Sequence record: NC_028997.1
DNA: 59,802 nucleotides
Reading direction: 5' to 3' (one strand)
Source of the DNA: Enterobacteria phage JenP2
Below are positions 1 through 59,802 of the stretch, piece by piece. The notes beneath the pieces are model-generated. The model saw nothing but the letters and a program-made list of their open reading frames with translations, made no database searches and had not been told where the DNA came from. Positions within the stretch are counted from its first letter, which is position 1; each line of letters starts with the position of its first letter. The position numbers and the translations under genes are program-made.

Positions 1-552
1 ATGGTAAAGCCTATTCTACCTTGGACACGTAGCATTGAATACGAAGCCGATCTCACTAAAGAAGAGATGGCTATACGTGACTCTGTCGTTGAAGAATATC
101 TGTTCGATTATGATTGGGTTAATGCGTGTAAACGTGTTGGCATGAGCTCCGCAATGGCGTTTGATTATGCCAAACGTTTTCAGGATGATAGCTATTGCCA
201 AAGACGAATCAAAGAACTTCAACAGCAGAAAGCAAGAAGTGCTGAACGTGACCGCAAATATGAAATAGAACAAGAGCGCCAGCGCATCATTGAAGGTCTT
301 AGATTTGAATCCACTTATCGTGGTCCTGGATCTTCTCAAGCTGCTCGTGTTGCTGCATATAAACAATTATGTAGCATCTTTGGATTTGAAGCTCCTAAGC
401 AACAGAAGATGGATGTCGGTGTATCTACTGGTGTTATGCTGGTTCCTATGGTTGGTTCTATGGACGATTGGGAAAGAGTTGCTGGGGAGTCTCAGACTAA
501 GCTGCAAGAGGATACTTTAAATGGACTCAATGATTCAGACACCGTCCACTAA
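1..552 (+). CDS. putative terminase small subunit
   Basis: 183-aa ORF immediately upstream of and overlapping the large terminase gene; assignment is positional only. ATG at position 1, so the true start could lie upstream of the window. Confidence 0.4.
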   Translation: MVKPILPWTRSIEYEADLTKEEMAIRDSVVEEYLFDYDWVNACKRVGMSSAMAFDYAKRFQDDSYCQRRIKELQQQKARSAERDRKYEIEQERQRIIEGLRFESTYRGPGSSQAARVAAYKQLCSIFGFEAPKQQKMDVGVSTGVMLVPMVGSMDDWERVAGESQTKLQEDTLNGLNDSDTVH

Positions 553-2119
553 GGTAGTATGGAAACCACATCCAGGATCTCAGGTGTTGGCACTGAGTTG
601 CCCAGCCGATGAGATCCTTTATCATGGTACTCGTGGTCCTGGAAAGACTGATGCGCAGTTGATGCGTTTTCGTCGCTATGTTGGCATGGGGTACGGGAAA
701 CACTGGCGCGGTATCATTTTTGACCGAGAATACAAAAACTTAGATGACTTAGTGGCAAAGTCACAGCGTTGGTTTCCTGAATTTAACGATGGTTGTAAAT
801 TCTTATCTTCCAAGTCAGATTATAAATGGGTATGGCCTAGCGGCGAAGAACTAATGTTCCGTGTTGCTAAAAAACCTAAGGATTACTGGCTGTACCACGG
901 TCAGGAATTTCCATTTATTGGATGGAACGAATTAACTAAATATCCTGATAGTGGACTTTATGAAGCAATGAAGTCCTGTAACCGTACATCCTTTGTTGCA
1001 GAAGAGAACCCAATAATCATCGACGGTGATGTTTATCAAAGAACTGGACGTCTTGTCCTTGTTCAACCAGACCATGAATACGCAATGCGGTTCATACTAC
1101 CACCTTTGCCGTTGCAGATCTTTTCTACGACTAACCCATTTGGAGTTGGACATAACTGGGTCAAGAAATATTTTATTAACTCTTGTCCACTTGGGTCAAT
1201 GAAGAAGGAAGTAACGAACGTCTTCAACCCGCGTACACAGAAACGGGAAGACGTAGTTCGTACTCGCTGCCATATATTTGGTTCATATCGAGAGAACCGC
1301 AACTTGACACCTGAGTATGTTGCACAGCTTGTGAACATTGACGATCCTAACCTCCGTATGGCTTGGCTTGGTGGTAGCTGGGATATTACGTCCGGCGGAA
1401 TGTTCGACGACCTGTGGCGCCAGAATATACATGTGGTCAAGCCATTCCCAATACCTCACTCCTGGAGAATTGACAGATCATTTGACTGGGGCTCAAGTAA
1501 GCCTTTCTCAGTTGGATGGTGGGCAAGAAGTGATGGTAGTGATATCGTGTATCCGAATGGTCGTCGTGTACGAACAGTACGAGGTGACTTATTTAGGATC
1601 ATGGAGTGGTATGGTACTAACGGAAAACCGAACGAAGGTTTAAGATTATTGGATTCCGAAATTGCTCGTGGTATCATCGTCAGGGAAATTGAAGCTGGTT
1701 TATACGGTCGCGTAGTTCCAGGCCCTGCTGATAACAGCATTTGGGACGTTAAGGATGGTAACAGTACCGCAGCGACAATGTCTAAGCCAATAACTATCAA
1801 TGGTCGGTCTTATCCTGGTGTACAGTGGATCCGAAGTGATAAATCCCCTGGATCGCGTAAAGCAGGTTGGAAACGAATGCGGGAATATTTGGCTGCTTCA
1901 ATTCCGGATCCTAAGGTTGCTGCTTTACGTGAAAGACCTTCTATGTTTATTTTTGATAACTGTCATCACTTTATAGATCTTGTTCCAACTCTTGCTAGAG
2001 ACGAAGACGATCTTGATGATGTCGATACTGATTCTGAAGACCACATTGCTGACGAAGCTCGTTATCGAGTAGCCAACGAAGCACGTGGCGGTAGTATCGG
2101 TAAGACTGTGGGGACATAA
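521..2119 (+). CDS. terL: terminase large subunit
   Basis: 532 aa; Walker A-like GTRGPGKTD near the N-terminus; acidic C-terminal nuclease-like region; sits directly upstream of the portal gene. Confidence 0.85.
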   Translation: MDSMIQTPSTKVVWKPHPGSQVLALSCPADEILYHGTRGPGKTDAQLMRFRRYVGMGYGKHWRGIIFDREYKNLDDLVAKSQRWFPEFNDGCKFLSSKSDYKWVWPSGEELMFRVAKKPKDYWLYHGQEFPFIGWNELTKYPDSGLYEAMKSCNRTSFVAEENPIIIDGDVYQRTGRLVLVQPDHEYAMRFILPPLPLQIFSTTNPFGVGHNWVKKYFINSCPLGSMKKEVTNVFNPRTQKREDVVRTRCHIFGSYRENRNLTPEYVAQLVNIDDPNLRMAWLGGSWDITSGGMFDDLWRQNIHVVKPFPIPHSWRIDRSFDWGSSKPFSVGWWARSDGSDIVYPNGRRVRTVRGDLFRIMEWYGTNGKPNEGLRLLDSEIARGIIVREIEAGLYGRVVPGPADNSIWDVKDGNSTAATMSKPITINGRSYPGVQWIRSDKSPGSRKAGWKRMREYLAASIPDPKVAALRERPSMFIFDNCHHFIDLVPTLARDEDDLDDVDTDSEDHIADEARYRVANEARGGSIGKTVGT

Positions 2120-2131
2120 GGAGCTTAACAG

Positions 2132-3658
2132 ATGGCCATTTCTTCGGTTCATCCTAAATATTTACAGTTTAGTGCATTATGGTTGAAGATGCGAGACTGC
2201 TTCCTTGGAGCTGACCACATTAAGGCTCAAGGTACTTTGTATCTTCCACCGACACCTGCTATGCGTTATGACGGTATGAAACCAGGCGAAGATGGCTACA
2301 TCCGTTACAACGATTATAAAGAACGTGCAGTGTTCCCGGAGTATGTTGCCGATGCAGTAGTCAATCATGGTGGTATGCTCCATAGTAAGGCAGCTATCAT
2401 CCAGTTACCTGCTGCAATGGAACCCCTTCGTCAATCTGCTACCAGCAAACGCGAAGGTTTAGATCAGCTACTACGCCGCATAAACGAGCTACAGCTACGC
2501 GATGGTCGTCTTGGCCTTCTGTTGGAGCTGCCAGCGGGAAGTACCCGTGACACGCTGCCGTACATTGCGGTATACGAGGCGTTAAGTATACGAAACTGGG
2601 ACGACGGTGAGGATGATCTTGGTTCACTTAACCTTAACCTAGTTGTCCTGGATGAGTCCAAAGAAGTAATGGACAAGACTTCATTTGATTGGACTTATAA
2701 AGTTCAATATCGAGTTCTTGTTCTTGGAAGCGCCAATGTAGATGAACCATCAGATAGCGGTTACGTGTATGGACAGTATATGACAGAACTACTTCCTGGT
2801 GAAGATGACGAACCAGAAGAGGTGAGCTCTGACGTTGTAGTCCCTCAATATAAAGGTACTCCGCTTGAGCAGATACCTTTCGTATTTTGTAACGCTATGG
2901 ACTTAGTCCCAGAACCAGATAAACCACCGCTACTCGCATTAGCAAACAGATGTATTTCCATTTATCAGGGTGAAGCTGATTATCGACAGGCTTTGTTTAT
3001 GCAGAGCCAGGATACGCTGGTTGTTCGCGGTGGTATTACGAACAGTGACGCAATTGATGATAAAGCTCCTGTTCGTGTTGGTGCTGGTGCTCGCATTGAT
3101 GTATCTCCAGACGGTGATGCTAAATACATTGGCACTAACTCGCAAGGTTTACCGGAGCAACGTAAAGCACTTGAAGCTGACCATAAAGACGCGCAGGCCC
3201 GTTCCGGGCATTTGACCAGTGCAGAAAGTGCTTCTCAAGAATCTGGTGATGCACTGGAAACACGTCTTATCACCAAGACTGCTTCATTAGTTGGTATTGC
3301 TAAGACTGGTGCTGCTGCGTTAGAAAAAATCCTTCGTATTTGTGCTATATGGATGGGATTAAATCCAGATGAAGTTAAAGTTACACCTAACCTTGACTTC
3401 AGCAAAGCTAATATTGAAGGCCAGGAATTGGTGCAGGTGCAGACTGCCAAGAATCTTGGTGCTCCGTTATGTTCTGAGTCTATGCACAACTGGTTGCAGG
3501 ATAAGGGAATGACCTCTTTGACGTTTGAAGAGGAGATGAAACGGCTTGAGAAGGAGCGCGAAGAATACCCGTTCCTTTTACCTCAAGTTAAAAACGATCA
3601 GAACCAAATCCAGCAAACAACTGGAGAACAGACGGGGAATGAAAATGCCACTAAGTAA
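2132..3658 (+). CDS. portal protein
   Basis: 508 aa, directly downstream of terL, acidic C-terminus; size and position typical of portal proteins. Confidence 0.7.
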   Translation: MAISSVHPKYLQFSALWLKMRDCFLGADHIKAQGTLYLPPTPAMRYDGMKPGEDGYIRYNDYKERAVFPEYVADAVVNHGGMLHSKAAIIQLPAAMEPLRQSATSKREGLDQLLRRINELQLRDGRLGLLLELPAGSTRDTLPYIAVYEALSIRNWDDGEDDLGSLNLNLVVLDESKEVMDKTSFDWTYKVQYRVLVLGSANVDEPSDSGYVYGQYMTELLPGEDDEPEEVSSDVVVPQYKGTPLEQIPFVFCNAMDLVPEPDKPPLLALANRCISIYQGEADYRQALFMQSQDTLVVRGGITNSDAIDDKAPVRVGAGARIDVSPDGDAKYIGTNSQGLPEQRKALEADHKDAQARSGHLTSAESASQESGDALETRLITKTASLVGIAKTGAAALEKILRICAIWMGLNPDEVKVTPNLDFSKANIEGQELVQVQTAKNLGAPLCSESMHNWLQDKGMTSLTFEEEMKRLEKEREEYPFLLPQVKNDQNQIQQTTGEQTGNENATK

Positions 3659-3731
3659 AGGCGTGCAACGTAAAGCAAAAGCCAAGAGTAAAAAATAGTT
3701 GCTTCATTCTTAATGATGTATTAGTCTTTAT

Positions 3732-3760
3732 AGCGCGGTAGAACGGTCTATCGCGCTTTT
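3732..3760 (+). terminator. weak stem-loop plus T-run after the portal gene
   Basis: AGCGCG ... CGCGCT stem followed by TTTT; also a direct repeat G(T/G)GAACGGTC present twice just here. Confidence 0.3.
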
Positions 3761-3788
3761 AGTGGAACGGTCCACAATGGAGAATTTT

Positions 3789-4667
3789 ATGAACAAATAT
3801 CACATTCATCTAGCGGTAGCTTATTCCGCTGGCTTCTTCCAGTCCATGCCTCGTTTTGGTGCATTGGAACTTGAATATACTTCTGAAGATGAAATCCCGG
3901 AAAACGCGCGTGAGTATTATTCCCAAGAAGGCGATAAGTGGATCCTCACTGGTGTAAAGGGTGGTGGCAAACAGAATATTGACAGGTTGCAATCCGCACT
4001 TGAAAAAGAACGCAACGATCATAAAGCGGTCAAGAGTAAGCTAAGTAAGCTGAACGGACGTGATATTGACGAACTCTTGCAGCGAGACGCTGAATATGAA
4101 GAGCTTAAACTGCGTGCGGATAAAGTTGATGATGAAAAGTTGGAGCAAATCATTAACGTACGAATCCGTAACAAGTTAACTCCGCTTGAGCGTGAACGTG
4201 ACGAGCTGAAAAACAAACTTTCTACCTATGAGAAGCAAGTAGAAGAGCTGACCACAAAAGAGAAGAACCGCATCGTTAAGACCGCTCTGAGCAAGGCTGC
4301 AATGTCTGCTAAAGTGATCACAGAAGCTATTGACGACGTGGAACTGATTGGTTCTCGTTTGTTTGAGCTCACCGAAGACGGTCAGGTTGTAACACGCGAC
4401 GGTGTGGGCGTAACTCCTGGCATTACTCCAGAAATGTGGTTACAGGACATTCAGGATAAGAAACCTCACTGGTTCCCTGGAAACGTTGGCGGTGGTGCTG
4501 GTGGCTCACGTACTCCTGGCGCTGCTGGTAAAAACCCGTGGAGTGTCGAAGGTTGGAACCTTACTGAGCAGGGTAAAATTCTTCGTGAAAATCCTGAAAA
4601 AGCAGGCCGTCTGGCAGCCATGGCTGGCGTGGACTTGAAGCGTCCAGTACGTCCAGTTAAAAAATAA
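3789..4667 (+). CDS. putative scaffolding protein
   Basis: Lies between portal and major capsid; charged, coiled-coil-like K/E/L/R-rich centre; start moved to the ATG at 3789, which has a GGAGA Shine-Dalgarno 7 nt upstream. Confidence 0.5.
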   Translation: MNKYHIHLAVAYSAGFFQSMPRFGALELEYTSEDEIPENAREYYSQEGDKWILTGVKGGGKQNIDRLQSALEKERNDHKAVKSKLSKLNGRDIDELLQRDAEYEELKLRADKVDDEKLEQIINVRIRNKLTPLERERDELKNKLSTYEKQVEELTTKEKNRIVKTALSKAAMSAKVITEAIDDVELIGSRLFELTEDGQVVTRDGVGVTPGITPEMWLQDIQDKKPHWFPGNVGGGAGGSRTPGAAGKNPWSVEGWNLTEQGKILRENPEKAGRLAAMAGVDLKRPVRPVKK

Positions 4668-4686
4668 TAAAATTTGTTGACACTCC

Positions 4687-4719
4687 CTCCGGTTGGTGTT
4701 AGTTTTACATCAACCGGAG
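4687..4719 (+). promoter_or_regulatory. intergenic stem-loop between scaffold and capsid genes
   Basis: 9-bp perfect inverted repeat CTCCGGTTG / CAACCGGAG with a 15-nt loop, no T-run; possible attenuator or RNA processing site. Confidence 0.3.
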
Positions 4720-4805
4720 CACGGGCTCCGATCAATCAAGGATTATTGGAGCCTCCCACGGCGGTAGAGTTCCAAAGTAAATCGATTAACTTTGCGGAGA
4801 CTACC

Positions 4806-5909
4806 ATGTCTAAAATTCTGTCAGCTCCGATGCTTAATTTGCGAGCTACCAATTCAATTCTTCTGTCTGCTGTTCGTCGTGGTGCAATCACTCAACTTGC
4901 AGATGTTATCGTTCCAGAGATCTTCGTACCGTATGTGCAGAACCGCACAACTGAAAAGTCCCGACTGATTCAGTCTGGTGCTATTGAGATTTCTGAGCGT
5001 CTTAACGCCGCATTGATGGGTGAAGGTACTACCTTTAACCAGCGTTTCTTCAAAGACCTGGATCGTGACGAAGAAAACGTTTCAAGTGCAAGCGATTCAA
5101 CCGATTCTACTCCTGGTGGTATCAAATCCGGGCGTGAAATTCAGATCCGTCTGTCCCGTAACCATTCATGGGGTTCTGCGGACCTGCTGGACAGCTTGAT
5201 CTCCCCTGACCCGCTGGATGCTATCATTAATCTAGTGGCAAGCTACCGTCAGAGCCGTCTGCAACGTGCATTCGTTGCAACTGTCGGTGGTGTGTTCGCC
5301 ATGAACGCCGCTGCTCCGACTGGTTCCGGTGATAAGAAGTCTACCCATGTTCAGAACGATATGACCCACGATATCTCTGGTTCATCCTTCGTTGATGGTG
5401 TGACTAACTTCAACCCGGCTGGTGTTATCCTGGCTGCTGGTACTATGGGCGACTCCCTGAACGACCTGTCCATGATGATGGTACACAGTGTGGTTTACCA
5501 GCGTATGCAGCTCATGAACCTGATCGACTTCATCCCGGATGCCCGTGCTGAAGTAATGATCCCGACTTACATGGGCCGTGAAGTTATCGTTGATGATATG
5601 ATGCCTCACGACAACGGTAAGTACGAAACCTGGCTGGTCGGTCGTGGTGCGTTCCAGTTAGGTGTTGGTTCACCGAAAGTTCCTGTTGAAACTGACCGTA
5701 AACCTGCATCCTACAAAGGTGGTGGTTCTGAAATCCTGTATCACCGCTGGGAAAACATCATTCACCCTGTCGGTCACGCATGGGTTGGTACTGCCGCTGA
5801 AGGTGGCCCGGATAACGCCGCTCTGAAGACTGCTACTAACTGGGCTCGTGTATTCCCTGAGCGTAAACAGATTAAGATTGCTCGCCTGATCACTCGCGAA
5901 CACGCTTAA
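4806..5909 (+). CDS. major capsid protein
   Basis: 367 aa from the ATG at 4806 (GGAGA SD upstream); the track start at 4674 would read through the upstream hairpin. Position after the scaffold and a strong terminator downstream fit a highly expressed capsid gene. Confidence 0.8.
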   Translation: MSKILSAPMLNLRATNSILLSAVRRGAITQLADVIVPEIFVPYVQNRTTEKSRLIQSGAIEISERLNAALMGEGTTFNQRFFKDLDRDEENVSSASDSTDSTPGGIKSGREIQIRLSRNHSWGSADLLDSLISPDPLDAIINLVASYRQSRLQRAFVATVGGVFAMNAAAPTGSGDKKSTHVQNDMTHDISGSSFVDGVTNFNPAGVILAAGTMGDSLNDLSMMMVHSVVYQRMQLMNLIDFIPDARAEVMIPTYMGREVIVDDMMPHDNGKYETWLVGRGAFQLGVGSPKVPVETDRKPASYKGGGSEILYHRWENIIHPVGHAWVGTAAEGGPDNAALKTATNWARVFPERKQIKIARLITREHA

Positions 5910-5928
5910 TGCTTTAGCCATGTAATTA

Positions 5929-5953
5929 AAGGGGCCTATATGGTCCCTTTTTT
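5929..5953 (+). terminator. rho-independent terminator
   Basis: AAGGGGCC-TATAT-GGTCCCTT stem (one G-U pair) followed by TTTTTT, directly after the capsid stop codon. Confidence 0.6.
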
Positions 5954-5966
5954 GTTAGGAGGAAAC

Positions 5967-6401
5967 ATGCGTTATCAACGTCATTCAAGACATCGTCGTT
6001 ATGTACGTCATGAACGTCACGGTTCAGATGCAACACCTAAAGAGAAGATTAAGACTGTAGGTAAAGTTCAGTATTCAGCTGATGGTGAAAGTGGTTGGCA
6101 AGATACAATCCCTGCTGGTCTTATGAAAGTAAGTACACCACTGACTTTCTACATTCGTGCTAAAGAAGTAGATCCGGCGGACGATGGTTCTTATATCTAC
6201 AAGTTCAAAATTGCTGATGGAACTGGTGATGCGTTGTCCCTTCAAAATACGGACGTCAACAAAGCAAAAATCTCTGGTACAGCTCCGGAAGGTATGCTGA
6301 GTAAAACGTTCAGTGTCAACTGTACCGTTGAAGACAGTTATGGGACAGAAGTTACGGGAACTGCATTAACGCAAGCCTGGTCTGCAGCTTCCGTAGTATA
6401 A
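5967..6401 (+). CDS. hypothetical protein, possible head decoration protein
   Basis: 144 aa from the ATG at 5967 (AGGAGG SD); Arg/His-rich N-terminus (RYQRHSRHRRYVRHERH) then a beta-rich region; flanked by terminators. Confidence 0.5.
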   Translation: MRYQRHSRHRRYVRHERHGSDATPKEKIKTVGKVQYSADGESGWQDTIPAGLMKVSTPLTFYIRAKEVDPADDGSYIYKFKIADGTGDALSLQNTDVNKAKISGTAPEGMLSKTFSVNCTVEDSYGTEVTGTALTQAWSAASVV

Positions 6402-6426
6402 ACGTTAAATTGCTAGATGTTTTAAA

Positions 6427-6461
6427 GGGTGTTACACTTCGCTTGTAACACCTTTTATTTT
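6427..6461 (+). terminator. rho-independent terminator
   Basis: GGTGTTACA-cttcgct-TGTAACACC stem followed by TTTTATTTT. Confidence 0.7.
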
Positions 6462-6470
6462 GAGGAATGA

Positions 6471-7142
6471 ATGATGAAAGACAAGATCATTGAAGGGCTT
6501 CGTAAACTCAATATTGAGAATGACAATCATTGGACTGCCGATGGTCTGCCTAAAATTGAAGCATTGAAGTTTACAGTTGGCCCGTCTGTCACGCGAGAAG
6601 ATGTCAATTCTGTTGCGCCTGGGTTCACTCGTTCAAATCCTGTAATTGAGGACGTCGAACATGAAGAAAAGCAAGACACTTCCTCCATGCAGGAAACCGA
6701 ACAGACGGAAGTTGTTGCAGATACCGACAATGTACAATATGAATCCTTATCTACGGTTGAAGCAGACAAGGAAACTGTTAACGGTAAATCAATTGTCACT
6801 ACGCGAATAGCTTTAGACATTAACGTCAACGATGCAGTTAAGGCAATGTTGGAAGACATTCCGGTTATTGACTTTGAAACTGTTTCTGTTGAAGAGTTAA
6901 AAGAATACGAGAAAGCTCTTTTAGAACAAGTTAACGCAGACAACCAAATGTTATCTGCGATGAACGAACTCGTTGAAGCTCGAGCTAAACTGTATGCAAA
7001 AGTCAACACGGAAATTGAACGTCGTAAGCCTAAGACAGAACTAGCCCACACGTTAGCATCTTTCCGAGACCAGATGTCACAAGTTGCACATGTGGTCAAT
7101 CAGCCGCGTATGGTTGTTCGTAACGGTATTCGCACTCGCTAA
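6471..7142 (+). CDS. hypothetical acidic protein (head module)
   Basis: 223 aa; GAGGAA SD before ATGATG; acidic composition. Confidence 0.55.
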   Translation: MMKDKIIEGLRKLNIENDNHWTADGLPKIEALKFTVGPSVTREDVNSVAPGFTRSNPVIEDVEHEEKQDTSSMQETEQTEVVADTDNVQYESLSTVEADKETVNGKSIVTTRIALDINVNDAVKAMLEDIPVIDFETVSVEELKEYEKALLEQVNADNQMLSAMNELVEARAKLYAKVNTEIERRKPKTELAHTLASFRDQMSQVAHVVNQPRMVVRNGIRTR

Positions 7143-7150
7143 GGTGATAT

Positions 7151-7480
7151 ATGGCATTTCGAACAGACAAAAAGTTCTTGTTTCATATGATGCAACGTAA
7201 CAGACGTCGTCGAGATGCCACGTTGAATCCTGTAAGCGGTGTCCTGGGGTGGGTAACACCGCCCCCATCGACAGGTGTCGTAGATACTGATTACGTTATG
7301 ACGTGGCAAAATGGCCAGACGCCTTACGTTGTACAGGTCTTTAAAGATAAAGAATTGGTTTCACAGAATCAGTTTGATTTGCAGACCTTCACAATTAACA
7401 AATCATCTGCTGCAAGATATGATATTAAAATTATAAGCGCAGACGGTCAAATTCTTAATGCTACAATAGATATTGCCTGA
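7151..7480 (+). CDS. hypothetical protein (head module)
   Basis: 109-aa ORF in the co-oriented structural operon. Confidence 0.5.
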   Translation: MAFRTDKKFLFHMMQRNRRRRDATLNPVSGVLGWVTPPPSTGVVDTDYVMTWQNGQTPYVVQVFKDKELVSQNQFDLQTFTINKSSAARYDIKIISADGQILNATIDIA

Positions 7481-7487
7481 GGTGCAT

Positions 7488-7991
7488 ATGACTGTAACTA
7501 TCATTGTTGAAGATGGGTCTTGTGTACCTAATGCAAATAGCTATATTGATGTCGAATATGCTACGCAATATTTAGAAGACCGTGGGGTTACTGTCCCGGC
7601 GGAAGATAAGTTGAAACCTATGCTTATCAATGCGATGGATTTTATGGAGAGTCTTAACCGCTATAAGGGTAAGCGCACCAACCAAGATCAGGAGCTACAG
7701 TTCCCGCGCAGCGGCTTATACAGCGACGGTGTAGAGATTCCAGGTAACACCATACCTGTAGCAATTAAGCGAGCACAGGCCCAACTGGTCGCGGATACGG
7801 TGCAGAGCGGTAAGCCGTTATTAAGTAACAGTACCAGTTATGCACTGAAAAAGCGTGTTCTTGGACCACTGACGCTTGAATATGCAGTCGGTCAGAGTGC
7901 TGTATTAGAAAGTGCAACACCACATCCACGTTTCTGGGCTTTGATTAATGACTACCTGCGAAGCTCTAGCTCACAAGGAGTAATGCGATGA
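7488..7991 (+). CDS. putative head-tail connector / head completion protein
   Basis: Start at the ATG at 7488 with GAGGTG SD; position between head genes and neck genes; assignment mainly positional. Confidence 0.45.
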   Translation: MTVTIIVEDGSCVPNANSYIDVEYATQYLEDRGVTVPAEDKLKPMLINAMDFMESLNRYKGKRTNQDQELQFPRSGLYSDGVEIPGNTIPVAIKRAQAQLVADTVQSGKPLLSNSTSYALKKRVLGPLTLEYAVGQSAVLESATPHPRFWALINDYLRSSSSQGVMR

Positions 7992-8362
7992 CAATTGCTT
8001 CAGAATTTATTGCAATGGCACATGAAATGCTGAACGACCAAGAAATTGGTTTTGATGGAACACTCATTGTCAAAGTAAAAGAAGAGGGAAGTGAATCAAA
8101 GCCTTGGGCTCCGACTTTTAAAGAACAGGAAATACCACTACGTTTGTTCTATGACGAGCAGTCAAAGACTAACGTAAACGGTAGTATAATTCTTCAAGGC
8201 GAAAAGGTCTTTATCGCTTACGAACCGGACGGTATTAGTCTGGAAGATTGCATTGGTTTTAAATTTATTGACCACAAAGGGCGCTCGTTTGTCGTTAATG
8301 CAGTTGAGCCTATCGGTGCGGGTGGAACTACAATCATTAGTTACGTTAAGGTTGGTTCCTAA
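7988..8362 (+). CDS. hypothetical protein (head-tail joining module)
   Basis: 124 aa; start overlaps the upstream stop (translational coupling). Confidence 0.45.
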   Translation: MTIASEFIAMAHEMLNDQEIGFDGTLIVKVKEEGSESKPWAPTFKEQEIPLRLFYDEQSKTNVNGSIILQGEKVFIAYEPDGISLEDCIGFKFIDHKGRSFVVNAVEPIGAGGTTIISYVKVGS

Positions 8363-8781
8363 TGGCTAAGAAGAGCTTCCGTGATCAGTTTACCAGTGCT
8401 CAATTAAGAGCCATGCAAAAAGCCGCAGGTGAGGTGAAACAAAGACTTTATGGCTTCGTTAGTGCTGTTGTTGATGACACTCCTGTTAAGGACGGTGGAT
8501 TACGCGGAAGTTGGCAGATACAGAAATCACCCGACCTTATTGAGGACAATCTACCGGAAGACCCGTCCGGAGCTGCTACGAAACAAAGATTGTTTACTAA
8601 GATAAGATATCTCCCAATCCATCAAGATTGGGATATTTATTTTGGTAACGGTAAACCTTATGCTCAGAAGATTGAATATGAGGGTTACAGTAAGCAAGCG
8701 CCTAATGGGATGTTGCGTAAGAACATCGCAAGAGGTGGACAGGCATTCAGTGGATTTAAACTTGGGAGCTTTGATAAATGA
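8362..8781 (+). CDS. putative neck / tail completion protein
   Basis: 139 aa; overlapping start and stop with both neighbours; position upstream of the major tail protein. Confidence 0.4.
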   Translation: MAKKSFRDQFTSAQLRAMQKAAGEVKQRLYGFVSAVVDDTPVKDGGLRGSWQIQKSPDLIEDNLPEDPSGAATKQRLFTKIRYLPIHQDWDIYFGNGKPYAQKIEYEGYSKQAPNGMLRKNIARGGQAFSGFKLGSFDK

Positions 8782-9245
8782 TCCCGTATCCGTTTCATTG
8801 GGTCGAAGATACCCTGAAATCACACTTAGTGAATAACTATGCTGAAATGTCACACGCTATGGCGTGGAAGAACTTGACATTTGATGCCAGCGGCTTTAAA
8901 GTGTGGTTAAAGATTATCAATACCCCATCCAGTGAAGACCCTGTAACGTTAGGCCCTTATGGCGATAATGAAATGCGTGGGTTTTTACAGATTGGTGTAT
9001 ATTCACAGTTGAATATTGGTATTGAAGAATCTAATGCTGTTCTTGGGCATGTGAGTAAAATCTTTAGTGTACCAAGACAGCTCCAAGCACCAGACGGCTG
9101 CATGTTAAGACTGACAAGAAAGACGTTTTCTCAAGGTGGGCAGACGTCTATTGCAGACTTCACTCGCGGTGGTGTTGAGGGTGTTTGGGATGCTCAATAT
9201 GTAACAATCTACTGGCTCGCACGTGAGCCTAAACAGAGGATATAA
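8778..9245 (+). CDS. hypothetical protein, possible tail terminator
   Basis: 155-aa ORF immediately upstream of the major tail protein gene. Confidence 0.4.
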   Translation: MIPYPFHWVEDTLKSHLVNNYAEMSHAMAWKNLTFDASGFKVWLKIINTPSSEDPVTLGPYGDNEMRGFLQIGVYSQLNIGIEESNAVLGHVSKIFSVPRQLQAPDGCMLRLTRKTFSQGGQTSIADFTRGGVEGVWDAQYVTIYWLAREPKQRI

Positions 9246-9247
9246 CG

Positions 9248-10429
9248 ATGGCTGAAGGTTCACGTTATAGTAGCTATTACATCAAAGAACAAACCTCCGG
9301 TGTCACTCCGTCTAGCGGAACTCTGAAGGTCTTTCGTGCTACTAAATCGGGTCTGGATATTAAAATCGCTACTCTGCAATCTGAAGAAATTCGAGATGAT
9401 GCAGAAGTGGCGGATTTCCGTCTTGGTGCTCGTCACGTAGAAGGTACAGCAACGGGTGAATTGTCTTATGAGACATTTGACGACCTGTTGGGTGGTGCAT
9501 TACGTGGTACGTTTGCGGGAGAAGCGTTGACCGCAAGTATCGAGCGCCAATCTTTTACCTTTATTGACTATAATGCAGATATTCCAGATTTCCCGTATAC
9601 CATCTATCGTGGTTGTGAAGTTAACAGTCTTGCAATTACTGTAAGTGCTGAAGCTATCACCAGCGTGGAATTCGGTATCGTTGGTCGTACAATGGAACAG
9701 GCTGCTACCCTGCCGTCTGGTCTAAGTAAAGGTACTCGTACGACTACGTCACCTATGGATGGCTTCTCTGGTAAGCTAACTATGGGCGATGTGTCTGTTG
9801 ATGTTATCACTGAGATGGCTATTAACATTGAGAACGGCATCGAGCCTCGCTTCGTTGTTGGTTCCAAGTTCTCTATTAAGCCAAGCTCTAAACGTCGTCA
9901 GATCAGTGGTACACTGACCGCCTACTACGAAGATAACAAACTGCGTAGTAAGTTCCTGAACGAACAGGAAAGTGACCTGACTATCGATATCCTGGACGGA
10001 ACTACTGGTGCTGGTTATCGTTTCAGTATGCCTCGTATCAAGATTACGGAAGCTCCGCGTCCAATCGATGGTGAAGGCGATATCATGCTAAACATGAGTT
10101 ATACTGGTCTGTTGGATCAGGAAGAAGGTTACAGCATTCGTATTACCAAACTTCCTCCGATGTCTTTCACTACGGATCTTACCGCCAATAAGACAATCAC
10201 TAAAGGCCAGGCGCTAACACTGTCAGTTGTGGTTAAAGGTGGTGCGGAACCTTATACCTACGTGTGGAAGAAAGGTGGTGTTGTTATTCCAGATGCTAAA
10301 CAAGCGACATACACTAAATCTAACGCACAAGAAGCGGATGCTGGTCAGTATGTATGTGAAGTAACAGATTCACATGGTCGTACTATACCGAGCACACCTT
10401 GTCTTGTTGCTGTTAATCCTGGTGAGTAA
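9248..10429 (+). CDS. major tail protein with C-terminal Ig-like domain
   Basis: 393 aa; C-terminal ~90 aa has an Ig-like pattern (GQALTLSVVVKGG...YTYVWKKGG...DAGQYVCEVTD); followed by a terminator and then the G/GT chaperones and tape measure. Confidence 0.7.
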   Translation: MAEGSRYSSYYIKEQTSGVTPSSGTLKVFRATKSGLDIKIATLQSEEIRDDAEVADFRLGARHVEGTATGELSYETFDDLLGGALRGTFAGEALTASIERQSFTFIDYNADIPDFPYTIYRGCEVNSLAITVSAEAITSVEFGIVGRTMEQAATLPSGLSKGTRTTTSPMDGFSGKLTMGDVSVDVITEMAINIENGIEPRFVVGSKFSIKPSSKRRQISGTLTAYYEDNKLRSKFLNEQESDLTIDILDGTTGAGYRFSMPRIKITEAPRPIDGEGDIMLNMSYTGLLDQEEGYSIRITKLPPMSFTTDLTANKTITKGQALTLSVVVKGGAEPYTYVWKKGGVVIPDAKQATYTKSNAQEADAGQYVCEVTDSHGRTIPSTPCLVAVNPGE

Positions 10430-10433
10430 TTGA

Positions 10434-10458
10434 AACGGGGTGTAAACCCCGTTTTATT
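10434..10458 (+). terminator. rho-independent terminator
   Basis: AACGGGG-tgtaaa-CCCCGTT stem followed by TTATT. Confidence 0.6.
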
Positions 10459-10469
10459 AAGGAACGATT

Positions 10470-10898
10470 ATGTCTTCAGAAAATAAACAAGTATCTACTG
10501 AAGTTGCAAAGAAAGCTGTCGGTACATCTTTCCGTGACTTTAACTTGAAAAAGAAATTAGAAAACGCTCCGCTGCTGCATTACCCGCTTGTTTTTCCAGG
10601 ACAGGGCGATACAGGTCACTGGTTGAAAATTCGCAACCGCCATAGCGAAGAATTCCGTCAAGCAGATCTAAAAGCACAACGTCAGATTAGTGCGCTTGTC
10701 GTTGCTAATGGATCTTTTGAAAAGATTGATAAAGACATGCTTGATGATATCAATATGCGAGCGTTCTGTAAACTGGTTGCTTCGTGGAGCTTCGAAGAAG
10801 AATGCAACGAAGACAATCTTATTGAATTCTTTAATAATAACCCGTTTGCATATGACGACATTAATCGTCTGGCAGCGCAAGATTCCCTTTTTTTCTAA
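10470..10898 (+). CDS. tail assembly chaperone (G-like)
   Basis: 142 aa between major tail protein and tape measure; ends at a T-TTT-TTC slippery heptamer. Confidence 0.6.
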   Translation: MSSENKQVSTEVAKKAVGTSFRDFNLKKKLENAPLLHYPLVFPGQGDTGHWLKIRNRHSEEFRQADLKAQRQISALVVANGSFEKIDKDMLDDINMRAFCKLVASWSFEEECNEDNLIEFFNNNPFAYDDINRLAAQDSLFF

Positions 10899-11281
10899 GA
10901 TCCCGCGAAAAGTTAATTGATCACTTACTGCTCGAATGGCAATTGCACAGTTGTCCAGCGGGCAGTAAGACTCCAACAATTAAGCATCTCCAGCACGTTA
11001 AAAAAGTCACTGGTAAGACTCCCTCCTTACTAGCAAAGTACGAATCCAGCTCCGTACCGCACGAACTCAGATACATTTACAAGCTATTTCTTGACTTTTA
11101 TAATGGTGATAAATTCAGTTACAGCGAATTTAACGCCTGGCAAGAATACATAGGTGTAGAACTTGAGTTTAGAGAACGTGAATTAATTCGACAGATTTGC
11201 CTTGAAAGACAAGCGTTTGATATTAGACGTCAACAAGAACTCATAAATCACGCTCAAGTAAATAATAAAGGAGGTAAATAA
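10470..11281 (+). CDS. tail assembly chaperone frameshift product (GT-like), predicted -1 frameshift near 10889-10895
   Basis: The -1 frame is open from the slippery site T_TTT_TTC (10889-10895) to the stop at 11281 and coincides with the frame of track ORF 10943..11281; conserved G/GT arrangement of siphoviruses. Confidence 0.5.
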
Positions 11282-14200
11282 TGGCTGATGCAGCTGACAT
11301 CGTCATTAGAGTTCGTGCTGAAGGTATCCAGAATGCGGAAACAGCACTGCGACGCTTGCAAGCGGCAGGTGTAAGAGTTGAGACTGTCAGCTCGCGTATG
11401 GAAAATGGTTTTCAACGTGCAGCTACAAGTGCTGACGCATTCCATCAAGCCATTAGTGCAATTTATACGGTAATGACTGTAACCACACTGACGTCGTATG
11501 TCGGTGGGCTTGCTAAGTTATCAGATGCGTGGCTGGACGTTACTAACAAACTGGCTAACGCCAACTCTGCAAACGAGCAGATGGTTGATATTCAAGAGCG
11601 AGTATTTGGTATCGCTCAAAGAACTCGTACGAGCCTGGAAGCTACGTCAACTCTTTATGCTCGTATGGAACGTTCACTGAACCAGTACGGCGTAACTGGT
11701 AAACAGGTCGCTCAGATCACTGAAACAATTAACAAAGCGATGATTGTTTCTGGTGCGACCACTGCGGAATCCACTGCTGCTATTATCCAGTTCTCACAGG
11801 GTCTACAATCTGGTGTATTACGTGGGGATGAATTCCGTTCAGTAATGGAACAAGCTCCGCGTCTCGGTAAGATGATTGCAGATGGTCTTGGTGTTGGTAC
11901 TGCTGGTCTTCGCCAGATGGCTAACACTGGGCAGTTAACCGCTGACGTAGTCATTAACTCCATTTCTAAAGCTGCATCCACCATTGACGATGAGTTTGGT
12001 CGTACGATACCAACGTTCTCGCAGCGTATGGAGATCGCGAACAACAACTTAATTAAATTCGCGGGAACGTCAACCTCAGTACAAACTGTGGTCAATTCCA
12101 TGGGTGCTGTGATCGAAACTGCTACAGAGCACCTTACCTTGCTGTCAAATACGGCAATCGGTGTTGCTGCTATTGTCGGCGGTCGAATGATCACTGCTTT
12201 AGGTGCGCAGATTGCAGCATTCATAAAGCTCAATGCAATACAAGCAAGTAGCTCAGCTATAAACATTAAGACTATTGATGGTATCACACGATCCGCAGTA
12301 GCTCGCTATAACGAAGCACAAGCAACTTTAGCACAGGTTGCAGCCGAGCGCACAAAGATTCAGGCAGCATTGCAAGCCAACCAAACGTATTATAAAGGTA
12401 TAGCGACACTCAACGCATACATGCAGAATACGCGGCAGGTGCGCGAAGCTACGGAAGCGGTTGCTATTGCCCAGACTACCATGCAGGCGCGTATGGCTGC
12501 CGCGACTGTAGCGTCCCGTGTGCTTACTGTCACCATGACTGGTCTGCGGACGGTAATGGGACTGATGGGTGGACCTGTAGGTGTGGTCACATTGGCCGCT
12601 GCCGCATGGTTCATGTGGAGTCAAAACAGTAAACAAGCTGTTCAAGACGCACAGAATCTTGCATCTTCTCAGGAAGATTTAAAGAATAAGTTAAAAGAAA
12701 CAACTCTTGAACAGCAGAGAGCTCTTAGTGTTCAGTTGCAACGTGCCGCTATCACGTTGGATGAACAGATTGCTGCTGAAAATACAGAGCTGGCTGAATT
12801 AAAGAACCGTCTTAGCACTGTAACGCGCTATCAAGCTGAAGCAACTGAAGGTACTAGTGAGTATAACCGTCTCACTAAAGACCGTAAGGAGTTAGAAGGT
12901 GATATTGCAATCAAGATTGGTGAAATATCCGCTCTTGAGCAGAAAGCACAGCAAATTAAATCTAACTTAACGACCGTACTGAACAATTTAACTGCTGCTG
13001 TAATGGGTCATACCACTGCATTGAAGGCGGAAAATGAACAGTTAAATATTAATATCAGTTCTGCTGCTGGTCGTTCACAAGAGCTTGTGAGTGCAATACA
13101 GGCCCAGAATAACGAGCTTGATGTTGCCCAGTTAAAAATGTCTGGTCAGGCAAGGCAGGCGAGTATCTTAAAAGACGCTCAAACTGCTCTTGGTAAGAAG
13201 TATAAAGAAAACGAAGCGTTTATCAAGAATTATATTAGCGGTCATGCTGATGCAACTGCTGTATTAACCGATGAGCAGAGAGGACTAGTAGAGTTTATCA
13301 ACTTGTCTGGAAAGAACTATGACGTTCAGAAGAAGTTACATGACCAGCAAGAAAAGGAACGTCAAGGTAAACGTGACAATAAAGCTGCGGTACGTTACGC
13401 CGAGCAATGGGATAAGGCGTATGAGCGTGTCGAAGCTCGTGGTGCGACAGGCCTACAACGTCTTAATTTACAGCAAGAAGCAGAAGTTCGTGCTATCCGT
13501 GATAAAGCTGAGAAAGCTAAAGCATCAGAAGAACAATTACAAAATGCACTACTTGCTATTCAGCGCAAATATGATTTAAAACGTGCAGAACTGGCAGAGC
13601 AGTATAAACCAGGCGTTGCAATGGTGCGTTCTTATAAGGAAGCGCAGCAAGAGATAAATCAGCTACTCGAAGAGGGGTTGTTGACAGAAGAGCAAGCGTA
13701 TGTTGCTAGATTAAATCTTCAGGCTGATTATTATACAAAACGTTCTCAAATGCAATCCGAGCTGAACCCTGCTGGTCAAGCGAAAGATGAAGAAGCCGCT
13801 AAACTTGCAGAACTGAAGGCTCAATATGAAACAGCCATAGAATTGGCTGAGGGCAATGAAGAACAGCTAACAGCCATCAAGGAGAATTATGAGCGTAAAC
13901 GTTATGAGATTCAATTAAAATATGCCGAACGGCAAATGATGGCACAGAACCAGACTGCGATGTCCTACATTGAAAGTCTAAGTTCTATAGCTGGTTCAAT
14001 GACCACAATTATGCAAGCTGCTGGAGATGAGTCTTCCACGACTTACAAGGCCATGTTTGCAATGTCTAAAGCCTTTAACATTGCGCAAGCGTCTTTGAGT
14101 TTATCTAGTGCTCTCGCTCAGGTATTAGCGGATCCGACTGCTGTTACTCCAGCCCAGAAATTAGCTAACTATGCAACTATTGCAGCGGCCGGTGCAAGTT

Positions 14201-14541
14201 TAATATCCGCAATCAGTAGTGCCACTTTGACAGGTATGGCACATGATGGTATTTCCAATGTGCCATCAGAGGGCACATGGTTGCTTAATAAAGGTGAACG
14301 TGTATTAAGTCCTCAACAGAACGCAGATTTGACATCATTTATGAGGCAACAATCTCAGGGTGGGACAAATTCAAGCGGCAATGTTACCATACAGCAACAT
14401 ATCATAGTTCAAGGTAATGGAGACGCTGCTCTGAAACAAGCAATGCAGCAAGCGGCTCGAGATGGTGCAGAACAAGGTTATAACAAAGTTCTGCAAGATT
14501 TCGCAAATCGTGGTTCTATTAGGAAAGTGGCTTTGGGGTAA
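11281..14541 (+). CDS. tape measure protein
   Basis: 1086 aa; long Ala/Gln-rich coiled-coil regions and hydrophobic segments; canonical position after G/GT. Confidence 0.85.
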   Translation: MADAADIVIRVRAEGIQNAETALRRLQAAGVRVETVSSRMENGFQRAATSADAFHQAISAIYTVMTVTTLTSYVGGLAKLSDAWLDVTNKLANANSANEQMVDIQERVFGIAQRTRTSLEATSTLYARMERSLNQYGVTGKQVAQITETINKAMIVSGATTAESTAAIIQFSQGLQSGVLRGDEFRSVMEQAPRLGKMIADGLGVGTAGLRQMANTGQLTADVVINSISKAASTIDDEFGRTIPTFSQRMEIANNNLIKFAGTSTSVQTVVNSMGAVIETATEHLTLLSNTAIGVAAIVGGRMITALGAQIAAFIKLNAIQASSSAINIKTIDGITRSAVARYNEAQATLAQVAAERTKIQAALQANQTYYKGIATLNAYMQNTRQVREATEAVAIAQTTMQARMAAATVASRVLTVTMTGLRTVMGLMGGPVGVVTLAAAAWFMWSQNSKQAVQDAQNLASSQEDLKNKLKETTLEQQRALSVQLQRAAITLDEQIAAENTELAELKNRLSTVTRYQAEATEGTSEYNRLTKDRKELEGDIAIKIGEISALEQKAQQIKSNLTTVLNNLTAAVMGHTTALKAENEQLNINISSAAGRSQELVSAIQAQNNELDVAQLKMSGQARQASILKDAQTALGKKYKENEAFIKNYISGHADATAVLTDEQRGLVEFINLSGKNYDVQKKLHDQQEKERQGKRDNKAAVRYAEQWDKAYERVEARGATGLQRLNLQQEAEVRAIRDKAEKAKASEEQLQNALLAIQRKYDLKRAELAEQYKPGVAMVRSYKEAQQEINQLLEEGLLTEEQAYVARLNLQADYYTKRSQMQSELNPAGQAKDEEAAKLAELKAQYETAIELAEGNEEQLTAIKENYERKRYEIQLKYAERQMMAQNQTAMSYIESLSSIAGSMTTIMQAAGDESSTTYKAMFAMSKAFNIAQASLSLSSALAQVLADPTAVTPAQKLANYATIAAAGASLISAISSATLTGMAHDGISNVPSEGTWLLNKGERVLSPQQNADLTSFMRQQSQGGTNSSGNVTIQQHIIVQGNGDAALKQAMQQAARDGAEQGYNKVLQDFANRGSIRKVALG

Positions 14542-14544
14542 TAA

Positions 14545-15135
14545 ATGGCAATATTAACGTGGCCTGAAGCATTAAGACCGTCAAATATGGAGTGGAAATT
14601 AACGTCTAACTCCAAGGAATTTACAAGCCCCTTCACTGGGGCTTCACAAGTTGTATCCTGGCCAGGATCTAGATGGTCTATGAGCTTAAAATTTGAGAAT
14701 TTGGATGACTGGGAATCTAGGAAACTCGAAGTGCTCATTGCTAAACTGGACGGCATGGCTGGTATGATCAAAGTCGGAGACTTTGGTCGATGGGGAAGAC
14801 CTCCATTTGGAAAACCAGTTGTAAAAGGTTCGAATAATACTGGAACAGAATTACCTACTCGTGGTTGGGATGCTAACAGACTCGTGCTAAAAGAAGGTGA
14901 TTATATTACAGTCAATGATGAACTTAAATTAGTAACGGAAGACGTGTGGAGCGATGCTCAAGGTTTAGCGACAATAAAAATCTCACCGTTATTAAGAGAG
15001 ATGCCACCGGATGGTGCGACAATTGAAACTCAGAATCCATATGGTATATTCAGACTGAGTAGCAATGAAAACAGCGTAACAAGAGCTCCAGCGTTCAACA
15101 ATACAATTAACCTAGAGTTCAAGGAGACATTTTAA
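14545..15135 (+). CDS. minor tail protein
   Basis: 196 aa immediately after the tape measure, co-oriented and tightly packed. Confidence 0.5.
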   Translation: MAILTWPEALRPSNMEWKLTSNSKEFTSPFTGASQVVSWPGSRWSMSLKFENLDDWESRKLEVLIAKLDGMAGMIKVGDFGRWGRPPFGKPVVKGSNNTGTELPTRGWDANRLVLKEGDYITVNDELKLVTEDVWSDAQGLATIKISPLLREMPPDGATIETQNPYGIFRLSSNENSVTRAPAFNNTINLEFKETF

Positions 15136-15719
15136 TGATATTTAGCCCATTCAGTGAATCCGTGATGGACGCGATGGACAAAGATGTGGTTACTATGGTG
15201 CTCGCTGTAGCAATTTATTTCGATAGTGGTACAACTAGAGTTCATTCTGGTACTGGCACTATTGTAATAGATGGTCAAACATTTCTTGGTGTTGGTACAT
15301 TGGGTCAAGTGGGTAGTGTTACAGAAGAAAATACTACCAGCTCTAGCACAATGAGCCTTACATTAAGTGGGCTTGATATGACGCTTGTTGGTCAGACACT
15401 TAACGAAAATTGTATAGGTTCCAACGTGACAGTTTATGTTGGTGTGATGAACGAGCAAGGTCAAGTGGTAAGTGCTAACGTTCTGTTCGAAGGTTTTATA
15501 AGTGACACCGCAATGCAAGCGGGAAACACTAATGCAATATCCTATGTTGTGTCAAACGTGTTTGAAAAATGGTCGACAGGATTACCGGATCGTTATACAG
15601 ATGAAAGTCAACAACGATTACATCCAGGGGATCGCTTCTTCAGATATGTTGCACAGATGGCTGAACGTTCTATTTATTGGGGAAATAAAAAAGACGCTCC
15701 GGGGTTCCATTATGAATAA
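15135..15719 (+). CDS. minor tail protein
   Basis: 194 aa; start overlaps the upstream stop. Confidence 0.5.
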   Translation: MIFSPFSESVMDAMDKDVVTMVLAVAIYFDSGTTRVHSGTGTIVIDGQTFLGVGTLGQVGSVTEENTTSSSTMSLTLSGLDMTLVGQTLNENCIGSNVTVYVGVMNEQGQVVSANVLFEGFISDTAMQAGNTNAISYVVSNVFEKWSTGLPDRYTDESQQRLHPGDRFFRYVAQMAERSIYWGNKKDAPGFHYE

Positions 15720-16128
15720 GACACCAGGCTGGCAGACAAGATTGTTGACCACAGTTAAACAGCTCGAGGCAGTTCCTTTTGAATGGGGACAGAATGATTG
15801 TTGCATCTTTGCGGCTAAATGTATTGACGCTCAATATGGTACTGCAATTAGTCAAGATGTTATTGGTAAGTACAATAGTGAAATCAGCTGCAAACGCTTT
15901 ATGATTAGTCGAGTAAAAGACACGTCCTTACCTAAAGTGTTGGATTCCTTTTTACCAGTGCGAGTAGACCCAAGATTAGCTCAGAGGGGTGATGTTGTCA
16001 TGTTTAATACGGACAATGGATTGACAGCCGGTGTATTGTGGACTGGTTGCGTTTGGGCTATGGGCCCGAGTGGGGTCACTACATTTAAGCGTGCCGACAT
16101 AAAATTAATTGACGCATGGAGGGTTTAA
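15712..16128 (+). CDS. putative tail assembly protein (NlpC/P60-like Cys motif)
   Basis: 139 aa from the ATG at 15712 (ATGA overlap with the upstream stop); QNDCCIF motif with a downstream His; position equivalent to lambda K. Confidence 0.4.
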   Translation: MNKTPGWQTRLLTTVKQLEAVPFEWGQNDCCIFAAKCIDAQYGTAISQDVIGKYNSEISCKRFMISRVKDTSLPKVLDSFLPVRVDPRLAQRGDVVMFNTDNGLTAGVLWTGCVWAMGPSGVTTFKRADIKLIDAWRV

Positions 16129-16129
16129 T

Positions 16130-18754
16130 ATGCCACCAGCAATAATTGGAGCCGTTGTAGCTGTCGGTGCCGCTGTAGCTGGAGCCATAGGTGTTATCCC
16201 AGCTACAGTGGCACTTGTTGTGACTATTGCCGCTAGTACTGCTGGCGCATTATTGACTAAACCTAAGAGCTATGACTTTGGTGCTTATACACCTCAGAGT
16301 GAACGTAAACAAGTTATCCGAGCTGCCGCTGCTGCAAGAACAGTTATATATGGGACTACAGTATCTAGTGGTGTTCTTGTATTCGCTGAGGAAGAACCGG
16401 GAGAACAGGACGAAAACGAAAGGTTGACTCTTGTTGTCGCGTTAGCTGGCCATGAACTGACTGAAGTAGGGCAAGTGTGGTTAGGTGACGACACAATTGA
16501 AAGCTACGCTGAAAATGCAGAATACGAAGTCTTTAATAATCCGACAAAAGTAAGCCAGAAGATGTTGAAATCATGTCCTTCATGGAAAGAGGATATGATT
16601 GGTAAAGGTATTTGCTGGTTAAGATTAAGTTTAAAATTTGATTCTGAAAAATTCCCGTCTGGTTTACCTAACGTTAAATGCCTTAAGAAAGGTCGAAAGG
16701 TATTGGATCCAAGATCTAAACAGATGGTGTTCACAGCTAATGCCGCTCTTATTATCTTAGATTACCTTCGTGTGTATTTAAAAAGAACGGATGATCAAAT
16801 CTACTGGGACCAGTTTATTGAAGCTGCAAACATTTGCGACGAATATGTTGAAAACGTAGATGGATCATCTGAGCACCGATACACCATTAACGGAGAATTT
16901 GATATAGATGAAGCTCCAGCTAAAGTCTTGGAAGACATGTTGGATGCTTGTGGCGGAGAATTGACCTACATTGGTGGTAAGCACGGGATCCTAGTTGGTG
17001 CATATTATGGCCCTCCACAACACGTATTAGACGAGAGTTGTATTGCAGGTGATATTAAAATTACACCTGAAACTTCGTTCAAGGATCGCACAAACACTAT
17101 CACTGGTAAATATGTAGATCCACAACAGAATTATCAAGAAGCTGACTTCCCATCTGTTAGCATCAAAGAATACGTTGATGCAGATGGGCAAGAAATTACG
17201 GAAGATTACGACTATCGCTTTGTCACAAGTCCATACCAAGCTCAACGCCTTGCAACATTGACGCTACGTCGTAAACGTATCGGTCGCTCTATGGAAATAC
17301 CATGTAACATGAAAGGTTACAAGTTCCGTCCCGGAATGTACATATACGTTACAATTAAACAACTCGGAATTGAAAGAGTTGAAATGCGTGTCACTCAATG
17401 GCAGTTTGATCCACAAGGTGGCGTAACTCTGACCTTGCGACAAGACTTCGCGGAGTTGTGGGATGACGCAGTTGGTAAACCTGTAGAAAGACCAGACCTA
17501 GTTGAATTACCTACTGGTGGAGCTGTTCAACCGCAAAATCTGAAATACGAAGTTCTTGAAATTAGCGACGTAGTGCAGGGTGTTTTATCGTGGCAGAATA
17601 TTGGCGCTGTAGCCTATAACAGCGTGGTTATTAAGAAAGGTGGTGTAACCGTATTGACAGTGCAAGTACCGGGGCAGAGCACGCGGCTTACTGGGCTTAT
17701 TCGGGGTACTTATACCGCACATGTGAAAGCTACTGCTTACACTGGTGCAACTAGCCCCGAAGGTTACTTGGAATTTAATATTCAAGCACCTTCGACCCCA
17801 TCTTCAGTAGAAGTAACTCAAGGTTATTTTTCAATAACTTTAAAACCAAAATCTGCAGATTTAGCTAATGTTAGTACACAGTATGATTTCTGGACTTCTG
17901 GTGAAACGAGACTTCCATCTGCTGCTGTAGATATTGTAGAAAAACAAGCGACTCGTGCTGGTATGGGTACAACATGGACTTCGGAAGGGTTGCTCAATGA
18001 CCACACTTATTACTGGTACGTGCGAGCAATTAATGCGTTCGGTTCATCAGCATTCATAGAAGTAGCTGCAAAATGCTTTACTGATGCTGCTGGTCTTATT
18101 CCTCAGATTGACAAGGAATTCAAAGGTACAAACACTTATAAAGAGTTAATGTCTGAGATTGAAGGTGTCAGTGACGGGATTACATCTGTCAACGAAAGCC
18201 TTGTAGACGCGGAAAAGAGACTCAGCCAGAGTATTAATAGCGTCCAGGAGACTGTGGATGGTGTTAGTGCAACTGTGCAGGAAGTCAGTAAAGCTGTCGT
18301 AGATTTAGAAGGTAACGTTAACGCCCAATGGGGTGCTAAAGTTCAAGTTGACAACAAAGGTCAGAAATATGTTGCTGGTATCCAATTAGGTTTAGAGGGT
18401 TCCGGTGGAGCTGTTCAATCTTACTTCATGGTAAGCGCAAACAACTTTGCTGTATATAATCCCACTAACAGTACCGCTGATCTTGCATTTGCTGTCAAAA
18501 ACGGTCAGGTGTATATGAAGGCAACGTTTATTGAGAACGGTTCCATTGATAACGCTAAGATCGGTAACTATATTCAATCGAATAACTTCTCTGCTGGCTA
18601 CAGCGGATGGAGATTAAGTAAAGATGGTACATTTGAAAACTACGGAACTCCTACAAGTGAAGGTGCAATGAAGTTGACTAATAGCACGATCAGCGTAAAA
18701 GATTCCAATGGTGTACTCCGTGTACAAATAGGTCGTATAACAGGATCTTGGTAA
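16130..18754 (+). CDS. central tail fibre / host specificity protein (lambda J-like)
   Basis: GGAGGG SD before the ATG at 16130; clear resemblance to recalled lambda gpJ segments ([22 protein letters not shown] vs J [34 protein letters not shown]...[13 protein letters not shown] vs J HYVAGIGLSMED...FLVAANRIAFIDP); hydrophobic N-terminal segment. Confidence 0.8.
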   Translation: [874 protein letters not shown]

Positions 18755-18757
18755 TTT

Positions 18758-18786
18758 AAATGTGCACACATTATGTGTGCACATTT
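18758..18786. terminator. bidirectional terminator (perfect palindrome)
   Basis: AAATGTGCACACAT-T-ATGTGTGCACATTT, 14-bp arms, lying between convergent genes (J-like ends 18754 on +, minus-strand ORF ends 18789). Confidence 0.6.
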
Positions 18787-18788
18787 AT

Positions 18789-19403
18789 CTAGTCATATTT
18801 TGATGTGTTAATAACTAGAACCGTTCTTGAATAAATCTTTTTAATATCTCGTGTAATATTTCCGGAATACCACTGTCCGTTATATATTTCATTTCCAGTC
18901 GCACCGGTCATTGTCACATAAGTAGGCCTGTCATAGTCGGTACGTCTGTAATTATACACTCCAACCATAGCAGGCATTATTGCACACGGATAACCCATGT
19001 TTATTGTAAATTGCGGGTCGGAAATATTAACAAGTTGCGCATCCAAAGGCATCATCTCGCCATGATATACCATCTGACCGGATCTGTTATAAAAAGCAAC
19101 ACCATATCCAGAATGTGGTAACACCATATCAGAAAATGCGTAAACTGTTATGACACCTGGACTACCGTTAACTTGGTGCAATCTTAATGCGTTGTAGCCG
19201 TTCCTTTGTTCGTGCATAAACATCATGTTCGCCTTTGCACCACTTTTTATGAAGAAGAAACATGATTTGTTTGAAGGTATGGATGTTGTAAAAACAGAGT
19301 CCTTTGAAGTTCCCATCGTACCTTTATTAATTAAGTTCTGAGGTGTGAATTCAGGGCTCAACCACACATTTCCATTCGGTTGAGCAATAGACATCCCATA
19401 CAT
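18789..19403 (-). CDS. hypothetical protein (opposite-strand insert in tail module)
   Basis: 204 aa from the ATG at 19403 (GGGGG SD 6 nt upstream); beta-rich; shares a YG(V/F)A(F/V)YN(R/S) motif with the upstream ORF. Confidence 0.5.
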   Translation of the reverse strand: MYGMSIAQPNGNVWLSPEFTPQNLINKGTMGTSKDSVFTTSIPSNKSCFFFIKSGAKANMMFMHEQRNGYNALRLHQVNGSPGVITVYAFSDMVLPHSGYGVAFYNRSGQMVYHGEMMPLDAQLVNISDPQFTINMGYPCAIMPAMVGVYNYRRTDYDRPTYVTMTGATGNEIYNGQWYSGNITRDIKKIYSRTVLVINTSKYD

Positions 19404-19405
19404 AA

Positions 19406-19687
19406 TTACCCCCAATAAGTATAAATATAAGATCCAAGGCCCGTATATAAATTCGACCAACTAATTGTATTACCACTAATTACAACAGACGGAACTGGTA
19501 AGTCTATATAGTTATCGTTGTTAAAAGGAAATATAGACCAAACAGCCTTTAATGTCTTTCCAGGTGGTGGACTGTCGTATGTCTTAGAACCAGAAGATGT
19601 TGTGAATTTATCCAAAAAGAAGATTGGAGTTAAAATACCAGTGACATCTACACCTTTAGAATTGTATACAGCAAAACCGTATTTCAT
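19406..19687 (-). CDS. hypothetical protein (opposite-strand insert in tail module)
   Basis: 93 aa; stop lies 2 nt before the start of the downstream ORF; different frame from it. Confidence 0.5.
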   Translation of the reverse strand: MKYGFAVYNSKGVDVTGILTPIFFLDKFTTSSGSKTYDSPPPGKTLKAVWSIFPFNNDNYIDLPVPSVVISGNTISWSNLYTGLGSYIYTYWG

Positions 19688-19774
19688 TTATCACTCCAAT
19701 AATCAAATGTTCAAATCTAATACTAGAATAAAGCTATTACACATTTATATTATATACCTAATGCACATCTGAAT

Positions 19775-19803
19775 ACTTGTTATTACACCTGTTTAATTTT
19801 AAT
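19775..19803 (+). promoter_or_regulatory. candidate sigma70-type promoter for the side tail fibre operon
   Basis: TTGTTA - 17 bp - TAATAT in an AT-rich divergent intergenic region about 40 bp upstream of the 19840 start. Confidence 0.4.
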
Positions 19804-19839
19804 ATATGTATCTAGTATTCTCAATGTAAAGAGGCGAAC

Positions 19840-29425: not shown

Positions 29426-30055
29426 TTACTTTTTACACGCTTCAAGAAATTCCCGACGCCATGTATCACCAGTCACGTCCGGTAATACACCATCGCCCAA
29501 TGCAGTACGTCCGCGGAATGCTTTAGTGATGGTTGAGCTGCCACATACCTGTTTAACACCGCGCGACTCCATGCACATATGTTTTGCATCGATGTAGACG
29601 CACACAGCTTTCGGCTCTAAATGGTCACGGATGGCGTCCGCAATCTGGTTAGTTAGACGTTCTTGGACTTGCAAACGTCGAGCGAAAGCATCAACTACCC
29701 GAGATAACTTGCTGAGACCGACAATTTTTCCATTTGGAACATATCCAACCACCGCATGACCAATAATAGGAGCCATGTGATGCTCACAATGACTATATAC
29801 AGGGATATCGCGGACGATGACCATTTCATCGCAGTTTTCCCCACCATCTTCAAATGTCTTGAACAGGGATGCGATATCGACAGAATAACCCCCGAACCAT
29901 GTAGCATAAGCCTTAGCTACACGATCTGGAGTTTCTACTAAACCTTCACGAAGATCAGTAGTATCGTACCCTTCAATAACAGATAGAAGATTTCTTACAG
30001 CTACTTGAATTTGATGCTGATGAGATTTCAACTCTAAATAATTTACATTTGACAT
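29426..30055 (-). CDS. folE: GTP cyclohydrolase I
   Basis: 209 aa; conserved VYSHCEHHMAPI active-site motif. Confidence 0.9.
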   Translation of the reverse strand: MSNVNYLELKSHQHQIQVAVRNLLSVIEGYDTTDLREGLVETPDRVAKAYATWFGGYSVDIASLFKTFEDGGENCDEMVIVRDIPVYSHCEHHMAPIIGHAVVGYVPNGKIVGLSKLSRVVDAFARRLQVQERLTNQIADAIRDHLEPKAVCVYIDAKHMCMESRGVKQVCGSSTITKAFRGRTALGDGVLPDVTGDTWRREFLEACKK

Positions 30056-30081
30056 GGTTTACAGTTTCCTTGTGTGGTCAA

Positions 30082-30615
30082 TTATTTGCAATAGTTAACA
30101 TGGCATTTGGACGTTTCTTCAATGGTGCATTCTATCAATTCAACACCATATTGGTCAAGCAGTTGAGGACCAATTACGTCAACCATATATGCAGCTAAGT
30201 TTTCCGCAGTTGGGTTGAATGGTAAAGCTACCAAAGAATTAAAGAAAGGATCGTAATCTTCATCCGTCACTAAATTGTTCTCACGTGCAAACTTAGTTGA
30301 TGCAACAACAATGAGCGAATTAATCATGCTGTCTTGTTCCCAATGCAGGAACTTATGATCCCAGTTATCTTCCAACCACTGGCAAAGCGTAGTTTTAACC
30401 ACACTAAAGTCGATAACGCGACCTACGTCGTCCAAGGATCCTTCTAGAGCAAATCCACTTACAGACTTAACGTAGCCTTCCGACAATGTTTTCTTTGGTG
30501 CAACTTTAAAATGGAACTTATAGTTGTGACCATGAAGATGGCGACACTTACTTTCATGCCCTACGACACGATGCCCAGCGCAAATCTCATGTGAACGAAT
30601 AACAGTGTAACCCAT
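30082..30615 (-). CDS. queD: 6-carboxy-5,6,7,8-tetrahydropterin synthase
   Basis: 177 aa; zinc-binding CxxxHGH motif (CRHLHGHNYKFHF) and N-terminal CAGHR. Confidence 0.85.
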   Translation of the reverse strand: MGYTVIRSHEICAGHRVVGHESKCRHLHGHNYKFHFKVAPKKTLSEGYVKSVSGFALEGSLDDVGRVIDFSVVKTTLCQWLEDNWDHKFLHWEQDSMINSLIVVASTKFARENNLVTDEDYDPFFNSLVALPFNPTAENLAAYMVDVIGPQLLDQYGVELIECTIEETSKCHVNYCK

Positions 30616-30617
30616 TT

Positions 30618-32033
30618 TTATTCCTCGTTTTCGTATTTAATAACTTCTTGTGCGTTATTAATATTAAACGCAGTCCGACGCATCATGCAAGGGCCACAAG
30701 TACCGCAATGTAGATCCCCGTTACGGTAACAGCTCCAGGTGTGCTCCAACGGGGCCCCTAAACGTAGGCCTGTAGCGACAATTTCGTGCTTCATTAAGTT
30801 ACCTACTGGCATGAGCACTTCAACGCGCTTACCGTCGCCTACAGCGAATGGTAGCACCTGATTAAAGCGGTTAATAAACTCAGGCTCGTTGTCCGGATAG
30901 GCTCCAGCTTCTTCTAAGTTGTTACCAAGAACAATATAGTCGAAACCATTAGCTTCTGCGTATGCAGTAGCAACAGAAAGCATCACAAGGTTACGGGCTG
31001 GAACCCATTCATGGGCAAACTCAGCGCCTTCTTCACCGCCCGCAATTGCAGCATCTTGATCAAATAACGGGCTATCTTTCTTATCGTAAATTGGGATTGG
31101 GAATTCAACTAATGGAACTTCCATCACTTCCGCAATTTTACGAATAGCCTTCAACTCGTTAGTTTCAGCACGACAACCATACTGGAAGTTAATCAAAGTA
31201 ACATCCAAACCGTTGGACTTACACATCTGAGCTGCCACTGTGCTGTCCATACCACCACTGGCGACAACTAACGCCCGTTGAGTCTGCTTATTTGGAATAA
31301 GATCGACCTCGCTGCATACACCAGTCGATGTGACCACATTACAGGTGTAGGGTTTCAACATTTGCTTAATAGCGCGGGTAGGTAACATGTCTTCCTGACT
31401 GGCGAAATACATACCCGTATGAGTCTTACCAATCCAAATTGGACGGTAATTACATGCTGCAAACACATACCCAGGAATTGAATCATGCGTTGCAAGGATT
31501 GCGTAACTCCCTTTCAACTTGCGAACAACTTCATGGAATACGTTATAAAGGTAATTTAAATCAGACAGACACATTTCATCTGTTGAAAGTGTGCATTCTG
31601 CTAACTGTTCAACAATTGCAGCACTATCAATCTTAGTCTGCAGTGCATAGGTACGAAGGTCTTTATCGTTCGCAATAGTACCGTTATGAACAATAGTCCA
31701 ACTATCGAGATGATACGGTTGTTGATCCCATTCGTTCTTGTCGACGACCCACTCTGTAGTCGGTTCAGCGCGAGCGTTACCAATCATTGTGAAGCTACCA
31801 ATAGCTCCAGCGTGAGATGCAATGCGCCCGACTTTAACAAGACGTTCCAGCGATGTTTCCTTACCGACGCTGACGATACGTTGCGGGTGTATACTGTGGT
31901 CACCATGCGTGAAGCGTACACCAAGACCATCACGACCACGGTTAATACTAGCTTTAATAAGATCGTCAATGTCGTTACGGATGATAAGACTTTCAGGTTG
32001 ACCGTTAGTAATGACACCAAAGATAGAGCACAT
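30618..32033 (-). CDS. queC: glutamine amidotransferase-QueC fusion (7-cyano-7-deazaguanine synthase-like)
   Basis: Start set to the Met of MCSIFGV (class II amidotransferase N-terminal Cys, as in AsnB) with AAGGAAGG SD; C-terminal QueC PP-loop VVASGGMDS and Cys cluster CYRNGDLHCGTCGPC. Confidence 0.85.
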   Translation of the reverse strand: MCSIFGVITNGQPESLIIRNDIDDLIKASINRGRDGLGVRFTHGDHSIHPQRIVSVGKETSLERLVKVGRIASHAGAIGSFTMIGNARAEPTTEWVVDKNEWDQQPYHLDSWTIVHNGTIANDKDLRTYALQTKIDSAAIVEQLAECTLSTDEMCLSDLNYLYNVFHEVVRKLKGSYAILATHDSIPGYVFAACNYRPIWIGKTHTGMYFASQEDMLPTRAIKQMLKPYTCNVVTSTGVCSEVDLIPNKQTQRALVVASGGMDSTVAAQMCKSNGLDVTLINFQYGCRAETNELKAIRKIAEVMEVPLVEFPIPIYDKKDSPLFDQDAAIAGGEEGAEFAHEWVPARNLVMLSVATAYAEANGFDYIVLGNNLEEAGAYPDNEPEFINRFNQVLPFAVGDGKRVEVLMPVGNLMKHEIVATGLRLGAPLEHTWSCYRNGDLHCGTCGPCMMRRTAFNINNAQEVIKYENEE

Positions 32034-32034
32034 A

Positions 32035-32793
32035 TTATTTACCTTCCTTAACCATTTCAATTTCACGCTCAACGGATACAATAATATCGTTGAGGTCTTC
32101 CAGTAAGTCTTTATGTCCACGTTCACCAGCACACAGCACTTTCTTCAGTGCATGTTGCATGGGCCCACTGGTTACATTAAATGCTTTAATTACATCGTAC
32201 ACGTCAACCCATACATCAATTTCAATTGGGCTACCGTTAATATCATGCGATTCAAAAGTCTTGATTTTGCGCATATATTTATTTGGACGTGGAGCTTTAA
32301 TATCCTGGATACAATCCGTGTCGATAAACGCTTCATTAATGGATACTTCCGGATCACCTTCTTTGTTACGATCAACTTTAAAGACGCTCGTAAGTACATC
32401 TTCCATGATACCAGCTAATTTCTGAGTAGATGTTGTGTACTTCTTCACATTTTCTGCTTCTTCTGCTGCTTTCTGACTTCTACTGACAGAAGTATTAATA
32501 CGCCATTTATAAAGTGCATTACTTGGAGGCGTCACATGCGTGTTGTAAACTGTCTTTAAACCCATGAGATCTTGTCCATCCATACCTTCAATAAAGACAG
32601 TAAGTGTAGGACTGCTATCATTCAAGACATCTACTACATATCCTTCTCGAATTACAGATGCAAGAGCTGCATGGGACGCAGCCTGTGAAGCTGTGGTCAC
32701 ATAATGTTTTACAAATCCGTCTTCATCGAACAGACACTGGTTTAACACATTTTCTGGAACAATTTCACCGAGTAATTGAACGTGCTTATTCAT
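32035..32793 (-). CDS. hypothetical protein embedded in the 7-deazaguanine cluster
   Basis: 252 aa; stop abuts the gat-queC start (translational coupling); no motif recognised. Confidence 0.55.
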   Translation of the reverse strand: MNKHVQLLGEIVPENVLNQCLFDEDGFVKHYVTTASQAASHAALASVIREGYVVDVLNDSSPTLTVFIEGMDGQDLMGLKTVYNTHVTPPSNALYKWRINTSVSRSQKAAEEAENVKKYTTSTQKLAGIMEDVLTSVFKVDRNKEGDPEVSINEAFIDTDCIQDIKAPRPNKYMRKIKTFESHDINGSPIEIDVWVDVYDVIKAFNVTSGPMQHALKKVLCAGERGHKDLLEDLNDIIVSVEREIEMVKEGK

Positions 32794-32905
32794 AATAATT
32801 TACCTTATTAGTTGAACATACCATGTCTTCTAGCGCGTTGACCGTCACCAGCATAATGGTCATTAGCCACAGCAATCATCCACGCGTTTTTGAATATGTA
32901 TAACT

Positions 32906-33670
32906 TCACTCTACACCTAAATATTTGTGGATCTGCAATTGCACGATGTAATTGTGCTTGATTGCATATTTAACGACAGCTTGGGCGTTTGCTTTATTAG
33001 CATCGTCGTCCTGTTCATCCATAGGTTGAAGATAAATGTTACCTTTAAAGTGTACAGGCGGACGTGCGATAAATGGTGTCGCACGGTGATCCAGTGCCTG
33101 CAACGGTAATCCATCTTCCTCGTTGACGTTTCCGCTTTTCATTACATATTTGAAAGCATCCGCTCGAGCGGAAACGCTAGGGTGAACCTTTGCTGCCTTA
33201 GGACTACATACTACCACACAGTTATAGTTGAGTTCACGCGGGATAGGCATAGTTCCGTTAGTTTCAACCTGTACACGATATCCTTTCATATCGATAAGGT
33301 AGTTGATAAAATTAACAACTTCAGGTTGACGGAAAGGTTCGCCACCAGTAATAACAACTAATTTAGTCTTGGCTTCACCAGTGACACGAACAATCTCCTG
33401 CCAAATATCACCGTGACTCATCTTCTTACGATTAGACGTATAGTTTGTATCGCAACCTGGGCATTGCAAGTTGCAACCAGCTAATCGGACAAATACGGCA
33501 GGTTGACCACAAAATGGGCCTTCGCCTTGAATGGTATGAAAAATGGAATGTACGTCAAGAATACCACGTTCACGAACTAACTTCTCAGGATCCTGAGTAT
33601 TAATAATTTTCATATGATTTCCAAATTTGGCTTGAGCCCAGTGGTGGGCGATAATGGCTTGTGCAAACAT
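32906..33670 (-). CDS. queE: 7-carboxy-7-deazaguanine synthase (radical SAM)
   Basis: Radical-SAM Cys motif CNLQCPGC; start set to the Met with a GAGG SD (the track ORF extends to 33694). Confidence 0.8.
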   Translation of the reverse strand: MFAQAIIAHHWAQAKFGNHMKIINTQDPEKLVRERGILDVHSIFHTIQGEGPFCGQPAVFVRLAGCNLQCPGCDTNYTSNRKKMSHGDIWQEIVRVTGEAKTKLVVITGGEPFRQPEVVNFINYLIDMKGYRVQVETNGTMPIPRELNYNCVVVCSPKAAKVHPSVSARADAFKYVMKSGNVNEEDGLPLQALDHRATPFIARPPVHFKGNIYLQPMDEQDDDANKANAQAVVKYAIKHNYIVQLQIHKYLGVE

Positions 33671-33738
33671 TTGAACCTCGGGGTAAGATAACAAAGGGGC
33701 AGTAAATGCCCCTTCTGAGTTTCCGAAGTGTCTACAGA

Positions 33739-34563
33739 TTACTCTGCAGATTTCTGAGACGGAATTTCTACGTTAGCGGCCGCCTGTGCAATATTAGCAG
33801 GTACTGGAACTGATACGCGACCAGTAATGCCCATGTATTTCTTCCAGCGAGCGTATTCCGCTTTGACGTTCGCTTCGTTCAGGCCTTTGTCCAGTGCAAC
33901 CGGAAGAACGTAGCTGATCGGTGCAGTCTGGCCCAGCTCCAGTGTGACAGCGTCAAAGATATCCCATGCAGCACGGCACAGAGTGCCAACACCAGGCTTA
34001 CGAATACCATTCTGTTCCGGCTCTTTCTTAGCTTCACGTTCTGCCGCTTTACGAGCGCGCTCTTCGTCTTGCAGACGTTTCTTCTCAGCGCGTTCTGCGT
34101 CACGTTGCGCTTTTTCAGCGGCTTTAGTGGCTTCGCGGGCAGCGGATACACGGCCTTTAACATCTTTCAAAGTGGATTCAATACCAGAAACCAGATCTTC
34201 AGATGCTGCAACGGCAGTTTTCAGTTGATCGTTGTCTTTAACTTTACGTGCTGCCGCTTTAACAGCTTTCAGACCTTCTTTAGCGGTCTTCAGTTGAGCG
34301 GTAACTACACCTTCAACTGCTTTAACTTCGTCCAGCAACGAACCTTCGTTCAGGGTCGCGAACTGTTCTTTAACAGCGGACACAGCACCTTCGATTACAT
34401 TGTAACCGGCAGTAGCTTCGTTCATTGCCGCGTCAACTTTAGCCTGCAATTCACGTGCTGCTTTTTCTTCAGCTTCACGTTTTTTCTTTGCTTCAGCTTC
34501 TTTTGCTGCTTTCTTTGCTGCTTCTTCTGCTTCCAGTTGCTCTGGAGTTTTCTCTTTAGCCAT
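33739..34563 (-). CDS. Lys/Ala/Glu-rich coiled-coil protein (unknown function)
   Basis: 274 aa; highly charged low-complexity N- and central regions, globular C-terminal ~90 aa. Confidence 0.5.
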   Translation of the reverse strand: MAKEKTPEQLEAEEAAKKAAKEAEAKKKREAEEKAARELQAKVDAAMNEATAGYNVIEGAVSAVKEQFATLNEGSLLDEVKAVEGVVTAQLKTAKEGLKAVKAAARKVKDNDQLKTAVAASEDLVSGIESTLKDVKGRVSAAREATKAAEKAQRDAERAEKKRLQDEERARKAAEREAKKEPEQNGIRKPGVGTLCRAAWDIFDAVTLELGQTAPISYVLPVALDKGLNEANVKAEYARWKKYMGITGRVSVPVPANIAQAAANVEIPSQKSAE

Positions 34564-34659
34564 GATTTAAATCCTCACAGTGTGGTTATTGGTTGTGAAC
34601 TACGTTCTAAGTGGTTGCACTATAACCCCTCTAAAAGAACTATGCAATATTTTAGTTAA

Positions 34660-35382
34660 TTAATTTAAGCCACGTTCTTTTACCCAGACCCCTAATGTAT
34701 TACTTGATGTATTACGCTTCACACCTTGTGCCTCTAAACGATCCATCATTTGTTTTCTAAGCTGAAGGATTTCCTTCTTGTCAAGAGGTTCACCAGCTTC
34801 TTTCCACATTTCGTCAGCAACAGCGAAAATAATATCGCGAGTGCCGGCTGTACGCGACGTTGCGGCACGTTTTTCGTTTGCCGGTGCGCTAGTACCTTGC
34901 CGCTCTTTTGTCGGTGCCCATGCCCGTTGTATGCCCATATTTGTTTGTACGGTTGGGCCGTCAATGATGGTGGATTCCAATGAACTATCATTCCGTACTT
35001 GAATATTAGGCTCCTCCCCCAAATCTGGAACAGAGCTGCCTTCGCGGTACATGCACTCACCCTCTTTATTACTAGTAATTGCCCAGTCCGCTTGTTCAGC
35101 CACATCCGCATCTATTACTGTCTCCGGTATTTCATTTAAAAAGTAATGAATGATCTTACTGATCATTTTCTTTGGATATAAAGCACCTTGCTTATTACCC
35201 GTTAAGTTGATGTACAAAAGTTGCATTTGCACATCATCGAACTCTTTATACAGTTCTTCAACTTCTAATGGAAGAACTACAGAACTTTCGCTACAGCATA
35301 GAATTCCATACTCATGAAGACGTTGGAAGTTTGGATGCTTAGCTAATATCTGCATCCGATCGTAATCAATTAAGACGTACAT
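34660..35382 (-). CDS. hypothetical protein
   Basis: Start set to the Met of MYVLIDYD so that it does not overlap the upstream small ORF. Confidence 0.5.
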   Translation of the reverse strand: MYVLIDYDRMQILAKHPNFQRLHEYGILCCSESSVVLPLEVEELYKEFDDVQMQLLYINLTGNKQGALYPKKMISKIIHYFLNEIPETVIDADVAEQADWAITSNKEGECMYREGSSVPDLGEEPNIQVRNDSSLESTIIDGPTVQTNMGIQRAWAPTKERQGTSAPANEKRAATSRTAGTRDIIFAVADEMWKEAGEPLDKKEILQLRKQMMDRLEAQGVKRNTSSNTLGVWVKERGLN

Positions 35383-35383
35383 G

Positions 35384-35623
35384 TTAATCCTTCCACCACT
35401 CGGGCCCACAATACATTCCACGTAGTTCTTCACGAATGTAATTTTCAAACTCGTCTTCAATGTTGATTACTTGACTTTCGTGAAAAACTGCCACACCATG
35501 AATAAATCGTTTAGCTCTTTCCCCTTTAATTACACCGTAACCTAACTCCTCCCACTCTTTAAAAGTCTTCCATTCACCTTCTTCCGGTGAATGGTCGTCA
35601 CTTCTAAACGTCATCTTTACCAT
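35384..35623 (-). CDS. hypothetical small protein
   Basis: About 80 aa from the Met of MVKMTF (GAGG SD); downstream of the helicase. Confidence 0.4.
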   Translation of the reverse strand: MVKMTFRSDDHSPEEGEWKTFKEWEELGYGVIKGERAKRFIHGVAVFHESQVINIEDEFENYIREELRGMYCGPEWWKD

Positions 35624-35630
35624 ATAAGCC

Positions 35631-37634
35631 TCAAAATGGAATGTCGTCATCAAAATCTGGTGGTAGCTCTTTACCGTTACCAGTAAGAATATGTTGATTA
35701 GACGTAGAATGCAATACTGTCGTACGGGAATCAGTCTGTTCATCTTCATCAAACTTATTCGTATAACTGCCACCAAACTGGGACAGACCATTCATTGCTG
35801 CGATCTGTACAACCGGACGTTCGTTTGTTGCTTCTTTCTTACCGAATTCACTACCATCGTAACAACTATTCAACACTTCAGGGAATTTACCCTTTAAATT
35901 GACATAAATGTGCGTCGGTACACGAAGTTGGCTGACCACATTGAGGGCTTCGTCAATGTTAGCTGGGATTGCCAAGCTACAATGCTCACGCCACCAGTTA
36001 CGCGCTTTCTTACCTGCAAAGCCAGTATGGAACAGGCAGATGTATTGTTGAATAGTTTGTGATCCGCAAAGATAATCAACACGAAGTGTCGGTGGCTTAG
36101 AACGGTCACCCCTGTTCTCATGACGATAGTAACTCACCATATCAACTTTCAACACTTCAGTAACTGGTAAATCGTTCTTGATAATAGCTTTCGTACTTGC
36201 ACTCGCCATCAGTTTCTTCTCAAAAGTAAACTCATGACCGCAATAACCAGCACGACACGCTTTATTATTTGTAATTGTATAACCTAATCCTTGTAGATAG
36301 AGTATTTCTTCATGAGACATGCTGCTTGTGTCGAATGGTTTTAACCCACCACAGTAGCGAACTGACGCATGGTTCCATGTCTTACATACCGGGCATTCTT
36401 TGACAGGTGCAGCGGATTTTCCTTTCTGTCCTGGACGCTTAGGAATTACAGGGTCGTTAATAGGCCCAAGACGTCTCGTATTACCTGCGTAATCCAATAC
36501 AAGACAGTTCTGTTTGTGCGAAGCCGAGATAGCTTGCAAACGACCTTCCGTTGTGGTCAGATCAAAACCATCAGCATAATCAGGTCGAGTACCACGTCCA
36601 AGCATTTGAACCCATAGGCGGGAAGATTGAGACGGTCGCATACCAATTATTAAGTCAAGACCCGGATGGTCAAAACCTGTCGTTAATACGTTGTTGTTCG
36701 CTATTGCCTGCAAACGACCAGCTTTAAAGTCAATAAGGTACTGGTCACGCAAGGCTTTCGGTGTATCACCAGTTACAACTTCACAACTAATACCGCGCTC
36801 ATTGAGATAGTCTTTGACATCTTTTGCATGGTCTACACCAGCGCAAAAGATAAGCCAACTCATTCTATTCTCTTCTTCCGCAATACTAATTGCATCATCT
36901 AATAAATGGCGCGTTACATCAGGGTCATTTACAACCTTCTGAAGTTCACTTTCAATGAACTCACCGCCTCGAGTATGAACACCACTTACATCATACTCTT
37001 TCTTTGTTTTACGTGGTACTAACGGAACCAGATAACCTTCATCAATGAACCAGTTGAAGCACTCTACGGTACACGCGTTAAATACAATTTCATCAAATAG
37101 AGCGTTAGGTGCATAATCATCCTTGATAATAGAACCAAAACCAAGACGCCAACTTGTAGCAGTGAGACCGATAATCTTTAGATATGGATTCTTTTCACGA
37201 ATCTGCGCAAAGAACTTCTGATAACTTGTTTGCTGATTTGGACTAATAAGGTCACATTCGTCAACTATAATAATATCAACGTCCTCAAAGTATTTAGCTT
37301 GTTTTGCAACAGACTGAATACCTGCGAACGTTATCATTGCGTTCTTATCTTTGCGACCCATACCAGCACTATAAATACCAGTCGGTGCTTCAGGCCACAA
37401 CTTCTTGAATTTATCGTGGTTCTGGTCTATCAATTCTTTTACGTGAGTAATTACCATCATGCGGGTACTACCCCAGTTATCATGAATTGTCTTTAATAGA
37501 CCAGCAATTACAAGGGACTTACCAGTCCCTGTAGGCAACAAGATAACAGGATTTCCTGACTTTTCACCATGCTTGATGAAATAGCGCAATGTACTATTTA
37601 CAGCTTCTTGCTGATAATCACGTAGTTTGAACAT
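35631..37634 (-). CDS. SF2 DEAD/DEAH-box DNA helicase with C-terminal SSB-tip-like tail
   Basis: 667 aa; motifs LPTGTGKS (I), VDECD (II), LTAT (III), TTGFD (V), QMLGRGTR (VI); zinc-ribbon-like CPVCK...C; ends in DFDDDIPF. Confidence 0.8.
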   Translation of the reverse strand: MFKLRDYQQEAVNSTLRYFIKHGEKSGNPVILLPTGTGKSLVIAGLLKTIHDNWGSTRMMVITHVKELIDQNHDKFKKLWPEAPTGIYSAGMGRKDKNAMITFAGIQSVAKQAKYFEDVDIIIVDECDLISPNQQTSYQKFFAQIREKNPYLKIIGLTATSWRLGFGSIIKDDYAPNALFDEIVFNACTVECFNWFIDEGYLVPLVPRKTKKEYDVSGVHTRGGEFIESELQKVVNDPDVTRHLLDDAISIAEEENRMSWLIFCAGVDHAKDVKDYLNERGISCEVVTGDTPKALRDQYLIDFKAGRLQAIANNNVLTTGFDHPGLDLIIGMRPSQSSRLWVQMLGRGTRPDYADGFDLTTTEGRLQAISASHKQNCLVLDYAGNTRRLGPINDPVIPKRPGQKGKSAAPVKECPVCKTWNHASVRYCGGLKPFDTSSMSHEEILYLQGLGYTITNNKACRAGYCGHEFTFEKKLMASASTKAIIKNDLPVTEVLKVDMVSYYRHENRGDRSKPPTLRVDYLCGSQTIQQYICLFHTGFAGKKARNWWREHCSLAIPANIDEALNVVSQLRVPTHIYVNLKGKFPEVLNSCYDGSEFGKKEATNERPVVQIAAMNGLSQFGGSYTNKFDEDEQTDSRTTVLHSTSNQHILTGNGKELPPDFDDDIPF

Positions 37635-38585
37635 TTACTCACCGTAATAATCTGCTGCTTCGTATTGACCACATGCTGCCATCTGATCTTCCTTCGTTAA
37701 TACACCTTCAGTTCCATCGGTGATGTATGCAGTAGCGGAAGCTACTTTGATTGCACATCTCCAGGTTCCATCTTCAAGCGGATAAGAGTGCTTACAGGTG
37801 CGACAGTTAACTTCAGGCATCTTATTGTTGCGACATACCGCTTTGTGGTCACACCATTTGCATTTATAGTAAGACTTACTTTCATTAATCTTAGGTGGTG
37901 GGCATTCTGCCAGTGCAATTACAAATCCACGGTCTTTGTAGCGTTCTGCGGTTTCTTTATCAAACGGTACAAGCTCTGCCCAAATCTCGTCCGTGTTCTT
38001 ATTAACTGCAATATAAAGAGCGGCTGGGAGCCCATAGTACAACATGTATTCCTGCATCTGAACATAGTGCTCCCATTTGGATTCCATCACACCATTAACA
38101 ACAAGTTTCTTGAACGAATCATTATTGTGCGTTTTCATCTCCGTTAAGATTGGTGTAGAAGGTTGCGGCATGTCAGGACAACCAATGACAATACCATCTA
38201 TCGCGGAGCCAAAGTGCCCATTGAGATAGCTAACTCGATACTGGCTGCCATTTTCGTCTTGCTGGATGACTTGCATACCGGCGGTAAGTAATAAGGCCAC
38301 GAAGCGACCTTCTTCAAGATGCCCGCGATTGAATAGACGTAAGGTTTTACCGTTAAAGTGTGGTTTTGTTGCCCATCGCCACCCGTAGAAGATTGCTCTA
38401 CTACACTCTTGCCCGATAAGACTAATCCCAAGATGCGAACGGAATCCGCCATCTCCCTCTCTATATGCGTCTTCAATATGCGGTAATACTTTTCCGAGCC
38501 ATACTCTGTAAGCGGATCCTTGATCTCGTTCAATACAGTCATTGAATAACTCCATGGTCTTAGTAGCAGGATAAAAATGTGGCAT
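37635..38585 (-). CDS. PD-(D/E)xK exonuclease with C-terminal Cys cluster (RecB/Cas4-like)
   Basis: 316 aa; E-M-K and QxxxY-like motifs (ILTEMKT, VQMQEYMLY); C-terminal CKWCDHKAVC...CRTC cluster. Confidence 0.6.
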   Translation of the reverse strand: MPHFYPATKTMELFNDCIERDQGSAYRVWLGKVLPHIEDAYREGDGGFRSHLGISLIGQECSRAIFYGWRWATKPHFNGKTLRLFNRGHLEEGRFVALLLTAGMQVIQQDENGSQYRVSYLNGHFGSAIDGIVIGCPDMPQPSTPILTEMKTHNNDSFKKLVVNGVMESKWEHYVQMQEYMLYYGLPAALYIAVNKNTDEIWAELVPFDKETAERYKDRGFVIALAECPPPKINESKSYYKCKWCDHKAVCRNNKMPEVNCRTCKHSYPLEDGTWRCAIKVASATAYITDGTEGVLTKEDQMAACGQYEAADYYGE

Positions 38586-38647
38586 ATCATAATCCTATAT
38601 AGAAAAATAAAGCTCCCGGAGGAGCTTTATTATAACATGATTTTTAA

Positions 38648-39577
38648 TTACTGTGCAGCGTCATCGCCTTCAGTGGAACGTTTCCACGGTGGAGTCTTGG
38701 TCTGAGCTGCTTTAGCGATATCGTCCTGGACTTCAGGTTCTGCATGGTTAGCAGTACCAGTGTTCTGAGCTTGAGTTTGCGGTTGCTCTGCTCCAGGCTG
38801 TACCTGCTGAGTTGCCCAGTTAGGCTGTTGTGTGGTTTGTTGCTGCGGCTGCTGCGCACCAGTAGCCCACGGTTGAGATTGCGCCGCACTGTTAAAATCA
38901 ACTGTTCCAGACTGCTGCGGCTGCTGCCCAAATGCACCCGGGAAACCCTGCTGCTGTTGTTGCTGCGGTTGCTGGAACCCCTGAGTCTGAGGTTGTTGCT
39001 GCTGTTGCTGCGGCTGCTGCCCAAATGCACCCGGGAAACCCTGCTGCTGTTGTTGCTGCGGTTGCTGAGTACCACCGAACGCACCGCCACCAAATGCTGG
39101 AGACTGTGCTGCCGCTGCCGGAGTTGATTTAGGCAGGTTAGCCACATCCGCTTTAGTTGCGTATACAACGCCTTCCATATTATCAATTGCTTGATAAATC
39201 TGAGGTTCGTTGTTTGGCTCATAGCCAGGTTGCTGACGAACTTTTACTTTCAGGTTGAACGGAATACCGTGCAGTTGTTCGGTATCGTTCCAAACTGGAA
39301 CTTTAACAGCACGAGATAACTCTGCCAGTTCTTCCATTGCAATCTGTACAGCGACAGGGTTCGCGTTTTTGACGTTGTAACCGCCAAACATTACACGACC
39401 AGCAAAATCACCCTGCATAATCTTAAACTGAAGATTCAGACGCGCACCGCCTGGAGTTTTAGTCGGTTTGATCTCAGAGTTTACAATCTGAACAACATAC
39501 CAACCAGCGGGCATCAAACTATTGTGTTGACGCTCTGCGTGTTGTCCAGCGTTAAATTGCATTCCTAAACCGGCCAT
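38648..39577 (-). CDS. putative ssDNA-binding protein with Q/P/G-rich linker
   Basis: 309 aa; N-terminal ~150-aa globular domain then a Q/G/P low-complexity region resembling an SSB linker; no terminal DIPF. Confidence 0.5.
   Translation of the reverse strand: MAGLGMQFNAGQHAERQHNSLMPAGWYVVQIVNSEIKPTKTPGGARLNLQFKIMQGDFAGRVMFGGYNVKNANPVAVQIAMEELAELSRAVKVPVWNDTEQLHGIPFNLKVKVRQQPGYEPNNEPQIYQAIDNMEGVVYATKADVANLPKSTPAAAAQSPAFGGGAFGGTQQPQQQQQQGFPGAFGQQPQQQQQQPQTQGFQQPQQQQQQGFPGAFGQQPQQSGTVDFNSAAQSQPWATGAQQPQQQTTQQPNWATQQVQPGAEQPQTQAQNTGTANHAEPEVQDDIAKAAQTKTPPWKRSTEGDDAAQ
38923..39067. repeat. intragenic near-perfect direct duplication (~60 bp units, 84-bp period)
   Basis: The unit GCTGCGGCTGCTGCCCAAATGCACCCGGGAAACCCTGCTGCTGTTGTTGCTGCGGTTGCTG occurs twice, encoding the repeated peptide QQPQQQQQQGFPGAFGQQPQQ. 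Confidence 0.6.
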
Positions 39578-40323
39578 TATTGTACCCCTTTGATTTTGTT
39601 AATGATTGCACCGAGATGTGGATATTCCATCTGTTCTAACGAACCAGAACGATCTTTACATACATTTGACAGATCTGGTCTGGTCAGCAGATAACGAAAA
39701 TCTGCTTGAGTATTTTGGTCTTTACCAACACTAATTTTGAAAACTTCATCAAAAAAGTATGGTAATTCTGGACCTAATTTTGCACCAGGCATAGAAGGGC
39801 CATAAGACGTAATACCTGTCAACTCGTCCTTATTACGGGACATTTTAGCTGCCATGTATACGTTAAGTCCAGGGATATCTCGAAAAGCACGAACCAAAGT
39901 TTGCATCTTCTCAATGAGATCCCCATAAGCCTGACGCGGATCTTTCACAGTACGCTTCGCATTGTTAAGGCACTTTTCAGCAATCTCAGTAAGTGAATCC
40001 AGCGCAAGAGACTGAAAGCGCGGTAAACCATCTTCACCTACAGGATTGTTTGCAGGGTTAGTTGCCCAAACATAAGCCTGCTCCACATCCTGAATATTTT
40101 CAACCGTAATGGTTGGAATATCGTAACAGATATCTGGTCTGTTTTCACCAAACACACGAGCAATGTTATTCGGTGTTAAAGACAGAAGCCCAGACTCTGC
40201 AGAAATCAGCAACGGTCTTGGAAGAGTTGCTGTAAGCATGGTCTTACCCATACCGGATTCACCATACACAAGCATCTTGACACCAGTGTCCAGAACTGCC
40301 TGCGCGGTAGTTGTAAATTGCAT
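39577..40323 (-). CDS. RecA-fold ATPase (Sak4-like recombination protein)
   Basis: 248 aa; Walker A GESGMGKT; adjacent to the SSB-like and exonuclease genes. Confidence 0.55.
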   Translation of the reverse strand: MQFTTTAQAVLDTGVKMLVYGESGMGKTMLTATLPRPLLISAESGLLSLTPNNIARVFGENRPDICYDIPTITVENIQDVEQAYVWATNPANNPVGEDGLPRFQSLALDSLTEIAEKCLNNAKRTVKDPRQAYGDLIEKMQTLVRAFRDIPGLNVYMAAKMSRNKDELTGITSYGPSMPGAKLGPELPYFFDEVFKISVGKDQNTQADFRYLLTRPDLSNVCKDRSGSLEQMEYPHLGAIINKIKGVQ

Positions 40324-40387
40324 AAGTTATTCCTTGTGTGGTTACGGTTGCAATACTAGGACCTAATTAACTTGAATGCAAACGTGA

Positions 40388-41332
40388 TTATTCACTAATA
40401 TCTGTTGGGTCACGGAAACTTTGATGCGTAGGAATACGCAATTTGTCCTTCATACCATGAGCAAAGAATTTCCATTTAGAAATCTTCCCAATGAATTCAT
40501 CAGGATGCTCAAAATAATATTTACGTTCTTCGTGCGTAAGACGACCAGCACCTACACGCATCTCTTGTCCGACTTCAATAAGACCTTCGAGGCCTTCTGG
40601 CACTGTAAGCACACGTACATCAAATGAGCCAACCATACCATTTGGAACCATATTGGCTTGATGACTTGAACGATAAGTCTGCCCTAATTCATTAATCTGG
40701 GCTTCATTCTCATTGGTGCAACCTTCGATAATACGAATGATCTCACCTTCACCATCAGTGAAACGTTTAATGCGGAGATAACCGCCTTCACGCTGCGTAC
40801 TACGACCCCATTTATATTTCGCTTCAAGGTCACGGATAATAACACCTTCGTATCCCATATCAAGCCAAATATTTTCCCACTCCAGGAGTTCTTGTTCGTT
40901 GTTGACCACATACAGTGGAACAAGCTTCACGTCCATTAACTCGCCGTTAGCGTGGCATTCGTCCACGTACTTCTTGAGCATATCATAACGCTCTTTGTAC
41001 GGTAGATGCGCGACATTTGGTTCGCACAAATCAAACACATGCCACGTCCAAACGTATTCACCTTCAATTTTAGATGTTGCACTACTTGTCTTGCGACATA
41101 AATCAAAGTCCGTTTCGTTCCCAACGGCAAGCTCACCGTCCATACCATCATAGATGGGAGATCCAAATACCTTTGCGACCTGCTTATTTGCAAAAGATTT
41201 AAGACTTCGTCCAACAAGCTCCCCAAACGGTTTCATCCCACGAACTCCGTCAATTTTAGGCATGATGCCTACGGGATATTTCTGTTTAGCTGAATCCCAA
41301 TCTGTTGCTAGATAAGGTTTAAATCGAGCCAT
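40388..41332 (-). CDS. ATP-dependent DNA ligase
   Basis: 314 aa; adenylation motif I KIDGVRG and downstream nucleotidyltransferase-like motifs. Confidence 0.85.
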   Translation of the reverse strand: MARFKPYLATDWDSAKQKYPVGIMPKIDGVRGMKPFGELVGRSLKSFANKQVAKVFGSPIYDGMDGELAVGNETDFDLCRKTSSATSKIEGEYVWTWHVFDLCEPNVAHLPYKERYDMLKKYVDECHANGELMDVKLVPLYVVNNEQELLEWENIWLDMGYEGVIIRDLEAKYKWGRSTQREGGYLRIKRFTDGEGEIIRIIEGCTNENEAQINELGQTYRSSHQANMVPNGMVGSFDVRVLTVPEGLEGLIEVGQEMRVGAGRLTHEERKYYFEHPDEFIGKISKWKFFAHGMKDKLRIPTHQSFRDPTDISE

Positions 41333-41909
41333 TGAAATTTACCTTTGTGTGTTCCCGAACAAGAAGTTTTAACTTCCTAACCCAAGATTGCTGTTTCTCA
41401 ATGTTAACTTTCTTCGGTTTAGGAATAACGGATTTTGCTGTATCTACTTTTAATTTATCGTAGTCCATGCGTCGTCTACCTGTTCGCATGTGCATACCCG
41501 CAATTTCATCGCACTTGTCTTGTGCAAGGCTACGGGAATCCATCCTACCTGAATGACCTTTAACATGACGGAATTGGAAACTAAGCCTATTCTCGACAAT
41601 AGTATCCATGAACCATTTATATACTTGCTGCTCTTCTCCTCTCGGTGGACGTTTACCTTCGAACATATGGATAGCTGCTTTGCAATCCGTCTGGAACAAT
41701 ATAACGTCGTTTGTGTAGATAAGTCCAGCCTCTATACCATGATATAAACCGTTAGCTACTGCAATACATTCAACTACGGTATTATCTGTGTGACCATGTG
41801 CAGGGCCACCAAAAGCCTTCTTACCCCGTTTGGAGGCTACCCAAATCCCATAGCCTCCACATTTAGTACGGTGACAAAACGACGCATCCGATATTATCGT
41901 GATGAGCAT
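41319..41909 (-). CDS. ribonuclease H
   Basis: 196 aa; RNase H-like catalytic pattern (IISDASF ... VECIAVANGL ... LFQTDCKAAI ... HVKGHSG). Confidence 0.7.
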   Translation of the reverse strand: MLITIISDASFCHRTKCGGYGIWVASKRGKKAFGGPAHGHTDNTVVECIAVANGLYHGIEAGLIYTNDVILFQTDCKAAIHMFEGKRPPRGEEQQVYKWFMDTIVENRLSFQFRHVKGHSGRMDSRSLAQDKCDEIAGMHMRTGRRRMDYDKLKVDTAKSVIPKPKKVNIEKQQSWVRKLKLLVREHTKVNFNGSI

Positions 41910-42335
41910 TTAACCCTTCTTAACAGCGATCTTAACCTGTGGCGAACCCGGAGTTGTGGTCACACATTCGTCAAAGATCGCCAACTGTTCAGCTGTGAGC
42001 TTACGATATGCAGCCACACGGAGTTCTACTTTAGTTTCAGTAACTTCGTTGACATCCACACCAGCTTCAATAAGGTCTGGCAGAATCTGACTAAAGATCG
42101 CCTTATCAACTTTACGCGTATAAGGTTGAGTAACAACAAGATCATCACCTGTATCAAGTTTAATCTTGTTAGTATTTTCGTTAAGACCATCTGGAAAGAA
42201 GACGCTAACCACACTTTGGCGCAGTGCGCGTTCTTGCGCTTGTACTTTGGCTAATTCTTCTTTCTTAGAATACCAGTTGTAAAGGAGTTCGTACTTCTGT
42301 TCTTCAGTTAAGTTCATTTCTGGTAACTGGACCAT
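41910..42335 (-). CDS. hypothetical protein
   Basis: 141-aa ORF with a GAGGG SD; first gene downstream of the candidate promoter at 42367-42395. Confidence 0.5.
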   Translation of the reverse strand: MVQLPEMNLTEEQKYELLYNWYSKKEELAKVQAQERALRQSVVSVFFPDGLNENTNKIKLDTGDDLVVTQPYTRKVDKAIFSQILPDLIEAGVDVNEVTETKVELRVAAYRKLTAEQLAIFDECVTTTPGSPQVKIAVKKG

Positions 42336-42366
42336 GTTATCGCCCTCGTTGTTTGCTAGTAGGGGT

Positions 42367-42395
42367 ATAATACTTAGAATTAAATTCCTTGTAAA
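42367..42395 (-). promoter_or_regulatory. candidate sigma70-type promoter (minus strand)
   Basis: On the minus strand TTTACA - 17 bp - TATTAT, about 30 nt upstream of the start at 42335; embedded in an 8-bp inverted repeat AGGGGTAT/ATACCCCT. Confidence 0.45.
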
Positions 42396-42410
42396 TACCC
42401 CTAAATATGA

Positions 42411-42929
42411 TTACAACTTACCAGTAGAACCAAAACCCCCGCGACCTGTTTCTTCTACAATACCAGAAACAATGCGCGTACGAACCAACTGCACAAGACG
42501 CGCTTGTGCAATACGTTCGCCAACCTGGACTGTGTAAGGTGCATAAGAGTCATTATGCAGACGTATTTTCAACTCGTCGCGGTAATCATGATCAATGATA
42601 CCCGTACAATTACCTAAACGAACCCCGTGTTTAAACCCGTGACCGCTACGTGAATAGACTTCCATACCGTAACCATGAGGGATCTGCAGCTTAATACCTG
42701 TGTTGAACGTATAAGCACGACCGGCATAAATAGTTACAGGTTCTGGTTCATCCGCATAGATATCAAAGCACATAGAACCTGGAGTGGCAAATCGTGGTAT
42801 TTGAGCAGTGTCCGTAAGGAGTTCCACAATTAGCTGTTCCACAGCGCCATCTTGAACCGCAATAGTACCTTTGACACTTACATCTTTGATAATATCAGAC
42901 ATATTGTCTTTCTTAGTCATGTTTTTCAC
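42411..42929 (-). CDS. dut: dUTP diphosphatase
   Basis: 172 aa; dUTPase motifs RSGHGFK, GIIDHDYRDE, RGGFGSTG. Confidence 0.85.
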   Translation of the reverse strand: MKNMTKKDNMSDIIKDVSVKGTIAVQDGAVEQLIVELLTDTAQIPRFATPGSMCFDIYADEPEPVTIYAGRAYTFNTGIKLQIPHGYGMEVYSRSGHGFKHGVRLGNCTGIIDHDYRDELKIRLHNDSYAPYTVQVGERIAQARLVQLVRTRIVSGIVEETGRGGFGSTGKL

Positions 42930-43068
42930 TCTCTTTATTAGACAGACGTTGTTCCCATTGTTGCTTTAACTGATAATAACGATAAGCGTCCTCACCAGTT
43001 TCAGCTTCCCGTTGCATACGTTCACACCATTGAACGGGACTTTCCTCACAACTCACTTCTTACACCTC

Positions 43069-43530
43069 CTAAGCGTGGCCGTTTCTCTTAATGTATTCGT
43101 AAGCATGTGATTTAAAGATTATCCGAAAATCTTCCAGGGATATTTCACATCTCGGCGGATCTTCGGGGTGATGTTTCGCTTCATCAGCGAAAAGCATGAT
43201 AGGGTTCATATACAGGACTACGCGCCAGGGCTTTTTATTCTGACGGTACATAAGAACTGGAAACTTGTCTGCTTCCAATGCACTCTTAACACACTGCGCC
43301 CACCATGTGTTAATTGATAGCTGCTCCTGTCGTTTAACTTCTACCGCATAGAAACAGGTATTTGTGATATCGCAACCACCTACAGCACTCTGATTCTGGT
43401 TACGTTGTGCTATGGGCTTTTCTGGATAAGTCATTCCAAGAGCGGCGTAAACTTCTTCGTAGATGTCATTAAAGAATTTACAAATTTCACGCTCACCTGT
43501 CTGACCTTTAGTACGAGGATTAGCTCCCAT
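43069..43530 (-). CDS. putative PD-(D/E)xK-type nuclease
   Basis: Start set to the Met of MGANP (GGAG SD), because the longer track ORF runs through an intrinsic terminator hairpin; GGCDI ... AVEVK resembles D...(E/D)xK. Confidence 0.4.
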   Translation of the reverse strand: MGANPRTKGQTGEREICKFFNDIYEEVYAALGMTYPEKPIAQRNQNQSAVGGCDITNTCFYAVEVKRQEQLSINTWWAQCVKSALEADKFPVLMYRQNKKPWRVVLYMNPIMLFADEAKHHPEDPPRCEISLEDFRIIFKSHAYEYIKRNGHA

Positions 43531-43545
43531 GTTATAAATCTCCAT

Positions 43546-43575
43546 CCAAAAAATAGGGGGTACACAAGTACCCCC
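43546..43575 (-). terminator. rho-independent terminator (minus strand)
   Basis: GGGGGTAC-acaa-GTACCCCC stem followed on the minus strand by TATTTTTTGG. Confidence 0.5.
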
Positions 43576-43716
43576 GAAAGCGAAGCATATAATAGATAAT
43601 AACATGTCAGCGAGAGGCAGCCTTCGAAAAGGGGTAATCTACCAACCACTCTCGCAAATAATGTTAACCTGTTTACGTGTTTGATTACAATACACGAATT
43701 CGTCAGAATTCACAGG

Positions 43717-43992
43717 TCATACCGTACATTTTTGCCAATGGCCCATAGAAAATGACAGCGAAGTGCAGACAACTTCCAACCCGTCATCATCACGCACCAC
43801 GGGCAAAGCTAGGCCGCTGCGGGCGTTATGTACAGTGCGGTGTACTCTATACACAGAGTTATGCGTAAAGCGCCGCGTGTTCGCGTTTGTGCAGCGTAAT
43901 AACGCTCCGATATGTACAAGTGGAGCAGGCATAGTGAAGCCAATCATTAGATCCTTCTCTTTCTTATTAGGCTGGCGTACAGTTACATTCAT
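43717..43992 (-). CDS. hypothetical protein
   Basis: 91-aa ORF; ATGA start/stop overlap with the upstream small HTH ORF. Confidence 0.4.
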   Translation of the reverse strand: MNVTVRQPNKKEKDLMIGFTMPAPLVHIGALLRCTNANTRRFTHNSVYRVHRTVHNARSGLALPVVRDDDGLEVVCTSLSFSMGHWQKCTV

Positions 43993-44168
43993 TGTGTCGT
44001 CCCCTCATTTAAAGATTCCAGACGCTCACCTAACAAAATGAGCGATTTAATTTGATGCGGTTTCTTACCAAGATGTTCAGCAATGTGGTTATAAGTAAAA
44101 CCTTTCTCCCGCATACGATAAGCAGTAATAGCGGCATTGCGATTGCGGATATCGGTTTTCTTACTCAT
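43989..44168 (-). CDS. small helix-turn-helix DNA-binding protein (not in the ORF track, 59 aa)
   Basis: Hand translation MSKKTDIRNRNAAITAYRMREKGFTYNHIAEHLGKKPHQIKSLILLGERLESLNEGTTQ; HTH-like GFTYNHIAEHLGKKPHQIK; ATGA overlaps with both neighbours; AAGGAG upstream. Confidence 0.45.
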   Translation of the reverse strand: MSKKTDIRNRNAAITAYRMREKGFTYNHIAEHLGKKPHQIKSLILLGERLESLNEGTTQ

Positions 44169-44473
44169 GGTAAACTAATTCTCCTTAATTTAGCTTCAAT
44201 ACGATTAATTAACATCGACATACTACGATCTGCAACCATATGATGCGGTTCGTAGTAACCATATGCCCAATAGTTTACCTCTTGCCCACAATGATTACAA
44301 TTAATCTTTGACTCGCACACAGGCGAATAGTAGCCATCAATTTGATCTACGACGGTCTCTGTAAACTCAGTGTGACCACACTTTGGGCATCGTACGCACT
44401 TCATTTCCTTGTCGTAGTTTGAGCGAAAAGTATAAGGCTTCCATCCTAATACTTTATATATTTTACTAGGCAT
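44165..44473 (-). CDS. zinc-ribbon protein
   Basis: 102 aa with CxxC pairs (CVRCPKC ... CESKINCNHC). Confidence 0.5.
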   Translation of the reverse strand: MPSKIYKVLGWKPYTFRSNYDKEMKCVRCPKCGHTEFTETVVDQIDGYYSPVCESKINCNHCGQEVNYWAYGYYEPHHMVADRSMSMLINRIEAKLRRISLP

Positions 44474-44715
44474 TAGTGTAGATTCTCTTTAGGTTGTTCT
44501 TCGCTCGTCATAAGATGAGCTAATACGCTACATGTGTTTGATTTCTGCCAGGCTTTCTCAATTTCATCTAACGCGGATTCTGGTTTACATAAGCGATAGG
44601 CTTCTATGAAGGAATTCTGGGCTGCTTCAATGATTGCCAGAGACACTAACACTCTTTCGTCTATCATCGTCATCATTTCTTCACATTTATCACACATATT
44701 ATTTCTCCAACTCAA
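44473..44715 (-). CDS. hypothetical protein
   Basis: 80-aa ORF in the tightly packed minus-strand early block. Confidence 0.45.
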   Translation of the reverse strand: MSWRNNMCDKCEEMMTMIDERVLVSLAIIEAAQNSFIEAYRLCKPESALDEIEKAWQKSNTCSVLAHLMTSEEQPKENLH

Positions 44716-44920
44716 TAATGTTTAGAATAATAACAACATCAAAGGAATTTGATTCTTTAAGGTGTTGAACAATACCTTCAATCGTGTCCCTGCTAATACA
44801 CGGAGCCTTTACAAATACATGTCCAAATCCTGGAGATATCATGTGACCTTTGTGGTAACTATAGGATACGAAGAACTCCCTCGTCTTTTGTTCACAAACT
44901 ACTAATTCTTTATCTGCCAT
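44699..44920 (-). CDS. hypothetical protein
   Basis: 73-aa ORF, co-oriented and overlapping its neighbour. Confidence 0.45.
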   Translation of the reverse strand: MADKELVVCEQKTREFFVSYSYHKGHMISPGFGHVFVKAPCISRDTIEGIVQHLKESNSFDVVIILNIIELEK

Positions 44921-44935
44921 TTAAACACCTCAAAG

Positions 44936-45133
44936 TTAGAAGAATGTACCAGTAAGCACATACAGGACAGCGTCACGTAGTGTTGGTAACAAAGGCGAGC
45001 AGTTAGGAACACTGTAGAATTTACGTGATCCAACTTTAACACTGACGATTGTAATAGAACGTTTATTGCGCTCTACTGCGTAGAGACCACCACCGAGACG
45101 ACGGACTTTATACAGAGGTTGATGCTTTTGCAT
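44936..45133 (-). CDS. hypothetical protein
   Basis: 65-aa basic ORF. Confidence 0.4.
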   Translation of the reverse strand: MQKHQPLYKVRRLGGGLYAVERNKRSITIVSVKVGSRKFYSVPNCSPLLPTLRDAVLYVLTGTFF

Positions 45134-45150
45134 GTTTTAACTCCTTTCGT

Positions 45151-45429
45151 TTATTTGCTGACACGTATGGCTCTACCTGTTAAGAAGGTGTATCCACAGT
45201 GTCGCATTAAGTCACGTTCTTCTATTACACTTCGTAACTGGCGTGACAGCGTTTCATAGTAAGGACGGACTTCGTTCTTACTTATGGCTAAAGCATAGGC
45301 GAACAGTTGTTCCGAGTCAATACGATTAGACTTGATTCTTTTGATTGCCTGCTCAATTCCTGGGAATTCCTCATCCTGGTATAGAGCACCGTACACAATT
45401 TTAATAGCTGCTAGATTGTAACTGGACAT
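45151..45429 (-). CDS. hypothetical protein
   Basis: 92-aa ORF, first gene of the minus-strand unit next to a divergent intergenic region. Confidence 0.45.
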   Translation of the reverse strand: MSSYNLAAIKIVYGALYQDEEFPGIEQAIKRIKSNRIDSEQLFAYALAISKNEVRPYYETLSRQLRSVIEERDLMRHCGYTFLTGRAIRVSK

Positions 45430-45464
45430 TTGACCCTCGGACGTAAAATAATTCTTGATACCTA

Positions 45465-45492
45465 TTGCATTCCTAAGGAAATGCTCTATAGT
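45465..45492 (+). promoter_or_regulatory. candidate sigma70-type promoter
   Basis: TTGCAT - 16 bp - TATAGT about 35 nt upstream of the 45528 start, which has a GGAGGA SD. Confidence 0.45.
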
Positions 45493-45527
45493 ATGTATTA
45501 TACAGTTTGTAAGCGGAGGAACACAAA

Positions 45528-45752
45528 ATGACTCACCAAGATCTTATAAAAAGAAACATCAGAACTGCAATGAACAAGTCGGAAGACTTCTTATTTGAGC
45601 AAGGTAGTTCAATAATAAAATACGAATATATGGGATCCTCAACTGTGGTTACATTTGAGAAAGATGAGTATCACGTTGGAGATTTTTCAACACCAGATTA
45701 TGATGTGATGTTTGAATATGTCGTATGTGAGTTTTTAAAGTTGCACGAATAA
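45528..45752 (+). CDS. hypothetical protein (single plus-strand gene inside the minus-strand block)
   Basis: 74-aa ORF with its own promoter-like sequence and terminator. Confidence 0.45.
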   Translation: MTHQDLIKRNIRTAMNKSEDFLFEQGSSIIKYEYMGSSTVVTFEKDEYHVGDFSTPDYDVMFEYVVCEFLKLHE

Positions 45753-45756
45753 TATA

Positions 45757-45785
45757 ATGGGCGCATATAGCGCCCATTTTTATAA
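45757..45785. terminator. bidirectional rho-independent terminator
   Basis: ATGGGCGC-atata-GCGCCCAT stem followed by TTTTTAT on the + strand, with a T-rich tract on the minus side; between convergent genes. Confidence 0.6.
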
Positions 45786-48329
45786 CTTAATAACCTCGTT
45801 CATTCTTTCAATGTCTACCAAATAACATTTCATTCTCGGTGGTGTAAACTCCGCACCGAAGAAACTTGAAAAGTCCATTGGCCTCATCTCAGTAAGAACT
45901 TCCATAGACATCAAACCATAGATTGTATTGTCTATGACCTGCAAGATGTTGTCATTTCTTGTTTGTTTAAAAGCCTTGAACTGGCGACACACTGTGCATA
46001 GATCACTTCGTGTGACAATAAACGCGTCCTTAAACATCGGGAACCGTTTATACACACCAGCTTTAACTTCTCCATCCAAGAACTTCTTGATGGAGTTGAG
46101 CATTATCTTCTCACGACTTGTACTATCCGTAGAACCAATCTGCCCACTGTTACGCTTCTCTAAGAAACGCTCGTTACCCTGATCAATAAAGGACTCAGCC
46201 CAACGATAATGTTCCATAGTAACAACAGGTCGTTCACTGTTATCCGCAACAGCAAGAAGAGAGGCAATACGCAATACCTTTAGCGCCTTTCTTGTGTACA
46301 TCTGACGGATAACTTCGTCTTGTACCTGCTCACCATCATTACCGCTATTCAGGAACTTCGCGACAACATTATCAAGATTATCAAATGCTTCGTGTACCTC
46401 TGCTTCCATTTCAACATAACATGGAGCGGTTCCTGACATAATACGCACAGCTTGTTTATAGATAGCTCCAATAGTGCGCAGGATTGCTTCTGGATATTCC
46501 AGAAGCATACTCTTATTCATCAACGGGCGGTTAGCTGTACATTCCCATGCAATAATACGAGACATGAAACCACTTGACATCATGCGGTCATCAACGTTCC
46601 CGTAAAATTCATCTGGTGTCGTTTCACCTGCAAAACTATACGCCTTAACCTTACCGCCAGCTGTCGTATTATCTTTACTAGAGTGCTTTGAACCGCCAGA
46701 GAAAGCATAGAAATGCCCCTTATCATAAAGGGAAAGCATTTCATCCATAATGTCTTTAGCTTTACCGACTTCCATCTTACCGTTACGGAAAAACGCACCG
46801 ACTTCAGTCTTATAGTTAATAGATGAGCCACAAGACATAACAGATGTATCCATTATGACGTCTTTGCGCAATGCAGCATCAGACGCATAGGTACTAGTAT
46901 CTAAAACACGTTCAATGCCGAATATCTGCTGCCCATCCTGACCGCCGTAATTGGATACTTGAGAAAGAATAGTTTCAATGTTAGAGCGAAACGCTTCTTT
47001 ACCAATACCAGAACGTGCAATTAATACAAAGTAGTTGTTCAGACCGCTTCGTGTGACTGTGTTCCACGCCTTACCGCACATACCACTGAATAAAGCAAGA
47101 GCAGACAGAATACTAATGTCTTTAATAGGCAACAAGCTCGCTTTATACATATTACGAGCAACTTCGCCCATAAAGCCTGGAGGCCAAGCTAGACCATCCG
47201 CCTGCTCTTCAGTGTAATTACCATCTGTGGTCAACACTTCTTCAGGTGGGCGTTCTGGTGTAGTTGCTTGACGTAGTTTTTCCGTGCGCTCTATAGCTGC
47301 ATTAACGTTATTCTGAACTATCTGCATAAGTCCCATAGATTTAACATGGGCATCATAGCGATAGTTGCGAATCATTCTATCCAGGTGGTACGGACGTTTA
47401 ATTTTTTCACCAGGCATACGACGTGAATCATCATAACGACTACTCATTGGTGAATACATGAATAGACGTCTTACCTGGAAATTGTACTTACTCTTAAAGC
47501 AAAGAAAGTCAATTAATGCAAATTCTGCTTCAGACTGAGAAGGGAAACAACGTTCGCCGATAGAAGTATCAACTTCTTCAGCTCTCCAACGACCTTCCCA
47601 TAGTTGTTTAAACAATGTTCCGTTTTCTTGTTCGCACAACTGGATATAAACATCCTGGTCTTCCATTGCATATGGGTCATTACTGAAATCTTCTTCAGTA
47701 AGTTCCAGCATTTGGAAGCCATCAGACTCATTAATCTCACTCATCTCAGACATAAGTTGATGAATGAGATTAGCGATATACCCTTCGCTTTCACTGCCTG
47801 GAGCACCAGACACAGTACGCGGAGTAATATCCCAGTGATCGCCTGTACAGATAATAAAACGATACTGTGAATACACTTCCACACCATCACGGCGCTTACC
47901 AGCCTGAGGGATGGAATAAATCCATGTGTGCAACCCATCACCACTTCTGGAAATTTCCGTATAGCTATGGAACGATTCAACAATCTTCTTATATCGTTCA
48001 CCAGCAACTTTCTTTTCCATTTCAGACATGGTATCTTTAATGTCCATGTCTATACAACAGAACGGGTCACTTGGAAGTAGATAGAAACCTAAACGCAAGT
48101 TATGTCCAATCTCGTTATAATAACGAATGCAGCGTTCAGCATCTTCAAAAGACATTAATAAATGTAGGTTAGACGGCTTTTTATCATTGCCGTCTTTACG
48201 AAGTGGAACCATATCCCCTAAATCATCGTCCCACACATAAGGTTGTTTTTCTGATGATGTACCTGGATGGAAACCGCAGACAGCCCACTGTTCGTATTGT
48301 TTAATTTCTTGAGGAAAAAGTTCCAGCAT
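45780..48329 (-). CDS. putative DNA primase/helicase (primase-polymerase-like N-terminus, P-loop NTPase C-terminal half)
   Basis: 849 aa; P-loop-like segment VLIARSGIGKE in the C-terminal half; large multidomain protein in the replication block; domain assignment is tentative. Confidence 0.55.
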   Translation of the reverse strand: MLELFPQEIKQYEQWAVCGFHPGTSSEKQPYVWDDDLGDMVPLRKDGNDKKPSNLHLLMSFEDAERCIRYYNEIGHNLRLGFYLLPSDPFCCIDMDIKDTMSEMEKKVAGERYKKIVESFHSYTEISRSGDGLHTWIYSIPQAGKRRDGVEVYSQYRFIICTGDHWDITPRTVSGAPGSESEGYIANLIHQLMSEMSEINESDGFQMLELTEEDFSNDPYAMEDQDVYIQLCEQENGTLFKQLWEGRWRAEEVDTSIGERCFPSQSEAEFALIDFLCFKSKYNFQVRRLFMYSPMSSRYDDSRRMPGEKIKRPYHLDRMIRNYRYDAHVKSMGLMQIVQNNVNAAIERTEKLRQATTPERPPEEVLTTDGNYTEEQADGLAWPPGFMGEVARNMYKASLLPIKDISILSALALFSGMCGKAWNTVTRSGLNNYFVLIARSGIGKEAFRSNIETILSQVSNYGGQDGQQIFGIERVLDTSTYASDAALRKDVIMDTSVMSCGSSINYKTEVGAFFRNGKMEVGKAKDIMDEMLSLYDKGHFYAFSGGSKHSSKDNTTAGGKVKAYSFAGETTPDEFYGNVDDRMMSSGFMSRIIAWECTANRPLMNKSMLLEYPEAILRTIGAIYKQAVRIMSGTAPCYVEMEAEVHEAFDNLDNVVAKFLNSGNDGEQVQDEVIRQMYTRKALKVLRIASLLAVADNSERPVVTMEHYRWAESFIDQGNERFLEKRNSGQIGSTDSTSREKIMLNSIKKFLDGEVKAGVYKRFPMFKDAFIVTRSDLCTVCRQFKAFKQTRNDNILQVIDNTIYGLMSMEVLTEMRPMDFSSFFGAEFTPPRMKCYLVDIERMNEVIKL

Positions 48330-48338
48330 GTCATTGCC

Positions 48339-48575
48339 TTAAAACGTAGCGGGATTAATTTCAAATAACGAACGGGATGGTACAACATCAAAGTTGACAT
48401 CTACCAGCTTAAAAGAATTCGTGTAAACACACCATGTACCGACCTTTTCATTAAAGACGGGCTTGTCATTATTAAATGCGTACACGCAACCATCAGAATC
48501 TGTTGCAATATATCTTGTGTCTTTTGGTACTTCTACATCTGAACCATGATAATGAATGGTAATTAAATCTAACAT
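48339..48575 (-). CDS. hypothetical protein
   Basis: 78 aa; shares a DxDG..xAF-like motif (IATDSDGCVYAF) with ORF 49543..49935 (LAVDEDGTLTAF). Confidence 0.4.
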   Translation of the reverse strand: MLDLITIHYHGSDVEVPKDTRYIATDSDGCVYAFNNDKPVFNEKVGTWCVYTNSFKLVDVNFDVVPSRSLFEINPATF

Positions 48576-48648
48576 GTTATTCTCCTACGATCCATTAGGA
48601 CACACATAGTATATACTGATGGATCGCAGGGGGTTAACCCCCTGCAGA

Positions 48649-49047
48649 TTATGGTACTAAAACCCAACGACAGGTGATAGGTTTACACATTATCTGTTCT
48701 TTAGAGATACTAATCCTATCCTTGAACATTATTCTCGGATAAAAATACTTCATGTAATTATCCGAATCCGTTTTACATTGTGCATTCAATATGCGAGAGC
48801 TGACAATAAACTTTAAATCCGCCCAATCCTCCATAGAATCAGAAAAAGATAAAATACGCCCATTTCCACGAACTTTAGCTGTTGACTCAACTGGTAGTCT
48901 GTGGTTAATATCACACGGTAAGTCTAAAGCAGGTATCTTTCCTTTGATTAATTTATCTGTATTAAAAGAGCCAATTTCCAAAGTATGGATATTCTGACCT
49001 TTAATTGGTTCTTCAAACTTAACATCAACAACAAGTTTGACTAACAT
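48649..49047 (-). CDS. hypothetical protein
   Basis: 132-aa ORF. Confidence 0.4.
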   Translation of the reverse strand: MLVKLVVDVKFEEPIKGQNIHTLEIGSFNTDKLIKGKIPALDLPCDINHRLPVESTAKVRGNGRILSFSDSMEDWADLKFIVSSRILNAQCKTDSDNYMKYFYPRIMFKDRISISKEQIMCKPITCRWVLVP

Positions 49048-49062
49048 AGCTTACCTTTATAA

Positions 49063-49332
49063 TCACCATGAAATTTCTACACTCGCAGTATCCAGTTGGC
49101 TCACTGCTTTATTATATTTAATCTTATATCCAAGCGAAACCAGCTTTTCAGTAACCTTTCTCATTGCTGGACGCCCGTTAGGACTGCCAATCTCATTATA
49201 GGGGCGATGAACCAGTTTAATATGATCTGCACCTTCCGTGGATGCTTTAGTAATACAATTATGAAGATAGTTAGTGTATTCAGTGATATCCAAACTTTCA
49301 CTATTTGTACGTGCTTCTTGTGCTGTAATCAC
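49063..49332 (-). CDS. hypothetical protein
   Basis: 89-aa ORF. Confidence 0.4.
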   Translation of the reverse strand: MITAQEARTNSESLDITEYTNYLHNCITKASTEGADHIKLVHRPYNEIGSPNGRPAMRKVTEKLVSLGYKIKYNKAVSQLDTASVEISW

Positions 49333-49334
49333 GA

Positions 49335-49550
49335 TTATTGCTCCATAGCTTGTTTCATCAACGCGTCATAAATACGTTTCGTACTAGACGCGTTCCACAG
49401 TTGTTCGTCAGTCTGAACTTCCTGGTTCCATTGCTTGTCCAATAAACCTTCTTCATACGCATCTTTAATACGCTTGCACAAAGTAAGGATGTCGGTCTGA
49501 AGAATATCAATTTCTTTTTGAGTTAACGTAGTTTGGAGTTCTTTACTCAT
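49335..49550 (-). CDS. hypothetical protein
   Basis: Start set to the Met of MSKELQ (AAGGTGA SD); the longer track ORF would overlap the upstream gene extensively. Confidence 0.35.
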   Translation of the reverse strand: MSKELQTTLTQKEIDILQTDILTLCKRIKDAYEEGLLDKQWNQEVQTDEQLWNASSTKRIYDALMKQAMEQ

Positions 49551-49935
49551 CTTTATCACCTTCTTTATTCTGTTGACCACATTGAGGCTTCCATTCACCC
49601 TGCAATTCACGCGTATATTCGCCTTTGCGCATACGTTCGAACCATTCAGTGTGGTCATGCGGATTGTCGCTTACTTTATAGTCTATATTAACACACGTTT
49701 CTTTGAAATCCATACCTTCAAGATCCACGTTATAACAGATATCGATTTCAATACCTGGCTCAGTTAATACCCAAAAACCATCGCCATTAATACATTCACA
49801 CCACTGAGGCTCATTCTCAAACGCAGTTAAAGTACCGTCCTCGTCTACCGCAAGATATTTCGCCCACACTGGAACAAAGAACACTTCACCGAAGTATCGC
49901 ACAGCCTTCTGAGTAAGATTAATTTGCATCTTCAC
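49543..49935 (-). CDS. hypothetical protein
   Basis: 130-aa ORF; see the motif shared with 48339..48575. Confidence 0.4.
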   Translation of the reverse strand: MKMQINLTQKAVRYFGEVFFVPVWAKYLAVDEDGTLTAFENEPQWCECINGDGFWVLTEPGIEIDICYNVDLEGMDFKETCVNIDYKVSDNPHDHTEWFERMRKGEYTRELQGEWKPQCGQQNKEGDKDE

Positions 49936-50272
49936 CTCCCGATACTATTTCCAAAGTCTCACGAAGCAGACGCTCGAGCTTCGATTTATTTTTGATAAGC
50001 TGATATTGCCGATCCACCACAAGCGCCTTCTCACGGTTACGCATAAGGTATTCGAACGCACCTTGAAAATCTTCGACTTCACCTTCATAACCTAAAGCCT
50101 TCGCGACGTGAGACACACGATGGAGCAGGAAGTCCGCCGCGTCCATAACTTCCATTGCATTCACAATAACGTCAAGTAAATCTGAATTTGTAATCGGGTT
50201 GAGCTGTTTAGCTTGTTCAAGAAGTCGCACCTTTGCTTTATATAAAGGTGAATTGCTTACTGTTTGCATCAC
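49919..50272 (-). CDS. hypothetical protein
   Basis: 117-aa ORF. Confidence 0.4.
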   Translation of the reverse strand: MMQTVSNSPLYKAKVRLLEQAKQLNPITNSDLLDVIVNAMEVMDAADFLLHRVSHVAKALGYEGEVEDFQGAFEYLMRNREKALVVDRQYQLIKNKSKLERLLRETLEIVSGGEDAN

Positions 50273-50613
50273 TTGTCCTTAAATGGATAGTATTGAGGAT
50301 TCTTCTTGTAGAAGTCTTTAAGCCACAACTTTGCTTCAGCAATGCTACTGAACTCTTCCTTAGAGAGTCCTGTGCGGTGTTCTCCGCCAATTTTGAAGTA
50401 TATACGGACTTTCAGACGTAGGTCTGTTGCCCTTGCGTAATGACCTTCATACCCATCACGGTTAAGACTCACAATGGTTGCAAGCACATCGCAATCTTCT
50501 TTATCAGGATTACCGTTGTAACAAGTCGGCCACCCTCTACGTTGGAAAGACCTGTATGGCCCTGTTGGCTCAGGATCCACGTACCATTTTAACTTGATCA
50601 TTCCCACCATCAC
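50269..50613 (-). CDS. hypothetical protein
   Basis: 114-aa ORF. Confidence 0.4.
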   Translation of the reverse strand: MMVGMIKLKWYVDPEPTGPYRSFQRRGWPTCYNGNPDKEDCDVLATIVSLNRDGYEGHYARATDLRLKVRIYFKIGGEHRTGLSKEEFSSIAEAKLWLKDFYKKNPQYYPFKDK

Positions 50614-50909
50614 TTTCTCCAGATATCACGCGATTCTTTAATACGGATGTTGTACCGTATAAGTTGTTGCATAACTTTATGCAGGTCATCAAGATGCTTC
50701 CTTAAACGAAGACGTTTCTTGATAGCCCACAGGTTCTTCATATCCGTTTCTTGGAGCTCCTCCCTTAAATACAATGAAAAGTCAGTCTGGTGATCTAAGA
50801 TAAATTGGATACGCATCAAAGTATCTGACTTACGATAATCAGGATACCATTTAGGAATAACATCTTGTTCGCCAACCATCTTACGCTCCAAACTGATCAA
50901 TGTATTCAA
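50610..50909 (-). CDS. hypothetical protein
   Basis: 99-aa ORF. Confidence 0.4.
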   Translation of the reverse strand: MNTLISLERKMVGEQDVIPKWYPDYRKSDTLMRIQFILDHQTDFSLYLREELQETDMKNLWAIKKRLRLRKHLDDLHKVMQQLIRYNIRIKESRDIWRK

Positions 50910-51501
50910 TGAGCTCTTGCAATTCTTGCTGTAACTTCACATTACCACTATTATTCGTCTGAAGTCTAACGAGGCGTTCCTTGATATGTGCAATGTGGTT
51001 AGTGCTCATCCGTCGCTTCTGTACATCACACCAGCGAACAACACCATCTTCAATATATGCACGACGTGCTTTACCACGCGGGTATCGCATCGGCCGAACT
51101 TCACACTTATCGCCCACCCACTTGAAGCCCAGGATCATAACGGCGTTACCTTCCGTATCAGGACACACGTCAAAGCAACTGTTGAACCCTTTACTGCGCA
51201 TATACTTGTCGAGCGGAATCACGCAATCCACATCCAACAACCAGTACCCGAAGTAAATGTCGACAGTGAACATCATACCCAACATCGGAGCCGACCAGCA
51301 CATATACATCCGCCCGTCATCTAACTTCTTAACCGCATTCGGCCGCAACACGAGGCCAGCCGCCTTCCACGCTTTGACCACATTACTTAGGCTGTCATTA
51401 TGCTGCTCTAATATGGTCACCGCTTTGGCGTACATCTCTTCGTCGTAACCGAACATTTCTTGTACGTGTGCGTTTGTTATTTCAATTTTACGATTGCGCA
51501 T
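50881..51501 (-). CDS. hypothetical protein (first gene of the long minus-strand early/replication block)
   Basis: 206 aa; GGTGAGG SD; lies immediately downstream of the palindrome-rich non-coding hub. Confidence 0.45.
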   Translation of the reverse strand: MRNRKIEITNAHVQEMFGYDEEMYAKAVTILEQHNDSLSNVVKAWKAAGLVLRPNAVKKLDDGRMYMCWSAPMLGMMFTVDIYFGYWLLDVDCVIPLDKYMRSKGFNSCFDVCPDTEGNAVMILGFKWVGDKCEVRPMRYPRGKARRAYIEDGVVRWCDVQKRRMSTNHIAHIKERLVRLQTNNSGNVKLQQELQELIEYIDQFGA

Positions 51502-51559
51502 AACCTCACCCTTGATAATAATAAATCGACTGATTTTGAAATTCAGTTGCCAAGTTTTA

Positions 51560-51680
51560 ATTTATGCAAAGTTTTTGCTATTTGCAACCGTGATATTTTG
51601 CGGTGTTTGTATGTGCAATGTTTTTGCTTTTGCAAAAAATTACAACAGTCTGAAGGTGAAAATTTGCAAATTTATAAAGA
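51560..51680. promoter_or_regulatory. array of TTTGCAAA-type palindromic motifs (operator/promoter-like)
   Basis: At least five copies of a TTGCAA core within ~120 bp, including the perfect palindromes TTTTGCAAAA (~51628) and AAATTTGCAAATTT (51660-51673); AATTTATAAAGAT repeated twice nearby; a TTGCAA-17 bp-TAAATT arrangement on the minus strand. Confidence 0.4.
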
Positions 51681-52473
51681 TCGGTGAAAAAATGTACAAT
51701 TTATAAAGATTCAGCAATATACGAAAACGGCGAAGCGAAGTGTATGAAAAATAAGGGAAATTTTTGAGGATTGGGAGGTTTATAGTGATTTATATTATTT
51801 ATAAAGGGGTCTCGTGGGGTCGTCAGTAGACAACTCAAAAACAAAAAATCTTTATAAAATTTATATAAATACACACATATACACATTTTTACCTTATTTT
51901 TCATGCACTTACCTCCTTTCATTTCGTATATTAAGCGGCAATATACGAGCAATATAAGAAATATTTGTTGCGCAACAACGAGGCGCTCACAAGCTCGCGC
52001 ACGCGCATAATGCGGGCACGCGGTCTAACACAAAAGAAAATTGAATTGCAAGCGATTTTTGCTGAGGTAACTCTCGAAGCGAAAGCGATTTGCGAGTATG
52101 AATTTTTGTAGCCCGAAAACGATTCTATTTTATGGTATAAATGTCGGATTTTTCGGTGAAAGCGAGCTTTTCGGTGAGGTTGGGTGGCTGGGATCGGTGT
52201 AACTGGTAGCCCATAAAGCGAAAATAGCCGCGAAAACGGGGCGCGCAGCGCGATTAAATGGTTGGATCAGTGTAAGGGTGGCGGTGAGGGGCGAAAATGC
52301 CGCAAAATCGCTTACAGGGATGCAGGGAGTGGATCGCTATAAGGGCGTATAAGGCGATTAAATTGGAGTCTATGGTAAGGTATGGAAGAGGATTTAGGCT
52401 CTTAGAGCGCGAATGCCGGAGCTATGGGTGAGGAATATGTGGTCAGCAGGGTAGCGCGGGAGGTGGTGCGGGT

Positions 52474-52512
52474 ACAAAAACGAAAGCGCCCCGTTGGACT
52501 TCAACAGGGCGC
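52474..52512 (-). terminator. rho-independent terminator (minus strand)
   Basis: GCGCCCCGTTG-gactt-CAACAGGGCGC stem (one mismatch) followed on the minus strand by TTTCGTTTTTGT; lies downstream of the gene ending at 52536. Confidence 0.6.
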
Positions 52513-52535
52513 GGATTGTATAATGCAGTTAGAAG

Positions 52536-52784
52536 TTATTTACTAGTTAATAATACCGCCCAGGTATTATCTGGAAGCGTACCAACTCCAAGTATCTTAA
52601 ACTGAAGTGACTTGTTCTGCATGTTGTAGTTGTCGAGTAACTCCTGGGCAGCGGCAGCGGCGTTCGCTTCACCGTTCAGGTTGTAGTCGTTTGCAGTTAT
52701 TGCACACATACCGAGGCCGACTGCTTTGAAGCGCATACCTTTGGATTGAGTCGGTGCCAGTGCTTTGATATGGATAGCGTTCAT
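52536..52784 (-). CDS. hypothetical small protein, family A paralog 1
   Basis: 82 aa; paralogous to 53315..53560 (shared AAAxEL, K(I/E)(L/V)GxG(T/E)LPD motifs). Confidence 0.45.
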   Translation of the reverse strand: MNAIHIKALAPTQSKGMRFKAVGLGMCAITANDYNLNGEANAAAAAQELLDNYNMQNKSLQFKILGVGTLPDNTWAVLLTSK

Positions 52785-52813
52785 ATTATTTATCTCCGTT
52801 ACAATTTTAGACG

Positions 52814-53071
52814 TTAGCAGTTTTTTAACAGGTTGATGAAGCCCGCCAGCGTGGACGCTGTTGCAACCAGGCGGCCCATAGTATGCAGTTCCGCGTGAAC
52901 TGTACCGTCGTCGAATACAGTTAAATAAACGTTAAGACCATTGCAACGGACGCGATATTTGCGCGCGTTATTACCGAAAGTTTCTAGCTCTGCGGTAATA
53001 GTCGCAAGATTAGCTATACGTTTGCCGATAATACGGCGAGTGATAGTGGACTGGTTTAATACTGTAGACAT
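52814..53071 (-). CDS. hypothetical small protein, family B paralog 1
   Basis: 85 aa; paralogous to 54386..54691 (ITRRIIGKRIANL vs ITKRIIGKRLHQL; DDGTVHAE...GRLV vs EDGTVSSY...GRPV). Confidence 0.45.
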   Translation of the reverse strand: MSTVLNQSTITRRIIGKRIANLATITAELETFGNNARKYRVRCNGLNVYLTVFDDGTVHAELHTMGRLVATASTLAGFINLLKNC

Positions 53072-53139
53072 AATAATTTCCTCAGTTAACTATGCGAAGT
53101 GCATATTATTGCCCACGGTTACTATGGGCAATGTATATG

Positions 53140-53304
53140 TCACTCAGCGGTCACATATTCTAACGCTTCTGATAGTGTAGCGAAGTGACCATCACTCATC
53201 AGATTAATAGCGTACTCAAGTTGATCTCGGGTCAGGTTGCGAAACTTGTTGCGGATGTGATAGCAACGACCGCGATAAATAACCTGGAAATAGTTGCGTT
53301 CCAT
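53140..53304 (-). CDS. hypothetical small protein
   Basis: About 54 aa from the Met of MERNYF; the track N-terminal extension would overlap the upstream gene. Confidence 0.3.
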   Translation of the reverse strand: MERNYFQVIYRGRCYHIRNKFRNLTRDQLEYAINLMSDGHFATLSEALEYVTAE

Positions 53305-53314
53305 AATTATCCCC

Positions 53315-53560
53315 TTATGCAACGATGAACGCGTAACCGCTTTGATCTGGAAGCTCGCCGCCGTCAACAATCTCAAACTCAACGCCCGCTTTATCGTTGA
53401 ACTTTTTGATAAGCTCTTCCGCTGCGGCGCGGTGGTTGCCGTAAACGCCCAGATCGTCACGCCATGTGATAGTCAAGGAGCCGTTCCAGCCTGTTGCTTT
53501 TACGCGCGGGTTACGGGTAGCAGTCGGGTTCATGAATTTTGTGATGATAGCTTGAGCCAT
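53315..53560 (-). CDS. hypothetical small protein, family A paralog 2
   Basis: 81 aa; see 52536..52784. Confidence 0.45.
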   Translation of the reverse strand: MAQAIITKFMNPTATRNPRVKATGWNGSLTITWRDDLGVYGNHRAAAEELIKKFNDKAGVEFEIVDGGELPDQSGYAFIVA

Positions 53561-53565
53561 GATAA

Positions 53566-53751
53566 TTACTCCGGTAAAATTACAGTGACGTTAATATTTG
53601 CAATGCGAGCACACTCGCGGAAACCTTTTACATAAGCATCCATTTCATCATAGGATGCGAAAGTTGCGTCCGGGACTGGTCCGTTGTTAATATTCACGCA
53701 ATATTCGTGATCGTCCAGGTCCACCCAACAATACAGAACTATAGTTTCCAT
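53566..53751 (-). CDS. hypothetical small protein
   Basis: About 62 aa from the Met of METIVLY; GGAGGG SD lies inside the upstream micro-ORF. Confidence 0.4.
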   Translation of the reverse strand: METIVLYCWVDLDDHEYCVNINNGPVPDATFASYDEMDAYVKGFRECARIANINVTVILPE

Positions 53752-53752
53752 A

Positions 53753-53827
53753 TTATTTGCCCTCCGTATAGTACAGACCTGCAACTATTGGAGCTCCGAA
53801 CACTAAGAAAGCTAATAAGTAGAACAT
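53753..53827 (-). CDS. 24-aa hydrophobic micro-protein (not in the ORF track)
   Basis: Hand translation MFYLLAFLVFGAPIVAGLYYTEGK; GGAGG SD 8 nt upstream; stop overlaps the next start (TAATATG). Coordinates derived by arithmetic from track frames. Confidence 0.4.
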   Translation of the reverse strand: MFYLLAFLVFGAPIVAGLYYTEGK

Positions 53828-53829
53828 AA

Positions 53830-54324
53830 TTAGTTGCCTCCTTTATTGTTGAGCCCGTTGAATTTACGCCATGCGTAGAATTCAATCGTTGCATTATTAA
53901 TATTCCAACCATTAGCTTTCGCAAGGTCACGGACGTTACCAATAGTTGGCACACCATCAGGTAACATATTATCCAGGGCATTCCAAACGTCTGCGCATTT
54001 ACCTTTAATCGGGCGACGAACCCCGTTGCGCGTTTCGCTGCGCGTTTTGCTCTTGGCGAGAGCGACCGGAGCTTGTTGTGTGGTCACTTCCACGACAGTC
54101 GCTTTATCAGCTTCGACCAGATCGTTAGCCGCCTTATTAACCGCGCCTTCGCTGAACCAGTAGCGGCCACCGTCTTCCAGCGGCTCCTGGTGAATGAAAC
54201 TGTTAGCGGTCGCAGTGTCCACATCCAGAACCTTTTTCAAGGCACGGCGAGCGTTAGACATGTTGGTGAAAAAGCGAGCATCTTTCGCTACGCGAGTGAT
54301 AGTTGCCATTGTAAATATCTCCAT
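53830..54324 (-). CDS. hypothetical protein
   Basis: 164-aa ORF (the true start may be the Met of MATITRV at about 54309). Confidence 0.45.
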   Translation of the reverse strand: MEIFTMATITRVAKDARFFTNMSNARRALKKVLDVDTATANSFIHQEPLEDGGRYWFSEGAVNKAANDLVEADKATVVEVTTQQAPVALAKSKTRSETRNGVRRPIKGKCADVWNALDNMLPDGVPTIGNVRDLAKANGWNINNATIEFYAWRKFNGLNNKGGN

Positions 54325-54385
54325 GTTGTTCTAGCGGATTGCTAGTGGGAGCCCACTGTGACAATGGGCAACCATTAGCACGCTA

Positions 54386-54691
54386 TTATTGTTGAATAGC
54401 TTTAGCTATCATTGTGATGAAGCAGAACACAGACCAAAGGCTATTCGCTTGGCATACTGGGCGACCATACATTACGCTATAAGAGCTGACAGTGCCGTCC
54501 TCGTTAATGCGAATGTATAACGCGGTGCTGGAATATTTTTCGTTGCCCGGGAGCATTACCAGATACTCGTCGAAATCCCAATCCCCGTCGACCTTTTCCG
54601 CTGTAAGGCCCAGCTGATGTAGGCGCTTGCCGATAATGCGCTTAGTAATCTGAGATTGGGACATGGAACGCGGTAAGTAGATAATGGACAT
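54386..54691 (-). CDS. hypothetical small protein, family B paralog 2
   Basis: About 101 aa from the Met of MSIIYLPRS; see 52814..53071. Confidence 0.45.
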   Translation of the reverse strand: MSIIYLPRSMSQSQITKRIIGKRLHQLGLTAEKVDGDWDFDEYLVMLPGNEKYSSTALYIRINEDGTVSSYSVMYGRPVCQANSLWSVFCFITMIAKAIQQ

Positions 54692-54880
54692 AATGCAATC
54701 TCCCTTCGGGTGAGGCGGGCGCGGAACCCGTGTCCCGCTTAAAAACCCCCTTAACCCTACGCAGTTATAGTATGACAACGGGGTATCAGATGCAACTATT
54801 ATCTGCATTATTTTAGAACTTTTTTAGTTGTGTTTCATAATAATAACATCCGGGACTACACGGTAGATGGTGTGCCGGAA

Positions 54881-54945
54881 ATACCAGGTAGCGCGAGCGT
54901 GTCGAACATACCAGGTAACAGCACACGCCGAACATACCAGGTAGC
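54881..54945. repeat. three tandem 26-27 bp direct repeats (iteron-like)
   Basis: Core ATACCAGGTA(G/A)C at ~54881, ~54908 and ~54934 within a ~490-bp non-coding region between divergent gene blocks. Confidence 0.6.
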
Positions 54946-55296
54946 ACATACATAGACAGCATATAGTGGGCAGGTGGATAGTAACAGATGTAATTATACT
55001 GGACTGTACAGTATAGTCATGTAATAGATAGCATACTAATCAAATAAAAAATAATAACGCGTGTAATAATAAACAACGTTACAGTAGAGCGCGCAACAGT
55101 CACATGACGTAACAATCACCTCACTGACGATCACGGGACGTTATAGTAACGCCGCGGGGCGGCTCTTAGATCTCTGCCAAGGATTCATCGTTTGTAGATT
55201 ATCTCGTCGCTAGACACTTTATATCCTCACCTCACCTGCCCTATATTGTTCGTATAAAGTTAATTCTGTATGTAAATACTCGAGAGGAGATCTGTT

Positions 55297-55584
55297 ATGT
55301 TCGTTCTGGCTTTCAGTAGTGCAATATGGCTAGGTATCAACTGGATCCTTGCAATTATATTAGGTCTTGTGATTTGGTATGTGCCGTTTATGCGTTACGC
55401 TGTTATCATTTCGCTTGCATATTTAGTTGTTAAACATTTCTTCGTATGGTGTGTATGCAACCCACAAGCTGCAAACATCAAACGTAAGAAAGCGAACTTC
55501 TTTACTGTGCTTATTTTAGGTTCACTGATTGTGTACGCATGGTTGCTCGGTGCGCAGAACTTAGGTTGGTTCACGTTGCCTTAA
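55297..55584 (+). CDS. small integral membrane protein
   Basis: 95 aa; three predicted hydrophobic helices; GAGAGGAGA SD; first gene of the plus-strand right-arm block. Confidence 0.5.
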   Translation: MFVLAFSSAIWLGINWILAIILGLVIWYVPFMRYAVIISLAYLVVKHFFVWCVCNPQAANIKRKKANFFTVLILGSLIVYAWLLGAQNLGWFTLP

Positions 55585-55669
55585 TGTGGTCACTAATTGT
55601 TGCGGCCGGCTATGTTAATCAACTTGCGTATCCTGTTATAGTTATTCCGTTAACGTTAAAGGGGGTTAT

Positions 55670-56035
55670 ATGAACGAGAATATAGTTAAAGCCTGGTCTA
55701 TCTTACGACCACAGTTGAAAGACGATCGTGTCGCTTTTGTTTTATGTCCTGCCAACGAATATCGCCGGAAGCTCGAAGAAGTGTTGCGCGAAGATCCTGA
55801 GTTCGTTCGCTGTGTGCAACTGTCGCGCGAGTCATCTGTTGTACAGTTTGATCGATTTCATCTTCGTTTGGTTTCTCATCACAGAGCCTCGTATGAAGAC
55901 ACTGTTATTCGTACGAGTGGGTTCCATTGTGATATTGCAATCCTTGACTGCAAATTGGACATTGGGCAGAAACAAGATTTATATAATCTCGCTCATGAAC
56001 GTCACGGTGAACTGTTAATTGTGGAAGTACAATAA
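55670..56035 (+). CDS. hypothetical protein
   Basis: 121-aa ORF. Confidence 0.45.
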   Translation: MNENIVKAWSILRPQLKDDRVAFVLCPANEYRRKLEEVLREDPEFVRCVQLSRESSVVQFDRFHLRLVSHHRASYEDTVIRTSGFHCDIAILDCKLDIGQKQDLYNLAHERHGELLIVEVQ

Positions 56036-56373
56036 TGGCTAAAGATATCGTTATTCCGAAAATGTATTGCCAGCTCCGTGATACTTTATTACAGAGCGGT
56101 TGGATTATTAGTCACAGCGATGTAAATGACACTTATATTGTTCTTATACCACCTGAAGGAACAATATCTTGTATTCTGCATTATATGCCTGAAGCGAAGA
56201 CGGTTTATCCGAACGGGTCGTTCTTGCTTCGTCTGCGCTCCGATACATGGAAGATCCAGACGGATACCTGTGCAATTGACGAGAATACCAGTAAAGAGTT
56301 TATTCGCAAGCTAACTCAGCTGAATAAAATCTACGAGCATGTTAAATTTGATTTGTTTAAGGAAGTCTTCTAA
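56035..56373 (+). CDS. hypothetical protein
   Basis: 112-aa ORF; overlapping start and stop with neighbours. Confidence 0.45.
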   Translation: MAKDIVIPKMYCQLRDTLLQSGWIISHSDVNDTYIVLIPPEGTISCILHYMPEAKTVYPNGSFLLRLRSDTWKIQTDTCAIDENTSKEFIRKLTQLNKIYEHVKFDLFKEVF

Positions 56374-56813
56374 TGCTTACTGTTAATGACCGCATCACCC
56401 ATAAAACTCAACCGACAATGATGTCTTGCATGGCAGCCTGTCTGGCTATGCTTCTTGACAGGGATGTTGAAGAAGTTGACAACGAATTCAGCTTAGACTA
56501 CGTTCGTGGGTATATTGACGTCGCCAGTTATCTTTATAGACAAGGTATCTTTGCACAGCCACATATCACTGCCGGTATGCACCAAATATATCCAGGGCGC
56601 TTATATCTTGCTACTGTACCTTCTTTGCAGTTACCTGGGCTTTTCCATCAGATCATTATTGACGCTCGTTTTGACGGTGTAACCGTATACGATCCAGCTA
56701 AAGGTCTGGAAGGGAAACAATATTATTCCTATGACCACATTGCAGAAGAAAATGAGCTGGCGTATCCTTTGCGGTCTTTCTTGATTGATTACGAAATTAT
56801 ATTACCGGAGTGA
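56373..56813 (+). CDS. putative papain-like cysteine peptidase (C39-like)
   Basis: 146 aa; Gln about 6 residues before a Cys in QPTMMSCMAACLAML, and a downstream HQIIIDARFDG His/Asp pair, consistent with a papain-like catalytic arrangement (motif-level inference). Confidence 0.4.
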   Translation: MLTVNDRITHKTQPTMMSCMAACLAMLLDRDVEEVDNEFSLDYVRGYIDVASYLYRQGIFAQPHITAGMHQIYPGRLYLATVPSLQLPGLFHQIIIDARFDGVTVYDPAKGLEGKQYYSYDHIAEENELAYPLRSFLIDYEIILPE

Positions 56814-56816
56814 TTC

Positions 56817-57170
56817 ATGAGCTTGCAACGTTTTGACAATGCAGAACTCGCGTGTGAATTTGCAAAGCGCAAGTTCGCTAAAACAGGTACGCCGCGATGC
56901 GTGCACGCGGCTATTGGGCAAAATGGGGCAAAGTATTGGTACGTTGGTACAGTAGCTCAGATCAAGCGAAGATTCGCGACTACGCTCGAAATGCGCCGGC
57001 TTGGGTCCCCTACACTTGTACGAAACAGGCACTTGGATAAAGAGGAAATTTATCAATTTCTCAGAAATTACACTGGTAAAGAGAATAGATTTCAGGTTGC
57101 AGCGAAAGAGTTTAATATTGGTCTTTCCACTGCTTATAAAATTTATCACATATATGGGCGTTTAATATGA
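56817..57170 (+). CDS. putative DNA-binding protein (C-terminal HTH)
   Basis: 117 aa; C-terminal FQVAAKEFNIGLSTAYKIY resembles a helix-turn-helix. Confidence 0.45.
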   Translation: MSLQRFDNAELACEFAKRKFAKTGTPRCVHAAIGQNGAKYWYVGTVAQIKRRFATTLEMRRLGSPTLVRNRHLDKEEIYQFLRNYTGKENRFQVAAKEFNIGLSTAYKIYHIYGRLI

Positions 57171-57661
57171 CCGCAATTGCTTATCGTAATGGGATATTAG
57201 CTGTAGATCGACAGGTTACATGGGGTAATATTGCAACGACTACGAATAAAGTTCATACTATCAGTATTCCAGGGATTGGTCTGTGTCTTGTTGCCATGTC
57301 TGGTAAACTACGTGCTGTAGATGACATTGTAGAACATTTACAAACTACGTCACGTGGACGCAAAGAACCTTTCTCAGATTTAAATCCAGATTCGCGTTAT
57401 GGTATTGCTGTGACGCAGGAACTTGTCGTGTACCCCATCTATGGTGATGGTAAATTAGGTCTACCGGACACTAACGAATTTATTGCGGAGGGTAGTGCGT
57501 TTGAGTTCTTGATGGGTACAATGGCGGCAGGTTGCAGTGCGGAAGATGCTGTGCAATTGGCGTGTGTATATTGCGATAGCTGTGGTCAGGGTGTCAACTT
57601 CTATGACGTAGCTTATACTCTGAAAATGGCGCAGTGTAAACCCGAGGAGGAACCATTTTGA
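57167..57661 (+). CDS. HslV/proteasome-beta-like Ntn hydrolase
   Basis: 164 aa; N-terminus MTAIAYRNGILAVDRQVTWGN parallels the recalled E. coli HslV [24 protein letters not shown], with Thr at position 2; Lys about 28. Confidence 0.5.
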   Translation: MTAIAYRNGILAVDRQVTWGNIATTTNKVHTISIPGIGLCLVAMSGKLRAVDDIVEHLQTTSRGRKEPFSDLNPDSRYGIAVTQELVVYPIYGDGKLGLPDTNEFIAEGSAFEFLMGTMAAGCSAEDAVQLACVYCDSCGQGVNFYDVAYTLKMAQCKPEEEPF

Positions 57662-57849
57662 AGAAGCCTAAGACTGGTCTGTTCCTTTGTGTTGGTGGAC
57701 CTTTTGACGGTAAGCGTATACGCTTAACAACATCAGATTTGTATCCAAGTTCCTCCGTTTTCTCTGTTCCATCCTATAAAAATGGTGAGAAGGGGAAATA
57801 CGTCTACAATGATGAAATTCGAAATAGTGTAATCTGGAGAACATCGTGA
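57658..57849 (+). CDS. hypothetical protein
   Basis: 63-aa ORF overlapping the upstream stop. Confidence 0.35.
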   Translation: MKKPKTGLFLCVGGPFDGKRIRLTTSDLYPSSSVFSVPSYKNGEKGKYVYNDEIRNSVIWRTS

Positions 57850-58073
57850 GTGATCCTACAAATGCGCAATTAGCGGCTGCTAGAGTGTATATGCGCGGAG
57901 CTGCCGCTGAGATTGAGGCCTTGCCACAATTTGAAAAGCATGTACAGCAACTTGAACATAAATTTAAGGCTCTTAAAGATCTAGGGGATAAGAAGGACGC
58001 TATAGCATTTCTTCTTGCTCTTCAATATTTTGTTATGGGGTCTGATGAGAAACTATGTTCCTTAGAAGAATAA
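57846..58073 (+). CDS. hypothetical protein
   Basis: 75-aa ORF. Confidence 0.4.
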   Translation: MSDPTNAQLAAARVYMRGAAAEIEALPQFEKHVQQLEHKFKALKDLGDKKDAIAFLLALQYFVMGSDEKLCSLEE

Positions 58074-58555
58074 TTAGTATGGTTGCACCTTGGCTACCAC
58101 TTGTCATAATTGTTATTCTAGCCAACTGGGCTTATGACAATGCTATAGAATCAGCTAGAAAGGAGGGTTTCGATGCCGGTGTGTCGTACCAAAAAGAAAC
58201 TCAGAAAGCGGTTGATTTCGAGGAGGAGAAACGAAGAGCATATGAGAAAGACGCTATCGAACGTCAGTACCAATCTCGCATTGAGTCTTTGGTTGCCGAT
58301 CTTAATAATTATCGCGCTACTAATGACAGGTTGCACAACGAAATCGCAACCGTCCGTAAGTACCTCGGTGACGCTACCGGCCCTCAGCCCGACAGCAAGA
58401 CAACCGCCCAGATCGCCCGTGTGCTCACCGAGCTGTATTCAGAAAGCGTCACAGAATACAGACAAGTGGCAGAAGAGGCTGAAAAGTATCGTGTTGCCGG
58501 CGAGCAGTGCGAACTACAGTATGATGCAATGCGAAATCCGCGTAAAGAAAGGTGA
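58055..58555 (+). CDS. i-spanin (Rz-like)
   Basis: 166 aa; N-terminal transmembrane helix (VAPWLPLVIIVILANWAY) followed by a charged coiled-coil periplasmic domain; contains the o-spanin ORF in another frame. Confidence 0.6.
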   Translation: MFLRRIISMVAPWLPLVIIVILANWAYDNAIESARKEGFDAGVSYQKETQKAVDFEEEKRRAYEKDAIERQYQSRIESLVADLNNYRATNDRLHNEIATVRKYLGDATGPQPDSKTTAQIARVLTELYSESVTEYRQVAEEAEKYRVAGEQCELQYDAMRNPRKER

Positions 58556-58586
58556 TAAACTGCAAAGTCCTTGCTGGATTGCGTAA
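58242..58586 (+). CDS. o-spanin (Rz1-like lipoprotein), overlapping the i-spanin
   Basis: Frame within the i-spanin gene; signal peptide with lipobox LLMTGC, Pro-rich mature region; extends 31 nt beyond the i-spanin stop. Start assigned to the Met of MRKTLSN. Confidence 0.55.
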   Translation: MRKTLSNVSTNLALSLWLPILIIIALLMTGCTTKSQPSVSTSVTLPALSPTARQPPRSPVCSPSCIQKASQNTDKWQKRLKSIVLPASSANYSMMQCEIRVKKGDKLQSPCWIA

Positions 58587-58677
58587 CTAAACGTTCAGTC
58601 TTAATTGCACATAATTGATTGTGTGCATGTGATAATTCAACTATGCTCTATTCGGTTTAACTGAATGGAGCTTTTTT

Positions 58678-59112
58678 ATGACTGTGCAACCACGAGGCAT
58701 CCGGAATAACAATCCAGGAAATATTCGTTGGGGTGATAACTGGAAAGGTCTTGTTCCAGAAAACAAACGAACTGACCGTTCTTTTTGTCAGTTTATCGAT
58801 GTAAAATACGGTATTCGCGCCATTGCGCGTATTCTACTAAACTACCGCAACCGCGAAGGGATGAAGCGTGTCGGCAATAAAGGGATTGACACTGTACGGG
58901 AAATTATTTCGCGCTGGGCTCCGCCGAATGAAAATAATACTGAAGCCTATATTCAATCCGTGTCTAAGGCTTGTGGTGTTGGTGCAGAACAGCCGATTTC
59001 ATTGACCGATGATAAAATCATGCTTGCGATCGTGAAAGCGATTATCAGACATGAGAACGGTGTGCAACCTTATTCCGATAAAGATTTGCTCGCGGGTATC
59101 CACATGGCATAG
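58678..59112 (+). CDS. hypothetical soluble protein, candidate endolysin (positional)
   Basis: 144 aa; between spanins and holin; conserved-looking NNNPGNIRWGDNWKG segment; no catalytic family confidently recognised. Confidence 0.35.
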   Translation: MTVQPRGIRNNNPGNIRWGDNWKGLVPENKRTDRSFCQFIDVKYGIRAIARILLNYRNREGMKRVGNKGIDTVREIISRWAPPNENNTEAYIQSVSKACGVGAEQPISLTDDKIMLAIVKAIIRHENGVQPYSDKDLLAGIHMA

Positions 59113-59125
59113 TAAGAGGTTATAA

Positions 59126-59434
59126 GTGTCGCCGAACTGGGATTGGAATATAGTCTTTATTCTCACTGCCATTGCGATGGTAGGGGGTTCCCTTGGCTAC
59201 GCTGCAAGAACCCATGATGCTAAAGAAAGGTTCAGACTCAGTGTCTTCATTCAAGAGGGTGCTTTTTCTGCATTCTTTGGTTTCTTGATAGGTGTAATTA
59301 ACGTGGAACATGGTGTCTCACTGGGGCTCAGTGGGGCGTTCATAGGTGTGCTATCTTGGTCAGGTTCAAGAACCATGCTAAAGTTTCTACGGAGAAAAAC
59401 GGAAGCATGTGACCGAGAAAAGGAAAGAGGTTGA
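59126..59434 (+). CDS. holin (three transmembrane segments)
   Basis: 102 aa; three hydrophobic helices and a highly charged C-terminus (RRKTEACDREKERG). Confidence 0.55.
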   Translation: MSPNWDWNIVFILTAIAMVGGSLGYAARTHDAKERFRLSVFIQEGAFSAFFGFLIGVINVEHGVSLGLSGAFIGVLSWSGSRTMLKFLRRKTEACDREKERG

Positions 59435-59673
59435 TTATGCGTCACTTCATCAATGATCTTCTTATATTGTGTAAGAAACCGCGATTGCTTTTCATCTATA
59501 TGATGATTGGACTTGCACAAATTGGAGTCAGTGCTATCGCCATTGATCAGATGCACAAGAGACATAGGGTAAACCTGCAACCTTCAACACCACCTGTTTA
59601 TGTGGTCAACAAGGTTGAACAAATCAAACAAGACATCCGGGAGATAATGTACATTCCTAAAGCTGAAATGTAG
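59431..59673 (+). CDS. small membrane protein (second holin/antiholin-like)
   Basis: 80 aa; one or two hydrophobic helices; overlaps the holin stop; followed by a strong terminator. Confidence 0.4.
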   Translation: MIMRHFINDLLILCKKPRLLFIYMMIGLAQIGVSAIAIDQMHKRHRVNLQPSTPPVYVVNKVEQIKQDIREIMYIPKAEM

Positions 59674-59687
59674 ATTGGTTTATAAGT

Positions 59688-59726
59688 AAAGCCCGCTCCT
59701 TGAATTTATATCGAGCGGGCTTTTTA
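59688..59726 (+). terminator. rho-independent terminator
   Basis: AAAGCCCGCTC - loop - GAGCGGGCTTT stem followed by TTTTATT at the end of the lysis cassette. Confidence 0.75.
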
Positions 59727-59802
59727 TTGACATTTACTATAACCCTTGCAATTACTTAATCCACCGCTTATATTCGTGTCAAGAATCGACAGGAGTAACG
59801 TT

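Follow-up and report, generated by a model that had tools for sequence, protein, structure and literature searches.

Results

A conserved non-coding region between two leftward gene blocks

Enterobacteria phage JenP2 (NC_028997.1) is a Nonagvirus (phage 9g-like), and its 59,802-nt record, referred to here as the window, is matched at 88–94% by 16 Nonagvirus records. Between a leftward gene that starts at 51501 and a leftward operon whose genes run from 54808 to 52536, the window carries a region of about 1 kb (51502–52535) that we call the hub. Hub identity is 0.91–0.97, compared with 0.71–0.84 at third codon positions of the flanking genes, and both the layout and the conserved blocks recur in distant Klebsiella-group phages. 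A blastn search for distant relatives with the hub and with the neighbourhoods of the two genome ends discussed below (L and R) returned the 16 Nonagvirus records only, with no DNA-level homologue in Seuratvirus. A preliminary description had recognized a conserved, non-coding regulatory region that separates two leftward gene blocks and is bounded by a terminator, and on these points our analysis agrees with it; what it overlooked is the left boundary of a direct terminal repeat (DTR).

Its statement that no open reading frame (ORF) of at least 60 aa lies here is not strictly accurate, as three overlap the region (51460–51687, +, 75 aa; 51494–51706, +, 70 aa; 51701–51952, −, 83 aa). The region is nonetheless best called non-coding, because none of the three stays in frame throughout the 17 relatives, and even close relatives differ by single-base indels. 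Small ORFs fare no better, none retaining both frame and start in the 17 genomes, and the short ORFs that do persist do so because the underlying DNA is conserved. An SD-ATG near 51905 on the minus strand was rejected, its ORF being broken by 1-nt indels in relatives.

The leftmost segment (51502–51800; GC 30%; mean pairwise identity 0.91 in 17 genomes) is AT-rich and belongs to the unique sequence that adjoins the repeat boundary, upstream of the leftward gene starting at 51501. It contains TGCAA-core motifs and a direct repeat (51554–51582 and 51603–51631, 49-bp spacing), and its final 30 bp (51771–51800) are hypervariable (identity 0.78). The adjoining block (51801–51935), AT-rich with A-tracts, is the most conserved of the hub (mean pairwise identity 0.966 in 17 genomes) and, given a left genome end (L) inferred from relatives, would be the initial 135 bp of the packaged molecule. 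A hypervariable island (51961–52030; mean identity 0.69, minimum 0.43) exists as three haplotypes: in the window it holds the palindrome TTGTTGCGCAACAA, and a second L-like copy, TTTATAAATTTGGCTCGTCAGTAGACA, takes its place in SE1, PD328, SP8 and two IMG/VR contigs.

To the right of the island is a core conserved across lineages (52031–52150; identity 0.94 within Nonagvirus), which carries two GCAAGCGAWWT-like repeats at 52047 and 52080, spaced by about 33 bp, and the invariant 18-mer AAAACGATTCTATTTTAT (52116–52133). Blocks of 14–18 identical bases in this core are common to the Klebsiella phages vB_Kpn2-P2 and K9PH25C2 and to phage Ec1-ASingh, whose flanking protein is only 61–63% identical. 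Scanning viral contigs with the 18-mer added five further Nonagvirus-like contigs and one Klebsiella-type contig. The rest of the region up to the terminator is a G-rich stretch on the plus strand (52151–52485; GC 53%, G = 128, C = 49) with GCGAW/AAGCGA repeats and GGTGARR boxes at 52155, 52173, 52283 and 52427. With the additional boxes to its left, at 51655 and 51683, GGTGARR occurs six times on the plus strand and never on the minus strand, against 0.3 expected. This stretch holds the genome's highest (G−C) 200-nt window, a skew also kept in the Klebsiella group. In JenP1 an HNH endonuclease gene replaces approximately 52308–52535; the missing ~230 bp, made up of G-rich sequence and the terminator, are therefore dispensable.

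Short motifs and palindromes

Nearly all of the motifs in the preliminary description are found at the coordinates it gives: the palindromes AAATTTGCAAATTT (51660–51673) and TTGTTGCGCAACAA (51965–51978), two copies of AATTTATAAAGAT (51669 and 51698), three of GGTGAGG (52173, 52283 and 52427), two of CGATTAAAT (52251 and 52355) and four of GCGAAA. The count of at least five TTGCAA-core motifs is reached with the shorter core TGCAA; exact TTGCAA occurs three times in the left part, with a further copy outside it at 52046. The baseline for enrichment was first-order Markov simulation of the local sequence, and the motifs were picked after viewing that sequence, with P values that are indicative only: TTTATAAA occurs 4 times against 0.13 expected, GGTGAGG 3 against 0.05, CGATTAAAT 2 against 0.01, AAGCGA 5 against 0.46 and TGCAA 5 against 1.0 (P = 0.003), and perfect palindromes of at least 12 bp number 5 against 0.63 (P = 0.01). 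The GCAATATACGA repeats (51714, 51938 and 51949) were dropped, as relatives do not keep them. Chi sites occur once per orientation in the whole window and not at all in the hub.

A probable transcription boundary

The terminator that bounds the region is a minus-strand hairpin at 52486–52512, an 11-pair stem with 8 G–C pairs followed by a T-run to about 52476. RNAalifold analysis of two lineages recovers nine pairs, two of them with compensatory changes, and this is the hub's strongest conserved-structure window (z = −13). A GC-rich hairpin, a U-run, a position at the end of an operon and compensatory changes are what define an intrinsic terminator, and all are present; structure and covariation together show that the leftward DTR operon (genes 54808 to 52536) ends at this predicted terminator. 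Any leftward transcript reading through it would contain, over 52151–52485, 128 C and 49 G in 335 nt, the sole sense stretch with C of at least 33% and G of at most 15% in the whole leftward transcription unit. This composition is that of a rut region (untranslated, C-rich, G-poor, weakly structured and at least 80 nt long), and the read-through RNA is likely to act as a Rho-loading backup terminator. The AT-rich segment on the unique side would restart transcription of the next leftward gene block.

A promoter-like TGGACT-18-TATAAT (52495–52524, +; 10/12 match) overlaps the terminator and points rightwards, antisense to the DTR genes; TGTATAATGCAGTTAGA hardly varies across lineages, K9PH25C2 having a single substitution, and a Klebsiella phage has the equivalent TGGATA-18-TATAAT in the same position. 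On the minus strand, a search for the sigma-70 consensus gave no site of at least 9/12 in the hub upstream of the 51501 gene, nor in the homologous Klebsiella-phage region, and two hand-picked candidates, TTGTAC-17-TATAAA and TTGCAA-18-TACAAA, reach at most 8/12 and are not claimed. Weak leftward promoters within 51502–51800 are possible, and the early promoter cluster suggested in the preliminary description is plausible but unproven.

A probable left end of the terminal repeat

The deposited records of two relatives, HdK1 (MK373794) and HdSG1 (MK373795), have exactly duplicated termini of 3367 and 3363 bp, respectively; the papers on these phages give no account of the method behind the repeats. 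On the left the two repeats begin 3 nt apart, within TTTATAAAG, and their right boundaries are identical; the window sequence is identical to both genomes at both boundaries. By homology, the DTR would start in the window at 51801 (HdK1) or 51798 (HdSG1), inside the third TTTATAAAG copy, and extend over 51801–55165 (3365 bp), a stretch present in single copy in this assembly. From this homology and from re-analysed published data, we infer that L, where the packaged DNA physically begins on the left, is at 51798–51801, within the palindromic TTTATAAA (51798–51805). With L placed there, 51801–52535 would be the first ~735 bp of virion DNA and 51502–51800 the final stretch of unique sequence ahead of the right-hand copy of the repeat. 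None of the viral contigs matched by the 18-mer terminates at L, and our search of the literature on this genus found no left-end description, transcriptome or origin mapping.

The sequence around L is densely organized. Four of the five copies of TTTATAAA in the whole window cluster there (51671, 51700, 51798 and 51851). Tandem Repeats Finder reports two tandem 29-bp units, GGTGA(A/G)AA..TG.A.A.TTTATAAAGAT (51655–51710, +; period 29, 2.0 copies, 85% matches), both kept in 17/17 relatives, and a third, degenerate unit of this type (51782–51806) terminates at the inferred cut site. L also falls within the outer arm of an inverted repeat (51788–51870; arms 51788–51806 and 51850–51870), whose 43-nt spacer holds two GGGGTC repeats (51806 and 51816) and the L box described below; the arms of the SE1/FritzHoffmann-type haplotype, TATAAATTTTATAAAG / CTTTATAAAATTTATA, are perfectly inverted over 16 bp.

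A box shared by the two repeat boundaries

The right boundary of the DTR, window position 55165, is the homologue of nt 28243 in phage 9g, where a terminase cut has been mapped experimentally (PMC5567051; PMC4276943). Two 21-bp pac repeats with the core SRYCRCGGGRCG (55124–55165, +) end at this cut (R, 55165/55166), as mapped in 9g, and 15 genomes show no variation at R between about −60 and +22.

Both boundaries are followed by a 13-bp box, TCGTCA(G/C)TAGACA, which surfaced only through a targeted search. The L box, CGTCAGTAGACA (51821–51832, +), is part of this 13-mer and begins 21 nt in from the left end; the R box (55205–55216, +), CGTCGCTAGACA in the window and CGTCACTAGACA in most relatives, starts 40 nt right of the R cut. 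In Nonagvirus loci that cover both boundaries, the 13-mer is always on the plus strand and follows L at a distance of about 21 bp and R at 39 bp, in each case to the right. It is restricted to the L and R flanks in all examined loci, including 28 kb of 9g, except in HdK1, which has a diverged R flank, and in SE1, PD328 and SP8, which have one extra copy beside a second TTTATAAA. The window's own R box has two mismatches, and Klebsiella-group phages have an exact TCGTCAGTAGACAA in the R flank. Scanning viral contigs with a 14-mer box gave mostly chance matches and was uninformative.

Near R, GGTGAGGTGAGG (55225–55236, −) is an inverted copy of the hub GGTGAGG boxes, conserved in both lineages as (A)TCACCTCAC, and another TCACC lies at 55116, left of R; for minus-strand GGTGARR copies no more than 100 bp from R, P is ~3e-3. 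Aligned locally, the L and R neighbourhoods score no higher than shuffles in direct orientation and only marginally higher in inverted orientation (score 25, shuffle mean 18.2, maximum 27), and the two contexts have nothing in common besides the 13-bp box and GGTGA-type motifs.

Published 9g data re-analysed

The 9g homologue of L is nt 25163, which predicts a 3081-bp repeat, in agreement with the published terminal redundancy of 3.0–3.2 kb (PMC5567051; PMC4276943). When the 9g DraI digest is recomputed with this L, the predicted end fragments measure 8363 and 8235 bp, a match to the published '8.4-kb doublet'. The site-spanning fragment of 13,517 bp is absent from the published gel, as is the 5154-bp fragment predicted for a single cut. 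Because the recomputed digest explains the doublet, it argues for fixed ends over headful packaging. The reported cut fraction of 33–50%, with 114 end reads against 85 spanning reads, fits molecules in which one R copy is cut and the other is not.

The studies of 9g established the cut at R from run-off sequencing and read starts and reported no signal at L (PMC5567051; PMC4276943); the primer walk of Tsai started at 25175, 12 nt inside L (PMC5567051), and Kulikov saw the R peak alone (PMC4276943). Because no read-start or run-off signal was reported there, L may be less sharp than R. The mapping authors favoured headful packaging (PMC5567051). Fixed-end DTRs are recognized by an exact duplication at both ends, as found in HdK1 and HdSG1, by discrete end fragments without a junction-spanning fragment, as found for 9g by recomputation, and by read-start or run-off signals at both boundaries, of which the 9g studies published the one at R. 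Headful pac packaging of the P22/SPP1 type would give a sub-molar pac fragment, an uncut spanning fragment that persists and far ends that vary; neither the 9g gel nor the coincident boundaries of HdK1 and HdSG1 fit it, and overall the recomputed 9g digest data fit fixed ends better than headful packaging.

Discussion

We give a probability of about 60% to the interpretation that the hub is a composite cis-acting region in which the unique genome of a Nonagvirus meets its ~3.4-kb DTR. Most likely it holds the signals that make the left end together with a transcription stop/start boundary, rather than an RNA gene or a simple operator cluster. L would be a sequence-specific processing site, located in a palindromic TTTATAAA that makes up one inverted-repeat arm, the outer one, with two more direct TTTATAAAG units ahead of it and the 13-bp box following at +21. 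The near-invariant 135 bp inside L and the conserved core would be part of the signal for end formation or end function. A terminase or accessory nuclease is proposed to recognize the 13-bp box at both repeat boundaries, and the GGTGARR arrays near L and R, which are oppositely oriented and face each other, may be auxiliary binding sites.

A more ambitious proposal, which we regard as unlikely, is that L and R are processed as one coordinated unit; a second is that the hub of this 60-kb siphovirus also serves to pause or check DNA entry in the manner of T5. Under coordinated processing, the hub would be half of a bipartite packaging site: the terminase complex could bring L and R together across 3.4 kb through the box and the GGTGAGG arrays, and staggered cuts could be followed by repeat duplication through strand-displacement synthesis.

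Several other explanations deserve to be weighed against a left end in the hub. One makes the region a transcription boundary only, an intergenic insulator or promoter region with headful packaging from the pac at 55165, imprecise left ends and no processing site in the hub. It draws on the covarying terminator, on the C-rich, G-poor sense transcript that is unique within the leftward unit, on −35-like TTGCAA and TATAAA elements in the AT-rich segment upstream of the next gene, on the published headful interpretation of 9g and on the lack of a reported L signal in 9g reads. We consider it quite improbable: headful packaging predicts a persisting 13.5-kb DraI fragment and no second discrete end fragment, and the gel has the opposite; two genomes that differ in unique length (60,692 and 60,232 bp) have repeat boundaries at most 3 nt apart; an identical 13-bp box follows both boundaries; and composition alone cannot account for the identity of 0.92–0.97 or for the cross-lineage blocks. 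Doubtful but conceivable is a replication origin, perhaps in addition to a terminus, with an AT-rich unwinding element, GGTGARR/AAGCGA initiator boxes or R-loop priming. R-loop priming is known at T4 and ColE1 origins, and here a rightward transcript from promoter-like sequences at 51671–51700 or 51771–51798 might form a G-rich R-loop that primes synthesis. The cumulative GC skew has its minimum at 51511 (maximum at 25521); leftward genes within the DTR have zero skew, compared with −0.1 to −0.2 for other leftward genes; the repeated boxes are all on one strand, with an AT-rich segment present and plus-strand promoter-like matches upstream; and the Klebsiella-group hub has seven GCTAA[CT] boxes with a 14.6-bp period in the same relative position. 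Skew, however, largely tracks gene orientation; the plus-strand promoter-like sites reach just 9/12, with a weaker −10 (CACAAT) in 16 relatives; the phage primase-helicase is without a recognized origin-binding domain (Pfam); and DnaA boxes (TTWTNCACA) are absent from the hub, with two in the whole window against 7.8 expected.

The missing paired DnaA boxes, which define the proposal made for T5, also count against an injection stop of the T5 kind, in which the R end would enter first, the DTR genes would be expressed first and the hub, placed at the repeat's inner boundary, would pause transfer until their products act. The layout parallels T5 Repeat Region 3 and the DTR encodes small proteins, including paralogue pairs, but no report describes two-step transfer in 9g-like phages and the likeness to T5 is positional only; we consider this idea very unlikely. 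The two remaining candidates come from the preliminary description and did not hold up well. We judge it highly improbable that a phage HTH regulator of early promoters uses the palindromes as operators. Two perfect 14-bp palindromes in 1 kb (0.16 expected), upstream of an operon, speak for this idea, but AAATTTGCAAATTT is a perfect palindrome in the window alone among the 17 genomes compared, and TTGTTGCGCAACAA, which sits in the hypervariable island, is perfect only in the window and HdK1, with its 10-bp core kept in 12/17 genomes and missing in 5/17; neither is conserved as a palindrome, and no additional or related copies occur elsewhere above chance. A structured non-coding RNA of ~0.5–0.7 kb in the G-rich half would account for strong conservation without coding potential and for the marked strand asymmetry. 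It is extremely improbable, given folding z-scores of −1.2 (+) and −2.5 (−, terminator included), 120-nt alifold windows across two lineages in which the terminator alone stands out, the HNH gene in place of ~230 bp in JenP1 and a covariance-model scan against Rfam that gave no match at the gathering threshold or at E ≤ 10.

The junction of unique sequence and DTR can be set beside better-known systems. Closest is the pac site of phage 9g, of the same genus, whose mapped cut is homologous to window position 55165; those papers mapped the right end alone, proposed headful packaging with imprecise far ends and did not describe the hub or the left end (PMC5567051; PMC4276943). T5 Repeat Region 3 is a ~1.2-kb untranslated region, rich in repeats and palindromes, that straddles the terminal-repeat boundary by 270 bp, is conserved above the ORFs in the repeat and has HNH insertions nearby (bioRxiv 10.1101/866236). 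The hub resembles it as a long, conserved, untranslated, repeat-rich region across a long-DTR boundary that outconserves neighbouring repeat ORFs and has an HNH endonuclease insertion nearby, but it differs in having no DnaA boxes, no sequence similarity and a repeat of 3.4 kb rather than 10 kb.

At the T7/T3 concatemer junction, the terminal repeat is flanked by short repeat arrays, and repeat duplication is modelled through hairpins or staggered nicks. The likeness lies in exact terminal repeats with sequence-specific ends and in degenerate short and inverted repeats adjoining the boundary. The T7 repeat, however, is 160 bp and its packaging signals are defined genetically, whereas the repeat here is 20 times longer and its signals are putative. 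Lambda cos (cosQ-cosN-cosB) and SPP1 pac (pacL-pacC-pacR) are single sites per genome that share with the hub a partly two-fold-symmetric cut site, arrays of protein-binding boxes (candidate ones here) and a recognition element on one fixed side of the cut. Unlike them, the Nonagvirus arrangement would have two different cut sites 3.4 kb apart with one common box, and neither cohesive ends nor permutation is evidenced.

How phages such as T5 and SPO1 generate kilobase-long exact terminal repeats is still poorly understood, and 9g-like phages are small, easily grown and already mapped at one end. If the hub is indeed a second sequence-specific end that shares a box with the first, this group would offer a tractable model of DTR formation, and the published 'headful' assignment for 9g would be corrected. 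Such a result would also bear on genome annotation, including start coordinates and a true length of ~63 kb, and would be relevant to the engineering of phages and to phage therapy, in which the mode of packaging affects the risk of transduction. Engineers of these phages would, finally, be alerted to about 1 kb of conserved cis-acting sequence that is best left intact.

A conserved region at the probable left end of a terminal repeat

We read the hub (the gene-free ~1-kb region at 51502-52535), with a probability of roughly 60%, as the junction at the left boundary of a ~3.4-kb direct terminal repeat (DTR), which would be both a sequence-specific genome-end site and a boundary of transcription. 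The observation made in the preliminary description stands, and the readings it proposed (operators, promoters, an origin or a structured RNA) need replacing by this DTR junction. All motifs it listed were found at the coordinates given, as was the minus-strand terminator, an 11-pair hairpin (52486-52512) followed by a T-run. GC content is 30% in the left part of the hub and 53% at 52151-52485 (G = 128, C = 49). First-order Markov simulations of the local sequence gave an excess of repeated words, such as TTTATAAA (4 observed versus 0.13 expected) and GGTGAGG (3 versus 0.05), and of palindromes of at least 12 bp (5 versus 0.63), values that are indicative, the motifs having been picked after inspection of the sequence. 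The pattern is real and non-random. Some details changed: exact TTGCAA occurs only three times in the left part, where at least five TTGCAA-core motifs had been claimed, and the two perfect 14-bp palindromes are not kept as palindromes in relatives. The longest perfect palindromes in the window both lie outside the hub: the 20-bp GCAGGGGGTTAACCCCCTGC (48626-48645, in the gap that follows the primase-helicase gene) and the 16-bp TAAGCGTATACGCTTA (57711-57726).

At 59,802 bp, the window covers all or nearly all of the genome of a 9g-like siphovirus (Nonagvirus, subfamily Queuovirinae), and all 16 phage records matching the hub and its flanks (88-94% identity) are Nonagvirus. Their hub homologues are unannotated or carry small 'hypothetical protein' calls that disagree among records. 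The genes on either side are both leftward (52536-54808 on the right, 51501 downwards on the left). The region had been described as free of ORFs of at least 60 aa, yet it is overlapped by three mechanical ones (70-83 aa); we rejected them as genes, none retaining start, frame and stop across 17 related sequences. Single-base indels occur between close relatives, and substitutions in the short ORFs that persist show no third-position concentration.

Across 17 Nonagvirus sequences, hub segments have a mean pairwise identity of 0.91-0.97, compared with 0.84, 0.73 and 0.71 at third codon positions of three flanking genes. The adjacent 82-aa protein is ~60% identical between the window phage and 9g, SE1 or SP8, and the hub beside its gene has ~89% nucleotide identity in the same comparison. 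Two short hypervariable islands interrupt the hub, one 30 bp long directly left of 51801 and the other at 51961-52030. The layout recurs in three more distant phages (Klebsiella phages vB_Kpn2-P2 and K9PH25C2, and phage Ec1-ASingh) as a homologous small gene, a terminator, a ~1.25-kb gene-free gap and the next gene block. Block-wise alignment of this gap with the hub shows the invariant 18-mer AAAACGATTCTATTTTAT and GATTGCAAGCGATT among the shared blocks, and TGTATAATGCAGTTAGA is near-invariant across hub lineages, with one substitution, in K9PH25C2. Judged by these comparisons, the hub is evidently under selection at the DNA level.

Anatomy of the proposed left boundary

The HdK1 and HdSG1 records are ~3.4 kb longer than other Nonagvirus genomes because they include an exact terminal duplication (3367 and 3363 bp, respectively). 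Their right repeat boundary is identical, with ...GCCGCGGGGCGGCTC before it and TTAGATCTC after it; the left boundaries lie 3 nt apart, ATTT preceding ATAAAGGGG in HdK1 and ATTA preceding TTTATAAAGGGG in HdSG1. Since the window carries both boundary sequences unchanged, we infer a repeat at 51801-55165. By homology to these two phages, whose paper gives no account of how the terminal repeats were determined, the left boundary (L, 51798-51801) would fall mid-hub, and the right boundary (R) between 55165 and 55166.

Of the five TTTATAAA octamers found across the window, four cluster at this position: those at 51671 and 51700 are members of a 29-bp tandem repeat, the copy at 51798 includes the inferred L cut and that at 51851 is its inverted partner. 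An inverted repeat (arms 51788-51806 and 51850-51870; a perfect 16-mer in one haplotype) encloses a 43-nt spacer with two GGGGTC repeats and the 12-mer CGTCAGTAGACA (51821-51832). The 12-mer belongs to a 13-bp box, TCGTCA(G/C)TAGACA, and in the Nonagvirus loci examined that span both boundaries, HdK1 excepted and 28 kb of 9g included, exact copies of the 13-mer are confined to two plus-strand positions, ~21 bp to the right of L and 39 bp to the right of R. The R-side box has two mismatches in the window, the HdK1 R flank has diverged and the R flank of the Klebsiella-group phages carries an exact TCGTCAGTAGACAA. That the two boundaries share this oriented box gives the best internal indication that L may be a processing site related to R. 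Five genomes (SE1, PD328, SP8 and two IMG/VR contigs) have a second L-like module, TTTATAAATTTGGCTCGTCAGTAGACA, located 160 bp inward, in the variable island. In SE1, PD328 and SP8 this extra module (TTTATAAA plus CTCGTCAGTAGACA, ~160 bp inside the first and homologous to window ~51955-51990) could be an alternative cut site.

GGTGARR, typical of the G-rich half, appears six times on the plus strand of the hub and never on the minus strand (0.3 expected), and inverted copies around R (55116, 55225 and 55230) are kept as TCACCTCAC in the two lineages. In the same relative place, the hub of the Klebsiella group carries seven GCTAA[CT] boxes of 14.6-bp period. Because such lineage-specific boxes occupy a conserved position, they suggest binding sites for a co-evolving protein; candidates would be the small terminase subunit, an initiator or another protein. 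In vB_Kpn2-P2 the array is iteron-like (hub positions ~786-874 in window orientation), and CTGTAGTA-type boxes in inverted orientation flank the L-like block. GGTGAGG is also the ribosome-binding site of the 51501 gene (51504-51510, minus strand). Since the G-rich segment has three copies of this heptamer on the other strand, an RNA reading through leftwards would contain three sequences complementary to that site.

Published packaging data for 9g

In the type phage 9g, the R homologue ends at nt 28243 by sequence comparison. Kulikov et al. (PMC4276943) found 114 reads that begin or end at this nucleotide, and Tsai et al. (PMC5567051) placed a terminase cut there by run-off sequencing, with two 21-bp repeats adjoining. 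Because the homologue is an experimentally mapped end, the right boundary is more than an assembly convention. Under the headful packaging that Tsai et al. proposed (redundancy of ~3.0-3.2 kb, far ends imprecise), a DraI fragment spanning the junction should persist and no second discrete end fragment should form. We placed an HdK1-type left end at 9g nt 25163, implying a 3081-bp repeat, and recomputed their digest. The spanning fragment is 13,517 bp, and the predicted 13.5-kb fragment was absent from their gel. The recomputed end fragments are 8363 bp (right) and 8235 bp (left), with no DraI site within the 9g repeat; this accounts for the published '8.4-kb doublet', which fits two fixed ends, and for the missing 5.2-kb fragment. 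Both the 33-50% cut fraction of Tsai et al. and the 114 end versus 85 spanning reads of Kulikov et al. fit molecules that each have one cut R copy and an internal one left uncut. The primer walk of Tsai et al. started at 25175, already 12 nt inward of the predicted left end, and was therefore unable to detect L; a read-start peak at L is reported by no study. We consider it probable that a genome end lies in the hub of the window phage, and give even odds that the conserved elements of the hub act in forming it.

Transcription across the hub

The leftward transcript of 52485-52151 starts directly after the intrinsic terminator and is C-rich and G-poor, a composition seen in sense orientation nowhere else in the leftward unit (25-55 kb); the G/C skew is retained in the Klebsiella group. 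This is the compositional signature of a Rho-loading region, a putative role which we treat as one function among several because composition alone fails to explain the nucleotide-level conservation. Across both lineages, 9 base pairs of the terminator are kept, and 2 of these show compensatory changes. In JenP1, a plus-strand HNH homing endonuclease gene (L007 5042-5515, the JenP1 locus) stands in place of window ~52308-52535, with loss of the terminator and of the right-hand end of the G-rich segment, both of which must therefore be dispensable.

The AT-rich part of the hub may have a promoter role; no minus-strand sigma-70 consensus of at least 9/12 lies upstream of the 51501 gene. A rightward promoter-like site (52495-52524, plus strand; TGGACT-18-TATAAT, 10/12) lies partly within the terminator, is directed antisense into the DTR genes and is kept at the equivalent place in a Klebsiella-group phage (L015 5288-5259, vB_Kpn2-P2), with TGTATAATGCAGTTAGA near-invariant. 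In the leftward transcript, CGCTCTAA (52402-52409, minus strand) matches 7/8 bases of the lambda boxA consensus, CGCTCTTA; no boxB-like hairpin follows it, and the match may be chance. The DTR genes (52536-54808) encode only small proteins of unassigned function, including two paralogue pairs, matching PHROG 3199 (52536-52784 and 53315-53560) and PHROG 13865 (52814-53071 and 54386-54808), and are far more variable between relatives (~60% aa identity) than the adjoining non-coding hub.

Alternative readings and known systems

The earlier suggestion of a structured RNA found little to sustain it: a covariance-model scan gave no Rfam family match for the hub, folding energies are near those of shuffles and, in alifold windows across both lineages, the terminator alone stands out. 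Nor do the hub palindromes, proposed as HTH operators, have related copies elsewhere above chance. A replication origin at the hub keeps some plausibility, as cumulative GC skew is lowest at 51511 and highest at 25521 and the leftward DTR genes sit at zero skew, unlike other leftward genes; against this, skew tracks gene orientation, and the hub has no DnaA boxes. The minimum falls at the hub's left edge rather than in the divergent promoter region around 55.0-55.3 kb, and the maximum where two gene blocks converge, beside the single tRNA-Ala (25835-25908).

Lambda cos and SPP1 pac combine cut sites, one-sided recognition boxes and flanking arrays, and the arrangement proposed here resembles them; the T7 concatemer junction likewise has repeats and inverted repeats beside an exact terminal repeat. 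By layout, the closest described analogue is T5 Repeat Region 3, a 1.2-kb untranslated region rich in repeats and palindromes, which extends across the terminal-repeat boundary by 270 bp, exceeds the ORFs of the repeat in conservation and has HNH insertions nearby (bioRxiv 10.1101/866236). The JenP1 replacement parallels the HNH insertions between T5 repeat regions. Paired DnaA boxes, central to the T5 proposal, are absent from the hub, so we do not file it as a T5-type injection stop signal.

These findings are all within known phage biology. The DTR-junction reading would revise the published packaging model of the type phage 9g, and it would make the 9g-like phages a small model system for long-DTR formation.

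Follow-up and report, generated by a model that had tools for sequence, protein, structure and literature searches.

A conserved 24-codon micro-ORF in Nonagvirus phages, predicted to encode a single-helix inner-membrane peptide

Very small hydrophobic peptides of the bacterial inner membrane can have strong physiological effects, by depolarisation or by inhibition of a membrane machine, and the type I toxins TisB (29 aa), Ibs (19 aa) and ShoB (26 aa) are examples of these. SidA of Caulobacter, also of 29 aa, is a division inhibitor that binds FtsW. In bacteriophages, small gene families are reportedly the subject of a large-scale prediction by Fremin et al. in 2022 (Cell Rep 39:110984, cited in PMC11364881). 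Single-TM proteins of 27–33 aa, such as YohP and YkgR, are inserted by Escherichia coli post-translationally via SRP and then SecYEG or YidC (PMC7549839), and YohP alters the membrane potential and the physiology of the cell without catalytic activity (10.1101/2025.05.06.652344). KdpF (29 aa, with KdpABC) and AcrZ (49 aa, with AcrB) are single helices that act by lateral binding to large membrane complexes (PMC12648545).

The micro-protein described here, encoded by a 24-codon micro-ORF in Enterobacteria phage JenP2, belongs to a well-known kind, namely the small hydrophobic phage and bacterial proteins that are overlooked by gene callers. With lengths of 22–26 aa, the members of its family fall within the size and segment range of the small single-TM class (less than ~50 aa, with one uncharged hydrophobic segment of bilayer length). 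The ORF, purifying selection on its amino acids, its linkage to the upstream gene and a pattern of conservation that is both hydrophobic and periodic are established here. Overall, it is probable (roughly 0.6) that the micro-ORF is a genuine gene for a single-pass inner-membrane peptide that would act by helix–helix packing.

Location and conservation of the micro-ORF

The original prediction placed an unannotated 24-codon ORF at positions 53753–53827 of the window (the whole 59,802 nt stretch that was analysed, sequence record NC_028997.1). This ORF was borne out as ATG-MFYLLAFLVFGAPIVAGLYYTEGK-TAA on the minus strand, with the start ATG at 53827–53825, 24 sense codons, and the stop TAA at 53755–53753. 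Neither an in-frame stop nor a frameshift was present on re-inspection, and a nearby base that had been taken as ambiguous is not so in the exact sequence. The Shine-Dalgarno (SD) sequence GGAGG (53837..53841, minus strand) is located 9 nt, rather than the predicted 8 nt, 5' of the ATG (CAACTAATT), within the K-G-G-N codons that end the upstream gene, whose TAA (53832–53830) is 2 nt from the ATG. At the other end, the TAA and the next start had been read as overlapping in TAATATG, but they share no base and are tightly juxtaposed, 1 nt apart, with a single T between the TAA and the ATG (53751–53749). The SD of the downstream gene does lie inside the micro-ORF as predicted, as GGAGGG (53760..53765, minus strand) in codons 21–23. 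The context on the coding strand is AAA-GGA-GGC-AAC-TAA-tt-ATG...ACG-GAG-GGC-AAA-TAA-t-ATG-GAA.

The SD position is occupied in relatives, at an equal distance, by GGGGG, GGTGG, GAGGG or GAAGG. The strong GGAGG is found only in the window and in one IMG/VR contig, and most relatives have a weaker sequence (GGGGG, GGTGG or GAAGG). First-order Markov simulations, with the composition taken from the window, gave ~2.5 ATG-ORFs of 15–59 aa with GGAGG 5–10 nt upstream per window by chance, and 0.04 per window when at least 20 aa and a GRAVY of at least 1.2 were required. At these rates the observation in a single sequence is suggestive and not decisive, and it is the comparative data that decide whether the micro-ORF is real. 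No second copy (paralogue) of the micro-ORF was found elsewhere in the window; in a crude scan for ORFs in gaps, the locus itself is masked by overlapping paper ORFs.

The region of the window containing the micro-ORF was found to be 89–96% identical to the corresponding region of the Nonagvirus (9g-like, Queuovirinae) phages 9g, JenK1, JenP1, ESCO3, HdK1, HdSG1, BRET, PD328, SE1, SP8, Bas19 and Bas20. The micro-ORF was intact in every relative fetched, in a set of 60 loci (12 from GenBank and the window, then loci from IMG/VR, metagenomes and assemblies) that includes 37 unique nucleotide versions and 16 peptides, and at least 18 of the nucleotide versions encode an identical 24-mer. In the 12 GenBank loci and the window, 13 nucleotide sites are variable, 11 of them at the third codon position, and the amino acid changes are V9I and E22G. 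At the first, second and third codon positions, the variable sites of this Nonagvirus-type set number 1, 1 and 11 (binomial P = 2e-4), and synonymous sites account for 11 of the 13 (P = 5e-6 versus a neutral synonymous fraction of 0.23). The pN/pS of the micro-ORF (Nei-Gojobori) is 0.016 at a pS of 0.27; in the same loci, the downstream 61-aa gene has a value of 0.30 and the final 50 codons of the upstream gene one of 0.14. With all 37 distinct nucleotide versions intact and 11 of 13 variable sites synonymous, the description of the micro-ORF as genuine is strongly supported.

Two readings in which the peptide has no role bear on this result. If the micro-ORF were untranslated, its conservation would have to come from an RNA or DNA element or from a gene that overlaps it in a different frame or on the opposite strand, and two paper ORFs do overlap the region, one of 80 aa on the minus strand (53739..53981) and one of 40 aa on the plus strand (53707..53829). 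However, three-base periodicity is seen in the frame of the micro-ORF only. In the two remaining sense frames and in two of the antisense frames, pN/pS was 2–12 or undefined, and the antisense frame with coinciding wobble positions (pN/pS 0.11) includes two stop codons, indicating that neither paper ORF is coding. As no Rfam match was found in 52400–55300 at E ≤ 1 and the local RNA fold at the micro-ORF was not significant (z = -0.56), an RNA element does not explain the conservation. The micro-ORF might alternatively be a pure translational-coupling spacer that passes ribosomes on from the 159-aa gene to its successor and specifies a functionless peptide, which would suit the tight juxtaposition of stop and start codons on both sides in the window, an arrangement common in phage operons. 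A spacer would not keep amino acids, yet the many nucleotide versions converge on one peptide, the pN/pS is below that of both flanking genes, and five residues are invariant over ~50% divergence. The substitution pattern contradicts both readings and largely refutes the spacer, and either is considered highly improbable. Together with the frame comparison, it indicates that strong purifying selection acts on the peptide sequence itself, and the micro-ORF is very probably a real gene whose peptide sequence matters.

Ten Nonagvirus records have a 78-nt "gap" between the hypothetical genes for the 159-aa and 61-aa proteins at this point. The micro-ORF is thus unannotated in 10 of the 12 distinct GenBank relatives, as had been claimed, but not in Bas19 and Bas20, where a 24-aa hypothetical protein is recorded. 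The identical peptide is encoded by bas19_0075 of phage ChristophMerian/Bas19 (QXV77188.1) and bas20_0075 of phage FritzHoffmann/Bas20 (QXV79340.1), and an exact look-up in public protein collections found it under these two accessions only. As the sequence and the two flanking genes are the same, this is the same gene, and these records differ from the window only in carrying the annotation "hypothetical protein". The BASEL collection, to which this annotation belongs, was annotated automatically (MultiPhATE) with manual refinement, and the publication makes no comment on this gene (PMC8594841). Literature searches by the bas19_0075 and bas20_0075 locus tags and accessions found nothing, and no transcriptomic, proteomic or ribosome-profiling data on Nonagvirus were found in the literature. 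The existence of the peptide is therefore already on record, as an uncommented hypothetical protein, and the present analysis adds a well-supported gene to the Nonagvirus genomes, one that 10 of the 12 GenBank relatives omit.

Searches with three to four of the peptide variants gave no match in Pfam, PHROG or NCBIfam, even at E ≤ 10 in Pfam and NCBIfam, apart from sub-cut-off profile matches to PSII_Ycf12 and DUF6722 (E 0.06–0.12) that are due to hydrophobic composition. The only match in a PDB sequence search with the peptide had E = 7. The peptide defines a small protein family outside Pfam, PHROGs and NCBIfam.

Linkage to the upstream gene and genetic context

The upstream early gene (53830..54309, minus strand; phrog_17772), annotated in relatives as encoding 159 aa, accompanies the micro-ORF in every lineage, and its product looks to be a soluble, HTH-like protein. 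In the window the ORF opens at ATG 54324 (MEIFTMATIT...), but in all relatives the annotated start lies five codons further on (MATIT..., 159 aa), and residue 6 is also where the PHROG profile of this gene begins. The downstream 61-aa gene (53566..53751, minus strand; phrog_5461, unknown function) begins with the ATG 1 nt 3' of the micro-ORF TAA, and in divergent lineages its position is taken by other genes.

A tblastn search using the peptide detected weak matches (50% identity) in three phages of the Queuovirinae, namely vB_Kpn2-P2 and K9PH25C2 of Klebsiella and Ec1-ASingh of Escherichia. These were located directly 3' of a homologue of the upstream gene, where the ORF encodes MMYYIAAFIVFAGPLFAGLYFSK and its start overlaps the upstream stop as ATGA. 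Ten more divergent variants, including MYYVAAFIVFAGPLVAGFYFSK, MFYLLAVLIFAGPIVAGLYYTEGK, MVFYVLAFLVFGVPVLAGILSKSK, MLYLCAVIVFAGPLVAGFYFTSNKG, MFYFAAFLVFGGPLLVGFYFSK and MLYYILASIVFFGPVVAGLYYTEEK, were recovered from metagenomic and assembly contigs in which the upstream protein is 57–70% identical, giving a family length of 22–26 aa. Recognisable homologues thus persist where the neighbouring protein is only 57–70% identical, and the micro-ORF was present in all fetched loci that include sequence beyond such an upstream homologue. The junctions at its start are TAAnnATG, ATGA, TAATG or TAAATG, or else a spacer of 18–22 nt that supplies the micro-ORF with a GAAGG at the usual distance. The gene downstream of the micro-ORF changes between lineages and the upstream gene is constant. 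As for translational coupling, that with the upstream gene is found in most lineages, and that with the downstream gene is lineage-specific.

The micro-ORF was absent next to distant homologues of the upstream gene (26–40% identity) in Pantoea phage Vid5, Providencia phages PSTCR4 and PSTCR7, Seuratvirus VogelGryff and one metagenome locus. A scan independent of the neighbouring gene was also performed, in which a degenerate DNA pattern derived from the peptide was applied to IMG/VR and to one genome per GTDB species. In IMG/VR this returned the same nine contigs and one chance match (inside a 1290-aa ORF), and in GTDB one 3.5-kb phage-like contig and 15 chance matches; the family was found nowhere else in these collections, and tblastn with the divergent variants revealed no further phage lineages. 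As distant homologues lack the micro-ORF and the downstream gene is variable, this is a lineage-restricted phage gene that is tied to the 159-aa gene. The possibility that the micro-ORF is a C-terminal extension of the upstream gene, reached by programmed frameshift or readthrough, was considered and is excluded because the frame offset varies (+2, -1, +1, 0) and stops intervene in three of the loci.

Several individual loci merit description. A mosaic allele, MFYLLAFLVFGIPVLSGIFLVNK, was found in a metagenomic or assembly contig (accession number CYGL01000303.1; coordinates 335–406), with its first 11 codons of the Nonagvirus type and the remainder, together with the downstream junction (TAATTTATTGAGGTAAnTAT-ATG), matching the type represented by MVFYVLAFLVFGVPVLAGILSKSK. 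This indicates a recombination breakpoint inside the 24-codon gene, with the ORF and the invariant residues still kept. The identical 24-aa peptide was also encoded at 1496–1567 of a 3487-bp contig (accession number NZ_MPDK01000056.1) assigned to Sulfoacidibacillus thermotolerans Y002, which almost certainly represents contamination of an unrelated genome assembly by a Nonagvirus-like coliphage. In Pantoea phage Vid5 (GenBank accession number MG948468.1; coordinates 53475–54972), the upstream-gene homologue (tblastn E = 5e-22) is an ATG-ORF at 468–1010 of this segment. The Vid5 record annotates a GTG-ORF on the opposite strand (429–989, Vid5_gp80), with gp78–82 all on that strand, and this stretch may have been annotated on the wrong strand.

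The micro-ORF is part of a leftward operon of small genes, all in PHROGs of unknown function, which is probably early. A promoter-like site, ATGACT-16-TATAAT (10/12; 54993..55020, minus strand), is present upstream of this operon, and a terminator-like hairpin of 11 bp, 8 of them GC, with a T-run (52486..52512, minus strand) is present at its end; both are consensus matches only. Between 52536 and 54808 (minus strand) the operon includes two paralogous pairs, one in phrog_13865 (54386–54808 and 52814–53071) and the other in phrog_3199 (53315–53560 and 52536–52784), suggesting a duplicated two-gene unit. Three to four direct repeats of ~19 nt (GCCGnAnATACCAGGTAGC), spaced at 25–27 nt, were found at 54849–54945, where they separate the promoter-like site from the first gene of the operon; a partial copy in inverted orientation is present at 55292–55303. 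This repeat set may be an operator or iteron-like array.

The divergent rightward operon is headed by a 95-aa ORF (55297–55584, plus strand) that encodes a very hydrophobic product (MFVLAFSSAIWLGINWILAIILGLVIWYVPF...), which from its sequence looks like a small multi-span membrane protein and is a candidate for a phage-encoded partner of the micro-protein. Elsewhere in the window, a 59-aa ORF (43989–44168, minus strand) preceded by GGAG (MSKKTDIRNRNAAITAYRMREKGFTYNHIAEHLGKKPHQIKSLILLGERLESLNEGTTQ) was seen where longer ORFs leave a gap; it falls narrowly short of the 60-aa threshold of the ORF track, and its product looks like a small HTH protein.

Features of the peptide and possible modes of action

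In all 16 variants residues 1–20 are uncharged, with a GRAVY of 1.2–1.9, and the hydrophobic stretch has Tyr or Phe at both ends. It is followed by a polar tail of 2–6 residues that contains Lys in every variant and is the most variable part of the peptide (TEGK, SK, SKSSE, TSNKG, SKSK, VNK). When the variants were anchored on their single Pro, residues Y3, A6, F10, P13 and G17 were invariant in addition to the start, across ~50% overall divergence; these were found in the first 11 variants and held in five further distinct variants recovered later. Small residues (G, A or S) predominate at positions 11, 12 and 16. The invariant residues are spaced 3-4-3-4 and fall within an 80-degree arc of the α-helical wheel, an arrangement equalled by 39 of the 11,628 choices of five positions from residues 2–20 (P = 0.0034, a post hoc value obtained with few independent lineages). 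A conserved face with this spacing, together with the small residues, is characteristic of transmembrane helices that pack on another helix through one side. The best 19-residue segment scored about -0.5 to +2.8 kcal/mol in a crude sum of the Hessa biological hydrophobicity scale with no position weighting, and because of the Pro, Gly and Tyr residues membrane insertion is plausible but not assured. The predicted single-helix membrane micro-protein is therefore supported, at the level of sequence, by 20 uncharged residues, the GRAVY values, the aromatic ends, the Lys tail and the one-face invariance.

For the micro-protein, we infer translation, membrane insertion, topology and a mode of action as follows. 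Ribosomes would reach the micro-ORF through its own SD and, in most lineages, also by handover from the 159-aa gene, the stop of which is 0–2 nt from the micro-ORF start or overlaps it. The product would be a peptide of 22–26 residues consisting essentially of one hydrophobic α-helix (residues 1–20) with aromatic ends and a short polar Lys tail, and would insert in the host inner membrane as a single span. The Lys tail is most likely cytoplasmic, the sole pointer being the Lys in every C-terminal tail. The peptide would have no catalytic role; instead the Y3-A6-F10-P13-G17 face, with its small residues and a Pro/Gly kink, would pack against another transmembrane helix, provided either by a larger membrane protein of the host or the phage, as with KdpF and AcrZ, or by further copies of the peptide. 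The HTH-like, soluble-looking upstream protein offers no obvious functional link to the peptide.

A more specific role can be suggested only tentatively. The peptide might be a phage effector that binds, inhibits or re-programmes one host inner-membrane machine via the invariant face, or it might be an obligatory membrane partner of the upstream HTH-like protein. As an effector, it could conceivably be directed at a component on which competing phages rely for DNA entry, as in superinfection exclusion, or at a component of the divisome or a cell-wall flippase. If the effector or partner role is true, the peptide would rank with the smallest phage effectors that have a defined target, and a specific membrane target would make it a minimal natural inhibitor or modulator. 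If there is no specific target, its gene would join the numerous small, hydrophobic genes of phages that have no known role.

The same gene and helix might alternatively act with no specific partner, by self-association or lipid perturbation that leads to partial depolarisation of the inner membrane or a change in its fluidity. Host physiology would then be shut down or competitors excluded, in the manner of YohP (27 aa), TisB and Ibs. The size and composition of the peptide fit this class, and the small-residue face (A6, P13, G17) could equally serve homo-oligomerisation; production of YohP partly dissipates the membrane potential and induces (p)ppGpp (bioRxiv 10.1101/2025.05.06.652344). However, the helix has no polar or charged residue to line a pore, there is no antisense or sRNA partner, Rfam match or similarity to type I toxins in Pfam or NCBIfam, and uncontrolled depolarisation from a probably early operon would be expected to harm phage production too. 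The absence of a polar residue from the helix and the one-sided conservation argue mildly against non-specific perturbation, which is considered unlikely. The peptide could also be imagined to act in cis, as a leader or arrest peptide in the manner of TnaC, ErmCL or SecM, with the nascent chain stalling the ribosome at the end of the ORF and controlling access to the downstream SD. Selection on the amino acid sequence is compatible with this, as is the position of the downstream SD in codons 21–23 in Nonagvirus, where the next start is 1 nt after the stop, and TnaC has the same length of 24 aa. In arrest, though, the residues nearest the peptidyl-transferase centre are the C-terminal ones, which here are the most variable, and the peptide is kept across lineages that have different downstream genes and junctions. 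Residues 3, 6, 10, 13 and 17 are invariant with helical periodicity, and the composition is that of a transmembrane segment. Given the variable C-terminal tail and the non-constant downstream gene, this class was rejected as very unlikely. Helix–helix packing by a single-pass peptide remains the preferred reading, and one conserved helical face on a 24-residue membrane peptide makes a concrete hypothesis that is cheap to pursue, as Bas19 and Bas20 are public and grow on E. coli K-12.

Comparison with known small proteins

The micro-ORF is of the same general kind as the families reportedly predicted by Fremin et al., as a conserved phage ORF of less than 50 codons that is missed by standard callers and predicted to be transmembrane. 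In another genus of Queuovirinae, gp42 of Pseudomonas phage NP1 (57 aa, MIRFLLVLAAIILVLYLIFSEVF..., at 748–921 of the fetched locus) has an N-terminal TM helix and is encoded directly 3' of the upstream-gene homologue. However, gp42 is more than twice as long as the peptide, has a soluble tail and shares no detectable sequence similarity, making it a positional analogue only. In phage Seurat, an unannotated 37-aa ORF with its own GGAGGG (826–939 of the fetched locus) directly follows a distant homologue of the upstream gene, and is unlike the micro-protein in sequence. Both NP1 gp42 and the Seurat ORF may be positional analogues of the micro-ORF.

Holins are typically at least ~60 aa with a charged C-terminal domain. 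A holin or lysis protein was rejected for the micro-ORF, as it is located in an operon of small genes of unknown function rather than in a lysis cassette and the peptide is 24 aa with the tail TEGK. The toxin of a type I toxin-antitoxin system (TisB, Ibs, ShoB, Hok or Ldr) was likewise rejected, on the results for Rfam (52400–55300, E ≤ 1), the RNA fold, Pfam and NCBIfam. From TisB, Ibs and ShoB, and also from SidA, the peptide differs in having no antisense RNA partner or family match and in its context, which is a phage operon.

No profile match to the YohP, KdpF or AcrZ families was found in Pfam, NCBIfam or PHROG. YohP (27 aa) and YkgR (33 aa) resemble the peptide in their similar length and in consisting of approximately one hydrophobic helix and a short tail. 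However, they are host-encoded and stress-induced and have no sequence similarity to it, and in the phage peptide a Pro/Gly motif in the middle of the helix and a conserved face suggest specific packing. KdpF is encoded in the operon of its partner, whereas the only constant neighbour of the peptide is the gene for the soluble-looking HTH-like protein. Though not homologous to it, KdpF and AcrZ exemplify the mode of action that is proposed for the peptide, by analogy, from its one-sided conservation.

Follow-up and report, generated by a model that had tools for sequence, protein, structure and literature searches.

The control region lies between divergent arms of a 9g-like phage genome

The window, by which we mean the whole 59.8-kb stretch of DNA that was analysed (59,802 nucleotides), was assigned by sequence comparison to the genus Nonagvirus (9g-like phages, Queuovirinae), and among the genes of the phage are those for a primase-helicase and a polymerase. 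A divergent non-coding control region of 605 bp (positions 54692–55296, with gene starts taken as annotated in relatives) is bounded by the first gene of the leftward early operon, which starts at 54691 on the minus strand, and by the first rightward gene, at 55297. The left gene start at 54691 is preceded by a GGAG ribosome-binding site in annotated relatives, and a longer form of this gene is annotated in ChristophMerian only. An earlier note on this DNA had given the non-coding region as ~490 bp, which falls short of the 605 bp obtained when the left gene starts at 54691, as it does in relatives. The same note had set the region between two early blocks, whereas the rightward block corresponds to the arm that in phage 9g carries the lysis and morphogenesis ('late') genes (Kulikov et al. 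2014, PMC4276943).

The control region is 92–97% identical over 12 Nonagvirus phages, and the identity of the region to HdSG1, ChristophMerian, JenK1, 9g, SE1 and others is 93–97%. Within it are an array of repeats that share the core ATACCAGGTA, flanked by AT-rich stretches at 54800–54848 and 55020–55075, and a set of ACGT boxes. A conserved early protein of 159 aa is encoded on the minus strand at 53830–54309.

Part of this layout has already been published for 9g. Kulikov et al. 2014 described the genome ends, placing the physical end through a pile-up of reads, and reported a 473-bp untranslated stretch, with two predicted promoters, from the physical end to the first early gene; Pl and Pr are drawn on their map, the layout is likened to the switch of a temperate phage, and the repeats go unmentioned (PMC4276943). 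The genome end of 9g and the presence of two promoters in its untranslated end region are thus theirs, and in the literature that we searched we came across neither the motif array nor its occurrence in Seuratvirus, nor the variation in copy number or the conserved boxes at the terminus. These four we report as new observations, although the type of element is an ordinary one.

The array consists of direct copies of an asymmetric motif

The exact core ATACCAGGTA(G/A)C occurs at 54881–54892, 54908–54919 and 54934–54945, the periods being 27 and 26 bp, so that the three head-to-tail repeats of 26–27 bp described in the earlier note at 54881–54945 are borne out as exact copies of the core. No further exact copy is present anywhere in the 59.8-kb window. 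When up to two mismatches are allowed the core has 11 matches window-wide against 6.6 expected, which is no enrichment, and the signal therefore lies in the tight cluster of exact copies.

Each ATACCAGGTA repeat is an instance of an asymmetric motif of ~20 bp, tGyGyCGRAnnKACCAGGKRG, and all are in direct orientation. The window holds three good copies and a degenerate one, all on the plus strand. Copy 1 (TGTGCCGGAAATACCAGGTAGC, 54871–54892) is near-identical to copy d of phage CAjan (TGTGCCGGAAATACCAGGGGCGCGCGAGC), and copies 2 (CGTGTCGAACATACCAGGTAAC, 54898–54919) and 3 (CACGCCGAACATACCAGGTAGC, 54924–54945) each contain the exact core. The degenerate copy 0 (...CCGGGACTACACGGTAGATGG, 54846–54872 (54849–54867)) matches copy 1 at 68% with a spacing of 25 bp; its centre (54859–54862) is variable within Nonagvirus, and it aligns with a conserved block, GGTACAGGGTAGAGGGTA, of relatives that are Klebsiella phages.

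The consensus was built from 15 copies taken from the window, CAjan, GottfriedDienst, SLUR25 and ECP2304. Neither ACCAGG nor the G at −6 varies across these 15 copies, in which about 20 positions are informative. Given that the 15-copy consensus is asymmetric, the palindromic look of the core in the window (TACCAGGTA) is incidental. The spacers between copies are unalignable or unrelated, both within one genome and across two genera, with periods of 26–37 bp: successive copies are 25/27/26 bp apart in the window, and in the Seuratvirus arrays 27/37/35, 36/32/36 and 36/36 bp. Regular, helically phased spacing was looked for in the window and in the Seuratvirus arrays and was not found. Tandem Repeats Finder left the array unreported because only a motif of ~16–22 bp repeats and the spacers differ. 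Among cooperative operator arrays, copies 26–37 bp apart and out of helical phase are unusual, a point that counts against the reading of the array that we favour below.

The motif is shared with Seuratvirus and varies from four copies to none

Array copies are kept in 11 of the 12 Nonagvirus genomes and in three IMG/VR contigs. Columns that vary within the genus are concentrated outside the 10-nt core (2/30 columns in the core, 12/39 in the remainder of the array; Fisher p = 0.016). When the Nonagvirus cores are instead compared with the intergenic region as a whole there is no significant extra conservation (p = 0.41), so that the case for selection rests on the comparison between genera.

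Distant relatives were located using the conserved 159-aa early protein, homologues of which are encoded on ~260 contigs, as a guide. Seuratvirus carries the same motif array, with unrelated spacers and periods of 27–37 bp. CAjan has four copies (GCCGGATCGACCAGGTGG, GCCGAATTGACCAGGGGC, GCGGAGCCTACCAGGTGG and GCCGGAAATACCAGGGGC), GottfriedDienst four, SLUR25 three and ECP2304 one, whereas no copy is present in Skure or yong3. For about ten more Seuratvirus records the match covers just ~244 bp, the array-less length, and we take the array to be absent from these on the strength of the match length. It is also absent from the relatives L109, L110 and L032, and copy number across relatives thus runs from 4 down to 0. 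The motif is common to Nonagvirus and Seuratvirus, the primase-helicases of which are only 34% identical. Wherever the array is present (in the window, in 11 Nonagvirus relatives, and in CAjan, GottfriedDienst, SLUR25 and ECP2304) it lies in the promoter-bearing intergenic region.

The Klebsiella-phage relatives vB_Kpn2-P2 and K9PH25C2 and the IMG/VR contigs L033 and L035 have the same layout, and at the position of the array they carry other short repeats, namely GCCTTACAGC three times with a 10-bp period and GGGTAnn three times. Scans of viral contigs with two adjacent cores and with the 15-mer GCCGGAAATACCAGG yielded close Nonagvirus contigs. The remaining hits were giant-virus MAG contigs, or else single matches that are dissimilar to the CAjan region.

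JenP1 is the Nonagvirus phage that lacks the array. The segment that corresponds to window positions 54776–54966, which held every array copy and the left AT-rich stretch, is swapped in JenP1 for an unrelated 700-bp cassette carrying a 102-aa ORF, and the segment 54967–55286 is kept. The small terminase subunit of JenP1 is 100% identical to that of the window, the large subunit 99.4% and the primase-helicase 97.5%. The replacement cassette has no counterpart in the phage collection and belongs to no PHROG family; in L032 the corresponding place is occupied by a cassette homologous to that of JenP1. The array segment is, from JenP1 and L032, exchangeable with other cassettes at that place. Horizontal transfer of such cassettes could account for part of the conservation of the motif between genera.

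No gene that is present in CAjan (which has the array) and missing from both Skure and JenP1 (which lack it) was found among the window genes. That no gene tracks the presence of the array in the three relatives compared points to a core phage factor or a host factor as its partner. The early proteins have no match in Pfam or NCBIfam, and their PHROG families are of unknown function only. The structural model of the 159-aa protein, which is of moderate confidence (pLDDT 74), has a C-terminal three-helix bundle, and comparison of this protein with solved structures gave homeodomain-like and winged-helix-like fold matches that are non-significant (best E = 0.9). Nothing convincing came of a by-eye comparison of the motif with the consensus sequences of LexA, CRP, GntR, MqsA, sigma-54, sigma-28 and RfaH-ops.

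Predicted promoters surround the array

The promoter calls in the control region are weak consensus matches, of a kind that numbers 611 window-wide at ≥8 bits. On the minus strand, a consensus scan predicts a leftward promoter, ATGAAA-17-TAAAAT (54810–54838), with its −10 element at 54810–54815 and a start near 54803, relative to which the array would sit upstream at about −57 to −136; by eye, the TTCTAAAAT −10 region is common to CAjan, SLUR25, GottfriedDienst and the IMG/VR contig L032. The best sigma-70-like match, ATGACT-16-TATAAT (54993–55020, minus strand), has a predicted start near 54986 and is kept in JenP1. It overlaps a 21-bp palindrome, TATACTGGAC-T-GTACAGTATA (54995–55015), and were transcription to begin at 54986 the array would fall in the transcribed leader. 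On the plus strand, the predicted rightward promoter TTTAGA-18-CATAAT (54812–54841), a BPROM feature in the 9g record, lies just upstream of the array, and this segment is lost through the JenP1 replacement; the consensus scan gives a second predicted rightward promoter at 54953–54982. The distance from the array to the predicted promoters differs between genera. Window-wide, GTTATAGTA and TAGACA-type promoter motifs are not enriched, and no data on Nonagvirus transcription start sites were found in the searchable literature.

A conserved module flanks the mapped genome end

Three records have exact direct repeats at both of their ends, with 0 mismatches: HdSG1 (3363 bp), HdK1 (3367 bp) and ECP2304 (3695 bp). 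The repeats of HdSG1 and HdK1 share their right boundary, where ...GCCGCGGGGCGGCTC is followed by TTAGATC, and this junction corresponds to the one between positions 55165 and 55166 of the window. The left boundaries of the two repeats are 3 nt apart and correspond to window positions 51798–51801. Moreover, 91 reads start at nucleotide 28,243 of 9g, which is the physical end of that genome (Kulikov et al. 2014, PMC4276943). This nucleotide (27769+474) corresponds to window position 55165. The HdSG1 and HdK1 records and the published end of 9g show where the right boundary of the terminal repeat is to be placed in the window, namely between 55165 and 55166. By the exact repeats of HdSG1 and HdK1, the window would have a direct terminal repeat of ~3.37 kb (51798–55165), within which lie the seven small leftward genes and the greater part of the control region. 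The array is inside this repeat, 220–285 bp from the physical end, and the ACGT repeats are 20–90 bp from the end.

Long direct terminal repeats are found in genomes of the T5 and SPO1 type, in which they encode the host-takeover genes that are expressed first. The arrangement here is alike in that an exact terminal repeat (3.4–3.7 kb) contains small early genes together with the promoter region, but the repeat is much shorter than in T5 and SPO1 and the early proteins are, as far as tested, unrelated.

The second set of repeats comprises three ACGTWAYA boxes on the plus strand (55076–55145), at 55076, 55107 and 55138, in an exact 31-bp phase; these are the short ACGT(T/A)A(C/T)A repeats to which the earlier note had drawn attention. 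The pattern was defined after the sequence had been seen and matches 15 times in the window against 10.2 expected, so that the unusual part is the clustering and phasing. Boxes 1 and 3 both read ACGTTATAGTA in most relatives; they are conserved within Nonagvirus only, and not in the Klebsiella-phage relatives. The boxes resemble TAGTCACA-N-GTTACTGT, an element that is present three times in the relative L110. To the right of the third box, the physical end is 20 bp away.

The boxes belong to a conserved module next to the terminus (55097–55165, plus strand), where an alignment of 15 Nonagvirus sequences has 3 variable columns out of 69. It includes the near-palindrome GTCACATGACGTAAC (55099–55113), the box ATCACCTCACTGACGATCA (55115–55133) and a GC hairpin, GCCGCGGGGCGGC (55151–55163), after which comes the physical end, following 55165. 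A second CACCTCAC box, on the plus strand at 55228–55235, lies 62 bp past the end position and pairs with the box at 55117–55124. This second box is kept in HdK1 despite local divergence and also in the Klebsiella-phage relatives, and ECP2304 has a CCCCACCT box at the same relative place beyond the cut. More broadly, the CACCTCAC boxes and a GATCA block are conserved in Klebsiella-phage and Seuratvirus relatives, and the sequence at the repeat end of ECP2304, CCCCACCTAGGATCATCAGGG..., is recognisably homologous to window positions 55115–55236. The fold of single-stranded DNA near the genome end is unremarkable. Since the module at 55097–55236 both directly flanks the mapped end and is conserved among relatives, it is likely to be the site at which terminase recognizes and cleaves the DNA. 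The ACGT repeats, phased at 31 bp beside the cut site, are best read as part of this putative recognition region.

The array and the terminus come apart in ECP2304: its array sits at ~2.6 kb, and three genes intervene over the ~0.9 kb that lead from there to the end of the terminal repeat. This separation, together with the homology of the end sequence itself, indicates that the array travels with the control region and is a module separate from the terminus.

The array as a candidate accessory cluster of binding sites

The motif is invariant while the spacers drift, both within genomes and over two genera, which points to selection on a recognition sequence. As the array is always in the promoter-bearing region, its most economical reading is as a candidate cluster of sites that modulates the adjacent promoters, and the existence of viable relatives with zero to four copies makes it an optional, accessory element. 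The reading that we favour thus has two parts, namely that the array is a dispensable accessory cluster of binding sites and that the genome end, between 55165 and 55166, is accompanied by a terminase module; judged from sequence comparisons, we would give the two together a probability of about 0.5. Under the first part, the copies would bind one sequence-specific DNA-binding protein as a cluster, the binder would be either a core phage protein that is present in all relatives or a protein of the host, occupancy would tune the adjacent promoters (those of the early leftward operon or of the rightward arm), and the number of copies would set the strength of the effect. We infer both the binding of protein and the effect on transcription. 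The earlier note had suggested, among other possibilities, sites for a regulator of divergent transcription, and of its suggestions this is the most compatible with a motif that is held constant in a promoter-bearing region, although no cognate binder emerged from the gene comparison across three relatives or from the family and structure searches.

Direct-repeat operators between face-to-face promoters are familiar from temperate phages, examples being the sites of the P2 C repressor and the boxes bound by 186 Apl and P2 Cox. Like the array described here, these consist of direct, asymmetric sites between or beside opposed promoters. Their spacing is about 10–22 bp, whereas it is 26–37 bp here, and in contrast to the P2 and 186 switches the present phage is virulent and the same searches gave no cognate regulator. 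Moreover, copy numbers of 0–4 among viable relatives indicate that the array, unlike those of P2 and 186, is not a required element of a switch.

It is unlikely, though a reading to be taken seriously, that the array is a functionless minisatellite or mosaic remnant, a duplicated stretch spread by recombination between phages and lost without consequence. Variation in presence and copy number, the exchange of the segment for other cassettes in JenP1 and L032, the lack of a gene that tracks the array among the relatives compared, and Nonagvirus cores that are not clearly more conserved than other intergenic sequence are all what such a remnant would lead one to expect. Neutral decay, however, would hit motif and spacers alike, whereas ACCAGG is invariant in 15/15 copies set among unrelated spacers, and Nonagvirus substitutions avoid the 10-nt core (the 2/30 against 12/39 given above).

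We regard as improbable a role at the level of RNA, in which the array, once transcribed, would soak up an RNA-binding factor as a sponge or decoy, or else mimic a type III antitoxin. The predicted plus-strand promoter at 54812–54841 is directly upstream, and alternatively the array could be transcribed within the leader of the leftward operon; in addition, dispensability and a copy number of 0 to 4 recall the pseudo-ToxI repeats that occur in phage PhiTE, several Seuratvirus units have, by eye, a local hairpin beside the motif, and GAAAU occurs in some copies. The likeness to ToxI and pseudo-ToxI extends to tandem non-coding repeats of ~27–37 nt in a phage with a copy number that varies among relatives, but ToxI-like antitoxins are built of near-identical units of constant length, whereas the units here differ from one another and a common fold is unsupported. 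Indeed, with unit length (26–37 nt) and spacer sequence both variable, a single fold common to all units is impossible. Hairpins are lacking in the Nonagvirus units, GAAAU is not conserved between copies, the fold of the leftward leader is no better than that of shuffled sequence (z = −0.58), and there is no match to an Rfam family at E up to 1.

Somewhat more doubtful still is a related proposal, that the array may be a horizontally exchanged decoy of variable copy number which, as RNA or as DNA, would titrate some factor of the host or a component of a defence system early in infection. Such a decoy would explain why the array is dispensable in the laboratory, why it is shared by two genera that infect the same hosts, why no phage gene tracks it in the relatives compared, and why there are 0–4 copies.

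The earlier note had raised an iteron-type replication origin, in which the repeats would bind a phage initiator such as the primase-helicase and the adjacent AT-rich segment would melt. Iterons are known from plasmid and phage origins, for example lambda ori, P1 and pSC101, and the array resembles these in having AT-rich flanks and three or four ~20-bp direct repeats. The phage has a primase-helicase and a polymerase of its own, and cumulative GC skew reaches its minimum at 51–55 kb; the switch in skew merely tracks the change in gene orientation, and so is uninformative. Against an origin, JenP1, with a primase-helicase that is 97.5% identical, has neither the array nor the AT-rich stretch on its left; Skure, yong3, L109, L110 and L032 likewise have no array, and ECP2304 has a single copy; and two genera whose primase-helicases are only 34% identical share the motif. 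Unlike iterons, moreover, the array is dispensable and irregular (26–37 bp), has no DnaA box (TTATNCACA, ≤1 mismatch) in 54692–55296, and has no initiator gene next to it or, in the relatives compared, co-occurring with it. Absence of the repeats from close relatives, which is what is seen in JenP1 and several Seuratviruses, had been named in the earlier note as an observation that would speak against its proposal, and we accordingly regard an origin as very unlikely and have given it up.

A packaging signal, in which the small terminase subunit would assemble on the array for cutting of the nearby end, is the least credible of these readings. In its favour are the 220–285 bp that separate the array from the physical end at 55165, the frequent binding of small terminase subunits to repeated sites, and the short-repeat arrays that T7-like phages have beside their terminal repeats. 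However, JenP1 lacks the array while having an identical small subunit and retaining 54967–55286, many Seuratviruses have zero copies, the ECP2304 array is ~0.9 kb from the repeat end whereas the end-proximal sequence is homologous, and the terminus-proximal module is by far the better candidate. Dunn and Studier reportedly described the T7 arrays, SRL and SRR, as flanking the terminal repeat; a short motif, variable spacers and a position near the repeat boundary and the early promoters are common to those and to the array, which differs in lying inside the repeat, ~0.9 kb from the boundary in Seuratvirus, and in being missing from many relatives. The packaging site proposed in the earlier note is thus abandoned for the ATACCAGGTA array, on the evidence of JenP1 and ECP2304, and survives for the ACGT set as part of the terminus module. 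Absence from viable, near-identical relatives and separation from the terminus in Seuratvirus effectively exclude both an origin role and a packaging role for the array.

Three further candidates were rejected. The array is overlain by small ORFs of 49, 41 and 41 aa, annotated in SP8, ChristophMerian and FritzHoffmann and as gp71 of CAjan, but these remain open only because divergence is low, and nearly all substitutions are non-synonymous in every overlapping frame. Avoidance of Dcm or EcoRII sites, suggested by the CCAGG within the core, does not fit the over-representation of CCWGG (103 against 61 expected). As regards Chi-like protection of the end, the motif is not Chi, and the only 2 true Chi sites both lie away from the end.

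Implications for 9g-like phages

The control region is a hub of the 9g-like, deazaguanine-modified coliphages, where the physical end, the beginning of the late arm and the promoters for the genes expressed first come together. Separating its two sets of repeats turns them into testable targets, on the one hand the array that we read as an accessory cluster of binding sites, with its variants of 0 to 4 copies, and on the other the conserved terminus module. The natural series of copy numbers is a ready allelic set, with JenP1 to be compared with 9g/Bas19 and Skure with CAjan/Bas21. These targets bear on the timing of early transcription and on how terminase defines exact terminal repeats. If the binder of the array is a host protein, this would be a case of a lytic phage exploiting a host regulator by means of an exchangeable cis cassette.

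Coding capacity around the array

CDSs are annotated across the motif array in several relatives, among them one at positions 3222-3431 of CAjan (a Seuratvirus that carries the array), where gp71 is an example, and small ones in SP8, ChristophMerian and FritzHoffmann that lie over window 54813-54962. We think that these CDSs are probably not genes: in the Nonagvirus alignment, nearly every substitution across the array changes the encoded amino acid, whichever overlapping frame is read.

Sequence elements of the control region and its surroundings

A 21-bp palindrome, TATACTGGAC-T-GTACAGTATA (window 54995-55015), overlaps the best sigma-70-like promoter match on the minus strand. Among relatives its arms are mostly retained and its centre is variable, and the palindrome looks operator-like; its spacing differs from that of a LexA box. 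The block GTATCAGATGCAACTATTATCT (window 54783-54804) is common to Nonagvirus and Klebsiella-phage relatives despite diverged flanks, and AGATGCAA is present in the CAjan control region too.

The minus-strand leader of the first terminal-repeat gene (window 54692-54745) forms GC-rich hairpins directly 5' of the start codon, the 3' hairpin of which (CUCACCC-GAA-GGGAG) encloses the ribosome-binding site. The intermediate relative L110, which has no array, carries an equivalent hairpin at 2600-2640 with the stem CCCCC...GGGGG, in which the ribosome-binding site is likewise sequestered. That such a hairpin is kept in L110 despite a different sequence suggests that the first early gene is subject to translational control.

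On the other side of the control region, the sequence TTAATC-16-TATAGT with TGT before it (extended -10; window 55620-55648), upstream of a 121-aa gene, is likely a rightward promoter. It does not vary in any of the 12 Nonagvirus relatives, even where the gene before it is missing. Across the whole window the Dcm/EcoRII site CCWGG is over-represented (103 sites vs 61 expected from shuffles).

The terminal repeat: left boundary and operon

The terminal repeat has its left boundary (at about 51798-51801) within roughly 1 kb of AT-rich, non-coding DNA (window 51520-52500), where a 29-bp tandem repeat (window 51655-51710) and other short repeats also lie. On first principles, this stretch is a better candidate than the array for an origin or a promoter cluster.

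The minus-strand terminal-repeat operon (window 52536-54691) contains two paralogue pairs, one of 101 and 85 aa (both phrog_13865) and one of 81 and 82 aa (both phrog_3199). The 159-aa early protein (window 53830-54309, minus strand) has homologues throughout Queuovirinae and in many other siphophages of about 58-60 kb that infect Pseudomonas, Vibrio, Providencia, Pantoea and Alteromonas; the phage records number 116. The C-terminal ~65 residues, predicted to form a three-helix bundle, make up the conserved portion, and one homologue is annotated 'transcriptional activator'.

Exchange of cassettes

The gene for a predicted membrane protein of 95 aa (window 55297-55584) is a swappable cassette: ESCO3, BRET, PD328 and JenP1 lack it, HdK1 has an HNH endonuclease gene in its place, and homology breaks exactly 3' of the conserved TGTAAATACTCGAGA. 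At the position of the array, JenP1 carries an alternative cassette (1977-2676) with an ORF of ~102 aa, for which we found no PHROG family. Since a homologous ORF sits at the equivalent position in a Klebsiella-phage-like IMG/VR contig (L032), the segment that separates the first early gene from the terminus module appears to be exchangeable.
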